NCBI GenBank assembly: GCA_000708835.1
Contig: DF237127.1
Location: 62,001-126,000, forward strand
Origin: Klebsormidium nitens
Taxonomy: Eukaryota > Plantae > Klebsormidiophyceae
Length of the DNA: 64,000 nucleotides
Direction: 5' to 3'
Shown here: positions 1 through 64,000 of the stretch, piece after piece
How positions within the stretch are numbered: position 1 is the stretch's first letter
Layout: every line of letters starts with the position of its first letter
Notes under the pieces: generated by a model
Databases searched by the model: none
The model's input: only the letters and a program-made list of their open reading frames with translations
What the model was told of the DNA's origin: nothing
Program-made: the position numbers and the translations under genes

Positions 1-2012
1 CTCCGGTGACGACATCGCCAAGTTCCTGTGGATGGTCCGTATCGGTGGGGGAGTCTACCCGCACATTAAGGAGCCGGATTACCTGGTGCGCTTTGTTCCG
101 CGTTTTCGCACTTGACTCCCTGTCTTGGCTTTGTTACCGCCTTCCCCCATTGAGCTGTGATTCGAGGGGGAACCCCGCTTCAGAAGACTGCCCACCTTCC
201 TCCCTCCGTTGTTCAGGGGAAGGGGGGAGGTGTCGCCTTCTCAATAATCCTTTGCAATGCTTCTGCTGCCTAAGTTCTGCACATGCTGAATCGGCTCTGA
301 CGTGTTTTCGTAACCCGTTGAAGGCGGTAATTTTGCACTCCCAAAGCTGATGAGGCTTCGTCTGCTTTCCCCTTCCCACCCTCTTCTGTCTGCTTGTATT
401 GACATCGAATCTAATTGCCTTGATTGCCCTGTCTGATCCTTCTTTTTTGACCTTCTTTAAGCTACATCAGTGACGCTCCAGCCATCGTTTAGAATCAGAA
501 ATTGCCAGGGCTCAGGCCTTTTCCTTTTGAATGGGAAACTTTTGAGTAGAAAAACACGAAAGCCTTGGCCGCACTGAAGAGGGTCTGGCAAAGACCAAAC
601 ACTCTTCTCTTGCAATAAGAACAAGGATAATTTAGAAGGACGGAACTCTGGAAAAGCGATTTTAGCCTTTCTTTCTTTCCCATCGATAGAAAGGAGGTTG
701 TGGGCTCAGCCTGAGTTGGGTTGTCGATCCCCTTGAGTGTTCTTTGCTAGCCTCTCCTCATTTGCTATCGCTCTTTTTCCTTGTGCAGAAGCACGGGAGC
801 TACCGCATTGACTCGGGAGCCACCTCCACGATGCTCAACTGCCTCATGTATAAGCTGTCGTACTACAGGTAAGCAAGCGCGTTGCTCTCAGCGCATCCCC
901 CTTTTGATTGCAACATCCTTATTGAGCTTTCTTTACCCGACGTAGTGGTTCTCAGAGCGAGCTAGCCAGACCAAAGTGCAACCCATGCAGCTCGTCCATG
1001 TGTCAATATCTTTACTCGACTCGTCGTTCCTTGAGCATGGTTCGGATATCAGTCATTTCTTAAGCACGGTTCAGTTAGCAAATTTCCCTTCTGCACAGAA
1101 TATTTGGCTTTCGTGCAGGTCTTAGACACCGTTCCCACAGCGTCATTTCTTGAGCCCGGTTCGGTCAATGGTCGTTCTTTAGCAGGGTCGGTCAGCAGAA
1201 CCTCCATTTCAATTTGGAAGCCATTTTTTCTGTCTTTTCGTTCAGGTTTGCGGATGCCACCATGGCGCCGGATGGTACTTCGGGGTACGACCGTGTCCGG
1301 CGGACGGAGATTGGCAAGAAGAACATCAAGCTGCGGTACTTTGAGGAGGTAAGGACTACTCTTCTACTCTCGTTGGCGTCCCCCTAAGCAAGCGTTTCTG
1401 GGATCAGCTTGACGACCTCAAAGGACCGTTGTTGTGTTACGTGACAGAGTACTGTCAGTTTCTGCTGCTTCTGGCTCGTAGAGGCCAATGATGATGGACT
1501 TACAGTCACATGTGTAGAAGCTTACGGAAAGCGTTGTCTGCCCCAAACATGCTCATTTTAAGGGTGCTTGTTGCATCGCCGATGTTGATGAGATTTCGCA
1601 AACGACTCCCGGGTGGGGCGATGCGCCGCCTGCAGTGAAGGCGGTGGTTGAAACCTAGCCATTGTCGGACCTCTCTCAATTTGCCTTCAATATATGAGAT
1701 CCTCAAGATAGGGATGCTTCACACTGTCAATTTACCGAATGCTTATCCGACATGCATGTAGATGTTGTGTCTACAAGCTTTAGGCCATGAGCGTACTTAG
1801 TTGCAGGCCGCAAAATCATGTGTCAAAACAGTCCGAGGATATTTTCGAAGTTGGGCTCCTTCAGTTCACAAAGAAGGTTTTCAGAATCTTGACATTGCTC
1901 TGTTTCCCAGGTGTTCACGACGCACCATTGGATGGTGCGCATCTACCGGCTGAAGGACGTGCCCAACCGGCAGAAGGGCGCGCGGAAGAAGGCAGCCAAG
2001 GCGGTGAGCTAG
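1..2012 (+). CDS. STT3: Oligosaccharyltransferase catalytic subunit STT3 (STT3A-like), 3' part only
   Basis: GT-AG exons 1-85, 789-868, 1246-1348 and 1911-2012 splice in frame to [104 protein letters not shown]...AVS*. This includes the DxxK motif and the typical STT3 C-terminus. The 5' part lies outside the window. Confidence 0.96.
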
Positions 2013-2023
2013 TCCTCATTATT

Positions 2024-2199
2024 CCTAAGAAAGATAATAATAAGCCAAGATAAAAAAAAGCTCCGACCAACACTGAAAACCCTAACCCAGAAAGATACCG
2101 GCTCCCATACCCACCCTAACCATCAAACTAACCCTACCCGTCCCAGTGCGGTTTAATCTTATTATTAACGCGCCTTATTGATATTATGATCTTTCTTGG
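2024..2199. mobile_element. Degenerate MITE-like element just after the STT3 stop codon
   Basis: Its core (2060-2146) is the reverse-complement homolog of the internal part of the 7231-7405 element (gggacgggt.gggttagtttg..ggttagggtgggt...gggttagg.ttt..agtgtt). It is flanked by imperfect AT-rich inverted ends (aagaaagat..ataag / cttatt..atctttctt). Confidence 0.55.
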
Positions 2200-3674
2200 G
2201 TTTAACTCAATCCTCAGAATGGCACGCAGCCAATATGTTTGCTTCATTTTGGAACTCCGGAAAGCATTTGTCATTCAGATCCAGGTTTGCCGGTTTGCTA
2301 CGAAGTCGTCCCGAGGCGCTTAGTCTTTTTCTCAACTTCAAGACGATCAAGGACACCGCTGCGATCCGCTTAACCACCGCTGTGCTTCCAAGCGGAGTCG
2401 TTGTATCTTGTCTTTACTCTGGTGGAGCAAGCTCACATCATGCACATACTGAACGCGCATCCTTTGTTGCAGATTGGCTCGCCAAAGAAGTCAAACAAAC
2501 TGCCAAAGTCGGCGAGCAAACGCAAGAGCCGCATAGGAGGATTGCGTTTTTAGAGGAACAGAGCTAAGGTTTTACGAGGCCGACATGTTTGCAGATTGTC
2601 GTTGGCTTACCACTTTCAAACAATGGGTTCTGAATTTTGTCCATCAAAGAGGAGACTAATCGTTTGTCTTCGTTCCTTCTTGCACTCACAGTATGGTCCT
2701 TAAGGCAGCCATCTTCGGCGGCAAAGACATGCTCGAGAGAATCGTCAAAACAGGGCGGTCAAAGGATGCATATTAGTCCAATTACATGGACTGTACTTCT
2801 CTTCCAAGCTTGATTATCCATTGGCCGCCGCAGCTATATCACGCAATTATATGCACGGCATGCAGCACATGCCAGGATTTGCAACACGGCATGCAGAGCA
2901 AACTTTGCACATGTGCATGACAGCTGCCTATACCATGGATCAGGCTCATGGAATAATCAGGACACATGATATTCAGTGCAGTTCATTGTATTAATCTTGC
3001 ACGACAAGACGAAACACCTACCCATAGCTGACGTACACGCAGCATGCGTGCAGATCATGATTGCCTGTGCTAGATTCAGATGCAGCCCATATGCGTCGTG
3101 CCATTGTTCATAACAATCCCACATCATTGTGGCAACGTGGCTGCCACATTGTTGCATGGCAACCATGACTTCAAAGTGCAGCAAACTGTGCCTGCAAAGT
3201 CGTGCATAACTCGCATTTTTGACTCCATGCCAAACCGTCTGTCTTACACCAAGAGCTAGTTCAGTTGTTTGGCTCTAGGTATATCAACAAGCCAATGCCC
3301 TTGCGAGCCCCTGACCCTGACTCGAAACTGGACTAAGTTCATTGTACAACAGCTTGCTTCAAGCTCAAACGAGGTCCCTAGCTTAATGACCATCAAGCAC
3401 TTTAATTGATCACCTGCAGCGTTGGCGCTGAAAAAATGGGTTCCTAAACTGAGGCCCCAAAGCCTTCTCACACTGGCTCTGAGAGCACTCGGTCACTTTG
3501 ACCGACAAGCGCTGCGAGTCGCAGCTTTGCAAATGTCATCCTCAATGATGCATTTCTGCAGCACACCCACCTAGACCTCAAATTCACAATAGGTTACACG
3601 ACCTGTTTCGACGCCCTGTAATTACAGCACTTCTTTTGACGAACAGACTTGAACACCTAACCCCTTTTGAGACC

Positions 3675-5914
3675 CTAATACTCCGGGTGCGAGCGCCGGC
3701 GTCCGATCGCGCGCAGGTCCGCCATCGACTGCGACCGCAGCGGCTGGAACTGCGCCATTGGCCGGAGCGCCGTCGCCACGTCGGCCCCCTCCGCTGCCCA
3801 TTCAAACGCCTCCCCCTCGACGTCGTTCATCTCGCTGTCCCTAAACCCGAGGTTGTCGGCGAGCATCGCTTTTTGGGGGTAATTCCCACCGACGCCCCCC
3901 GAGGCGCGTCCGAGAAGGTTGCTGTGGCTGCCGTTGTTGTTCTTCCGGCGCTTGGCGTACGAGTTCTCGGGCTTCGCGAGGTGCTGGATGGGGCTCGTGA
4001 CGACGTCGGCCAGGCTGTGGAAGGAGCGTGACTTGCCTCCATAGTGTTGGGAGAGGCCTCGTCTGTAAGGACAAGGAAGGATGAGGGTTAGTGATTGCAA
4101 CCAATTGTTTACTACAGCAGGCCCTTGACAGACAATGATCAGAACAAATCTGTAAGGTGCAATAGCAGGGAGTATAGATGACTATGGTGATTGGTTCCAA
4201 GCATGTGGTTTTGACGAAAGAACAGAATAGTTGGGGGATGGCTGAAACAAAATCCTACCAACTTCTGACTGTATTTCAGCCTGCTTGAAAGTAATGGGAG
4301 CGATTGGCGAGGGCAAAGCATGACGCAAAATGAAGCCAGCAAAGAGAGCGTGCTTCTGAAGCGCTTCGAATACCCCAGGCTGTTTATTCAAGAACGCGCC
4401 TTTGGCAAGTGGCATTCCTTCAAGAACATAGCCTGCACTGTTGTGCTGCAAAAAGCTTCCGGAGCAAAGAAAGCTGCTAACACGAAATCTCTACAAAGAT
4501 GGGAACAGACAACAACCTGCTTTATCAGGATCAGGTGCACAAAATGCACACTCAAATGAAAGAGAAAACAAGAGGGAGAGGAGACATACCCCGCATTTGC
4601 TAAAAGATGCAGCAAGCCACAGGAAGAACCAAAAGTGCTCCAAACAGCAGACTTGGAAAAGTTTGCTGATAGTACACCAGAAAACAAAGAGGAGAAAGCA
4701 GCAAAGGGTGCAACCTGAGCAGCAGAAGCAGCCACAGGCACCAAAATAGGGTTTATCTGCATAAAGTGCAACAAAAAATGCTCCCGGAAGCAACCAAAGT
4801 CATCCCCGCCTGGAGGAACCTCGAAGAGAAGCACTGAAAATATCACAACTGCATCCAAACCCCTTGCAAAACCAAGAATCGAAAGCACACATATGCCCCT
4901 GTCATATGAAACAATGGATGCAACATACCTGAGCCCTCGGCCAACTAGAGGCGCGAGCTTATCCTCCTCAGCTCCACAGCTCCTCTCCCCCCCCTTGGCG
5001 AGCGCCGACTCCGCCTCCATGTCCCAATTTCTCGCTAGGGGTTTGGTCGCGCCGTCCATTGAACAAGAGTTTCCACTCCCATCTGAATCCGTGCGGTTTG
5101 GACTCACGGGATTGGAGTCCCCGGAACCCCCTGCCGAGAGGATTGAGCTGAGGGATGACGTCGGGCTGGGCGAAAAGTGGCTGAGCACCCGGTGCTTGTC
5201 CCCGGGCGCGAAGAAGAAGCCTCCATCCCCTGAGCTGGCCCCCGGGGAAGACCTCCGTGCGGAAAACCCGCTGCTGCCCAGCTTTTCCAGCGAGTCTTGC
5301 GAGCATTCCCGAGGATAGAAATGGACGTGCGACCGACCGAGGGGGCTGGGAGGGCAATTGCCATGCTCGGGCGGGGACCGCAAGCTGTGGGAGTTCAGGG
5401 AGAGGGCCTTGTGAGAGGCGATGGAAGCCCGCCGTTTCTGCTCGTAAAAGCGAGCGGCGGATGCGGCGAGGCTCTCCCTACCCCTATCCGGTTTCACATT
5501 CTCGTGCCATCCATTCGAGAAGCTGGCAACTCGAGGAAGCGCGGGGTTTGCAGAAGGGGAGCTGTGACTGAAGGGGTTAACGGAGGGCGCGCTAGTAGAG
5601 AGGGGGGGGGCGGCAGACTGCGCGGAGAATTGGAAGGATGGGGGGGGGATGGGACGGGCGGCACTCCTTTGGGGTTGGGACTGGCCAGAAATAGAATGGG
5701 AGTTGCCCTCCCCGTACCAATCCCGGGCCGCTTCAGAGTCAGGCAAGTTGGGGCCATCGGAAGGACCAGACACACCGTCGGACGCACCTTTACCCTGCGC
5801 CTCCATGTACATTGAGAGGGCGGAGAGCTTCTTGAGGACAAGTTCGTGGTGCGCAAGAATTAAGGGACCGCTCTGCTCGTAGGGCTGGTATTGGTTCTGA
5901 ACCTGGCACGCCAT
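3675..5914 (-). CDS. OXS3 (oxidative stress 3)-like Ser/Pro-rich protein
   Basis: Exon 5914-4929 splices GT-AG to exon 4062-3675. The join gives GLRRGLSQHYGGKSRSFHSLADVVTSPIQHLAKPENSYAKRRK, the conserved OXS3-family motif. The ATG at 5914 is the likely start but is not certain. Confidence 0.82.
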
Positions 5915-7230
5915 ACTGATTGCCTTTTGCACAATTCAGGTGAGGTTTTATACCAGAATGATCAATGAGAGAAAACATGCAGGTGCTACAAGGCTCCCTG
6001 CAGATGCTGCTGCAAGAACACTAACCTAAGCAAACCTAAGGAGCAATCTAAGCCGTTTCAAATGCAGCCATTGCGGCAGCCCCGCAACCTATCGGCGCTT
6101 CTCCGCCTTGGAACGCTTCTGTGGTGCATTCCGAGCTGAGAGAGCGTAATGTGCTCCCTGCCCTGTCAGCCCTGACGAAGCGTCGTCCTTCCTCCCCACA
6201 AGCTTTTCTCTGGTTCAGCACACAGAGAGCTCTGCTTGCGGGAAAGTGGACGGGGCGGCTGCTGACTGTGCAAGAGACGTCACAGCCGTTCAATTTCAGT
6301 GTACCGACTCCGTTGCGAACTGTGAAAGCGCCCGGGGGGTATCTCGCGCAGTTGCGTGACGAAGTGCGCGGGAAATGGGTAATTTGAGTGCGCAGACTTC
6401 AAACCCTATCCTCGCGCGGAACCTCACCCGGTCGTCGTGACGGTCGGATCGGTTCACAACCGCATGGCCACGTCACCCCTGTTATCGAGTGGCAACATCA
6501 TTGCATTCTAATTGGCCCCAGCAGAGTTGAACGCCGACGGTCATACACGCAGGAGGAGAACCGTTAATGGAAGATCTTTTTCGATCGATTGATTGCCTGG
6601 ATTCTGCCGTTTCCTCGAACAATGCAGTGCCAGCTGGTACGGTAACGGTGCAAGGCATAAATTATCGAACGACATACAAAGCAGCCGTCTCAAGGCCTAT
6701 GTGATATGCACCGTCGATCTCGCCGCTTCCGAGTAGGGCGGTAATGACTCTGCAAGGGTTGCGGACCAAGGCGTCGCGGTTTGGCAAGCATCCAACGGTT
6801 TGAGACTGGAGCAGCAAAGCTATGAAAGATATCAACGGCATGCGATGCGTAAGGTTGGACCGACCAATGATAACATCAAACACTTACTTTTCAAGCCATC
6901 GGCTGTCGTCATAGGCATCTCGGAGATTTAAAAGCTAGTCAAATGCACAAATTATGCATCATGCAGTTCGACCTACCTAGAGAGTAGAGGCTAGGTAGGT
7001 AGACCGTAGTACCGTACCTAAGTTGAGTCTGACTTGAGAGGGGGGAGATGTTGAAACTTGAGAGGCCTCTCGATCAAGACTTCTTGCGAAGGTGGCTGCC
7101 CACTCAAATTGCATAAATGACGACACCCCCTCTCAGGACGGTCCTCCAAAGTTGGATTTGGAGATTTCGGTAGATTGATGTTCTTGAAACTTGAAAGGCA
7201 ACTCCTTTCCAATGGCAAATTGTCATAAGA

Positions 7231-7405
7231 CTTCAATTTAGGTAAAGTAAGCTTCAGGTAAAGTAAGCCAAGCAGCCTGGGACGGGTGGGGTTAGTTTGG
7301 GGGTTAGGGTGGGTTCGGGTGCGGAGCGGGTGATTTTGAGGGTTAGGTTTTTAGTGTTAGGCTGGGAGCTTACTTTACCTGGAGCTTACTTTACCTAAAT
7401 TGAAG
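7231..7405. mobile_element. 175-bp MITE with 38-bp terminal inverted repeats
   Basis: Left end cttcaatttaggtaaagtaagcttcaggtaaagtaagc matches the reverse complement of the right end at 37/38 positions. A 3-bp direct repeat AGA flanks both sides. The core is rich in telomere-like ggttaggg motifs. Confidence 0.85.
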
Positions 7406-7538
7406 AGACATCAAATTGTCGGCAGAACCCGGCTGAGTTTTGGGGAAGACAGCATGACCCGTGTGGGGTGCCGTGTTGCCTCCTGAGCTCTTCAAAAGGT
7501 GGCTTCCTCTGATCCTGCAGAAGATAAGAGCTAGTGTA

Positions 7539-10500
7539 ATGGCACCCCAGGCGAACGGCACCCCGCTGGTCGACTCAGCAAGCAACATGGAGACGATTAA
7601 AAGGACCCCGGAAAGGACGGATTCCTTGATAGAGCGCCTGCTTCTCAAACTTTATAGATTTCAGCAAACCTTGCTGCTGATTGCCAGGGTGCTGCAACCC
7701 TATGTCGATTATTTTGTGCAACCCTTGCTGCTGAAGGCAAGGGATTTGTTACGCCCTATGCGGCGCCGGTTAGAGCCTGTGCAACGCCTGTACGCTGTCG
7801 GCTGGCAGGTGAGTGATACATGTCCAGCCTGCGCAGAATCAAAGCTGGTCTTTAAACGATCATACCTTGACGTGTTTCAAGAAGTGATGCAGCCATGTAG
7901 GCCAGACTTTCTTACAGTGAGCATCATTTCTGTATTAATAGTCTTGTTTCAGGTCTCCTATGAACTTGCTTAATGCACATGAGTGGAGCTCTCAGTATTA
8001 TGCAAATGTCAAGCAGCATGGCTTGACACATTTTAAACTGTTGATGCTGCAAGCGCCGAAATGATTTTGATTCCATCTGATGACAACTGACAAGGCAGCT
8101 CCTTGTCACAGGTCTAAAAACGCAATGCATCAGTTGTGGCAATGAAGGCATTCATGTGGATTCATTGTGCAGGCAGCGTTGTCTTCCTACATCATTGACA
8201 AGTTGATGGCGTCTAATGGCAAACTTTTGGAGGATCTTGGCAAGGGCTTCGACAAATGGGGGAACCGCTTCCTAGGTTAGTATGCCAACATCTTCTTGCT
8301 CCCTTGAAGCTTGTAGTGCTTTCAACTTGCGCTTTTGCTCCAAACAAGGGCAAAAGCAGCAGCAAATAAGACAACACCTTGTCATGTGCACATAGTTGTG
8401 ACGACTAGGAGAAGAGGGGATTGAGCAAGCCGGTTAACTTAGGTAAGCAAAATCTATCTGTGAATCATCTGATATCAATGCCCTCAGTATCAAGTCCTAG
8501 AAGCAACATCAAGGAGAATAAGTTCCTCTCTCCCAGTGCATCGCAGTACCCTCCTCTTTTGACAGAGCCTGAGCGGACCAAGCTTTGAACCACATACTAT
8601 CATCTCAACAATTGCTTTGATTATCCTGGTGGAGATGTACCAGATGAAGTAGCCTTTTCAGATGTGGCTGCTTCAATCTAATGAGAAAGCACGCTTCTTG
8701 ACCCTACCTGCTTTTATTGACATGTTTGCCTTCTGCCCTGAAGCTTGGCACTCTTTCTTAAAAAGCACAACATACTACCACACTGACATGCGTATTTCCT
8801 GTCTCAGGTCAATATAAATCTCCAGCCGGCATCAAATACAACCTGACTCTGATTGGCCTCCTGGATAGGAGCTTCGACCTTGATCAACACACAGTCAAAA
8901 CCTTCCCCGCTGAGTCTCCCAGCGCCCGCACCAATGCCGAAGTCTGTGCCATGGCTGCCAAACTCATCTATGAGAAAGAAAAACTTGTGGAGGAAGTCAT
9001 TAATGACTTGTGGAACAAGGGCCTACCAGTAAGCAGCGTGCTTTTGGACCTGCTTCTCACCCAATCCCTTCATGAGATTCTTGATCTACTGACATGGCTC
9101 AACCTACCCTGTTGTTTGGACATCTGGTGGCTTAGTCCGACTCATCAGGGGTAATCTAAGCTACATTGGTGAATCAAAGTCAACTCATTCACTTCCCGAG
9201 ATGGTTGCAAGTGCTCCCTTATGTTCCGAGCTGATTGAGGTTTGAGGTTTGAGGTTTGTGCATTGCAATGTCGACTGTGCATTTGCTGATAGCGAGCCAG
9301 GTTCCTGCATGGTGTGATCTGATCTTGGAAAGTGTACTGACCGGTTCAGAGCCCTGCTCGCTAGGCCTCTAGGAGTGGCACTGAAGTTGTGCCGATCTGT
9401 ACAATTGCATTGCTTTTCTGGCACCCCTAGCCAGATATGTAGCACCGAGACTTGCCTCCTTTTGTCCTAGGCGCTAACTTATCCATGTCCTTGTTAAGCT
9501 GAATCAAAGCCCTGCATCTATGTATTGGCCTGTTGCCAATTACCCCAGCCTGAGAAAAGAAGGATTCAGCTGATGGTAGATTGGCAAGGTTGCAGACTAA
9601 TGCGGCTGGTGGACACATTGGTTGCAGGCTAAGAAGGCAAAGGACACAAAGGCAGAGGACACCAAGGCAGAGGACACCAAGGCAAAGGACACCAAGGCAA
9701 AGGACACCAAGGCAAAGGACACAAAGGCAGAGGACATGAAGCCAAAGGACACCAAGGCAGAGGACACCAAGGCAAAGGACACCAAGGCAGCGGACACCAA
9801 GGCAAAGGACACAGAGGCAGAGGACACCAAGGACACAGAAAGGTTTAAGTTTATTGATTGGTATGACTACAAGACACAGGGAAAGAATCAAGTTGGTACG
9901 ATCCCTTCTCTGGACTTTTGGTCAAAGTTATGTGCTCAAAAACCTCAAGTTGCTGCATAAATCAAATACTCATGTGCATCTAGTCAATCTCAGCAGTTAT
10001 TACAATTAGCATCAGAAGGAAGGGATTGCAATCCGGACAAGGTGCATGTTCCCCTTTTCGTTCAGAGGCTTCATGCGTTCTAGATTATCACTGGGCACTT
10101 CAAGCCTTCAAGAATCGAATGCGTTTGGCACGATTCTTCTGTTTAATAGGCTCTCGATGAAAGATCCTCGCACAAGTGCCCAGCCAAAAAGAGAGGGGTG
10201 CACGAGCGAGTCAATTTTCTCTAGCCATCTTGGCAAGTCTGACTGTGAAGTAATTACTAATGCAGCTGAATCTGCGGAAGCGGTGAGTACCTGAATGCTG
10301 AATCGACTCCTCAAATGCCTGAGGCCTGAATCTGCAGGGTGCTCAAAACTATGTCTATCTGCAGACACCCAGGCGATGCTGTTCAAGAAGGGGACAGCTA
10401 TTGTGGTCGTTTTCCGCGGCACAGAGCCTTTCAAAGCCGTAGATTGGGCAACTGACTTCAGGTTCGCCTGGTGGGATGGGATCCCGGCACTCGGCAGGTG

Positions 10501-13500
10501 CGGGAGGCCAAAAATAGTTGTTGCGTAATCGTGTCAGCTATGGAAGCTCCGTTGAGGAAGTCTCAAAACTCTTTATGCCATCCTGACATAATCAAGGCTC
10601 TTCTGCTGTTGTGACAATTTGAAGTCGACCTCAATCTCAGAGTCGACTATCATAAAATGGTCCTTCAAACGGTTCGATCTGAGTGAGGCGTGTGCATCAA
10701 TTTTTGCCTTAATTTTTGACTCGTCATGGTCTTGTGCTTGACACCTGACCCATCGGCATCAATCCAGGACATCTGCAATGGGTAAACGCAGGCTCTCTTC
10801 GCCCCTAAATTCTGTTGCGGATATGTCTCACCTTCTTTCTGCATTAGGGGGTATCAAAAGTGCTGTCAATCGGGTGAGAAGTCTCAAGTCCGATCTTTGG
10901 AAAGCTCAACTGATTGCTTCATCTTCATCGTTCTTCGATTGATTGACACTCTTGAGTTCTTGAGCTCCTGGGCCTAGGTTTTGAGAACGCTATGCTGACT
11001 CGTCGTTTTATTGCAGGGTGCACACTGGCTTTCTTGAGGGCCTGGGCCTCGCGGACTCGGAGGAAACGGACGACTCCAGAAAAGCTCCGGTCAAAACTGC
11101 AAAAGGAGAAGAGCAAAAGCTGCAAGAGAATCAAAAGCTGCAACTTTTCGCAGAGTGAGGGGAGACAAACCAGAATCCTCTTTCCGTGATCCCCATGCAG
11201 GAAGCTCTTGTTTATATAGCATGTTCTCTGGTTCTTTTCTACTGCGGTTCAATTTACTCTTCCGCGTGTTCTCAAAGAAGCATGTGAGTTGGTTACCGTC
11301 AAAGCGTGTTGGAGTTCGAGCAGGTGAAGATGAATGCCCCCCGATGTGTCCAAGAAGTGTGCAAGTAGGGTCTTGGAAGTCTGCACTATCTGAGCATCAA
11401 ACGCTACTCTTGGAGACAAGAAACTCGCGGTGTGGCCTAAGAGCTCTATCAAAGACTCGATTCCAGTGCTCAGTTTCAACAGCCAGCTTGAGTCCAAACG
11501 TGGAAAGCTTTGTGCTAACTCCCTACTTCTTACCGAAGGTTTTTTTTGATCTGGAAAAACTTATGCCTTCTTCCTGATCCGGAAATTTTCAGTTTCGACC
11601 TTTCTCCATATTGACACCCTTAAGCCCTTCGCTCCTCGTCCGACCCCTTCTCGATCCCCAAAGCTCATCTGAGCTGTCGGAATTTCTCCTCTCGCTGCAT
11701 TCAAGACTTTTAAGCGCCCTTTGGACTCGAGCGCCTCAAGAAACCTGATCTTTCCATTCGGCATGTACCTCCATCTGGTCCTGGTCATTCGTTCCCTTTT
11801 CCTCTTTCGATCAGACCCTTCCAAATAGCACTCAAAGTCTAATCTTCGCAGGCTTGTCAGCCTGTGCCTAGGTCAGTGCGCCGGAATTTTTGGACGTAGT
11901 AGAATTTTCTGCGTATCGGACTTGATGATAGCTTTGATACTTTTCCCTCGGAGCATCCACGTAACATTCGACGTGCCAGCTCTCCATCTCCGATACATTA
12001 TGTTTCACCAACCTTTTGTCCCCTTGCGCGCACGTTAATCTGTGCATGGCTCATGCCTTTCTAAGCAACTGTTCTCAGCAATGACCTCTTTTTGGTACCA
12101 AACACTTGCATCTCCCGGACTCAACTTGACTTTCTCCTCCTCGCAGGTACATTCACCATTGCTTGACTCGCTACCGTCAGGAAGCCAAGCGCCGTGACAG
12201 CGCCGCGGGAAGGAAGAGCTTGGCACTCTTCCGCGACCCCGAAGCTCCGGACTCCGGCGCAACGCCCACGGACGAGACCAAGGCCCTCGCGAAATTCCTG
12301 AACCAATACGTTCTCGAGGATGACCGCCAAGTACCAATAGAGAAAGGGACCCCTCTGTCTCAGCCTGATGACCCCTACAACAGCGACAACTCGAAAAAGT
12401 ACTTACCGCCTGTTGACCCCTGCGACAGCGACAACTGGAAGAAGAACCCACCGCTGTACTGGCAGATCCGGCTCGCGCTGGAGAAGTTGCTGTCGGAGGA
12501 TCCCAAGGCGAAGATCTACATCGCTGGGCACAGCCTGGGCGGCGCGCTCGCGGCCCTGTTCACGGGGCTGCTCACGGCGGAAGATGACGTCATGACGGAG
12601 CGCATCGGTGGGCTGTACACGTGAGTCGCCTGCGTTTTCCGAGGCGCTTAAAACGGACGAAGGTTGCCGCCTGATCACGGGTTATTGAGCAAAAGCAGCT
12701 TGGGGGTGTTTGGATTCTGGACAGCGGAGAAAGCGGCTTGTTACTGCGAAAGGAGTTTGATTCTATGCAGTCAAGATGGATCGACCTGCAAAGAACAAGT
12801 TGTCGCGACCGAGATTGGATAGGAGCACAGCTTCCGACGTTTGACTGTTTATTACAGGTAGAGGAGTTCTGCCCCGGGCTCTTGTACCTTCAGAAGAAGA
12901 AAAGGCTGCCGCACTCCTGCTTCCCTTCTCGTGGAGTTTTCCTTTCACCACGTCGGAGGAGTCAAAAGGTTGTTGCTCTTAACAGCTTTCTTAACCTTTG
13001 TAGGTTTGGCCAGCCCCGCGTCGGCGACTGGTCGTTTACGTGGTACCTGCACAACAAGCTGAACCTGCCCGAGCTGCGGTTTGTGCGCCTGATCTACTCC
13101 AATGACCTGGTGCCACGTGTACCCTTCGACAACTCGCTGTTCCAGTACAAGCACCTGGGGCCGTTCCACTGGGCCGACCCCTTCTACAACGTCACGGTAA
13201 AGGCGACTTCTTCAAGTCCCCTGCAAAAAGCTTGATCAACCGTGTGGACCAGCGGTTGAGCCTATATAAATTGAAATGAGATTTCAAGAAAGCTAGACCC
13301 GGGATGAGCTCGAAGAAGGGTCGTTCATTCAATGTGGAAGCATGCATCTCGTGTCCCCGTGACCCCAAACAGTGGGACTCCACCGGAGGGGCCTCTACCT
13401 CAGCAAATGTTTGTAGGGCTCCCTAGTACGTGCGGTTGGCACCTCTCTGCTGTTCCGGCATTCTTGTTGGACTTGCAGACCGAAACGGTTGGTTGTATGG

Positions 13501-14048
13501 GCGTTATGTGAAGGACTGAAAGAAGGCTGCAATGAGAGACTTCCTTTTGCTTCTTCTGTAAAAGGTGCAAGTACAGCAACCAGAACAGCCTGGCTGAACT
13601 GGTGCTGTCACTCTCTCGACTGATGCAGGTCCAAAATCAGAGCAGCGGATGGCACCGGAAGTCATTGATGAGCGCATTGACAAGGGACTGGGGTCCTTGG
13701 ATTATGGTCAGCATTGACGAATTGTCTCTCTGACAGGTCGGTACGTTCAGCGACCAGCCGGCGCTCGGCATGGTGACGCCATACTTCACGGCATTTTTGG
13801 AGCTGCTCTACAACGTGGTGTGGAACGACATCGCCAACGTTCTGTTGCGACCCGACGGGCACACGAGGCCCCGGGAGAGTGCATTTCAGGTGCTGGCCAG
13901 AATGGGCTCCATTTTCTTCCCCAGGATCGGGGCACACAATCCGATTAACTACCTGAACGCCGTTCGCTACGGCTTCCCGCAGGGGATAGCAAAAGAGCCA
14001 CCAATTAAGGAAGCCACCGGAGCACCTTCGGTTGCGGTGGTGGAGTAG
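7539..14048 (+). CDS. Class-3 (Lipase_3) triacylglycerol lipase, OBL1-like
   Basis: Exons approx. 7539-7808, 8173-8276, 8809-9028, 9628-9892, 10365-10498, 11017-11154, 12147-12620, 13004-13196 and 13739-14048 join in frame. Motifs: MAAKLIYE, VVVFRGTEPF..DWATD, VHTGFLEGLG, IAGHSLGGALA (catalytic Ser), FGQPRVGD, YSNDLVPRVP (Asp), GAHNPINY (His). Confidence 0.93.
9643..9840 (+). repeat. Coding 15-bp minisatellite encoding DTKA(E/K) pentapeptides
   Basis: Twelve full units of gacac(c/a)aaggca(g/a)ag plus two partial units, in frame within lipase exon 4. Confidence 0.95.
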
Positions 14049-15680
14049 AGCGTGCATTTGCGGAAGGAGGGACGTTGGGGAAAGGCGCCTGTTGAGAATG
14101 GGTGTAGAGAAGATGTCGAGTCATGTATCATGCGGCAAGAAGGAGCGTCTGTTAAGTGTGGGAAAGTGGGAGCCTTCTCTGGTGGGAGAGGCTACGGTGG
14201 GAGAAGGCGTTTATGCCAGGTAAATATGTGGGCGGGGTGGGGGTAAGCCTGAAGGTATCCAGTACAGGCCGTGCCAGATAAACATCCGCCAAATAGATAT
14301 TACAAGTGTGAATCGTTATGTTAAGCATAGGACCATGCAGGATATTTGATGCCAAGCTCAGCAAGCTGCGCAGTCGGTGTCGGCAGTGAGCATATCCGCC
14401 TGTTCTGTAAACATATTTATCGAGTCACTCTGTAGACGAAAGTATCTAAGGAAACAGCAATCTGGCAAAAGGAGTGTAGAAGATTCATACCGAGTGGAGT
14501 TGGGAGCCGCACATCACTGCATCGGCTGCGCCTGTGTTTAGGAGACTCTGTGGCTACTGTAGCCAGCTCCATCAAAATAGGCAACCCGAACAGCAAACTT
14601 AGCCAGACCGTACGCACAACACTTCACCTCTAATATAAAAGACCATATACGAACAGATCGATATACGTACATGCTTGGATAGACGAGCTCGGCTTCTGAA
14701 GCCAAACTAAAAGTCAAACGGGCATGCACGCATGCTAACTTACAGCACATCGTACATGACGGAAATATCGATCCCGGCTGCCGGTCGGACAGACTCTTGT
14801 TGGGAGGCATTAATCAGCATATATATATAGTTAGTACTTTGCACTCATGCATTAATACCCAAGATCGACCGTTTGCAACGTGTACGTACGTCCTCCCAGC
14901 AATCATTCTTCAGTGCGCATGCAGTAATGCTTTGCCCTGCGTGTCGCCGGATCCGCGGGGGGGCCTGGCAATTGCAAATGGCGGCCGGCCAGTGTTCCAT
15001 CATACTTAGATATATACGTACAGGTCCTTTATTAGTACGTACATGGTTCATATAAGATTGGTACGTGCGCCGCCACCTGATCCTGAAGCTATAGTACGTT
15101 TGATTATGATTTGTTTTGAGCTATATAGGTACTCAACTAGCTCCATCGAACCATCGTCACCGCGAGCAGATGCCCATATAAGATCAGTGGACTCAGATCG
15201 CGGTTGGACCATTCCTTCAATACCGGTTTTGCACGTCACTCGCGATCGAGTACTATGTACGTCGAGTTGCAACTGGTCGTACACATATTGAGATGAATTG
15301 ATTAAACATTAGTACAGGAGCATGCAGAAAATCCCGAACAAATGGAGTGACGTGCCAGGTGGCATGCTACTGATGCTCACCTCATGCTCACCGTAAGGCA
15401 ACAACGTAAAGGCTTCCTACAGATGTAAATGTACAATGACTTGGCCCTTGTTTCAGGAACACTTGTTCTACCTACAGTACACCTCCTACGCGCTTGGGCT
15501 AGAGCACAATCAAACACTTTGCAGATATGTAAGTTTGGATCAGCTAGCTAGCTGGTCTGATCAGATTATACATTTTGCCACGAAAAAGCGCTATTTACAA
15601 GAGCAAGCAAGCATACCAACCCCTGAGGTGTTACCTTGAAGAAAGAACATTCGTTTGTCTACAAGCAATTATCATCGACT

Positions 15681-18600
15681 TTAAGTACCGTCTTTCCTCA
15701 AGGGAGCCCTATGTAATTGTGACCCTTTCAGAACGGGCTTCTCCAGCTTGCACCGCAGAAGGCTCGCACCCACAATCCATAACTCGTAAGCAGCGTGGGT
15801 TGTAATAGGAGCAGCAATGTTCCCCACCTGCACAACAGGTTTTCCTCACCGTCTTTCTTCCACAAAGCCGACAGCGAGCATATGCTCGCAAGCACTTGGA
15901 AGCTCTTGTGTACGTTGTTCACCTACTCGCTCGATTTGAACTACGCAACTCGCGTCCAATTCAAGCCCTAGGGCTTCCCAGCAACAGGGTCTTGGACCGT
16001 TTTCCGGTACTAGCAGCCAAGCGACACCTGTTCGATATCGCACGAGCTGAGCAGCTTTCCGAAGCCTCTTCACAAAAGCGACGTACTCACCCGAAGCAAC
16101 TCGAAGCCAAGGAAGATCGCCAGCATGATCTCCACCATCGGCGAGTAAATCCGCCGCAACTTTCTTCCCTGGAGCCACTCTGCAAAAGATGCAAAAGAAA
16201 CAACCGTTACCGCGCTGATACACGATGAGGAGAAAGACAGGAGCATCAATTGGCAGCGCAAACGAAGTAGGATATCAACCGTTCGACTCCGGAGTCATGC
16301 ATCAGCCGAGATCCAAGCGAGCACGGTGTGCTGCGTCAAGTGTGAACCATTTCTGAAAGACAAGCATGAACAAGAAAGTCATTTTACCATCTGCCAAATC
16401 AGTCGGGATTTGTCTCTGACATTCACATCCTGGAAAAGCGTCGCTGGCACTTCTGCGACCAGCCGCAAAGGTATGCACAAACTATCGGGGGTAGCTGCTG
16501 ACGCGCAATACACATTCATTTATTCATTCTGTCGTTGAATGACCAGGGAGAGGAGTGAGCGCAAGCCTTAACTTGGTGGGAGGGTGTCAACGCCAGCGAA
16601 AGAGTTACAAAGGAAGACAGCGCGAAAGAGGAAAGGATGACACCCAAGCTAAAAGGCGGAAGCAAAATCGGGACGAGCGCAGAGAAAAACAGAGTGACAA
16701 CTAGCAGCTAAGACGTACGTGTTGGCGGATGGGTAGACTGGCGGTGTTAAGCAGACCAAAAAAAATGGATAAGCTGACGGACGGTGGGAGACAAACGGAC
16801 GGAATTAACAGACGAACGGCCGTACTGCCAGCAACTTGACAGGACTGCCGGGCGAACATAATGGACGGACAAACCGACGCATTCAGACCAAGGAATGGAC
16901 GCAGTTTTAGACGAACAGAAAGGAAGAGTCGAACAGGTGAACGTTAAGGGACGTAGAAGCGGACGGACGAGACGGATGCGTATACAAATGGACGGTCGAA
17001 TAGACATAGCTTACCAATCAACACATATGTGCATGGAAGCACCGAATGAAAAGCGTCAATGAAGCAAACAAGCAATAACGCGAACGAACGGACAAAGACG
17101 GATGCAGACACAAACAGACTGACCGGCAAAACGCTCTTGCCGAAACGGTGCCTTACCTTCGACCATGAGCTTGACGTCCTCTCTTCCACCAAAGACGTCA
17201 GCATCTGCCGCTGCGATGATGACCTCAGGTTCTGCAAAGAGAGCCGCACATGACGTCAGCAGAAGGACGCGAACTTCGAAGACCAGAAGGACTTTGGCGA
17301 CGGGTTATAGCATACGCGTGTCAACGTTGAATAGACTACCAGTAACCAGTTCCAATCAAGTCAGTTGCTTGTATATCAATTTTTAGAGCGCTTCGCAAAG
17401 GGACGTTACATGACGAATCTATCGACAGGTACCTGGCCCCGCAAGTGTATCCTTCCTAGCTGCAGCAGGGACCGGAAGGAATCCGCTCTGATAAAATATC
17501 CCTTGCCATTGTGACACGGATCTGACGAATATCCGGTTTCAAGTGTCCGAGCAAAGTGATGAAAAATCGACCGTTCCCTTTGGCAGACCAATCGCTGCTC
17601 CACCAGCAACTCGCAGCAATCGACAATCACAACCAGCTGTGCTTCTTGGCTTCCAGTCGCACACGATACGGAGTCCCATATCAATGATGCGTCGATACGA
17701 TTGATCAATCTTACAGGGCCAATCGAGCGGCCAAAGTGAAACACTTTACAGTCCCGAAACAAAAACCTGTGAAAAACAAAAGCAGACTGACGACGTACCC
17801 CTAGGAGTAGACAGATTGAGGTGGACCAGGCCCGCCACGCACGCCGTCGCTACGACTGCCAGCGCTTCGGAAAAGGGGCCGAAGGGGGGTACGATGCCCG
17901 TCTGCCAGAAACGAAAAGTCGACAAAATTTCAGCAAGAGCGATGCAGGGACTGGAATTCTACTTTGCTTCGGGAGCGGCGGTTCAAAGACGACTGTGGAA
18001 GACCGGGTGAAACTTTTCTGACGAAATCACGACTTCTCTTAATGGGAGCGAGCTGTAGAGCATAGATTGCCAGTCGCCCACCGTGCAAGCAGCGAAACAA
18101 CCGAGATGTGGGGTCGCTTTCTCCCTTTTGTGAACAACTTTCGCTAGGAAAACACCGGTTCCACAGGGCATCCGCACTTGGTAATCACAGGCGCTCACAC
18201 CGAAGTGCCTGACTCTGAGCCGAATCCTTCTCCTGCTGAAAAGGTGTTCGAAAGTTTGTTTGAAAGGTCCGTGAACAAGTGAAAAGAATGGACGTATAGC
18301 TTGGCGTCTTACCACGGACGAGATCCCCGTGCTCGTCGCCATGAAGCCCTTGCTGCCAAGCGCCAGCCAGTGTGCAATGACCCCCTGCACAAAGAAAGAA
18401 GCAGGTTAACTGCAAGGTTGCTTAGCCGACCAATTTGGAAGGGCTCGCCCCCGGTCCTTGATTGATGAACTTAACCCGTCCAGTCACATACTTTCAGAAG
18501 GACGTATCTGGGTGTAGTAAAATGTTTATCCGGCCATACTTCGACCGCGGACAAGAGTCCGAAATCTGAGCAACTTTTCATTGACGCCAAACCACGGGCG

Positions 18601-21600
18601 GATGTGCGTGCAAGTCCAAGATGAAGAGAGGAGACAAGCAGGCAAGAGTATTTTTTGAACGGTGGCTTCTTAAGCTTCGAAAGATTGCTTTTGCAACATC
18701 GGATGGAGGGGTAGCTCTTCTGATGCTTGCATACATCTTAATTCTTTAGCTTCGTCCAGTGGTTTGTTATGGGGCTAACCTGAACGCCTGCCCTGTAGAA
18801 GAGTTCCTCCGCCACTGCTTTCATGGACGTCACCAACACCAGCTGCGAGAAGACAAGGCAGAAAATGAGTTTTTTTGGCTTCGAAGTCTAATCCTGTTTC
18901 TTGCTTCAAATCGAATCCTGTTACCATCGTTTTCGTTGCTTCTCCAACTGCCGTCAAGAGGATTACCCAGAACGTCTGTTTCAAGTAGAAATTGCAACAG
19001 TAGCTATACCTGTCAAGGGGTCGAGTAAAAACATTCACAATGCTAAAGAATCGAAGCTAATGCTTGCTCGCCAGAAGAACAGCACCAATCAAGAATGATT
19101 GAAAAACCGCCTTTCCGTGACGTAATTATCTCAAACAGTGCGCGTGACCGGCGCACCTGCGTTGTCGTCATCCCCGTGTAAAAATCTGCATTCTCGTCCT
19201 CCTCAGCCTCCCTCACTGCTTGCGCGGGCTGCCACCTGTCCACCACGTAATCATGATGCATGCACTCTGACGCCAGGATCAGCGGCAGAGCGAACGCGAG
19301 GCCCACGACAAAGACCCCGGGGGTCAGCTGGAACGTTTCCCACACGTCGATCTTGGCCGTGCTGCAGAGCACCTGGCTGGCCAGGTATACACCTCCGTAC
19401 AGCACTGCAAATGAGTCGTTGGGAGCAGATGAGATGGTTTCAGGTTGGGAAGGTCTCCCTGGGTTGCGTCTTTCTAAGAATGTGAGTGAAGAGTTTTGCT
19501 TGGTGGGGCTACGGTAAATTCCACGAGTGATGTGATGCAGCTCAGAGTCATAAACAAAAAGCTGCCATAGCAAAGGGCAGAGCGGCAACTAGGAGCTGGT
19601 ACGCGTCCAAACCTGCCCGTATTTTCTGACTCTCGACAATAGCACCACGCTTCCATACCTAGCCCCGCACTGCCGATGTTTAATTAATTTCAAGTCAGAA
19701 ACTAAACCAACCAAATGAGTCTTGACTACAAAATTCCAAATTGCGATTACAAAAAGACAACCTTCGAAAGTGAAGAGTTCCTTGGTGCTTAAAGTGCTGA
19801 AGAGGCACTGCGAAGCATCTCAGAATCAAGTAAGGGCTTAGTCCCGCCTTCCAAGGAGAACAAGCACCATCACCGTCCCCTCTGAAGCAACATCGCTGGG
19901 CCTTAACGTGGAGGTGTCACCAGAGCTTCAGAGAACAATGACTCACCTGTTGTGAATCCTAACCTACTTGCGCTGGGAAACTCCTGCCACTTGACCTCCG
20001 GAATGTCTCTGACATCTTGGATGATCGGCTTGGCAGACCACTGGCCCTGCAAATTGCAACCAAATCGTGCTCGAGCTCAGGTGTCGAGTTGGACGTTAAG
20101 CGAACACGTTCATGCAGGTCACTGATACGACTTGAGAGGTTGCTGCACACTTATCCAGGTTCGTGGAATCGAACTTCCAGGACCGGGGCTGCATTTTAGA
20201 AAAATATCCAGTGGATGAAAGCAAGCTCCAAAATGTTACCAAAGATAGGCAGGGTTGAAGTTTGGATCGCCCAGGCTAAAGCTGGAGTGCCCGTCGCAGT
20301 TCTTGGTTGTGCCTCTGGTAACTTTAATACAAAGAAGTCTAGGTACAAGGTGGGGCCGTCCTCAAGCTCGTAACGGGCATAATGTGAATGATGTACATAT
20401 ATATGTTGGATTGTGCCATGATTGAGGTGACGATTTGGACAAGCCTTTGGGGGTTCAACGCCCTGTCTTCATACCAATATAAGCTCCTTTAGAATACTGA
20501 TTAACAAGCACTAAACAGAAGCAGTCCCGAGTCTCTCCAAGGGACCATGGAAAACCCCACTGCACAGGCGGGTAAGCACCCCTCGCGTCTTTTACTGTAA
20601 ATCTCATGAACCATTGTTCATCTGTTGCAGATTTGCTTGCTGTGCCGGCCATGATCGCGCGGTGCAGGCAACCGTGAAAAGATCCTCAAGCACTGGCCCC
20701 TGTCCAAGAAGAAGCAGATACATGGTAATAAAGTTGACAAATGAATCGTGCTAAGTAATGCAGTGAGTCACCTTAGCCAGGACTCCGCTCTTGCGTCCAG
20801 GTTTCAGCTCCTTCCCCGGCTCCCCATTCTCTGCCCCCGCCTGACACGTAACAGACTTCTTGCAAGGAAGCTTGAGGCCGAGATTGGTTGCCGGAGTCTG
20901 AGGGTACAAACCTTTTCTCGTGCCCCTGTCCAAAGTGCCCCTTCCAGACCTCTTGAGAAGCCATGTCCCTTGACACGACAGAGTTTCAGAAAAGATGCTT
21001 GAATGCTTCTGACAGAAAGGGGAGAAGCTGCTGCTACCACTCTGGATAGTTCGATGAGCCTGGCTCTCCATCGCTCAAGCTTCCCTTAGAGGATGGCGGA
21101 ACCCTAATTTGGAGAATACACTCTGCTTGACTATTCTACAGCAGCATTGCCATTGAATTTATGAAAGCACAACATGCTAGTCAACCAAGGACCAAGCTCA
21201 GCCAACAGCAAGTGAAGGTTCAATGCTCTACCAAACCCCGAACGCAATGAGAAGTGTATGGAAAAAGAAGACTTCCGTGTCCGTACTTCACGCCATATGG
21301 TCGTCCGAAGACACTCAAATCTGTTCAGCACCTTTACGCAAAAAGGCATCTCAAAGCTCACAGTTGCTTACCCCTGATCTCACTCTTGCCCCATAGAGTG
21401 CTGGGCGTCCAGCTCCGCCTGCTTACTCTTCAGCCCTCCTCGGCTGCGCTGCGTTTCTTGTGTGCTGAAAAATGGCGAGCAGCTCACACTGCTCAAGCCT
21501 CAGAGTCACAGTCTCACATTGAGTGTATTTCGATAAAGCAGCGTTTTAACCGTCCGATGAGGATCAGGTTTCATCCACGGCTTAGGATCGTGGCAAAGCA

Positions 21601-21832
21601 GAAAGCTTGCTGCCGTCGAGTGAGTCGTCTGCTTATCCTGCGGCTCTGTGCCACTCGTGCCGGGCTCCCCCTCTTTCTCCTGTGTCTGTTGAGTCAGGAA
21701 AGCAGTGCCAGTAGAGCAGCCAGACTGAGAAAGCAGCTGCTTGGGTCGTCTGAAGCACACTGCAGTTCCCTGACTCTGAGCACTGTTCAGTGAAGGAGCT
21801 GGACACATTGCACCACAGATTTTGCAGCTCAT
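15681..21832 (-). CDS. CAAX/CPBP-like plastid membrane protein, BCM (balance of chlorophyll metabolism)-like
   Basis: Exons 20046-19947, 19404-19157, 18842-18780, 18384-18313, 17901-17799, 17231-17157, 16179-16091 and 15827-15681 give ...AVREAEEDENADFYTGMTTTQLVLVTSMKAVAEELFYRAGVQG...EWLQGRKLRRIYSPMVEIMLAIFLGFE..VGNIAAPITTHAAY. This matches recalled BCM1/2 motifs (EELFYR, KKIYSPLLEG, LAPxxTH). The 5' exons and start (transit-peptide-like region) are uncertain. Confidence 0.8.
16730..17110. repeat. Low-complexity (A/G)ACG / GACGG-rich intronic tract
   Basis: Dense degenerate gacggacg / aacgaacg units with strong strand skew, inside a BCM-like intron. Confidence 0.55.
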
Positions 21833-22293
21833 TGCGGCTCACTCATCAGCTTGTGAGGCCCTCAGTGGGGCGTTGGCGTTGTGGCAAAGCGAATATATCC
21901 GGAAGGACACTGCTTCAGAAACCGTGGATCTCTTGCGCTCTTTGGAAACCGTTTCATTTTAGCAGCGGAACATCAAAGGGCGCAAGATTGTTGAGCAAAC
22001 TTGCTTGTACTGGAAGGGGCTTTTACGAACGAACACCACTGGCGCCAGCGATGCTTGTGTCTAGTGATTGCGAAGCATAGTCTGAACGGAGAAGGGACCA
22101 GACTGCGGCGTTTGTTGTTTGTATCAAAGATAAAATGTGTAGAGCACTTTTGCAGGGAGAGCAAAACTTTCCATCCATTGAAAAGCGGGCAGTAAATTGG
22201 AGCAGTAGCTGAAGCGGCTAAGGATGAGTTGGCCTTTACTCTGAAAGGAAAAGCCGAAGTGGTGTGCCTGCGCAAGTAGGAAGCTGGTAGAGA

Positions 22294-25200
22294 ATGGCCC
22301 AGAGGACAGGGATCTACTTGGAAGACTTTCATGAATGTGAGCATCTTCAAGCTGGAATGTCACTTCCGATCGTGCGGGGGGATCCCTTGAGATTCATTTG
22401 GTTGGGGCCCATGTTCATTCCAATAGCCAGTCGGAAGCGCTTGGATACTCTGCCTATTGTGCCACTGGCCTGATGTGCAAGCTTTCCTGCGGCGCTCGCT
22501 TCGTACGTCATGTGCATGGCATGTGGACGATCACGCTTATGTAGACTATCCACCTTTTGTTACTCGGCCCAGATGACAAGCAGGTGCTTTGTCAACGCTA
22601 AAGCTGACATGGGGATTTGATTTGAGCTGTGAAACGGAACAGAGCCCACAGCTACATGCGGCTGGATAAATGCGGGCAGTCAGTTACGTATTCTAGTGTT
22701 TGACGATTTACAATTCTCAGTGTTTTGCTACCGAGCTGGCCCTACAGAAGGCAATACTGAGGCCATGGAAAGACGCTTCTATAATGAGTGATCATCTGCT
22801 CCGCTAAGGGAAGCCTTAATCGTAAAGGATAAGTGGTCAAGTGAAACCTTTGATGACCATTAGCGTAACCAGTGACAATGCTTGAGAACATAATCCTTTA
22901 TTTACTGTGTTTGGAAATGGAGAAGGACTATCTCATTAGCAGTTGATCTTGGTTTGTAGATATCTGAACCCAACGATGACCGCTTCTTTTCTTCCAGAAA
23001 AGTGGACCAGGACGTATGAAAGACTTTTCAAGATGCTCCTTGTAAAAGTACGGAGGTATAGCTCGGAATTTGTCTGGGGAATTGTTCAAGAACGAGACGA
23101 TGATTTGCCTCCAACCCTGAACTCAATGCAATCCCCCCTTCTCCCTTCAGATGTCAGCTCTCTACCCCCCGAACTGCAACGGCTGCTGTCGACCATGAGG
23201 GAGCTTGATGAGCGAGCTGCAAGTGAGCACTCTAAGAGCATAACAACAGTGACCTCATTCTATACCGGCGTCCCCAAACTTCACCACAGGAAGAACCGTA
23301 CGGAGGAAACTGTCTCTTGATTTTAAGACATCGAAACAGACTTATTACGACTTTAAGTGTGTGCTTGTTTAAAAGGGAGCACCATTGCGCACTTTGAGCC
23401 TCCAGCATTTGAGGTGCAAGATCCTGCTCCGAATTTTCAAACGATTCAGAAGAGTTGTTCGTTTACTATGCACTGTGTCCAAAAGGTGGAAGGCACCAGC
23501 CGTGACGTTGACGCTGCCCCATTGTAAATCCTGCTTTTTGTTCCCAATTTCCATGTTCCCATCCGGGTCAAAAAAGGACCACGAACTGCCAGTTCAGAAA
23601 GACACATTCGTAGCTCATCTCAAGTTCTTACATGGATTCCCCCATCCAACCAATCACGCGCTCCCCACACTGCAGACTGTCCCTCCTACACCCCCTGGTT
23701 TTGTATACATGACCACAATGCTCAGTCATCTGTTCTCTCGTCATACATTTGCAGCTTTTCAGTATGCAAATCGGGCGTTCTGCCGCCGCCACTGCAGTCT
23801 GCTACAGGTCCTCCTTTCCCTACTATAATCTCTGCAGACTTTTCCAACAGATGGATTCCTCGGTGACTGCCCTTCTTCCTCTATCCAATGTTCTGTATTA
23901 TTTCATATTGGGACATTCAACATTGAGGAGAAAGCAGACAGGGAAAAGCATCGTGTCATCATGCTCTTATTTATGTTTATTGTGCCTAATTTGCAGCTCT
24001 TCAAAACGTGGTCCGCGCACAGTGCGCGGCCGTGCTGGCGCAGCCCCGCTGCAAATTCAACGCAAAAATTCCAGAGCTTTTTCGGAACGCCTTCTATTAT
24101 GTTGTTCGCATTCACAGATTCTATGCTTCAATCTTGCAGCTCTTCAGGCACTGCCCCGCTCAAATTTCAACGTGACGACCCTCACGCCGTGGAGCACAAA
24201 TTCCGAATATACAAGCATTTGGAGAATTGGGCAAAATTCAAATGCTTCTTTCGTTTTATCACGGGACAAAATAGTTCGACGATTCAAATCTGAAAATTTG
24301 TCTGCAGCTCTTCAGGACGCAGTCCGTGCACAGTGCTCGGCTGTACTGGCACGGCACTTCCAGCGCGACGTCGCCAAAGCTTTTCTTGCATGACTTCTAA
24401 TATGTTATTCGTCTTCACAAATTCTGTGCTTCACTTTTGCAGCTCTTCAAGACGCGGTTCGTGCACAGTGCTCGGCCGTGCTGGCACTGCCCCCGCTGCA
24501 GTTCCAGAGCGACGACCTCAAAGCTGTTTTTGCATGACTTCTCTTCTGATATTCGTATTCACAAATTCTGTGCTTCACTTTTACAGCTCTTCAAGACGCG
24601 GTTCGTGCACAGTGGTCGGCTGTGCTGGCGCTACTGCCGCTGCAGTTCCAGCGCGACGATCCCGAAGTTTTCCCGGATTGATCCTACTTCTGTATCTTGT
24701 TCTTGATATCATATTTTCGCTGACATCTGCAGCTCTTCAAGACGCAGTCCGTGCACAGTGCTCGGCCGTGCTAGCGCTGCCCCCGTTGCAATTCCAGCGC
24801 GACGACCCCGAAGCCGTGGAGCTGGTCGAGACGATGCGGCGGAAGATCGAGGCGGAGCAAGAGCACTGCCTCGGGCTCGCCACCGAGAAGGTCCTTCTTG
24901 CGCAGCAAGCTACGGAGCTGGTAAGGACTCAATCCCGAGGCTCTATACTTTACCACTCGGTGAGGATGTAAGTTGCGGAGCTTTGAATCTCACATTCCCT
25001 AAGGTCGTCGAAATGGAAGGAAAAAGGGCTTTCGTAAAAGACAAAGGAAGGGACGATGTGGCGCGGACGGAAGGCAGAGCAGGAGCATTGCCTGGGGCTT
25101 ACCACCGAGAAGGTCATTCTTGCGCAACAGGCTACCGAGCTGGTAAGAACCTTCCTTTCTGATAAACGAGGGTTGAACGGGCCTGAGAGAAACCAAAGAC

Positions 25201-27826
25201 AGGATGCGGTGACTCGCAATCGGAGCAGAAGCACTGCTCGGGGCTGGCCATTGAGAAGTCCCTTTTGCGTAGCAGGCTACGGAGTGGGTAAAACCATAGT
25301 CTATCAGCTTGCGGGTTTTGGGGATAGATGGGTACTGAGCTTAGCGTTTACCGTTTGAATCTGCTGAGGTCGTCAGAATTGAGCTTCTCTACAAATTGGA
25401 AAAACAAGGGGCCAATCCGGCGCCGTTTTCTCTTATGAAGGAGGAGTCCTTGTGGCGCTGCAAGCCGATGGGCTCGTAAGACTAATCAACTTTTCTATTC
25501 CCTTTTGATCTGAGGCTGTCGTATCAGCAACGGTGTGCGGACTTTGGTGCATCCCATTTGACGGAAGCCGAGATTGGCCAAGGATCGATTTTGCAAAAAG
25601 TCTTACGTGGCACAAATGGGGTGAAGGCAAGCAAATACATGCACGTTCCGCGTGCATTCTGGGACCGGTTTCCGTGCGTGACGTCATCTTTTCTGTCCCG
25701 CTTGGACGGCGTGACGCCATGTTTACGTCCCACTTGGACGCAGCAGGTGTGGAAGAAACGGTCGCTGTCGCATACGTCTGGAACCATGCATACAGAATCT
25801 TCAATGGCCGTCTGACACCAGAAGCAAGCCGGAGCGGTTGCGGCCAAACAGAAAGAGAAACAAAAAAAACAGAAGGAAGGAAGAAAGCACAACTCTGAAA
25901 CATAAGCCTATTCGCAACGGACACTCGCCTCATCGTCCGTTTTCGTTCCTTTCTGCAGATCACGAGCCAAATTGCTCGGCTAGACGAAGACCTGGGCAGC
26001 TTCGAAGAGGACCTGAAAGTAGGTGAGGAAAGCCGAACGCCCGTTCCCCTCGACGTTGACCTATCCAATTGAGGGCCTCTTGGGGTAAAATGTACGCTCT
26101 TTCAAGACAAGGTTGGAGAAGGTTAAACGGCATCAAGTCCGGGTCGCAGCTTCAAAGAGGGCTTCTGATGTTTCTTCCTGAAGCCTGCGGACGTTGCTAA
26201 CTTGAGGGGGTTTTGCCATGTTATTAATCAGCCCGTTCTGGCAACTACTCGTTGAGCGCCTTAGACATTGCGGATGCTGCGGACGCTTTCCGGATGCTCC
26301 GAATGATCGGCCAGTCGGACGGGCTCAAACCATTTGTCGGGAAGCGGCACAGTCCGGCTCCTTAGGCCACTTCTTCGAGTCCCCTGAAAATGTTGTCTCC
26401 TTTCTGGTTCCACTCAGAGTGGGGCGTTGCGTGCGTTCTGCAGGCTAAGACAAAACCTCAACTCGTAGTGAGATGGACAGAGCAGTGGATGCGCGAATCG
26501 CATCGGTTTTCATGATGGGTCAGCGTACACAGCTTTCTCGGGTATCTCAAGGTTGTCTCTATACACAGCTTCGCACTCACTGCCTGCATAGCTCATTCTC
26601 CCCCGGGCAGACAGATTTGACTTGTCAGAGCATCGACAGAGTCGCAACGAAGGCAGATAGCCCATGTTCTTTTTCTTTGCAGAGGGCAAGCTGTCCGACT
26701 TCGCATTCACCCCGGTCTCGTTCGAGAAGAAGCGTCCGCCTGCCCCCCCTCCGCAGCCCACTTCCGCCCGTAAGCAGGACCCCGCCCCGGAATATGACGA
26801 TCGGGAACCGGAACGGCCACGTGCCCCAGCCATCACGGTCCGACGGAAAAGTCAGCCGTCGCAACCATCTCCGGGGGTGGTAAACGCAGCGAATCCGGGG
26901 GGAGGGGACCCTCAGGACAGCTTTTGTATATGCGGGGGTGTGAGTCAGCCAAAAGCTCAGACTCCGTCCTCTTCCCTTTCTGCTCTACTTCTTCCTTCTC
27001 TGCGTTTGCATCATGAGAGTAAGTCGAATCTATTCTCAAGCCTGCCTCGAAACCGACGCAGGCCTGGGCCGTCTAAGAAGACCTTAGAAACGACGGTCAC
27101 GTCCGCTCCTTGAGTTGATGGCGAAGGAGTCTTGTCGGACGCGAGCGGGTGTCTGGTGGAGGAAAGCTATGTCTAGGCGATGCTCTGGATGGATCCAGCT
27201 GTTAAAACGTCAGAGCTGCCTCTCTGTGCTTACGGAGACGTTTGCAGTGTCTTTGGGAACCGTAGTGCTGGCGACGTTGCGTGAAGACATGAGAGTCTTG
27301 ACGCTGGGCGAACGAAGTGCCACTCAAGATTGACCCAACAAAGCCGGATCGAAAGATGTTGAATTGTCTTTGTGGGTCAAAAGCTGTGCCTAACGGAGCC
27401 TTGAGCCAAGACCGCGATTGACAGAAGTCTGGACCGCGAGTATTCGAGAGGCGTTCTTCGACAGCTTATCCGCCCGTTAATCTCCATTTTCTCAACATAG
27501 ATAGAGGCGGCACCAATGACGTCCCGGGCCAGCTATTGTCACAGATTTCAAATGTGCTTGGGTTGAGAGGAGCTCGGTACACTTTTCGGTGCCTTCTTCA
27601 CGGACATACGCAGTGAACCAATCCGGACATACCTAACAATTCCCCATTTTGGACGTCCGTGCAGCAATCGTATGGCGACATGGTGCAGTGCGACAACGAG
27701 GACTGCAAAGGGGGGGTGTGGTTCCACTACTCGTGCGTGGGCCTGAACCAGGCCCCCCGGAACAAGTGGTACTGCCCCGCGTGCCGAGCGCTACAGAGGC
27801 GGGGACTTCTCGACGTGGCACTGTAA
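22294..27826 (+). CDS. ING2: Inhibitor of growth family PHD-finger protein, ING2-like
   Basis: Exons 22294-22336, 23151-23222, 24733-24920, 25959-26022, 26683-26939 and 27665-27826 give [37 protein letters not shown]...CLGLATEKVLLAQQATELITSQIARLDEDL...[33 protein letters not shown]...KWYCPAC. This is an ING N-terminal domain plus a C4HC3 PHD finger. Confidence 0.95.
23985..25295 (+). repeat. Tandem degenerate duplications of ING2 exon 3 splice boundaries
   Basis: Acceptor plus exon-start unit (t.cagctcttca.gacgc.gt.cgtgcacagtgc.cggc.gtgctggc...) at about 23991, 24134, 24301, 24437 and 24581, with the intact exon at 24726. Exon-end plus donor copies at about 25065-25148 and 25220-25292. Confidence 0.9.
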
Positions 27827-29153
27827 CGCTTCAAATTCGAGATGATTTGAACAGAAACTGTTGCTCGCTTGCGTGTGGCGTATGTACAGAATTCAGACGC
27901 TGGGCTCCGACCCGGAGCCAAAGGGTAGCCCCCTGTATATTTTTGATGGGGCAGGTGCGATGAGTGGTCCGTTCGTGTGACGTTTGTGCTCGTTGGCGCC
28001 GTTGAAAAACCGGCCGATGTCGCTGCGCTCTCAGAAGAAAATGCGCGTAGTCTGACGGTAGTGATTCGAGTCCTTGAGGCAGGGATGCAGCGGCAAAGCT
28101 CTTCTACTCTCGAGCCTCTATCATGATTCCTTTCGAAGTACAGGTCCGTACGTTGATTGTTGCATGTGTACCTATACCGCGACGAGAGTTGTGTGGGTCG
28201 ATAATCATCGCGCATGTATGCGCATGAGTTTCACATATGCACCTAAGTTGGGCGTCTAGTGACAACGCTGCTTGTCAACTGCTGCCGCAACCAGATCCGC
28301 AACATGAGAGATGGCGGCACGATCTCAACCGCCAGAATTGCGAGCCAATACATCCGGCAAGCCGAAACCCACCGCTCATGTAATCATGCTTCCCTATAGT
28401 CAGAGGTGAGCGGAGTCCGCACACTGGCGGCATGGAAAGTTTATTTGCAGATTTGAGAGAGATGCATGTGATTATAATGGTCGCGACAATTGGAAGATCA
28501 GATCATTGCGGCCTGAAATGCAACGACGGTATACTAACATCTGCTGCTACATATGCTCAGCCTGCGTTATAGCTTGCTCGCGTCGAATTTCGTCAAAGTT
28601 GCGCCTCGAACGATCACGTACGAACGCGGTACGGGCCATGGGTATACAAAAATACATGGTTGCGGGCCATGCCTCATGCAGCTTATGTCACGATTTAGCA
28701 CCCACGTTTGCGCCGCGGACTTTCATCATGGACAATCCATGAGTGCGTATAATCAAGAGCTACTAGCCCCGACCGCCGTGTCTTACTCTGAAGAGGGGCT
28801 TGATAAAAAGCTAGGCTCCGGCCTCCGACTTGGCATGTATATACGATGACAAAATCAAGTTTGGTCCTTTAGATGATCAATGATGATTTGGTCAAAATTT
28901 AAGCAAAGTTATTAAAGACAGGACCGATGGCAATATATGATTTTTGCGCCTTGCTGCGCCGCTTATTCGATTTCACTTCTTTGTGAAATTAGCTGATCTG
29001 CGCTCAATCGAGTCTGCCATACATCCACCCTCTCAAACCACTGACGCTCATGACAATCGCTAGGAGCTAAACATTTCCAAACAGCGCGTTAAAACCCCCC
29101 GGCCGAACGCTGGTACGTACCGGGCACTGTGCGCCTGCCTCACACCGCTGAGA

Positions 29154-32100
29154 TTACACCCGGTAGTAACGGTCACCGGCCCGGAAGGCCTTTTCGGAGA
29201 CCATCTGCCCGGTCTCGGGCGCCTCGAGCTGGGTGCTGCCCACATAGATGGCGGTGTGGTAAGTAGATCCGACGGCTGCGAAAGCGTCACGCGTGAAATC
29301 AGCATGAAGTAGATGGCGCTCGAGGTCAGAAGAAGGTTTTTTACGCTGGAACGGCGAACAACACCAGCAGGTCAATGACATGATGCAACTAGAGGAGGAG
29401 CGGCCTTTTCCTCTTAGACAAGGACGCAAGTCCACCATCTCCAACCATGGCATAGTCATTTTAAGTCGCTGCCTCGCCTATAGACGATTTAAGGGTAGAC
29501 AGTCAAACGCCTCTGAAGTAAGGTAAGAAAGAGAAGAATACCGCTAATAAGGCGGCCAGAATGCCTCGCACGCTGCATTTTCAATTGCTCGGTTGATGTG
29601 AACTGACGATAAACACACCACACTCACTCGCCCACTTTCTTGCACTAGTACATCATCCGGTTGACTCGAAATTAAAAGCACCAACAGTGAGCTGCTTTCT
29701 GGTCTCCTGACCATCATCAAACCTTCTCTGTCCGTTCAAAGATCAGAAGCTAGTACAAACGAGGCAGAATCTGGCCTCGTGAAGTTTCTGCTCACTCGGG
29801 TACAGCTCGCAAACATGCCCTGCCGCGTTGAGCTTGCAACTGTCTGTATGAATCACACGAGACGGGAAACTGATTTCGGTAAGGAAAGTGGTATCGCCCA
29901 GTCGAGCACACACTGTTCTTATGGAGACAATACGTCGTCTCAAGCCAGGCTTATTGCCTCGACGGTCCTACCAAATCAGTCGAGGATTCCTTGGAGGCCC
30001 ACGTCTTGTGAAGCCAGAGAGCAGCTGAGGTCGGGGGGTAAGCCCATCTTCAGTTCACACTCGGCAACTGAAGCAAGAGAGCACACACAACTCACGTCCG
30101 TAGAAGATGAGGTCGCCCGGTTGGAGCTGCGCGCGCGTGACCTGTTTCCCGCCAAGGCGCGCCTCCTGGCCGCTGGTGCCCCCGGACCCGAGCACGTCGG
30201 AGCCACGTGCCTTCCAGACGGCCCAGCGGGTGAAGCCCGAGCAGTCGAAGCCGGTGGTAGAGCTGGCGGGGCAGGGCTGGGGGCCATGGTAGCCGCACGT
30301 GGGGCCGGTGGAACAACAACCTGGAGAATCGATTTGACTCGATTCAGATTCGAGGATTCAGGGTTTGAGAATTCGGAGTTTGGAAATCAGCTCATGAAGG
30401 ATTATGATATGAGGGTTTGAGAGGTCAGGGCGGGAGGTCTGGGGCGATCGAAAGCCTCCCTCCATTTTCATGATGAGTAACACCGGATTTTAAGAGGGCG
30501 CAGGGGGCCAGAGTAGCGGCACCCGGAACAACAAGACCTGGGGACAATTGTCCGTTGAGGACAATTGCCAGCGTGGCAAACAAGGAGGCGCGCAGGAAAA
30601 GGAGACACGACCTGAGTTGCGAGACTCAAAGGACTGTGAGAGACTGGTTTGGACACGTGGAAAAGGCCAAGACGAGGAGGAGATGACGAAAAGGCTTGCG
30701 GCTCACAGCAATCTTCGGGAGTAGATTTGTGGGAGTTTAGACGGACTCCTTACCGTGAGTAGGACCAGGCGATCCACCGTGGCCTAGACAAGGACGGCAA
30801 TAACGAATCGGTTAGCGACTGGATGGATTGACGAGAAAGGACGGCAGCAAGCAAAGCGGCAAGTATGCTTAGTCCTCGTTTCCTCTCTTTCTTATAAAAC
30901 CCTCCCTCGTTCGCAGCGTAGGGAAGCAAGCCTCGTTTACATGCGCCTCTTCTTTCCTGTATCTCACGATCCAAGCCACCCTTTGCCTGCAGGAAACACG
31001 TCGAAATAGCGCTGAATCCCACTTCCTCTACGAGTCGAAATCAACGTCTTACCTCCCCCCCAGGAGTAAGGAACCTTCCCGACCTGAGTCCTGCCCCAGG
31101 TGACAATCGAGCTGCCCCCCCCGGAAGAAGGCGTGCTCGCAGTGCAGCACTGGATGTTTGAGGGCCCGGGGCAATATCCCGGGGTGTGGGTTCCGGTGCA
31201 CTGGGCGGTGTCCTTGCAGGTTCCGGCCTGGCCGTTCACGGAACAGGTGCCATAGCCAGAGGTGCAGCACTGGATGTTGTAAGGACCGGGGCAAAGACCT
31301 GGGGGGGAAGGATGAGGGTTACGTAAACGGTTAGTAATCTCAAGGGTGGAAAGCTGTTGGGGTTTGGGAACTCAAGTTTGTGGTACGAGATGGCCATTGA
31401 GGTACAGGAGAGAGTAGCGGCCGTGCAGCACTGGATGTTGGAGGAAACGGGGCAGAGACCTGGAGACAGGAAAGAACGGGGCTAAAACTATTCGAGAGGC
31501 GGGAGTTGGGATGTCAGCTTGACCTTTAGGTGGCTAGTTTTTGAACAGGTGACACAGCCGTGGTGCAGACTGGGGATTGGAGGGTCAGGGGCCAAGACCT
31601 GCAATGGGCATGGGCTGGGGTTGGGATTTGCGCATGCATGGTGTTTGCAAGACCGTTGCGTTCTCTTTTTTATCTCAAGAGCAATTGACTGCGTACTTTT
31701 GATCAATACTGAATCATTACAGGGAAGAAGGGACTCGAACCCTTAACCTTTGGTTTTGGAGACCACTATTCTACCGTTGAAAATACTCATCTATTTTGAT
31801 GACTTCAGTAGGATCACAGAAAGTCACGTTTGTGAACGAGGAGGGCAAACCAGAATGAGTTCAGCAATCAGGTGCTGCCACCTTTCGTGCAGTGTAATGC
31901 TGGCATGAATTAGGGGGGGTGCAAATGAAGGGAAGAGTCAGCATCTATTTGTAGCAAAACGGCGAAAAAGTGGGTAAGCTTCAGGGAGCATAGCTGAGGT
32001 TCCTTGCACAGGGGCAAGCTCGTTTCGATATGAAATAAAGAAGATGAGAAAGCAACAGGCAATTGTGGTGGGGTAGTAAGCTAATATAACAATCTTTCAA

Positions 32101-33237
32101 TTGGTTGAACCAATAAGATCTTTGTAAAGTCCGTCAGAAACCAGAAACAACCGGAAAGAGAGAGAGCTCAAATGAGAGTCCACAGACATTTGAAGATACC
32201 GAACTCAGATCAACGTGGCATCACGAACTGGAAAGGTCGACATTGTCAAACTGATCTGGAAACCTGAGAATGGACGTTGTAGACTCTCGTCCAGCCTTTG
32301 AGCTTCTACTATTGTATTTGAAGACCGCTTATGATAGTTGCAAAATGACTGTCAGCTCAACGAAGCTTCACGGGAGCGTGACATCAAGTCCTCTTCCCCA
32401 AAGAAAGCCCAATAGTGAGATGACAAGCCATGCTCGAGCAAAGATGGACTTTCCTGGGAATGACCAGACCAAGAAAAGTAAGGAGAGCATGGTCCAACTT
32501 CTTTTCTTAAAAGAATAAACAAAAGAATTTCAAGTATCACTAGCAACAACGGTGCTCTTGAAAGTGCCTACCTGCAGTCTTGGTTCCAGAGCATGTGGAG
32601 ATGTCCTTGCAGGTCCCGGTCTGTCCATTGGCGGTGCAGGATTTGGGCGTGCAGCACTGGATGTTGGCAGCGCCGGGGCACAGGCCTGAAATGGACAGAA
32701 GGAACTTTGTGTTGGCCCGGTTGAGGCTTTCAGCTTCAATATGAATGCATTCAGCATGAAAAGATCCATCTGGATTCAATGTGCTGATTGAAAGACTTCA
32801 TCTGTGAGACATCATCATGGACGATTCAACTGCGTGCGGAGCCTTTCTCTGTTGGAGGCTCAAGTGTATCTAGAAGAGCCTAACCCCTTTCTGGATTTTT
32901 AAAAACATAGACCTACTGGAAAGCACTACACGAGAAGTTGGTCTTAGAGGATTTCGCTGGTTATCAGTGTCCTCGCATACTACCCCATGCCTCTTAAGCG
33001 CACTACTTCTAGGGCAGCTCAAGTACACCTAATACCAATCCAACCAGCCAGCTCCATTGCTTGAAGCACTGAGCTTCCACCTTGACACCACTCACCAGCG
33101 GTGCTGGTTCCACCCTTGTTGGCGCACTGTGTAGTGTCAATGCAGGTTCCGGAGCAGGCCGCTAGGGCCTGGTTGACCGACAGGCTCAGGAAGAGTGCGG
33201 CACAGAGGATCGTTGGTGTGAGGGAGATCCTCTTCAT
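29154..33237 (-). CDS. Secreted NlpC/P60 (papain-like) peptidoglycan endopeptidase with N-terminal Cys-rich repeats
   Basis: Exons 33237-33096, 32685-32572, 31298-31053, 30783-30754, 30320-30096 and 29275-29154 (all phase-1 GT-AG introns). They give signal-like MKRISLTPTILCAALFLSLSVNQALA, three G(L/Y)CPGxxNIQCC modules, then VPYSWGGG...GFDCSGFTRWAVW...LQPGDLIFYG...YHTAIYVGSTQLEAP. Confidence 0.9.
30014..30051 (-). repeat. 38-bp dispersed repeat, copy 1 (intronic)
   Basis: On the minus strand reads gaagatgggcttaccccccgacctcagctgctctctgg, 37/38 identical to 61998-62035. Confidence 0.85.
31388..31459 (-). pseudogene. Decayed extra Cys-module exon inside the NlpC/P60 intron
   Basis: Acceptor followed by GLCPVSSNIQCCTAATLSCTS, then an apparent 1-bp loss versus the SCTxNG consensus. 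No phase-compatible donor found. Confidence 0.6.
31720..31792 (-). tRNA. Organelle/bacterial-type tRNA-Trp(CCA) fragment with damaged 5' acceptor strand
   Basis: Minus strand reads ...ttcaacggtagaatagtggtctccaaaaccaaaggttaagggttcgagtcccttcttccctg: D-arm GGTAGA, anticodon loop CTCCAAA and T-loop GTTCGAGTCC. The 5' end (agatgag) does not pair with the 3' cttccct, so it is probably non-functional. Confidence 0.75.
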
Positions 33238-33511
33238 CGTGGCTTCTTGAGGCGTAAACGTGCGTAAGGAAAGGGAGACAAGTTTTGGGTTTGAGAAGGA
33301 GATGAATGGAAGAGTAGGAAAATGACCAGAAATATATACGCACCTGACATGAACCAGTGAACGATCCAACAGCAGTGCCAGTGGATACTCCAAAGCGTGC
33401 AAACGCCTACCCGGACCGTATCTTTAATTGCCTTTGGATCACCTTCATCACCTAGCTATATTATGCCATTGAATGCTGGCAGCTGTGAGGAAGTGCCAAC
33501 TGGCAACACTG

Positions 33512-34003
33512 GGCTGCCTCCACACTGCCGGATACTTGGGTCGTCGGCTACTCCGAGTACCCCCCTCTGGAGTATCCCGGGCAAGTAGCCCGTCCAGACT
33601 GCGGGATACTCAGCCCGGCTACTTTGTGTTCCGCGATGATCGGAAGCTACTTCGCCTTCTCACGTGTAAACGAGTAGCCCGGCAAGTATCCTTCAAAAAG
33701 TAGGCTACTCGGCCGGCTACTCGGCGGTTGGCCAATCAGATTTCAGCATAACGGTCCAGTTGTTGAACCGGACGCGTGCGAACACCGACAGTCTGCTTTC
33801 TTGAATGATTGCGCGAATCTTTGTGTCAACGTGGCACGCTGACAGCGACCGGCGGAAGTAGCCGATGTCCGAAGTAGCCCCCGGTGTGGAAGCGGCTACT
33901 TCAGCTCCCGCATTCTGCGGAAGAGCTCCCGGTTCCTCGGAGAAACTTGAGAAGTAGCCGGGTACTCCAGTATCCCCAAGTATCCCCCAGTGTGGAGGCA
34001 GCC
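33512..34003. mobile_element. 492-bp non-autonomous DNA transposon (PIF/Harbinger-like MITE), copy 1
   Basis: TIR ggctgcctccacactg...cagtgtggaggcagcc with a longer imperfect extension. 3-bp target-site duplication CTG. Subterminal gtagcc/ggctac repeats. Confidence 0.9.
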
Positions 34004-34572
34004 CTGGATGCTCTGACATGTAACGATTCAACCTTAGTCGTTATCGCCCGTCCGGATTTTGCGCTCGGCCTTTCAAGTTGGGCCGGGGTACATACCGTAT
34101 ATCTCGTATTTGCCCCCCGGTTGGAGATGGCCAGGGGCCAGGGCAGTATTCTCGTAGGTATTGCCCGGCCGTTTGCATGGACGTGTAACTAGCTCCTCGC
34201 GGGGTGGAGACTCCGAATACAGGTTCTCGAGAATCTCCATATATCCCCTCGGAAAATTCCTCCCAGGCTCCCCCTCGTACAATAGGTAACGTAGGTACCA
34301 ATAACGGATGATGATAATGTAGGTAGTCTTAGTCTTAGTCTAGGTACGTACCGTACCACATGTATCAAGTAGTAGTACGCCGCGTCTCAACCAGAGCTGC
34401 TCTGAGAGCAGCAAAAAGCTGCAAAAGCGGGATCCCCAGTGCCCACTGCCGAGTGAGATTGCAATGAGGGATCCCCAGACCTACTGTACTGACTGCGACT
34501 GAGGGTTGTACCGTATTGAGGGATCCCCGGATTCCAGTTGACCTCAGTGGACCTACTAGTAAACGTATTACG

Positions 34573-35064
34573 GGCTGCCTCCACACTGCCGGATACTTGG
34601 GTCGTCGGCTACTCCGAGTACCCCCCTCTGGAGTATCCCGGGCAAGTAGCCCGTCCAGACTGCGGGATACTCCACCCGGCTACTTTGCGTTCCGCGATGA
34701 TCGGGAGCTACTTTGCCTTATCACGTGTGAACGAGTAGCCCGGCAAGTATCCTTCAAAAAGTAGGCTACTTGGCCGGCTACTCGGCGGTTGGCCAATCAG
34801 ATTTCAGCATAACGGTCCAGTTGTTGAACCGGACGCGTGCGAACATCGACAGTCTGCTTTCTTGAATGATTGCTCAAATCTTTGAGTCAACGTGGCACGC
34901 TGAGAGTGACCGGCGGAAGTAGCCGGTGTCCAAAGTAGCCCCCAGTGTGGAAGCGGCTACTTCGGCTCCCGCATTTTGCGGAGAAGCTCCCGGTTCCTTG
35001 GAGAAACTTGAGAAGTAGCCGGGTACTCCAGTATCCCCAAGTATCCCCCAGTGTGGAGGCAGCC
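34573..35064. mobile_element. 492-bp non-autonomous DNA transposon (PIF/Harbinger-like MITE), copy 2
   Basis: Same TIRs and length as copy 1, with scattered substitutions. It has its own 3-bp TSD, ACG. Confidence 0.9.
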
Positions 35065-36709
35065 ACGGGAGTATTTATGCCACACCACGTGCATGGCCTG
35101 AAATGCGGATCATGTCGACACTGCCTGAGCGGACGGTGCGGACCGCATGCATATGTCGATCCGAGTCCCGACTGAGTCTATAAACCGCGGCTCGCAAATA
35201 GGATCCTACGGTCGATCGCGCGGGACTCGGCAGGCAGGCGAGTAGTACATACTACATAGTAGAAAGTTGTAAAAGTGTGAACGCAGAAGTGTTACCGAGG
35301 CCGGCATCGTAAACCGTACGATACTCAGATGCGCGTAGAATCTGTTAAATCCGGAATTCACTACCAGGACCATTCAGGATCGACCCCTGACTTGCGGCCT
35401 TATCTCATACCATCGCACAGCTCAATCGACCGGGTGCGACAAAGTGCCCCGGGTAATCCAACCGGCAAAGAAACGTACCCTCAAATCGTGGTCCCGGTAC
35501 CTTTAACCGTGTTCAACAAGCCCTTGAGTCTTAGGGTGAAAGGCTTCCATAAACCTCACTGGTTTGACAGCGGGACCCTGCTAAACCCTGGATTGTCCTG
35601 TTGAAACCATCTCGGTGAGGATTTCACCGGGAGGCTATTTTGAAGATGTACCGGGCTATTCATAGTCCAGCGATCGTGTGCGCTTATACCCTGATGATGC
35701 AAGCCCCTTGTGGAAAGTGCCTGTGAACACTTTTACAACTGTCTTCTTTGCCCGTTTTGCGGCAGTGACGGCCCGGGCCGGGGCCTGCCAGCGGCCGCCG
35801 CGGCAGCCCCGCGGCCGGGCATAGTATGCTTCAAACTAGCATGTATAAAAATCTGCATACTAAAGGTATATGAAACCGGGCCCCCGGCGCGCGGGGCCCC
35901 GGCCGGGCGCGCGGGTGGTTGTGCCGGGCACTGAGTTTGGTTTTGCCGGTGCCCGCAAGGGGCCGGGGGGGTCCGGCAATGGTAACTTTAAACAGCCATC
36001 AGATCCTGCAATGGTCGATTCCATTCGCAGATCGGAGGCGCGCATGGTCTTCTTCGCGATTCTACATCGAAGCGCTCTGGAGTACCTTTTCCCCACCCAC
36101 AAAAAGGCGGGTCCAAGAAAGAAGCCAATGGACCCTGGGGGGGTTTTTAACGGCTCCAGCGTAGTCTAATTTAGACAGATTTCGATGTAGAATAGTGTTA
36201 GAAGCTCCCATTTGAGTGAGGCTTGCATGCAAGTCGATCGAAAACACTCATAAGCGTTGCCTATAACGAGCTCGAACCTATAAGAATATAAGATAAGTTG
36301 CCTCTAGAAATAGAACTCGGCGTATACGCATCGAGTTGCTTGTGGTAGTTCTATGCTCTTTTTGGGATCTGTAGGAGCATAGAATGAGAACCATTGACAC
36401 ATCCCATCTCCGTACCGGTAAAACGGTCGGATTGTAAATGATACCATCAGATTCGGTAGCCGCAGCCTCGGAACGTAGGATACGGTACCAGGTAACCTGG
36501 CCTGGCACGGACTCGGACTCGATCGGAGTCCGATGCCCCGCCAACTGGGCGGTAACGGTGTTTTATCGTGCTTCCGCGGTGACTGCACTGCTCTGACAGG
36601 CTGCATGACTGCGCCAGCAGCACAGCACGCCTTGCAAGCCGCATGCGGCTCAAAAACTTGAAACCGCGCACTTTTCCACAGCTCGGCTTCATTTGCAGAG
36701 GTGTCCGGT

Positions 36710-39700
36710 ATGGCGGGGCCCTCAGGCATTGGTGCTGCTGGCGCCATGCCGGCTGACGACCGGATGCCCACCCTTCCGCCGATCGCTGCACCGGCGTCCC
36801 CTAATCGCAATGCTGACAACGTGGTTCCTCGTGCGAGGGATCTCATCAGACAGATCAATGCCGCGCAGAGAGGGCCTGATCCTCAGTGGCTGCATGAGCT
36901 GGCGGGGTTGTTGGAAGAGGAGGAGAGACGGTAAGAAGCACGTTTTATGGATTCCTTTTGAGATCATTTTTTTAGGGTTTGGAAGTTATGTTTCTCTTTG
37001 GTATCTTTTCTGAGAGGCAGGAGAGAATATGCGGTGCTTGTCTAGATTTCATTACCCGTCTTGGAAAAAACTTCCTCTTTTGAGAGGCTGCCAGCGTCAG
37101 CAACACATGACGGTTCAAGAAAGGGTTAGAGAGAGGTGTGAGAAAGGCAGTATTTTAGAAGTGGTGGTGGTACTTGTTCAACAAAATAGAAAGCTGGAAA
37201 ATGCTGCAGGAACTGGTGGTGTGGCTGCATGACTTTGTAGGGAGACGCCATGGGGTGGTCTTGCAGTTCGCAAGCAGACGAGGAAAATCCCCCTTTGCAT
37301 GTTTCCTGACATGAGTTCGTTTGACCACCAATCAAGAAAAAGCAAAGGACCGTTCCTTGTTCGGTTTAATGTTAGCAAAGGATGAATTATCCAGTGGAAT
37401 TTGCTGGTGGCAGTTTGCATGTATGGAAACCCTGAAAGAAGTCGACCCTGATATCTGAACTATGATGAAACCGAAAACCTAAACCATAACACCTAACCCT
37501 ATGAACCTAAACCCTGATTGGATGTCTGTTACATCACAGGTACCAGGAGCATATGGGCCACCCATTCACCAACACGCGCTCTTCCTACACCATTGGCCGC
37601 CTGATCAATCTCGCCCGAGACGATGATGATTTTTTCGAGTTAGTCAGCATCCGACTCTTGGTTGAACCAAACCATCCTACGAGCCTCAGGGCTGCCGCGG
37701 CGCGCTTGACACTAGCGTGCTCCTCAGTCTGGCTCTTCCCCTTCATCCTGGACGATAGTGTCTTGGAGAAGCTGATCGAGTGGACCAAAGAAGAGTCGCC
37801 GGAAGACGAGGAGCGGTTCCTAACTAGACCCGGGGCCAAATGGGGGAGGGATGCGGAGAAACGGGACAAGGAGTTGTTAAGAACATATGCGACAGGTTTG
37901 CTCGCCGTTGCGCTGCAGAACGAGGAGATTGTGGACGACGTCGTTCGGCAGGGCCTTGTGGAGCCGTTGGTAAAGTTTCTGAGGAGGTCTGTGCTTAGGA
38001 ACGATGGAAAGGTGGGGGCGAAACAGGGCCCCAAAGTTGGAGCGCAGCCAGGTTTGTTCAGCCCTGGGGGGGCGGCAAGGAAGAGGACGAAAGTGTCATT
38101 GGACACCCCCTGGAAAGATGAAAACCGCATGGCAGGTGAGAACGTGCCCGAGGGGGGGGTGGAGGCAAGAGTGGAAGGGAAAGGGAAGGGGAAAATAGAC
38201 GAGGCGAATGCCGAGAATGATGAGGGGTTTGAGGGGGAGTCCGATGAAGCTTTGGACGAGTTTTACCACCGGCAGGGGATTGAGGGGGATGGAGAGGATC
38301 TTGACGAAGAAGGGGGGCCAGAGATTGGAAGAGTGGGGCAGAAGACCAGCAAGAGCGAGCGAAGGAAAAGTAAGACGGCAAGGGGGGTGGGTAAGAAGCG
38401 AGCAACCGTTGAGGAAGGGGGCAATGGGGCTAGCGGGGAGGGAACAGCTGGCGAGGAGCTGGGGGGCCCGGAGCGGAAACGGCGGAAGTCGCGAAAAGGG
38501 GGAGAGCAAGGAAGTGAAATCCCTGGGGGGGCTTCGGTGTCTGAGGGTTTGGCCCAAATTGGGCCTGGCAAGTTAGTGGGAGAAACGGCACGTGATGTCG
38601 AGTTGGATAGGGCAGGGGCGGCAGCACTGACACGGGCCAATGAGGAGGAGACAGGTGGCGGCACGGCGGCGGCGGCTGAGCTGGCGCAGGAGGTGCGGAC
38701 GGAGGGGAATGGCGCGGACGCCCGAAAGGAGGGGTTTGGAGGGGAGACGATTCAGAACGCTGGGGAAAGCTCACGGAAAACTGACCAGAGGAGAGCGAAA
38801 GCGAGTGATATTGAGGGGGAAACAGGGGGAGGAAACGAACGGCCTGGGTGTAGTAAGGATGCGCAAGAGGGGACAGAAAGCAAGTTATCTGAAGGACGGA
38901 GAGCTAGCGAGGGTGAGGGTGGGAAGGCAAAGAGGAAAGAGAAAGATCTTCGGTTTGTGCTGGCACGAGCGAGGGAGGCAGCGGAGAGCGAGGCTAGGGA
39001 TGCCGGGGCACCGCAGGAGGCAGTGGTTGCAGCAGGAGATGCGGCTTATGAGTCGGTAAGTCGAAGGATTTGTCGCGTTTACAAAGCCGGATTTGAGTCC
39101 CGCAGAGGCGTCCTCTTATTGTCCCCCCTTGCTTCCTTTCTCTGTGCTTTTCGATGAGGGGGAGACTCTTCGTGTGCAAGGAAGGCCGTTGTGTGTATGT
39201 ACAGTTGGCAGTCCTCCAGTTGTTTTTTGGTAGATGCTGACACGAGCTCTCAAAACCCAGGTTTCTTCACCACTTTTCGCTTTGAAATTAGTCAGGTACA
39301 GGTTTCTGCATCTTTTGACGGAGGCCTATCGCAACTGCGTCTAGACAAAGCAAGTAGCTACGGATTCTGGATTGAGGCCCCTCAGTGATTCTTCAACAAC
39401 GCAGGCCTTGGCTCTATCTTCTCCATTCGTCCTCTGCGTCCTCCAATTCCTCCTGCGACGCTCTTCTTTAACCACGCGTTATGCAGGTCGTGCTTAAGCC
39501 AACCCTGTGCTAACCGTTCTGTCTGCCGGCAAAACGCAGGCAGAATTTCCTGTTTTTGCCAGTCAGGTCATAGCCTAGCTAAGCCTGTGCTAAATGCTCC
39601 GACCCACCTTTCTTCTGCTTCAGGTGAAGTCCGCCCACGCCGACGCTCTGGCCGCCGGCAAAACGCAAGAAGAGGCAGTTACTTCCGCAATCGGCGCCGC

Positions 39701-42700
39701 GGACGCAGTCGAGGACGCAGCGAAGCAGGCGGCTTCCGCCAAAGCGCAGCAGGAGGAAGCGAAGAAAGCAAAGCGCAAAGACCCCGAGCCGGAGAACGCA
39801 AAGTCTCAAACAGAAGGTGACGCAACCCTTCCGCAAGGGGTTGATGGGAGCAGAATACGAAAGCTGAGAGAGCGGTACTCTATCCAGTGTCTCGCATCTC
39901 TGGGGGAGTATCTCGAGGCGCTTGGGCCGGTGCTCCGAGAACGGGGGATCGACATATGCCTCGCCCTGCTTCGCCGGCAGCCGGACGGTCCGGTGACCGC
40001 GGAAGCTGCGTCCGAAGTCGCGGACAGTCTGAAGCTCGTGTGCAGTCTGCTTGCGCACCGGCGGTTCGCTCTGCTGTTCGTCGACCGGGGGGGTGTGAAT
40101 GCGTTCCTGCAAGTGGTGCGAACGCCACACACGTACACGGGCCTCTCTCTGTGCCTATTCGCACTCGCGTCAATCCAGGCGGTGATGGAGCGGGTGTGCT
40201 CGCTCCTGGGGGATGAGGTCAGCGGGTGCGTCGAGTTAGCGCTAACCCTAATTTCGTGCACGCACGACCCCGCGCGGAAGAACGCCGCGCTGTTCTTCGG
40301 CTCCGCGCTCGTCTTCAAAGCCGTCATCGATGCGTTCGACGCGCAGGGGGGGCTTAAGCGCCTGCTCAGCCTCCTGCGAGCCGCGATGGCGCTGCGCGCC
40401 GAGATGACGTCATCCGGGCGTCAGATCGCGTTTCACACCGTCCTCGCGATCCGGCAGTACCTCCGCAGTCACCTGGTGCTCTTGGTTGAGTCTCTAAAGC
40501 AGTCCCTCAAGGGGGGGGCTCAAACGGCGGGGAAAGAAGGGGGGGGAAAGAGGGGGTCCCGGCCAATCGACGTCAGCGATGCGGCGTATGAGTCCGTGGC
40601 AATCATGGTTCACAGGGACCGGAGACTTGGGCCGGTTTTTGTGAAGGCGCGGTGGCCGGCTCTAGAGGCGTTTCTGGACCTGGGGGGTCCGGGGGTGATG
40701 CTGGAACTGGCCAAGCCACGACCGCAGATCCAAAGCGCGGAGAGGTGAGTGGCTAATTCTGTGGTTGTGCCGCTTAGGTTCTGAGTATGAGTTGTTGAGC
40801 GGGCTGCATTATCATGATTTGCAGAATATGAGGGCGTCCTGAGGGTTCCTTCTCGGAATGCGGCTGGCAAAGGGAATGCGACAGATGCATGTCGCCATTT
40901 GTTGATGAGGCACTGGCACTCGTACTTGTACACGGGCATTGAGAGCCTTAAGATGGTGAGATGTGAAAAGGTTTACTGTGAAAATTGATCCACTTCCGGT
41001 TTTATCAGCATGCTGAGGGTTCGAGGATCTCGCATAGTTGGACGCTCGGTCGGAGAAAGCCAGGAATTCCGCAGATTCTGTTCACGACGTTCGATTTGGA
41101 AATCCTGATGTGTCCGCTTCAAAAGCTTAGCGTCTGGTTACTCAACAAAGGCCGAGCTTATACCTCTTCAACCTTGGAGGGTCGTCACTTTGGACCGTTG
41201 ACATGCTTTCAACCTTTCAAACGCTTCTTCTTGGGAAAAGCGGAACTGAAGCGAGGAGCTGCATCCTTGACTTGAAAAGTTCTCACGCTTTGTTTGTCCG
41301 CACAATTTGTGAGAATAGCACAACACTTGCCGAGCTCGGATATGTTCCCCTGCTCAGAAACAGTTCCGACACCGGTCATGCCGCCCTCGACGTCCTCAAC
41401 ATTAGCACTCTGGCGCCGTGCTCTCAGCGCGCGTCCCCTTTTTTTCGGTGCTTTTCCCTTCAGCTTTCTTCCCAGCTTTTGTATTTCTCGAGCGTCTTCC
41501 CTCTTCTTCATAAGCCAGGCAGCTCTGATGTGACAGTACAGAGCTTAGAGCACTCGGCATCCAATCTACTTTTCTTGCTCAAATAGGNNNNNNNNNNNNN
41601 NNNNNNNNNNNNNNNNNNNNNNNNNNNNNNNNNNNNNNNNNNNNNNNNNNNNNNNNNNNNNNNNNNNNNNNNNNNNNNNNNNNNNNNNNNNNNNNNNNNN
41701 NNNNNNNNNNNNNNNNNNNNNNNNNNNNNNNNNNNNNNNNNNNNNNNNNNNNNNNNNNNNNNNNNNNNNNNNNNNNNNNNNNNNNNNNNNNNNNNNNNNN
41801 NNNNNNNNNNNNNNNNNNNNNNNNNNNNNNNNNNNNNNNNNNNNNNNNNNNNNNNNNNNNNNNNNNNNNNNNNNNNNNNNNNNNNNNNNNNNNNNNNNNN
41901 NNNNNNNNNNNNNNNNNNNNNNNNNNNNNNNNNNNNNNNNNNNNNNNNNNNNNNNNNNNNNNNNNNNNNNNNNNNNNNNNNNNNNNNNNNNNNNNNNNNN
42001 NNNNNNNNNNNNNNNNNNNNNNNNNNNNNNNNNNNNNNNNNNNNNNNNNNNNNNNNNNNNNNNNNNNNNNNNNNNNNNNNNNNNNNNNNNNNNNNNNNNN
42101 NNNNNNNNNNNNNNNNNNNNNNNNNNNNNNNNNNNNNNNNNNNNNNNNNNNNNNNNNNNNNNNNNNNNNNNNNNNNNNNNNNNNNNNNNNNNNNNNNNNN
42201 NNNNNNNNNNNCCAATCTACTTTTCTTGCTCAAATAGGAACGATGCAACGCCGGGTCTTCTCGCAGAGTTGCTAACCCCGAGCAAGTTTTTTCCTTCCAG
42301 GTACTCCTCTGACACCGCTCACGCCGCCCTCGACGTCCTCTCAATTGTCACTTTAGCACCCTACTCTCACCGCGCCGTCGTCTCCGCGCAACTCGCCTCC
42401 GACGACTCTCGCACCGGCATGTCGATCATCCTGGACGCAGCAGGGGGGCAGGCTTTCAGCGACCCGGAAATAATCGCCGCGGCTCTGGGCGTGCTGGTGC
42501 ACGTTGTTTGTCCCCCCCCGGCGCTGGCAAAACCGTCCGCAAGCCCCCAGGTAAGATTGCTTGTGGTCTCACTGACGAATGTGCTGGGTCTGATGCTCTG
42601 GATGTCTACCAGATTAAATTTCGCTCTTTTAGATTTTTGTGATTGTTTCCTTTGTCGTCTTCATATTTGTTGCTTCTGTCAAAATCCTCCGCAATTCCCT

Positions 42701-45700
42701 GCAATCGTTTCTTCGCATGCCGCGACCAAGAATTCGCCACCCAGGCGTGGATTTGTTATCTTCGACATTTTCACGATTCACCAACTCGTAACTTTTTGGA
42801 AAGTTAAGGGTACTCCTGATCGCTCATTCCCACTTACAAGCGGAGGACCTTACGATTCGCTCAGGTTGCTGTTGCTATGACCTGCTCTAATTTAAGCTAA
42901 CCACTTCTTCCTTTCTTCAGGGGGGCGAAACAACGCCCGGGCCCAACCGGGGCCTCGTGGGCGATCTGCGGATCTCTCTTGGACCCGGGGGGGGCGGCGC
43001 AGGGCTCGCTAGTCTGATGGAACAAGGGTTCAAGCAAGCGAGGGAGGCGGTTCGACAGCACAACGGAATCAAGGTTTTGCTGTCGTTGCTTCACCCGCGG
43101 ACGGCGCTCCCCCCCGGGACGGCGGATGTGGTGCGCGCGCTTGCGTGCCACGCGCTTTTGGGCCTGGCGAGGGACCCGGCGATTGCGCACATTTTGACGA
43201 AATTGCAGGTGAGGGGGGAAGCATCTTTCCAAGCTGTTCTCTGAAAGTTGTCCTCTGAAAGTTTTTCTTCTTTCCATATGTTCTCGGTTGAGACTGTTCG
43301 AACAAGCTCGCTCACGCGCTTTGGGGCTTGCGAGAGATTTGGCAATCGTGGACATCCTGACCAAGTTGCAGGTAAGTGGGGTCATCTTCTTCTGTTCATC
43401 CGTTCACCTCAGCTCATTCAAATACCTTTGTCAGACCTGGTTATAGTCAAGGATTAGCTACAAATGCAAAAGAGGAGAGTTGTAAGCGCCTTCGGGCCCG
43501 GACCCGGTGATCGCGCACTTTCTCATCAAATTGCAGGTAAGGAGGGCTTGCTTGTGTAGCCGTGCTCTCGTGTGCTGCATTCACTGTCAGAGGAAGACTT
43601 TGTGCATGACTGAAGAGAGATTTCATATCTGCAGAGACTTGTCCTGTCGATAGAAGAGTAATCTCATCCGAAGTGCTGTTGACACGCTTGGCCTTTATGG
43701 TAGACCAAGCACAGTGCTGGACCCTTCAGGGCGGCCTCTGATCACCCTGGTTGCGTCGAAGGAGAGGCAGAAGGGGGTACTAAACATCAGAGCAAAGCAA
43801 AGAAAAGTCTTTGCTCATTGCGTGTTTGTATCTCCCTTGTTTCCAGGTCGGACGCATGCTGTCCGAACTCGTCCGCGACTACGAGTCGTACGGCCCCCAG
43901 CGCCCGTCCGGAACCCAAGCCTCGCGCAACGCCGGCACTCCCGCTCCCGATGCGGCGATGACGTCATCCGCGCCCCAGTGGCCGAGCGTGTTCAAGAAGG
44001 CGGCGCTGGACCTGATTGCGCTGACGTCAGCAGGCGTAAGCACGAAGGGCGCGAGCGCTGCGGCCGCCAGCGAGGCGGCGGCGCCGACGATGCGGAGGAT
44101 CGAGAAGGCGGCGATAGCAGCCGCGACCCCGATAAGCTATCCCCCGCAGGAGCTCCTGCAGGTTATCCATGTGAGTCTGTATGTCGAGATTTGGTCACTC
44201 GCTGTCGGTGTCCTTCCTTGTTTTAAGTTATCAAGTTATAAGTATGTCCTTCTCTGGCCCACGTGCTGATCGAGATGCCCCACATTCATGATAAAGGCTC
44301 ACGTCAGAGCTGGCGGGAAGCGAACAACCGTCAGCCGGTTGCAAGCGGCTTCCGAGTGTTTCCGACAACCCAGCAGGCGACTTTGGAGGAATGTCTTTAT
44401 GACCGATTGCAAAGCCAGGTCTCACGCATGCGGTTGGCTGAACTTTAAATAGAAAGTCAGAGCTCGTGTCGAGCTGGCGCTTGGAAATCACATTGGGTTA
44501 AGGACTACCTTATCAGAGCTTTTAGCTTGTTCGAAAATGGCAGACGTTTCTAAGTGGATGCGGTTTGTGTGGACCCCGGTCGTTCCTGCTCCGTTGTCAA
44601 GGAAAGCGACCCCTTTCCGATCCTGAGATGGCATGGAAGGCTTGCACGAGGCCGGATTCACATTCTTCCTGATTGGGCCGTTCTTCCTTCCTGCAGGAGC
44701 ATCTCACGGCCTGCGGTCTCGACAAGGCCGCAGCCGCACTCCAACAAGAAGCCCACTTGCCCCTCGTTTCTAAGGGGGACGAAGAAACCGGCTCAGAGAC
44801 GGGCCCTCAGTCCACTGCTAAAGAGCTCAAACCCTTCCCCTCCAACGCCACCCCGACCGGCTTTCTGGTAGGCTCTACTGAACCCGGAACAAGCGGGGTT
44901 ATCGCTGGAGCAACTAGAGCCGGCTCAAATCTGACGAAGCGATCCCTCTCGATCGCGGCCAACGTTCGAGATCCCAATGCCGAACAGGGGCCGTTGTCCC
45001 CCCCCGAAGCAGATGGTGTGAGCACCCCTCAACGGACCCCTCTCTGTAAACGGAAAGCAACGGAGCCGATCTCACCCCCCCGGAAGCGGTTGAACACCGG
45101 GGAGTCTCGGTTCGGGGGGGCGAGGCGAACCGTGTCCCCTGAGCCGGACTTGCCCCCCGGTGCAGTGCCCGCGTCGGAGTCAAAACCGCACGTCTACAGA
45201 ACGCCCACAGCAGTTTGCCCTAACCCCTTGCCCGACCAGTCGGCCATCAACCCGTATTACTGGCAGTACGCAAACAACACCCCAAACCGAACCACTACCC
45301 TTCCCGCCATGTCAGATTCCCAATACCTCGAGTCGGCCTTCACGAGCGAGCGTGGGAGCGGTAATGGTAACGAGCCCCCAACCGTTACCACCACGCTTGA
45401 CTCCATCGTCACCCAGTACCTCAAACAGCAGCATAGGCTATGCCCCGCGCCCATAACCACTCTCCCTCCGCTGTCTCTCCACCATAACCACGTTTGTCCG
45501 GAGCCGAGGCGGCCGCTCGATGCACCTGCGAACTTCAGCGCGAGACTGTTGGCGAGACAGTGGAGCCCTCGGTTTGGGGGGATGGGTGGGCGGAGACAGG
45601 AAAAGCACATGGTGTACAGTAGGTGAGTTCGAAGCAGACGCGGTTGCCGCACTTTGATTTGCTGTGACAAATGCTAATCGAAGTGATCCACGACAATATG

Positions 45701-48700
45701 CGGGTTCGGAAGTGCATATTACACTCATCTTGAGCGGTTGCTTCCTCAGTTGAGCTTCAATGCAGTGCCATGTCGGTCGTAGAGGGTTCAAACCTTTGAT
45801 CTGGCGGGCGTTTCCTTGAATGAGGAATCATTTGGAGAAACTACGAAAACTTTGCTTCCAGAGTCGAAGCCTGTGAATCTCTAATTCTATTTACAAGCAA
45901 TCATCATCTCATTCTGCTGTTGCTGTTCTTGTGACCACGTAAGTGTGAGATTCTGCAAGCAAGTTGTTTAGTAGTAAGCAAACCAACCTAGAATCGGAAC
46001 GAACTCGAATCAGCGCCTTTACAGAAAGTCAAATTCAGCACGAGTCAAATAAGTCGCTAATCGCGTTCTGTAATAACCCGCAGGTTCCGCCCCTGGCGCA
46101 CCTGCCGCGAGGAGGAGTCCACCATCATGACGTCAGCCGTCTTCCTCCCGACCGCCGACGCCTCGTCGCGCCTCGCGGTCGGCAGCCACGTGGGCGAGAT
46201 CCGGCTCTTCGACGCGGGCAGCGGTGACGTCATCGAGACGTACGCGGGTCACGAGGAGAACGCGGTTAATCTCCTGCAAACCGCAGTTAAGCCCGGGGGC
46301 GACGGCGCGTGGCTTCTGTCGAGTACGAGGCGAGAGGTTAAGCTGTGGGTTGCGGAGAACCTGGACATGGGCAGTGTGAAAACGTTCGAGGGATGCCGGT
46401 CGGGGAGGTTTAACACCGCGGGGACGCGGATCGTGGCGGTCGAGCAGCGGCAGTCGGGGCCGCCGCAGGTAAGGAGACCAAAGTGCACGGTCTTTTTCCG
46501 GGTCTACTTTGTCGTTCAAAAGGTCTTTTGTTGTCTTTTGCGAGGGTCCATTGCTGTTTTTCAAGGTTCTAGTGCTTGTACTTTAGGTAGGTCTGATGCT
46601 GTTTTGTCACTGGTTTTGTGCGGACCTTTAAGGGTTTACTTTCATTTGTTCCTCATTTTTGCTTCTGAAATCAAATAGCAAGGAAGGGCGTTTGCCACTC
46701 GATAGTAAATCAGTGATAAGTATCATCCATTCAGTATCCTTTTCGGTCTGCACGTTGAATGGAGCAGCGGCACTCTTGAGTTTACTATTGCCTTACCTGA
46801 AGCCGAATACCCTCAATCCCCATACGAACTTAGTTTGATGAAGAAACCAGACCCGCTCCGTTTCACAGGTTCGTCTGTACGACGTCAATAGCGGCAACCT
46901 CGAGTTAACGCTCACCGACTCGCATTCGAGCAACCCCCCCGGAAACGGAACTCGGTGGGGTTTGGGCGGACATTCGAACGCGTACTTCAGCCCGGACGAC
47001 AGTTTGATCCTCTGGGGGGGAGTGCTTTGGGACCACCGGTTACCAAAGGGAGTTCACCGCTTCGACCAGTTTACGGACTATGGGGGAGGGGCGTTCCATC
47101 CCGCTGGGAACGAGGTACGCTTAGCTTTATTTATGATTTGTTAGGTGTTAGGGATTTGGTGGAATCACAGGGTCGAAGGATCCGGGTTTTGGCACGGATC
47201 CGCGATTTTCGACGTTTGGTTTTCTGATATTATGTTAGGCTGTCGAATCAAATCAGAGGGTCCAGGTTCCAGCTCGGTTAGCATGTTTCAGAATGCCGGG
47301 GTAAGATTTCAGAGACTTGTATTTAGGCTCCCAACATAACATTAACATTCTTGAATGGTCCAAGTTTCCGCCTCAGCTATCGTTCTGCAGATCGACGGTT
47401 TCGATTCCTCCTTGAAATTCGGACCATTCTTTGCTGTGTGGCGCAAAGATGCAGGTTCTTGATGAGCCTTCGTTATTCCCAATTGTGTGGGGCTATGACG
47501 ACACAGTTGGTTCTAAGGAGGCACACAGCAACGCAGGCGGTCTCTTTGACCTCACCTACTCATATGGTTGACGTCAGCAAGACTGTCCTGGACAGCTGAA
47601 TGGCGCCTCGGTTAACAGGGTTTTGTTACGCTTCTGCTGAGGGGTTTCGGCACTTTTTCTGCTCAACGTATGATCACATTCCTTTTATGTCTCCAGCCCG
47701 TCCCGCAGGACTCAGATACTTCCCTTGACCCGTTTCTGGGTGGGACCTCTGGATGCACAAGCTCCTAAGCAGTATCCGAGGCTCCGGAAAACCCCAGCCC
47801 AAAATTGCAACAACGTTTTCTGTCACAGTCAAAAGACGACTGAAAATGTCGTTCAAAACGCACGAGATCGTGACACTTGAATGTGGATTCAAGAAGTTGT
47901 GCCTACCACAGCTGATCATCGACAGCTGTATTCTGTTTCTTTACTTGACGCGGGTCCTGATTTCTTTCTTAATTCCGTAAAGTTTTGAGATCATCGATGG
48001 GTTACTGAGACCAATGCTGATTCCTTGGCTCTTCTAGATGCAGGTGATTATCAACAGCGGTAGCTCCACTTAAAGCGAACCCGGAGTTGCATTCCTATCC
48101 GCGAGGATTGAGTTTATGGGTGGTTTTTTCGAACTAAGCCCGAGTGTTTCACTCTCGAACATGCAGGGGTTTTTAACAGCAAGGTGTGGGATCTACGCAC
48201 CCATAAGCTGCAGTACTCGAGCGCATCTGGCACACCCGACTGCGGTCGGGTCCTCCAGATGCGCAGATCGCGAAGCATTATTCAAAACCCCAGAATTCGA
48301 CAGGCCTACAATGATGGATTCGTTTGGCTTTATATACTCCATATATCTCCGCATGAGCTCAAAAGTCACAAACTTGCTCCACTATATATTACCCCAGACG
48401 ATTGGAATTGTTGTCCAAATGCAGGTGATCATCAACAGCGAGGTGTGGGATCTCCGCACCCATAAGCTGCTGCGCTCCGTCGCCTCGCTCGACAACACCA
48501 CCATCTCCTTCTCCCCCACCGGTGACGTCATCTACGCAATCCTCCGCCGGAGCTCCGACGAGTTGAACGCGGCGCTCAATCCGAAACGCCAACGTCACCC
48601 GCTCTGGGCGGCGTTTCGGACGCTGGACGCTACGGACTATTCGGACATCGCGACGGTGCCGGTGGACCGGTGCGTGCTGGACCTGGCGGTCGATCCGACG

Positions 48701-49576
48701 GACTCGTACGTCGGCGCGGTGGCGATCGACGGCCAGGGCATCGAGAGCAATGTCAAGGTGCGTTCTCAGCAAGACAGAGTCACTTAGGATAAATATGAAG
48801 GTACAAATAAAGCCTTTGAGTCAATCAGGGCAAAGGAAAGGCAAAGGAGAGGCAAAGAAATGTTGTGACTCGAATATAAGCGAGAAGAAAAGAACAAAAC
48901 GAACGTGAGAAGAAAAGAAGGTAGATGAAACCGATTTGGGTGCTCTTGGATTGAGCCTGTTACTGATGGTCGTTCCGCTCTCGGCTCAGAGATCAGGGGC
49001 GCAGCGGAACATATGGTCGAAGATCGGTTGGGTTATCTGGGTGTACGTCATCCTGATGATGACATTTTTAGACTTCCTCATCCGCAACTTTCCTTCTCTT
49101 GGCCGCTCTCTCATCCTTTTCCGTATTCTGATCTGAAGGTGTACGAAATTGGACGGCGGCGACCGGACGACGGCGACTCGGACGTCGACGTCAACGAGGA
49201 AGAAGATGACGAGAGCGAGGAGGAAGAGGAGGAGGAAGACGAGGACGGGGGGGAGGGCGACATCTCCGAAGCGGAGGACGACGAAAACGACGGCGCCGGG
49301 GGGGTCGCCGCCCGGCTCCTGCGAGAGCTCGCGGAGGGGGGGGACGATGGGGACGATGACGTCAGCAGCAGCGGGGGGGAGGAGTCGGAAGAAGACGACG
49401 AAGTGGATGCGATGCTCGATGCAATGGAGGAAAGCGACGAGGGGAGCGATGAGGGGGGGAGCGACGATGGGGGCGAGTATGGCAGCGAGGGGGGGGGCTC
49501 GTCGGCGGACGGGTATGATACGGACGAGGATTACGGAGAGGGGGACTTCGACGACTTGTTGCAGGGGATGCTATAA
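36710..49576 (+). CDS. DCAF1: DDB1- and CUL4-associated factor 1 (VprBP homolog)
   Basis: Exons approx. 36710-36930, 37541-39055, 39624-40744, 42301-42550, 42921-43208, 43847-44170, 44697-45622, 46084-46468, 46869-47114, 48425-48757 and 49139-49576. Motifs: LARDDDDFFELVS, ERYSIQCLASLGEYLEALGPVL, LisH (ELLQVIHEHLTACGL), TTLDSIVTQYLKQQHRLCPAPITTLPPLSL, YSRFRPWRTCR, WD40 repeats, VYEIGRRRP and an acidic tail. Confidence 0.96.
41588..42211. other. Assembly gap (N run) in a DCAF1 intron
   Basis: Run of N. The 27 bp before the gap (ccaatctacttttcttgctcaaatagg) reappear immediately after it. Confidence 0.97.
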
Positions 49577-50504
49577 GAGAATGTTTGAAGGGTTGTTTCC
49601 TTCAAAGTTTGGAGGGTTGATAAGCGTACGCACTTGCAAAGGTATCCCGACTCGTTCGTGACAGAGACCTTGGTGGTGTTGGTCTCCCATTTAGTCAAAC
49701 CGCAGACGAAGACACGCTTAAAGCGACGGATCGCTGTGGATGTGCAGATTCCATGCAAGGCCGAACTTCGCAAGCTTCTCGAATCACGTATCCACGCTGA
49801 GTGTGCGCCAACCGCCACAGATTGATTGGTCTCATTCTCGAGTCCCTTTCAAACGACTCTGGGGCGGCCGCCATATGTTACGATGGTCCTGTATATCGCC
49901 ACCGTCCCTGGCTTTCTATGGACGGTCCATGCGGTCATCTTCATGCATGCCTATAACTCCAGACGATATAGCTCGCGGCCTGCTGGATGTTGGTCCCACA
50001 GGTTCAATCGAAAAACTAAATTTATATGCACACGACGATGATCTTGTCTTGTATGAACAGGCTGATTTCCAAAGGTGTATCATGCTAATAATTGCTAGCG
50101 CTTTTCTTCCATGCAATATTTTGGTGATATCACATGCATCTTTAAGGAGTTCGATCATGGCAGCTCGTGTTCGTTTAATAACTTGATGAACTCTAATTGT
50201 CATGCACTTCTTAGCATGGACTTGATGTAGTGACAGACATGCACATGGGTGAGGTGGAGATCCATGCGAAAGGTCTGTGCGTAGACTTTTCTAGCTATAA
50301 GGATCGGCGAAACCATTCTCTGCTTCCTTGTAAACATTGCGAGTCTGGACAGCTCCGTGAACACAGCCTAGTACTGTGGACTGAGACGGGCAGAAATTTC
50401 ATGGAGGCCCATAGCATGTTTGAATGAATAAGCGGGGAAAATGTCAAAAAAACGGTGTGTTGGTCAGTCTGTAACCATCAAAGATTGCAACTGCGATCGC
50501 TCAC

Positions 50505-52090
50505 TTAGCTGTTGGGCTTGGCCCCACCGAGGTACTTGTACACCCCGTATAAACTTGAACCCAACAAGAAAACGCCGATTGTAGGAGAGAAGCTAGGGTA
50601 TACATACTTGAGAACAAGGTCGTCTATATCCTCAGGGAAGAAGCCTGTCAACAGAAAGAACGGGAACATGTCAGAAAAGGTCTCACAATCTGCTGCTGGA
50701 AGGTTTGCAAAAGGTTTTTCGGACTAGCTGCCAAAGGATACATGGTACGTGAAAATTAGAATTTCAAAGCACTCCGGTATGCCACAGACCATGATAAAAC
50801 TATGGCGAACTTCTTTGTGAGTCCTTGATCGCTCAGCATGATTCAAACTTTCGGGTACCAGATCAGTGCTATAAGGTCGTTCAAGAGCCTGCGCCAGCCT
50901 TTCTTGGGGCTAGTAAGAACACTCTGAGCGGTGGTTATCGAGGGCACACGACCAGCAAAGGAGCAGTGCTCCCTTTCTCAAAGGAGAGAAAAAAGCGAAA
51001 GAAGCACAGTCTACAGACAGGTTTAGAAAGGACAGTATTGGGCATTTCGGAAGCTCACCTGACGCCGCGAGGGCAATCCCCATTGCAATGATGATTCCGA
51101 AGAGGATCGCAAGGCTGACGACGTAGTACTGCTCATAAACCTGCTCTTGACTTGGCTCCGTACTCGAAGGAGCAATCACCGGTCTTTCCGGGGCGGGCCT
51201 CCGGACAGTGGTCGCTTTCCCTCCTAGTTAAGGAGATGGATAAGGCAATTAATAAAGATTGTTTTTGCGTAACATTCCTGCTTTTCCTTCGCCTCTGGCT
51301 GTTTGTTGCACCTTGTGAGTACAAGTATTCTGTATGAGGCTCCCCAAGTTCCAGACTGAATGTGAAATGCTTAGTCAAGGACACGCTGAAAGTGTGATTT
51401 GCAACGGCCAGTTCCCCCCCCTCCTTATTTGTTGCCACTATGTCTTTTTGGCCGACTACTCCATGCTCCTTGGTTTGCGCTTCACTCCGCTTTGGGGGTG
51501 AACTTGTGCTAAGAGTGGGCTTGACATTACGACGCGTCGTTCTGATTGTTGGCATCCTTCTCATGTCAGTTGGGGCATGGTAGTAACAGCAACAAGTTTT
51601 CTCTCAACAAGGCCTTGCTCAGGGCCCCTTAACTAGGTTTGGTTTATGGCGATTTCTTCTCACATGATGAGCAGGAAAAGCAGCGTCCTCCTTCTTGACA
51701 AGGAGAAGAGGCACGTTGCTCACCTTTCTTTCCGCTTCCTTTGCTCCCAAAGCCAAGCTGCTCAAGCTGCTCCAGTTGCGAGCTGCCCTTGGTCGGCTTC
51801 TCCCCAACCTCGTTGTCCACTTCTGCCATGCACTTCACAACTCGTCTCTGGCCCTTGCCGCCTCGTCTTTCAAGGTATGCGGGCCTTTCTCTTAACGCCT
51901 TCGTACCCCCTGAAAGGCCTCTGTGTTTTTGCAACTCACACCAATGCAACATAACTCTCCCATAACCTCCTTTCTGCAAGCTTCCTACACAATGCTGCTC
52001 AGACCTCTGCTTGCCAACTTCTCCAATTTCAGCACGCTGCAGACCAGGATGGAACAAGCCCAAACGCGCAACAACCTGAGATGCCGCCAT
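50505..52090 (-). CDS. LPA2: LOW PSII ACCUMULATION 2-like thylakoid protein
   Basis: Exons 52090-51724, 51223-51059 and 50644-50505 give a transit-peptide-like N-terminus, GFGSKG, TTVRRPAPERPVI, then LFGIIIAMGIALAASGFFPEDIDDLVLKYVYPSFSPTIGVFLLGSSLYGVYKYL, matching the recalled LPA2 C-terminal membrane motif. Confidence 0.87.
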
Positions 52091-52239
52091 GGTTTTAAAT
52101 GGTCGGTTCTAATCAAATGATTACACCACCACACCCTTCTTCACACTTTCAAGTATGGAGATGTGGAAGAAGCGCTTTCTGTGAATGCTAGTTCCGTTGC
52201 ACAGCCTGCTCAATTGACTGACCCGTTGCGGCTGGACTT

Positions 52240-52562
52240 CAGCAGTTTCGGGGCAGGCTTCCCGGTTGCGTTGGATAGATAGGGTGTATTTAGGGTCTAA
52301 ATCTAGTCTGTGTATAGGCTATTTAGTCTAAGTTTTAGCTTTTGCTTTGACGTCATTTAAAACCAAGGTGAACACCGAGCCGTAGATTCGCTGCTCAGGG
52401 CCCATCTGACGCGCCGATTTTTGCCACGTATCAATATTGGTCTCATCTATGACGTCAATTGGTCTGGTAATGCAACTAAACTTAGTCTAAATTTAGCGTA
52501 AGTTTAGACTAAATACACCCTATCTATCGAACACAACCGGGAAGCCTGCCCCGAAACTGCTG
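52240..52562. mobile_element. 323-bp foldback/MITE with about 60-bp TIRs
   Basis: cagcagtttcggggcaggcttcccggttgcgttggatagatagggtgtatttag at 52240 is mirrored with few mismatches at about 52505-52562. The interior has tttagtcta-type repeats. No convincing TSD (only TT/TT). Confidence 0.82.
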
Positions 52563-53268
52563 TTCCGAATGCTGATTCAAATTCAATGCCGAATGGCGCC
52601 CTGAAATTGCTAAAATGCTTGCCTTCTTGAGGCTGGATTCCAATTTCAGACTGGACCAGGAATCGATCCGCCACGGAAGACCGGAACACGCCTCTAATCC
52701 ACCTTCTCGATCTGAACGGAATGATTGTGACCGGAATCTGGACGGGAGGCGGATCATGCATGGAACTGCTGGCACTGCATTGCCATGAAAGTTTTGAGGT
52801 TTTGTGAGAAAATGGTGAGAAAGTGGTGCATAAAGGTTGAATCCTGGAAGGGGAAAAGGCGCCTTGCTTCGAGACAAGCGGTTAGAAAGGCTGTGTAACT
52901 TTGAAAGCCTTCTTCAATGCCATTTTTGTCCCTCCTAGATGGGAGAGCGGATGTTTTAGCTGGAAGACCCTTTTGTCTGGATTCTATGAGATTCTTGAAG
53001 CAAGAGGAGCTCAGCAATGTGCCCGTTGTGCAAACACCCCTGTCAACCTTCCAAGCCAAGTCCTTACGTCTTCTCTGCCTTGCTTACACTGAACAGGTAT
53101 AGCAGCTGTTGTAAAACTGTTAGAACTTGGATTCAATCCAAGCCAGCAAGCAAATCTGATTGCCCCAGCAAAGGTAGGCTGCGCTTACTTGGAGCTGACT
53201 CAGATAGGTACATTCAAGGCACTCCATGACATCAGCGCGCCTCAGCTGAAACCCCGCCCGGCGCAATC

Positions 53269-56200
53269 ATGGCGGTCGGAGGCGCTGGGGCAACTAGAGA
53301 GGAGTGGCGGAAGCGTGCGGTGACGCACCTGAGTGTTCCTGACAGCTTCCCTGCGGGAGAGGAGCTCTTTGTTCCGCAGCCCTTTGAGAAGGGCGCTGTC
53401 ATTGAGACGCGATCCTTTCAGACGGGGTTCCGGGGGGCTTGGTTCCTCAGTGAGGTGAGGGGGGGGCTGGGAGGTCGAAGGGTATGTTTGAAGGTCGGAA
53501 CAGGGTCAAGTCCTTAGTTTGTTCTAGTTCCCTAGTTCTAGTTCTCAGAGCATATTACCGTGAATGTGGGTACGTCTTTGATGCGCAGTGAACTTGTATT
53601 GTGAATGCGGCAAGTTCCCTGCATCTGATTTGTAAGTTGTCTGGTTGGGGATCTGGTTGTCGTTCCGGTCGGAGTATTGACTGGCTTCTACTCTTCAATT
53701 TCTGACTTTAAGAATTTGGTGTGACAAATACTCGCAAGATTGAGCTCTTGAGTGGCCACATTTGTGAATAATAAGGTATACAAGCGTCTGGTGTTCATAT
53801 GGCAATTTGCAATTTGCCAAGAGGTAAATCACAGATTCTTCTGAGATTTGGAGCGTGCCTGTTGGATGAAGTAACTACAACAATGTTACTTACAACCATA
53901 CACTTTTGGATCGTGCTCAAAGGATGGCTAGAAGGGGCACAAGTGCGAGTCAATCTGCCCAACATTCAACACTTCATTTGATTGATAGCGCCAGTAGCAA
54001 TCGCCGTTAATCACCAATAATCCATTAATACGTTAATCCGTTAATTCTTGATCGTCTGTGGCTGCATGGATCATGGCCTGCTATTGTGGAAGACTAGGTC
54101 TAAATGAAGCTGAAAGCCACAGGTATGAAGGAAGACCTTTTGCTGTGCGAGTGTGGAGAAGCAGACACTTGTGCCTTGACGTCGGCGACAAAACATTTCA
54201 ACACATTCAGGGACATATCTAGGTAACTCCCATATCAAACTAGTCATTCCTCTTAGATTCGGATTTTCAATTACTGACACTCAACGCCCAAACCCATCAA
54301 TTTACGCGCTCCATGGTGAACCCTCCATTACCCCCAAACAACCCCCACTCATCTCTCGGGCGCCTTGTTTAGAAAGTTTCCACGTGATAGAACTAGAGTT
54401 ACCGGGTATCAAAGGTCCTACATTTGGCCTGCAGGTCGTCGCCTTCCACACCGACCGAAGTATGCCGACACAGCAGGTCACAATCAGGAATTTGTCCTAC
54501 CCAGACGATAGTAAGTTCTTCCTTCATCCTCATTCCCTCATGCTTCCCTTCTTTATTTTACGTTTCTTCATCTCTGTATTTGTGCCTCTTCTCTAGCAGG
54601 GAGGCGGTGCCTTCGTATCAAATGCACGTTTATTTATGCCAGTGCTAGAGAGGCGGTGCTGTCGTATCCAAATGCACGTTTGTTCATTTTAAGCATTCAA
54701 ATCAAGCCCGTCTAAGATAGTGCATTGGCAACCACTGAGTCGACACATGTGCTGCATTGCAGAGCCGTCCAAAATGTGCCTGTACCAAGTCGACCCGAAC
54801 GACAGAGGCTCGCGCTACCTCATGGTGCGACCAATTCCACCCCGGAACATCCCTTTTGGCGAGGACGCACCGAATCCGGGGCAGACAGATCAGCCCGTCT
54901 TCAAGCACGAGCGCCAGTAAGCTGGATGGCTGTACTTCGCAGAAAAGGCACCACCATTAAGAAGGACACAGGAGGGCTCGGGTTCAGGAAAGGTGATGCA
55001 GAAAGGCGAAAGGGTGCAGAATCTCGCGGGTTTGAATGGCGGCTTGCTTTATTCATCGAAGTAGAGTTGCCGTACTGTGTTACCCCACGAGTAGTACTGA
55101 CGAAATAATCTCTCCAGGCATGATGGTCGAAAAAGCCTCGATATTACGTGGTGGCTTGCCTGTTCGGTAGACCCGTACTACTCGTACTGCTCGTCGGTTA
55201 GGCATAAATGAGTGAAGACGGAAGGTGCTTCCATTGACAAGCCGGCAATACTTGAAGTACTTTGTGGTGTATTTCCACACCGTTTTCAAGCACCAGTATG
55301 TGCCCAATGAAAAGACCCGGAACAACGAACAGGACGGTCCGATGCTTTAGCCTCGGCGCGCAGCAGAACCAACCTCGTGCGACATGTTGCGTCCGATTGC
55401 CTAATATCCAAGTTCCGGCGAGGTCGTCCGGTTCCTTATCAAGACAACGGATCTCCAGAAGTGAGATCTTCCGAAACTTAGGCGATGAATGATGCTACCG
55501 TCCGACTTCGTCCAGGTATGCCAAGGGTGATAAGGTCGACGCTTATGTCTTGGAGTGCTGGTGGAGCGGCACCGTCCGGGCGATCAGCGGAAAGCGCGCA
55601 CGGGTAAGCCAGCCTTTTCTTGAACTGAGCCCAGTTTTGGCACAGGGATAATCATTAGTCACAACATGTAGTTTCAACTCGAGGCCTTCGTCAGAAATAG
55701 GTTCTCGTTCATCCGACCAACTAGTGGCACCTGCAAAACAGGACTTTGTTTCACATTTGGAATCTGGTTGACCATGTGCTAGGTTAGGAGGTCGACATCC
55801 TGTCTGAAGAAGCGTTGTTGTACTACGGCGTTCCCATATCAAAACCGCTCGAGAGCGGTAATATCAGCGACAGCCCCCTTGTGGTTCGTTCCCCGGCTCA
55901 GCTTCTTTATCTTCTGACCGCTTGAGACTGAAAAGGTGCAAAAACAGCGAGAACACAAATCGACCCTTTCTAGCTCTCTGTTATCACTTCCCTCAATGCG
56001 TTATTTTGCAGGTTGAGTGGCGCCCCGAGCCGTTCGGAGAGGGGGGCACGGGCTGGGTCCCCTTCAGAAACCTGCGNNNNNNNNNNNNNNNNNNNNNNNN
56101 NNNNNNNNNNNNNNNNNNNNNNNNNNNNNNNNNNNNNNNNNNNNNNNNNNNNNNNNNNNNNNNNNNNNNNNNNNNNNNNNNNNNNNNNNNNNNNNNNNNN

Positions 56201-59200
56201 NNNNNNNNNNNNNNNNNNNNNNNNNNNNNNNNNNNNNNNNNNNNNNNNNNNNNNNNNNNNNNNNNNNNNNNNNNNNNNNNNNNNNNNNNNNNNNNNNNNN
56301 NNNNNNNNNNNNNNNNNNNNNNNNNNNNNNNNNNNNNNNNNNNNNNNNNNNNNNNNNNNNNNNNNNNNNNNNNNNNNNNNNNNNNNNNNNGGGGCACGGG
56401 CTGGGTCCCCTTCAGAAACCTGCGGCCGACCCTTCGCTGGGCGGGAAAACGGTGGCACATGCTCAAGAATCTGACTGGCCCGCTTGGCAAGATCGTCGTT
56501 CCAGTCGGGGGGTCAGGGTCGCCTGCAATCGAGGCCCCCGGCGCCGTAGGGGGCTCAGAATCGAAAACAACAGGGACCCCCAGGAAGCGCGGCGGCTCCG
56601 CAGGGGGGTCGAACAAGGAGACGGAAGAGGCCCCCAACGGATTAGTAGGGGGTTTGGGATCAGCGGCGAAAGAGACCCCCCGCAAGCGCCCCGGCTCAGC
56701 AGGGGGTACAAAAGCGGAGGCAAAAGCAACCCCCCGAAAGCGAGCCGGCTCAGCAGGGGGTTCGAAACCAGAGGCGAAAGGAACCCCCGGGAAGAGGCCT
56801 TGCGGACCAGCAACAGAAGCCGGGCCTGAAAGGGTTGCGAAAGCGGGCAAGCCTGCGGCGGACGCCTCGGCAGCCAGAACAAAACCCACTCCTAAGCCGG
56901 GCATGTCCGAGAAAGGCGCTGAGACACTGACAGAACGGAGCCCCCCGAGAGTGCGGCCGCCTCCCAAGGTCCGAACCCCTCCAGAAGTGAAGAAACCCCC
57001 GGAAAAGCAGGAATCTCCAAAAGTGCGGATACTTCATGAGGTGCAGGACTCCTCTAAACCGCGGCTGCAACCGGAGACGCTGTCCCTGCCCAAAGTGCAC
57101 ATCCCTGAGAAAGTGCAAACCCCCGAAGAAGCGCGAACGCCTCCAAAGGTGCAGAACTCTCCGAGACCGCGCCACCTCTACAAAGTGGGAGAAAGGCCTC
57201 CAGAAGACGCGGGCCCCCCTGAGGGGGGGCAAACTGAGGAGCGGCCAAGGGGAGTGCCCGGGAGAAAGTGCTTCGACTGCGGGACAGAGAAGACCACTGC
57301 GTGGCGACGGGGCCCCTTGGGCGATAACACGCTGTGCCAGACGTGCGGGGTGCGTTACTGGCTGATGAAACTGAGGGAGAAAAGGTTGGGGAGGTCGGAG
57401 ACGTTTGAACGGGAGCGGATCGAGGCGGTGCAGAATCCGGGGCCTGAGGGGGCGACAGGTGGCAGCGGGCTAGGGATGACAGGTGGCGGCGCCCCAGAGG
57501 TGACAGCTGACGGCGGGCCAGAGAAGAGCTGTATGCAGTGTGGGAAGTGGAGGAGAACCAAATTGAGTCAATGGCGGACGGGGCCGCCAGGGAAAGAGAC
57601 GCTGTGCAACGAGTGCGGGCTGCAATTTCGCAGGCTGGGCCCCGATTGGGTGCCAGGTGGCGCCCTTCTATTGGCCGAAAGCACCGCGCCAGTACAAGCT
57701 GGTGCGGGCAGGTACTTAGCCAAGCGGGGAGAGCCGACGAAGGGGTTACGCAGCACGAGTGCGGGGCCGATCGGACAAAAGGGGGGTACAAAAACAGGCG
57801 TTGAGGAGGGGTGGTGGAGAAAACCCGGGTTGGGCAGTGGCAGCTTCTTTGACAAAAAAATAGACCGGTCGGCGCTGGAAGGAAAGGGCACGGAGAAGCT
57901 GACGAGTTCGGCAAATGGGGATCCATTCCGCCTCCAAAGGCCGCCAGCCTCTTTTGCGGGCCCCCCTGGAAAGCCGAGGCAAGGCCCCCCCGCGGAGAAG
58001 AAGCGGGCGGCACGAGACTTGGAGTCGTCGAGTTTGTCGGAGTCTTCGAAGCGGATGCGGATCCAGGGCAACTCGGTGAGGAGTGCTAGTGCGAGGATCA
58101 TCGGACAGGCCCTCAGAAACGTCCGGATACGGCCAGACGCTTCCGGCGCGTCCGAGAAAGCTGTGTCCGGAAATGCCGCGTCCGAAAAGGCTGTGTCCGT
58201 AAATGCCGCGTCCGAAAGCAAGGAGAGGAACGTCGAGAGAGAACGAACGGCGGCCGGAGATGAGGGGGCGCAAGCGAAAGGAATTTGGACGCAGCCCGAC
58301 GCTTCTGCTGCGGCCGAGTGCGACGTGTCCGAAAGCATGGCGCCTGAGAAGAACGTTGAGACGGAGAGCGAAGGGGCCGAACAGAAAGAGGCGAAAGCAG
58401 AGCGAGAGAGGAAACAGCGGGCAGAGGCGCGGAGAAAGAAACGGGAAAGGGTCTGGCGGCTGAAAGCACAGCTGGCGTGTTCGATTGGCGAACCGAAGGG
58501 GCAAAAGGTTGCGAGGCTGAAAGCACAGCTGGCATGCTCAGTAGGCGAGCCTATCGGGAAGAGAAAAAGGCTTACGCGGCAAGAGGCGAGGAGAGAGGAT
58601 GGCGAGGTGGGGGTGAAAAGCGGGGCGGCGAAAGGGGGGCCGACGAGCGGAAAGCGAATCGATGTAGAAAAGGGAGGGCTTACGAGAAATCGGGGTGCTT
58701 CAGATACGGGGGGTGTAGATAGAGGGCTTAGCAGCGCCGCTAAGAAACTAGCGGTGTACGAAAAGCTGAAGCGAGTGGTGGGGGGTTCGGACAAGGTGAC
58801 GCGTCCGAAAGGACGTCCGAAGAGAGGGCGTCCGAAGAAGGGCGCGGCGCAGGAATCACCGAGGCGGAATCCGAAGAGGGGGAGAAAGAGCGACGAGGAA
58901 GAGAGCAGCGAAGAAAGCGACCCGTTACGGGGTGGAATTAATGAAGGAAAAGAAAGTGCGGGCGTAAGGGAGAAGGAAAAACAGGGAGTGTCAAAGCCAC
59001 CGAAGCAGAAAGGGCCGGGACGGCCGGTGTTTTGGGGGGTCAATTTGGACGAGTTGATCGTTGAAGAGGAGTTTGAGCTGCCGGAGAAGGTCCGGGCGCG
59101 GGCGGAGAGGGAACGCAGGGAGGTTAGGCGACGGTTAAGCGAGGTTAGCGGTGCAGGTGGCGAGGCGGGGAGCAGCGGGAGGGATCCCTCGGGAATAGAA

Positions 59201-62200
59201 GAGGTGCTTATTCACAGTGTGAAAGTGCCGGGGAAGACAAGCCGTGGGGAGAGTGTTGTCGAGAGCAAGAAAGCTGGAGCGAGGAGCGATGCGGCGGGGC
59301 TCGAGACGGGAAGAGCGCGGTGTTTTGCGGGAGTTTTAACGGAGATAGGCGCGGGGGAAACTCCGCTCCTCGGGCAGGAAGGAGCGGACGATTCGGGGGG
59401 TAGTCGGGCCAGTGAAACGATTCCCCTAGGAAGCGCGCACAAAGTGGCAAGCAGCGGGGGGGGTGCTGGGACCAGCGGTCGGACCCCCCCGGAAATCGAA
59501 CAGCCACCACGGCCGGATGAGTTCGATCTAACGGAAGAGCTCGTCTCCTGTCTAGACAAGTCCGAGGCCTTGTCCGCAGCGGAAGAGCTTCTTAGTAGGT
59601 GGGAAGAGGTGTCGCTGGACGAGGTACGGGGCCTCTTCTTGATGGTCAATCTTTGGAGTCCGGACGAGGAGTCGCTGAAAGATCCCGTGGGGTGGTATCG
59701 GGACAAGATCGAGGCGCTCGCGTTCCGGGAACAACGGTTTGTGGAGGTTGGGAGTGGGGGGAATGCGGGGGTGTTTAGAAAGTGGGCGGTGAAAGATGAC
59801 GACAGAGATGCAACAACGGAGGGAGAAAGGAGGCTTGGATTTTCGGAAAGACTGGAAGCGGTGAGTGCGGGGTCACCATCACTAAAAGATTTCTTCACGT
59901 CTTAGCACGTAAACCCTCGGTTGATAGCAGACTTTACACCCTCGTCGAAGCGCGCCAGCCACAGAGGGGAAAATGCTCGGTTCGCCTTCGCTTGTCCGCT
60001 TTGGAATTGCCATGCGGCTACATCGTTTTGGGTATTGGATCCCCGAAGGTGACTCCTTCTCTGACCAGCAAAGCCCATCCATTCAATTTCTCGATAATCT
60101 CGTCGGTTGCTTGACAGCAGGAAGGATAAGAGGAATGGGAAGGAAAAGGCGCATGTGCAGGACGTTTTCTAATAGGACCTGTGCTCAGCTTGTGTTGAGG
60201 CATCTCAATCTCAACTTCTCAAGAGCTCTTCACACCTGTATCCTCCCTCAGGCGAAGGACGGGCCACTGGGCACTGCTCCTCTCGAAGCTGGCGTCAACT
60301 ATGCCGACGTCAGCACCGCCGCTCCTCAGGCGCGAAGCCGTGAGCCTCTCGGGACGTTCCCCGTCAGTGGAACATTCGATGCGGAAGCTGCCAACGTCCC
60401 CGCTCCGACGTCAGCCAGTCTGGCAAATCCAACGTCGAAGACGGCTGAGATTTCGAGCGTTCCGGGCTCTAGAGGCGAAGCAGTGCGAAGGGACTTACTT
60501 TCTTCGGACGTCCTGCCTGGGCCTGGGGCGTCCGTTGCTCGGACGCTGTCCGAAGGTATGGCGGACGACCGTGGTGGGGGGCTGGAGTCGAGCGACGGGG
60601 TGAATCCGAAGAAGGGCCTCAATAAGGACGACGAACGAGAACCAATCGGCGGGCCTGTCCCAGACAACGGGCTACGAGGGAACGATACGATCTCGAGTAA
60701 GGAACTGAGTCCGAACGGAAGGCTAGACCTGACTGGGGGGTTACATTTGGGCCAGGGCCTGGCTGCGGGCGGAACGCTGGACTCGGAGTGGGGGGTTGTT
60801 TTGGATAAGGCGATGGGTGTGGAGAAAGAGTTGAATGCGAACGGGGGGCTGGGTTCACATGGAGGGCTGCGATCGGACGGGGATCCAAATAAGGACGAGG
60901 TTCTGAGGTCGGCCAAAGGGCCAGTTTCGGACGGGGCACTGAAGGGGCCAAGTTCGGACGCGGGTTTGGACTTGAACGGGGGACCGAGGGCAGACGAGAG
61001 GGACCAGGGGCTGGAAACGGACGTTGTTCGGACGCTGGACGGGGGCCTGGATATGGACGAGGGGCTGGATTCGGACGCTGGGTTACGTGCGGACGCGGGA
61101 CCGAATCTGGGCGGGGAGCCGAATAAGGAGGAAGCGTCGAATGCAGACCGGAGGCTCTTTTCGCACGTGAAGGTGGCTGTGTCCGTGGGGCTTCATTCGG
61201 ACAGAGGCCTGCCTGCGGACGACGGCCTGACTCAGAAAGACGTCCGAAAGTCGGTCGAGGCGCTCCACTTGGGTGAGAGGAAGGATCCAAACGACGGGCA
61301 CACTGCGAACAAGGCTGCTCAGCGATCAAACGGCAGAGAGGGGATGATGCGTGTTGAGAAGAAGCGTTTGGTCGAAGACTCGGAGAGATCCGGCGGGATG
61401 GGGCTGGAGGGATCGGGGGGAGGCGTGACTGGAAACGCTTTGGAAACGCAGCAGGCAAGTCGGTGGTGACAACAGTCTGATTTGCGTTGTTAGCGCCTCC
61501 TATTTCATTGGTTCATTTCTTTTTTTGTGAGATTCCTCGAATTCTGAACCATTTGCTGGCTCTGACCACGCATGCTATGGGTTGTAATTCATGGATTCGA
61601 TAACAAATATGTTGAAAAAGTCCTTTTTGGTGGAGGGAACAGCCACACTTTTCGAAAATGTGGAGCGAAGAGCCACTAATGGGGCTGTTGCGATGCGTCT
61701 CTTCTAGACTTCTCAGATGATCGACATCGGCTCGAGTAGGCTTCTAGGCTTTTCAGGTGAACGACTTGGGGATTTATTCGAGCTGAATTTGGGGCACCGA
61801 AGGTAAAGCTCTTGCTGAATTTTTTTGCAAGCTATATCCAGGAGCAAAGACCCTGCTGCCAACCCTGGGTCTTTTCTCACAAGATAGCAATTTTGGAGAG
61901 ATAGCAATGGTTGTCAAAGAAGGGTTGCGAAGAGACTACTGTCACCTGTCAGCACCTTGTATCCATTATGGTAGGGTAAGACTTGTATTGGCGTAAAGAA
62001 GATGGGCTTACCCCCCGACCTAAGCTGCTCTCTGGAAAAAGAGAGCATTGCATATTGCATATTTGCCTTACGATTGCTTCCGTCTGTTTCCTTCTTCGAA
62101 CTCACACCAACGACCGCTCTAATGCTCTTATCGGACCGCTCTGATGCTCCCTCATTCTTCTGTTCACAGGGCCTGCGGATACCTCCCCCCCGAGGGAACC

Positions 62201-64000
62201 CGCCTGCCGCCGCCGCGCCCGTTTGGTCCGAGCACAGAACCCCCGACGGTCGCCCGTACTACTTCAACCGTGCGGTCCAAGTCTGCATATGGGAAAAGCC
62301 GTTGGAGCTGATGACCCCCCAAGAGCTGCATTCCCTCAACGTTTGGAAGGAGCTCATCACCCCCGACGGGCGCGTTTATTACTCCAACAGACTCACGATG
62401 GCGTCGAGTTGGACTGTGCCGGAGGATCTTCGCGCAGCGGGGGGGGGCTGGGCTGCTGGATCTAAGGGGGGGGCTGCCTTCGCTGGTGAGGATTCTTTAG
62501 AATTGACTCTTCAACATAAGGATAATGAGCTGTAGGATAAGCTCCTTAGCCACTGAGTCTTTTATCCCCAACGTTACGTGCTCCACAACCGTAAGCACCG
62601 TGAACCGCCAAACCAATTCCATCGGCCCCAGGCTGGTGACTTCACCGTCAACGCTCCCGATCTCTAGACTGAATCTTCATGCTCTATGGTTGGGGTCTGG
62701 AGTCAGCAGGTGGGTTTTAGCGCAAAGATGTTGAAAATTCAGCCGCTATCGATTGAGATTCTCAAAATACAGCAAGATTCGAGACGGGGGCCTTTGAAAA
62801 GCAATCGCCATGCCAGAGAAGCGAGGACGAGAGGGAAACACTTCAACACTGTGGTTTGAAGAACCGCAGTGCTCCGCTCCTGTCGCTGAGTTGATCGTTG
62901 ATCCCTTGTCGGATCCCGTTCCTTTTTGCGAAAGAGTCGTTGGCTGCTTCGTCAGTTTCTTGCAAAAGAAAAGTTTGAGCCAATCCATTGTAGTGAATAC
63001 TTTGGTGGACGAATTTTCTGATGCTATAAGACAGTGTTCGGCTTAGGTCAAATCTACGGTTTCCGGCCATGCTGGTCAAGTAGGAAACTGACTTGCCACC
63101 CTTGTCATCAGACCCCTTCTGCGGTCGATCCTTTTGCAGTGTTTCTCTCGTCAAGTTGTAGAAAGTATCATCTCTTGGTCATGACACACGAAATCTTGCT
63201 GATTTTACGGCCTCGCTTGTTGAATTGTCTTGTTATTCTTACTCGAGAGCGCTTCGGTGTGTTCAAAGGTCAGGATCTCTCAGACCCTAATGCCTTGAAA
63301 CCATTCTGCATTGCTTCCAGGTCCTATTGCTTCCCGGGCGTTTCCAGACGCCCAGCGAGCGGACTGGGACAGCCTGTTCCCCTGCATTGCGAACGGCTTC
63401 CCAACGGTTCCAGCGACTGAGCGGGCCACTCCGGACGTGCTGCGGACGCCTTTGGACGCACAACGAACGGTTCTGAGCGGCCGTCGGACGTTCTCGGACA
63501 CGCGGCAAGCAGAACTGGACAGCCTGTTCCCCTGCTCTGCGAACGGCTTCCGAACAGTACTAACAACCCAGCCGGCGATTTCGGGCGGACTTGGGAGCGC
63601 TCCCGACGCACTGTGGACACTTTCGGAAGCACAACGAACGGATCTAAGCGGCCGCCGGACGCTTTCGGACACCATGCAGAGGCTGTCGGACGCTGTCGCC
63701 GGGCGCAGCTCTGCAGAGCGCCCCTTGGCAGATGGTGCAATAAGGTCGAACCAGGTGTTAGCAGGGGACGGATTTACAGGGTCTCCCGACCCACTGCGGA
63801 CGCTTTCGGACGCACAGCAAACGGATCTAAGCGGCCGCCGGACGCTTTCGGACACCATGCGGAGGCTTTCGGACGCCATTGCAGGGTGCAGCGCTACAGA
63901 ACCCCCTTTGCAGAATGGTGCGATAGGGCCGAAACGGACGTCAGCAGGTGCGAGAGGGTTGGGGGGCGGTGAAGAGGATGAAACGCACTGGTTAGCGGAC
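53269..64000 (+). CDS. Large putative chromatin/transcription protein: Agenet(Tudor) + 2 GATA-type Zn fingers + AT-hook + tandem WW; 3' end beyond window
   Basis: Exons approx. 53269-53454, 54432-54511, 54763-54916, 55516-55602, 56013-59860 (across an N gap), 60252-61454, 62170-62485 and 63321->64000. Motifs: IETRSFQTGFRGAWF, GDKVDAYVLECWWSGTV, LRPTLRWAGKRW, CFDC-x18-CQTC, CMQC-x21-CNEC, GRPKRGRPKK, WSEHRTPDGRPYYFN..WEKP and WKELITPDGRVYYSN..WTVP. Linking the WW exons to this gene relies on inferred splicing. Confidence 0.75.
56077..56390. other. Assembly gap inside a coding exon; probably a false gap
   Basis: The 34 bp before the gap (ggggcacgggctgggtccccttcagaaacctgcg) are repeated after it. 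Merging the flanks gives a continuous Agenet C-terminus, GWVPFRNLRPTLRW. Confidence 0.9.
61998..62035 (+). repeat. 38-bp dispersed repeat, copy 2 (intronic)
   Basis: gaagatgggcttaccccccgacctaagctgctctctgg, 37/38 identical to the reverse complement of 30014-30051. Confidence 0.85.
63321..64000 (+). repeat. Internally repetitive coding exon missed by the ORF track
   Basis: The frame is open from the ccag acceptor at 63320 to the window end. DSLFPCxANGF occurs twice and (R/W)TLSxAQxTDLSGRRTLSDTMxRLSDA occurs twice, plus a looser third copy. Confidence 0.7.

Follow-up and report, generated by a model that had tools for sequence, protein, structure and literature searches.

KFL_001780100 of Klebsormidium nitens: cysteine-rich repeats joined to a bacterial-type NlpC/P60 domain

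In the green alga Klebsormidium nitens, the spliced nuclear gene KFL_001780100 is expressed, and its product joins three six-cysteine repeats, belonging to the published CysRRep module, to an NlpC/P60 domain with a conserved catalytic triad. The reading favored here, with a probability of about 0.6, is that the protein would be a secreted, disulfide-rich peptidoglycan endopeptidase, derived from an actinobacterial C40 peptidase and acting outside the cell on bacterial walls. The general phenomenon, i.e., the presence in eukaryotes of CysRReps together with bacteria-derived wall hydrolases, has already been described, and this gene is one tidy case of it; its value lies in the individual case and its testability and not in a new principle.

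Gene structure and expression

The gene lies in a 64,000-nucleotide stretch of scaffold DF237127.1 (the window), with a DCAF1 gene on one side and an ING/PHD gene on the other (Table 1). Its coding sequence of 879 nt is interrupted by five introns, all GT-AG and all in phase 1, and the gene model is residue-for-residue identical to the database protein (P0151). The database annotation of the gene already read NlpC/P60 domain-containing protein.

A first-pass annotation, made from the sequence alone, had proposed a spliced gene of six exons, and the RNA data bear this out: all five junctions are matched exactly by RNA contigs from four studies, a single contig of 1,214 nt covers the six exons, and two additional RNA runs reproduce every junction. 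In run X1, the RNA depth is about 2000-4000 over the exons versus about 5-43 over the introns, and the contigs continue into UTRs past both ends of the coding sequence, to at least 33500 and 28900. Because this spliced and expressed nuclear gene sits between DCAF1 and ING/PHD, contamination is excluded, as had been argued earlier from the introns and the alga-like neighbors.

The gene has been resident in the algal genome for a long time. This conclusion follows from its host-like composition (GC3 of 0.775 in the coding sequence versus a GC content of 0.46-0.52 in the introns), from exon 2, which corresponds to exactly one repeat period (38 codons, from the LCPG of repeat 1 to the Gly preceding the LCPG of repeat 2), and from two decayed copies of repeat-exon starts in intron 2. 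The copy closer to exon 3 is absent from the mRNA, in which 31298 is joined straight to 32572. ARAGORN found no tRNA across the window; Rfam calls one tRNA in intron 2.

Table 1. Positions of the features of KFL_001780100 in the window
Feature	Position	Strand	Remarks
Complete gene from start to stop codon	29154..33237	minus	six exons, 292 aa
Exon 1: start codon, signal peptide, first portion of repeat 1	33096..33237	minus	RNA junction 33095/32685
Putative signal peptide, residues 1-26	33237-33160	minus	ends ALA/A
Exon 2, 114 nt	32572..32685	minus	RNA supports both junctions
Second, more decayed repeat-exon start copy, intron 2	31543..31601	minus	79% identity over 61 nt to exon 3 start
Decayed acceptor and repeat-exon start copy, intron 2	31419..31463	minus	82-88% identity to exon 2 and 3 starts
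Exon 3: repeat 2 end, repeat 3, Ser/Gly linker, NlpC/P60 start to PYSWGG	31053..31298	minus	
Repeat 3	31260-31141	minus	
Ser/Gly linker	31140-31108	minus	
Exon 4: 30-nt micro-exon (HGGSPGPTH), within subfamily-specific insert	30754..30783	minus	RNA contigs show both junctions
Exon 5: Cys-stapled insert and catalytic Cys204 in GFDCSG	30096..30320	minus	Pfam NLPC_P60 on this exon alone, 33 bits (cut-off 23); RipA alignment
Cys204 codon	30243-30241	minus	
Exon 6: catalytic His259 and Glu270, C-terminal tail, stop codon	29154..29275	minus	RipA alignment
His259 codon	29258-29256	minus	
Glu270 codon	29225-29223	minus	
Stop codon TAA	29156-29154	minus	

Catalytic domain and cysteine-rich repeats

The NlpC/P60 domain with intact Cys, His, and Glu residues, recognized at first from its motifs, is confirmed by the Pfam profile NLPC_P60 (PF00877), whose match to the full-length protein covers residues 161-280 and reaches 51.2 bits (cut-off 23). 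The NCBIfam profiles resume in exon 6 at the positions directly following exon 5. The motifs are GFDCSG (residues 201-206), YHTAIY (258-263), and QLEAP (268-272), and in an alignment with Mycobacterium tuberculosis RipA (phmmer, 5e-12), their C204, H259, and E270 coincide with its DCSG, H..IY, and LEAP positions. The insert of the catalytic domain contributes four extra cysteines, namely, C179, C180, C186, and C194.

The structural comparisons agree with this assignment. The AF2 model has a pLDDT of 86.6, with 83-97 over the catalytic part, and it matches 48 NlpC/P60 chains of the PDB at E <= 1e-3, which supports a papain-like alpha+beta fold. The best Foldseek matches are SagA of Enterococcus faecium (TMt 0.86), RipA (rmsd 2.0 Å, 30% identity), RipB of M. 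tuberculosis, Cg1735, and RipD, and RipA entries mutated at C383, H432, and E444 also occur among the matches; the top structural match in the Atlas is an actinobacterial C40 cluster (TM 0.88). The RipA-type resemblance noted at first, which includes the shared PYSWGGG and LEAP motifs, is therefore well-founded, although RipA lacks the 14-residue Cys-stapled insert of the algal protein, and the latter lacks the coiled-coil and inhibitory N-terminal parts of RipA. Judged by sequence profiles, the algal protein resembles RipA, RipB, and RipC and is not an orthologue of them, as exon 5 scores 18.7 to 27.8 bits on NCBIfam NF033741, NF033742, and NF038345, against cut-offs of 335-625; with scores so far below these cut-offs, substrate specificity is not confidently transferable from the Rip enzymes. 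Some NlpC/P60 enzymes are non-lytic, and others, such as RipD, are not even catalytic.

Upstream of this domain, the signal-peptide-like N-terminus proposed earlier is indeed present: judged by eye, the leader shows the n-h-c organization typical of signal peptides. A hydrophobic leader is also kept in the relatives; in the algal protein, this region is modeled by AF2 with low confidence. The mature protein has 23 cysteines, reckoned as 22 paired residues (11 putative disulfides) plus the nucleophile. From these features, the protein is probably secreted.

The leader is followed by the cysteine-rich region, which the first-pass annotation had also reported and which can now be refined to three repeats of six cysteines each (residues 27-60, 61-98, and 99-138). 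A Ser/Gly linker (residues 139-149, with an AF2 pLDDT below 50 at residues 143-145) separates them from the catalytic domain. These repeats are the published CysRRep module, an identity that had been overlooked. CysRRep is defined as Cx6-9Cx5-7Cx8-11Cx7-8CC, N-terminal to an enzyme domain, and it precedes prokaryote-derived wall hydrolases in many eukaryotes (Daugavet et al. 2019, 2020; bioRxiv 10.64898/2026.06.07.730663). Repeats 2 and 3 (C-x8-C-x5-C-x8-C-x7-CC) fit this definition, and repeat 1 (C-x3-C-x5-C-x11-C-x7-CC) has a first spacer that is short against it. The protein itself (A0A1Y1HZS0_KLENI / KFL_001780100) was detected by the authors' CysRRep profile with an E of 4.5e-28 (supplementary file 15 of bioRxiv 10.64898/2026.06.07.730663). 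The main text of that survey has no Klebsormidium or KFL_001780100, and the survey supplies no gene model, transcript, phylogeny, or structure for the gene.

A search with residues 27-140 gave 153 matches, including Scytalidium GH24 (58%), Cryphonectria GH24 (60%), and a Mortierella protein (54%). In most of the 120 repeat-sharing proteins listed, the partner is GH24, GH25, phage-tail lysozyme, VanY, Amidase_2, M23, CHAP, SpoIID, M15, or NlpC/P60, and among these 120, the partners of known function all act on peptidoglycan, with the exception of FGE-sulfatase. Other searches with the repeats were less informative: Pfam and NCBIfam found no family on the repeat exons, Foldseek of the repeat model against the PDB gave no match (best E of 2.4), as uninformative as the comparison with Swiss-Prot models, and a feature-based Atlas search with exon 3 returned weak leads only, with scores of at most 0.79. 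We also considered whether the repeat might be the SH3-like domain with which fungal GH24/GH184 enzymes bind walls; size and disulfide number led us to reject this, since the repeat has 34-40 residues and three disulfides versus about 73 residues and two disulfides in the SH3-like beta-domain.

Possible roles of the protein

According to the favored reading, a cleavable signal peptide would route the protein into the secretory pathway, where the three CysRReps (nine putative disulfides) and the Cys-stapled loop would fold while Cys204 stays unpaired to serve as the nucleophile. The Cys204-His259-Glu270 triad would then most likely cleave the gamma-D-glutamyl to diamino-acid bond of stem peptides, like RipA, RipB, and SagA, in the walls, or the debris of walls, of the bacteria that dwell on the terrestrial, biofilm-forming Klebsormidium. 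We infer both the substrate and the bond from these relatives, and the architecture together with the relatives points to a putative antibacterial role. CysRRep enzymes share the same layout as the algal protein, i.e., a signal peptide, N-terminal six-Cys repeats, and a wall hydrolase with bacterial nearest relatives, and CysRRep is abundant among antimicrobial proteins (PMC12855814).

The role of the repeats may be approached by analogy with one tested case, the placozoan lysozyme PLys, whose catalytic domain is GH23 instead of NlpC/P60 and whose repeats stabilize the enzyme and are removed by cleavage during maturation (PMC12855814). In the same way, the algal CysRRep block may stabilize the enzyme and may be clipped at the Ser/Gly linker. 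The block may also aid wall targeting; the PLys repeat decreased enzyme activity (PMC12855814), which counts against a simple targeting role for CysRRep.

Two other bacteria-derived enzymes, the NlpC/P60 proteins of Trichomonas vaginalis and LytFM of the house dust mite, are likewise reported to be used by eukaryotes against bacteria. They are independent acquisitions from subfamilies other than that of the alga: the Trichomonas enzymes bear bacterial SH3 domains and are weak matches to the algal model (Foldseek E of about 4e-4, 15% identity), and LytFM is single-domain, unlike the repeat-bearing algal protein.

The architecture is identical if the secreted enzyme acts on peptidoglycan without killing, either taking wall debris as food or releasing muropeptides for algal sensing, and the sole difference from the favored reading is the physiological purpose. 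Fungal muramidases have been suggested to serve in feeding on bacteria that are already dead, as opposed to competing with bacteria (Moroz et al., PMC10394673), and the placozoan CysRRep lysozyme works in extracellular digestion (PMC12855814). A photoautotroph has a less obvious need for nutrients from bacterial walls, and we regard this alternative as unlikely, though of some weight.

The domain might also have taken on a substrate other than peptidoglycan, for instance algal wall glycoproteins or another amide, or have become a non-catalytic binder, as the NlpC/P60 superfamily contains acyltransferases, amidases that act on other compounds, and binders without activity, among them RipD, itself a structural match. 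Furthermore, the doubled cysteine C179-C180 is common to the algal protein and its closest relative, P0001, and is not found in the bacterial and fungal relatives compared. Against this stand the intact triad aligned with active RipA, the complete insert architecture shared with bacterial wall hydrolases bearing PG_binding_1, and the peptidoglycan-acting CysRRep partners, which together make such a recruitment improbable.

A role in the plastid, where the enzyme would remodel the alga's own peptidoglycan, e.g., by splitting the wall at chloroplast division, had been raised from the start, and Klebsormidium is among the streptophytes that retain plastid peptidoglycan genes, so that a DL-endopeptidase could in principle work there; NlpC/P60 enzymes of the LytE type have been discussed as septal splitters in Bacillus (PMC4015805). 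However, the leader is short and hydrophobic, like a signal peptide and not a transit peptide, the eleven putative disulfides point to ER folding, and the closest relatives are actinobacterial and fungal, fungi having no plastids. In charophytes, Klebsormidium among them, this task reportedly falls to a LysM-M23 DipM of cyanobacterial origin, and LysM+NlpC proteins are not evident across cyanobacterial genomes (PMC4015805). With the secretory leader, the disulfides, and DipM already serving the plastid, a plastid role is very unlikely.

Relatives, origin, and significance

The closest relative of the algal protein is P0001; scanning metagenomes for its genomic copy gave nothing the first time and, the second time, only proteins that share the repeat plus a single distant gene of fungal type (L094). 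The closest non-eukaryotic relatives are C40 peptidases of Actinomycetota at about 50% identity (the named ones being Fodinicola, Microbispora, Actinokineospora, and Pseudonocardiaceae, 47-51%), which share the insert GGGH..PGP..GTC.GY.G..PC. Actinomycetes are the most frequent bacterial partner in the CysRRep survey (bioRxiv 10.64898/2026.06.07.730663). A bacterial genome scan with exon 5 found 80 loci, none of them cyanobacterial; these were distant NlpC/P60 loci of at most 61 bits against the full domain and served as tree outgroups. The exhaustive catalytic-exon search, the structure atlas, and the bacterial genome scan gave no plant, chlorophyte, or cyanobacterial relative, in agreement with the early remark that the family is not standard in land plants, and no relative of the protein was found among viral contigs.

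In the catalytic-domain tree, the family is embedded among Actinomycetota sequences. The closest bacterial group (P0037, P0056, and P0072) carries 2-5 N-terminal PG_binding_1 repeats, and the PG_binding_1-NlpC/P60 bacteria fall in the subgroup that contains the alga's clade. These hydrolases, e.g., P0037, belong to the catalytic subfamily of the alga, share the algal insert, and resemble the algal protein in the C-terminal tail, but they bear PG_binding_1 repeats replacing the CysRReps, a bacterial signal, and no introns. The P0037 gene lies on its contig beside an HTH/NB-ARC/TPR regulator. The Klebsormidium clade itself has no settled position or bacterial sister, and AU tests rejected none of three groupings for it, including a single clade of alga and fungi (p = 0.25), so that donor, route, and number of transfers are not established by this tree.

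Mortierellaceae (Entomortierella, Dissophora, Mortierella, and Podila) have uncharacterized proteins with the full CysRRep-NlpC/P60 architecture and the same insert as the alga, at 40-43% identity to P0001 over >90% of its length. In Entomortierella, the gene is interrupted twice, once behind residue 33 and once behind W217, each time by a phase-0 intron, in contrast to the five phase-1 introns of the alga, and no intron position common to the two genes was found. The Entomortierella catalytic domain clusters with the PG_binding_1-bearing bacterial proteins (94/94, which does not reach the star threshold of the tree), whereas the clade of the alga is left without a placement.

The nearest relatives being actinobacterial and none of them plant or cyanobacterial, horizontal acquisition of a bacterial-type domain is favored over endosymbiotic descent. 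This part of the first-pass annotation stands; a direct step from bacterium to alga is not required, because the Mortierellaceae share the architecture. An old gene of vertical eukaryotic or endosymbiont origin, lost in most lineages, would suit the fully host-like introns and composition and the lack of a resolved bacterial sister, but it is the least probable account, as the named eukaryotic matches are limited to Klebsormidium, one further relative, Mortierellaceae, and a few other early-diverging fungi, and as the family is nested among Actinomycetota with no relative in plants, chlorophytes, or cyanobacteria. In the favored reading, CysRReps stand in place of the N-terminal PG_binding_1 repeats of the actinobacterial peptidase, and after its acquisition the gene would have gained five introns, a host-like codon usage, and further repeat units by exon duplication.

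Tentatively, the whole cassette of signal peptide, CysRReps, and actinobacterial NlpC/P60 may have been assembled once in a eukaryote and then passed, in one direction or the other, between a Mortierella-like fungus and the Klebsormidium lineage. This account, which we hold at well below even odds, draws on the AU result for a single eukaryotic clade; otherwise, the shared architecture would be a coincidence of two independent fusions. If the cassette did pass between soil eukaryotes, a streptophyte alga on its way to land gained a ready-made, fungal-style antibacterial effector and then expanded it by exon duplication.

The gene offers a clean system for asking whether CysRRep stabilizes, targets, or masks an enzyme and how it becomes joined to transferred genes, as the bacterial relatives carry PG_binding_1 at the same N-terminal position and the algal gene displays repeat growth and decay, exon by exon. 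No land-plant counterpart of the peptidase was found in the searches made. Streptophyte algae such as Klebsormidium inform the toolkit with which plants moved onto land amid dense bacterial communities, and a peptidoglycan peptidase of bacterial origin that is well expressed and secreted would represent a concrete and testable element of algal antibacterial defense or microbiome control.

Gene structure and transcripts

The six-exon spliced gene proposed for window positions 29154-33237 is real. All five introns are GT...AG and of phase 1, and joining the exons gives an open frame of 879 nt (292 aa). RNA contigs built from public runs, which come from four different studies, match every junction exactly, and a single 1,214-nt contig covers all six exons. 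The five junctions were seen again in two further RNA runs, and in run X1 the exon depth was about 2000-4000 versus about 5-43 in the introns. Exon 4 is a 30-nt micro-exon that encodes ten residues of an insert in the catalytic domain, and it was faithfully spliced in the RNA runs with contigs over it. The exon 5/6 junction is independently supported, because the NCBIfam RipA and DIP1281 profiles match exon 5 and continue in exon 6 directly where the exon 5 match leaves off. On the exons (window 28900-33500), the assembler's word depth was about 2000-4000 in one 2024 study versus 6-224 in the others, which hints at strong, condition-dependent expression, word depth being a poor measure of it.

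The translation equals the database protein P0151 over 292/292 residues (title "hypothetical protein KFL_001780100 [Klebsormidium nitens]"; UniRef label NlpC/P60 domain-containing protein), and on scaffold DF237127.1 the gene is flanked by genes for DCAF1 (2,015 aa) and for an ING/PHD protein. Contamination, which the first-pass annotation had argued against, is thus excluded.

Features of the NlpC/P60 gene (window positions) and of its protein (residues)
Feature	Position	Strand	Remarks
Exon 1	33237-33096	minus	reading and RNA
Exon 2	32685-32572	minus	reading and RNA
Exon 3	31298-31053	minus	reading and RNA
Exon 4	30783-30754	minus	reading and RNA
Exon 5	30320-30096	minus	reading and RNA
Exon 6	29275-29154	minus	reading and RNA
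Decayed acceptor and repeat-exon start	31419-31463	minus	intron 2; 82-88% identity
Decayed acceptor and repeat-exon start	31543-31601	minus	intron 2; 79% identity
Rfam tRNA match	31720-31792	minus	intron 2; 41.3 bits, gathering score 29
Stretch matched by RNA contigs of two runs	31644-31815		12-13 differences
Leader	residues 1-26		basic start, hydrophobic core, ALA/A end; signal-peptide shape, by eye and low model confidence
Three repeats	residues 27-60, 61-98, 99-138		six Cys each
Ser/Gly linker	residues 139-149		modeled at low confidence
NlpC/P60 domain	residues 150-292

Catalytic domain and its origin

The NlpC/P60 domain was read correctly, with its Cys, His, and Glu motifs intact. Against a cut-off of 23, Pfam NLPC_P60 gives the full-length protein 51 bits, and exon 5 by itself reaches 33 bits. 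Mycobacterium tuberculosis RipA is the best match by sequence among solved structures (5e-12), with GFDCSG, YHTAIY (by its His), and QLEAP (by its Glu) aligned onto the corresponding RipA motifs; a 14-residue insert is absent from RipA. The AlphaFold model (mean pLDDT 86.6) is matched in Foldseek by Enterococcus faecium SagA, RipA (rmsd 2.0 Å), RipB, Cg1735, and RipD, and the top ESM Atlas structural cluster consists of actinobacterial C40 peptidases (TM 0.88), with no plant cluster among the ESM Atlas structural matches. The term "RipA-type" is therefore right as resemblance but not as orthology, since the NCBIfam RipA and DIP1281 scores are far under their orthologue cut-offs.

When exon 5 was searched exhaustively with HMMER, 240 proteins matched at E ≤ 1e-3. 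The closest, P0001 (246 aa, 55-57% identity overall), has the same architecture and the doubled Cys of the insert, but two repeats; it is found on two identical short intronless contigs (one JGI metagenome sample, one SRA run) of Klebsormidium-like composition. The named bacterial relatives are Actinomycetota (Fodinicola, Microbispora, Actinokineospora, Pseudonocardiaceae), with 47-51% identity over the domain and the same insert, GGGH..PGP..GTC.GY.G..PC.A..T.G.DCSG. A genome scan with exon 5 found no cyanobacteria among the 80 bacterial loci fetched. Other relatives occur in fungi of the family Mortierellaceae (Entomortierella, Dissophora, Mortierella, Podila, Lunasporangiospora, Gryganskiella, Linnemannia), many with the same repeat plus NlpC/P60 layout; the Entomortierella gene differs in having two phase-0 introns at other positions. 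A metagenome contig (L094:3168-4035; JAABUH010017280.1) carries a fungal-like gene of this layout from a more distant subgroup; its short intron falls in a loop that immediately precedes CP..QCC of a repeat, roughly at the place of Klebsormidium introns 1/2.

In a maximum-likelihood tree built from 60 catalytic domains over 147 columns, Klebsormidium and P0001 form a pair (support 100/96). Nine Mortierellaceae rows group together weakly (83/88), and their sister is a set of three proteins of bacterial type that carry 2-5 PG_binding_1 repeats; one of the three adjoins a typical actinobacterial HTH/NB-ARC/TPR regulator. This 12-row clade (94/94) is slightly below the star threshold of the tree. 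The Klebsormidium pair forms a polytomy with these groups, and AU tests rejected none of three placements: all these eukaryotes as one clade (p-AU 0.25), the pair with the Mortierellaceae-plus-bacteria clade (0.40), or the pair with the short Mortierellaceae proteins (0.38), so that the number and route of transfers are not fixed by the tree. Bacterial ancestry of the catalytic domain is well supported by the company of its relatives.

The cysteine-rich repeats

The signal-peptide-like leader and the Cys-rich repeats of the first-pass annotation are both present. The repeats belong to a published class, CysRRep, with the spacing Cx6-9Cx5-7Cx8-11Cx7-8CC, reported from 1,246 UniProt proteins and mostly N-terminal to prokaryote-like parts; its commonest bacterial partners are actinomycetes, the main repeat-carrying bacteria are Myxococcota, and its function "remains unclear" (bioRxiv 10.64898/2026.06.07.730663 and earlier papers of the same group). 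In the K. nitens protein, repeats 2 and 3 keep exactly to this spacing, and the first spacer of repeat 1 is short. Supplementary file 15 of that preprint includes the K. nitens protein (E 4.5e-28) and a second one, KFL_000880020 (Peptidase C39-like), neither being named in the main text; CysRRep may thus be resident in this genome with several partners.

The repeat is not covered by any Pfam model, and its confident structural model (pLDDT 92.4) resembles no solved structure. With residues 27-140 as the query, 153 proteins were retrieved; among the matches listed, the repeat is N-terminal to Ascomycota GH24 lysozymes, GH25 muramidases, phage-tail lysozyme, DUF1906, VanY, Amidase_2 (rotifer), M23, CHAP, SpoIID, M15, and NlpC/P60. 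About two dozen weaker matches among those listed pair a CysRRep-like repeat with FGE-sulfatase (PF03781) or SH3_3, the named carriers being two myxobacteria, P0284 (Nannocystaceae) and P0307 (Minicystis); FGE-sulfatase is the sole frequent partner in this list that does not obviously act on peptidoglycan. The SH3-like domain by which fungal GH24/GH184 enzymes bind walls is a different module, and its identity with the repeat was rejected on size and disulfide count. The Mortierella sp. AD094 protein P0155 has five CysRReps and a C-terminal domain without a Pfam match (residues ~235-380), whose VGIFQQ motif is reminiscent of lytic transglycosylases; reached by module walking, it may be an unrecognized wall-hydrolase family.

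Introns 1 and 2 interrupt the Gly codon that directly precedes LCPG in repeats 1 and 2; the exon between them, exon 2, therefore spans 38 codons, the exact length of one repeat period. Both decayed copies in intron 2 are skipped in RNA and are relics of further exon duplications. ARAGORN called no tRNA at the Rfam match in the same intron, and the RNA contigs that match around it continue into AT-rich sequence unlike the window; this stretch was probably copied, as a fragment, from an organelle genome or from a different tRNA locus.

Proposed function

The protein is best read as a DL-endopeptidase that is secreted and acts extracellularly on bacterial peptidoglycan (probability about 0.6). 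Its mature form has 23 Cys, 18 in the repeats, four in the catalytic insert (C179, C180, C186, C194), and Cys204, which fits 11 putative disulfides and one free nucleophile (Cys204). The repeat block would be a stabilizing N-terminal module, possibly removable. In PLys, a placozoan CysRRep lysozyme and the only experimental case found in a literature search, a two-repeat block raised thermal stability at the cost of some activity and was cut at the linker during maturation; the same study remarks that antimicrobial proteins abound in repeats of this kind (PMC12855814). A targeting role is also suggested, because CysRRep accompanies a dozen different wall-hydrolase families and stands where the nearest bacterial proteins have their PG_binding_1 repeats.

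That the secreted enzyme serves scavenging or signaling instead of killing is a less likely reading that fits the same data. Work on the alga's own plastid peptidoglycan, raised as an alternative in the first-pass annotation, is very improbable given the secretory shape of the leader, the heavy putative disulfide load, which points to folding in the ER, the homologues in plastid-less fungi, and the published report that charophytes including Klebsormidium use the cyanobacterium-derived LysM-M23 protein DipM for this job, LysM+NlpC proteins not being evident in cyanobacteria (PMC4015805).

The gene model with its label, and the CysRRep class with this protein in its supplementary list, were already known, as was the acquisition of NlpC/P60 by eukaryotes such as Trichomonas and dust mites. 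To these, the present analysis adds a demonstration that tree and AU tests leave the transfer route unsettled, the transcript-verified six-exon structure with its micro-exon, a check of the triad and fold, actinobacterial relatives bearing PG_binding_1, Mortierellaceae relatives of the same architecture, and evidence that the repeats are gained and decay through exon duplication.
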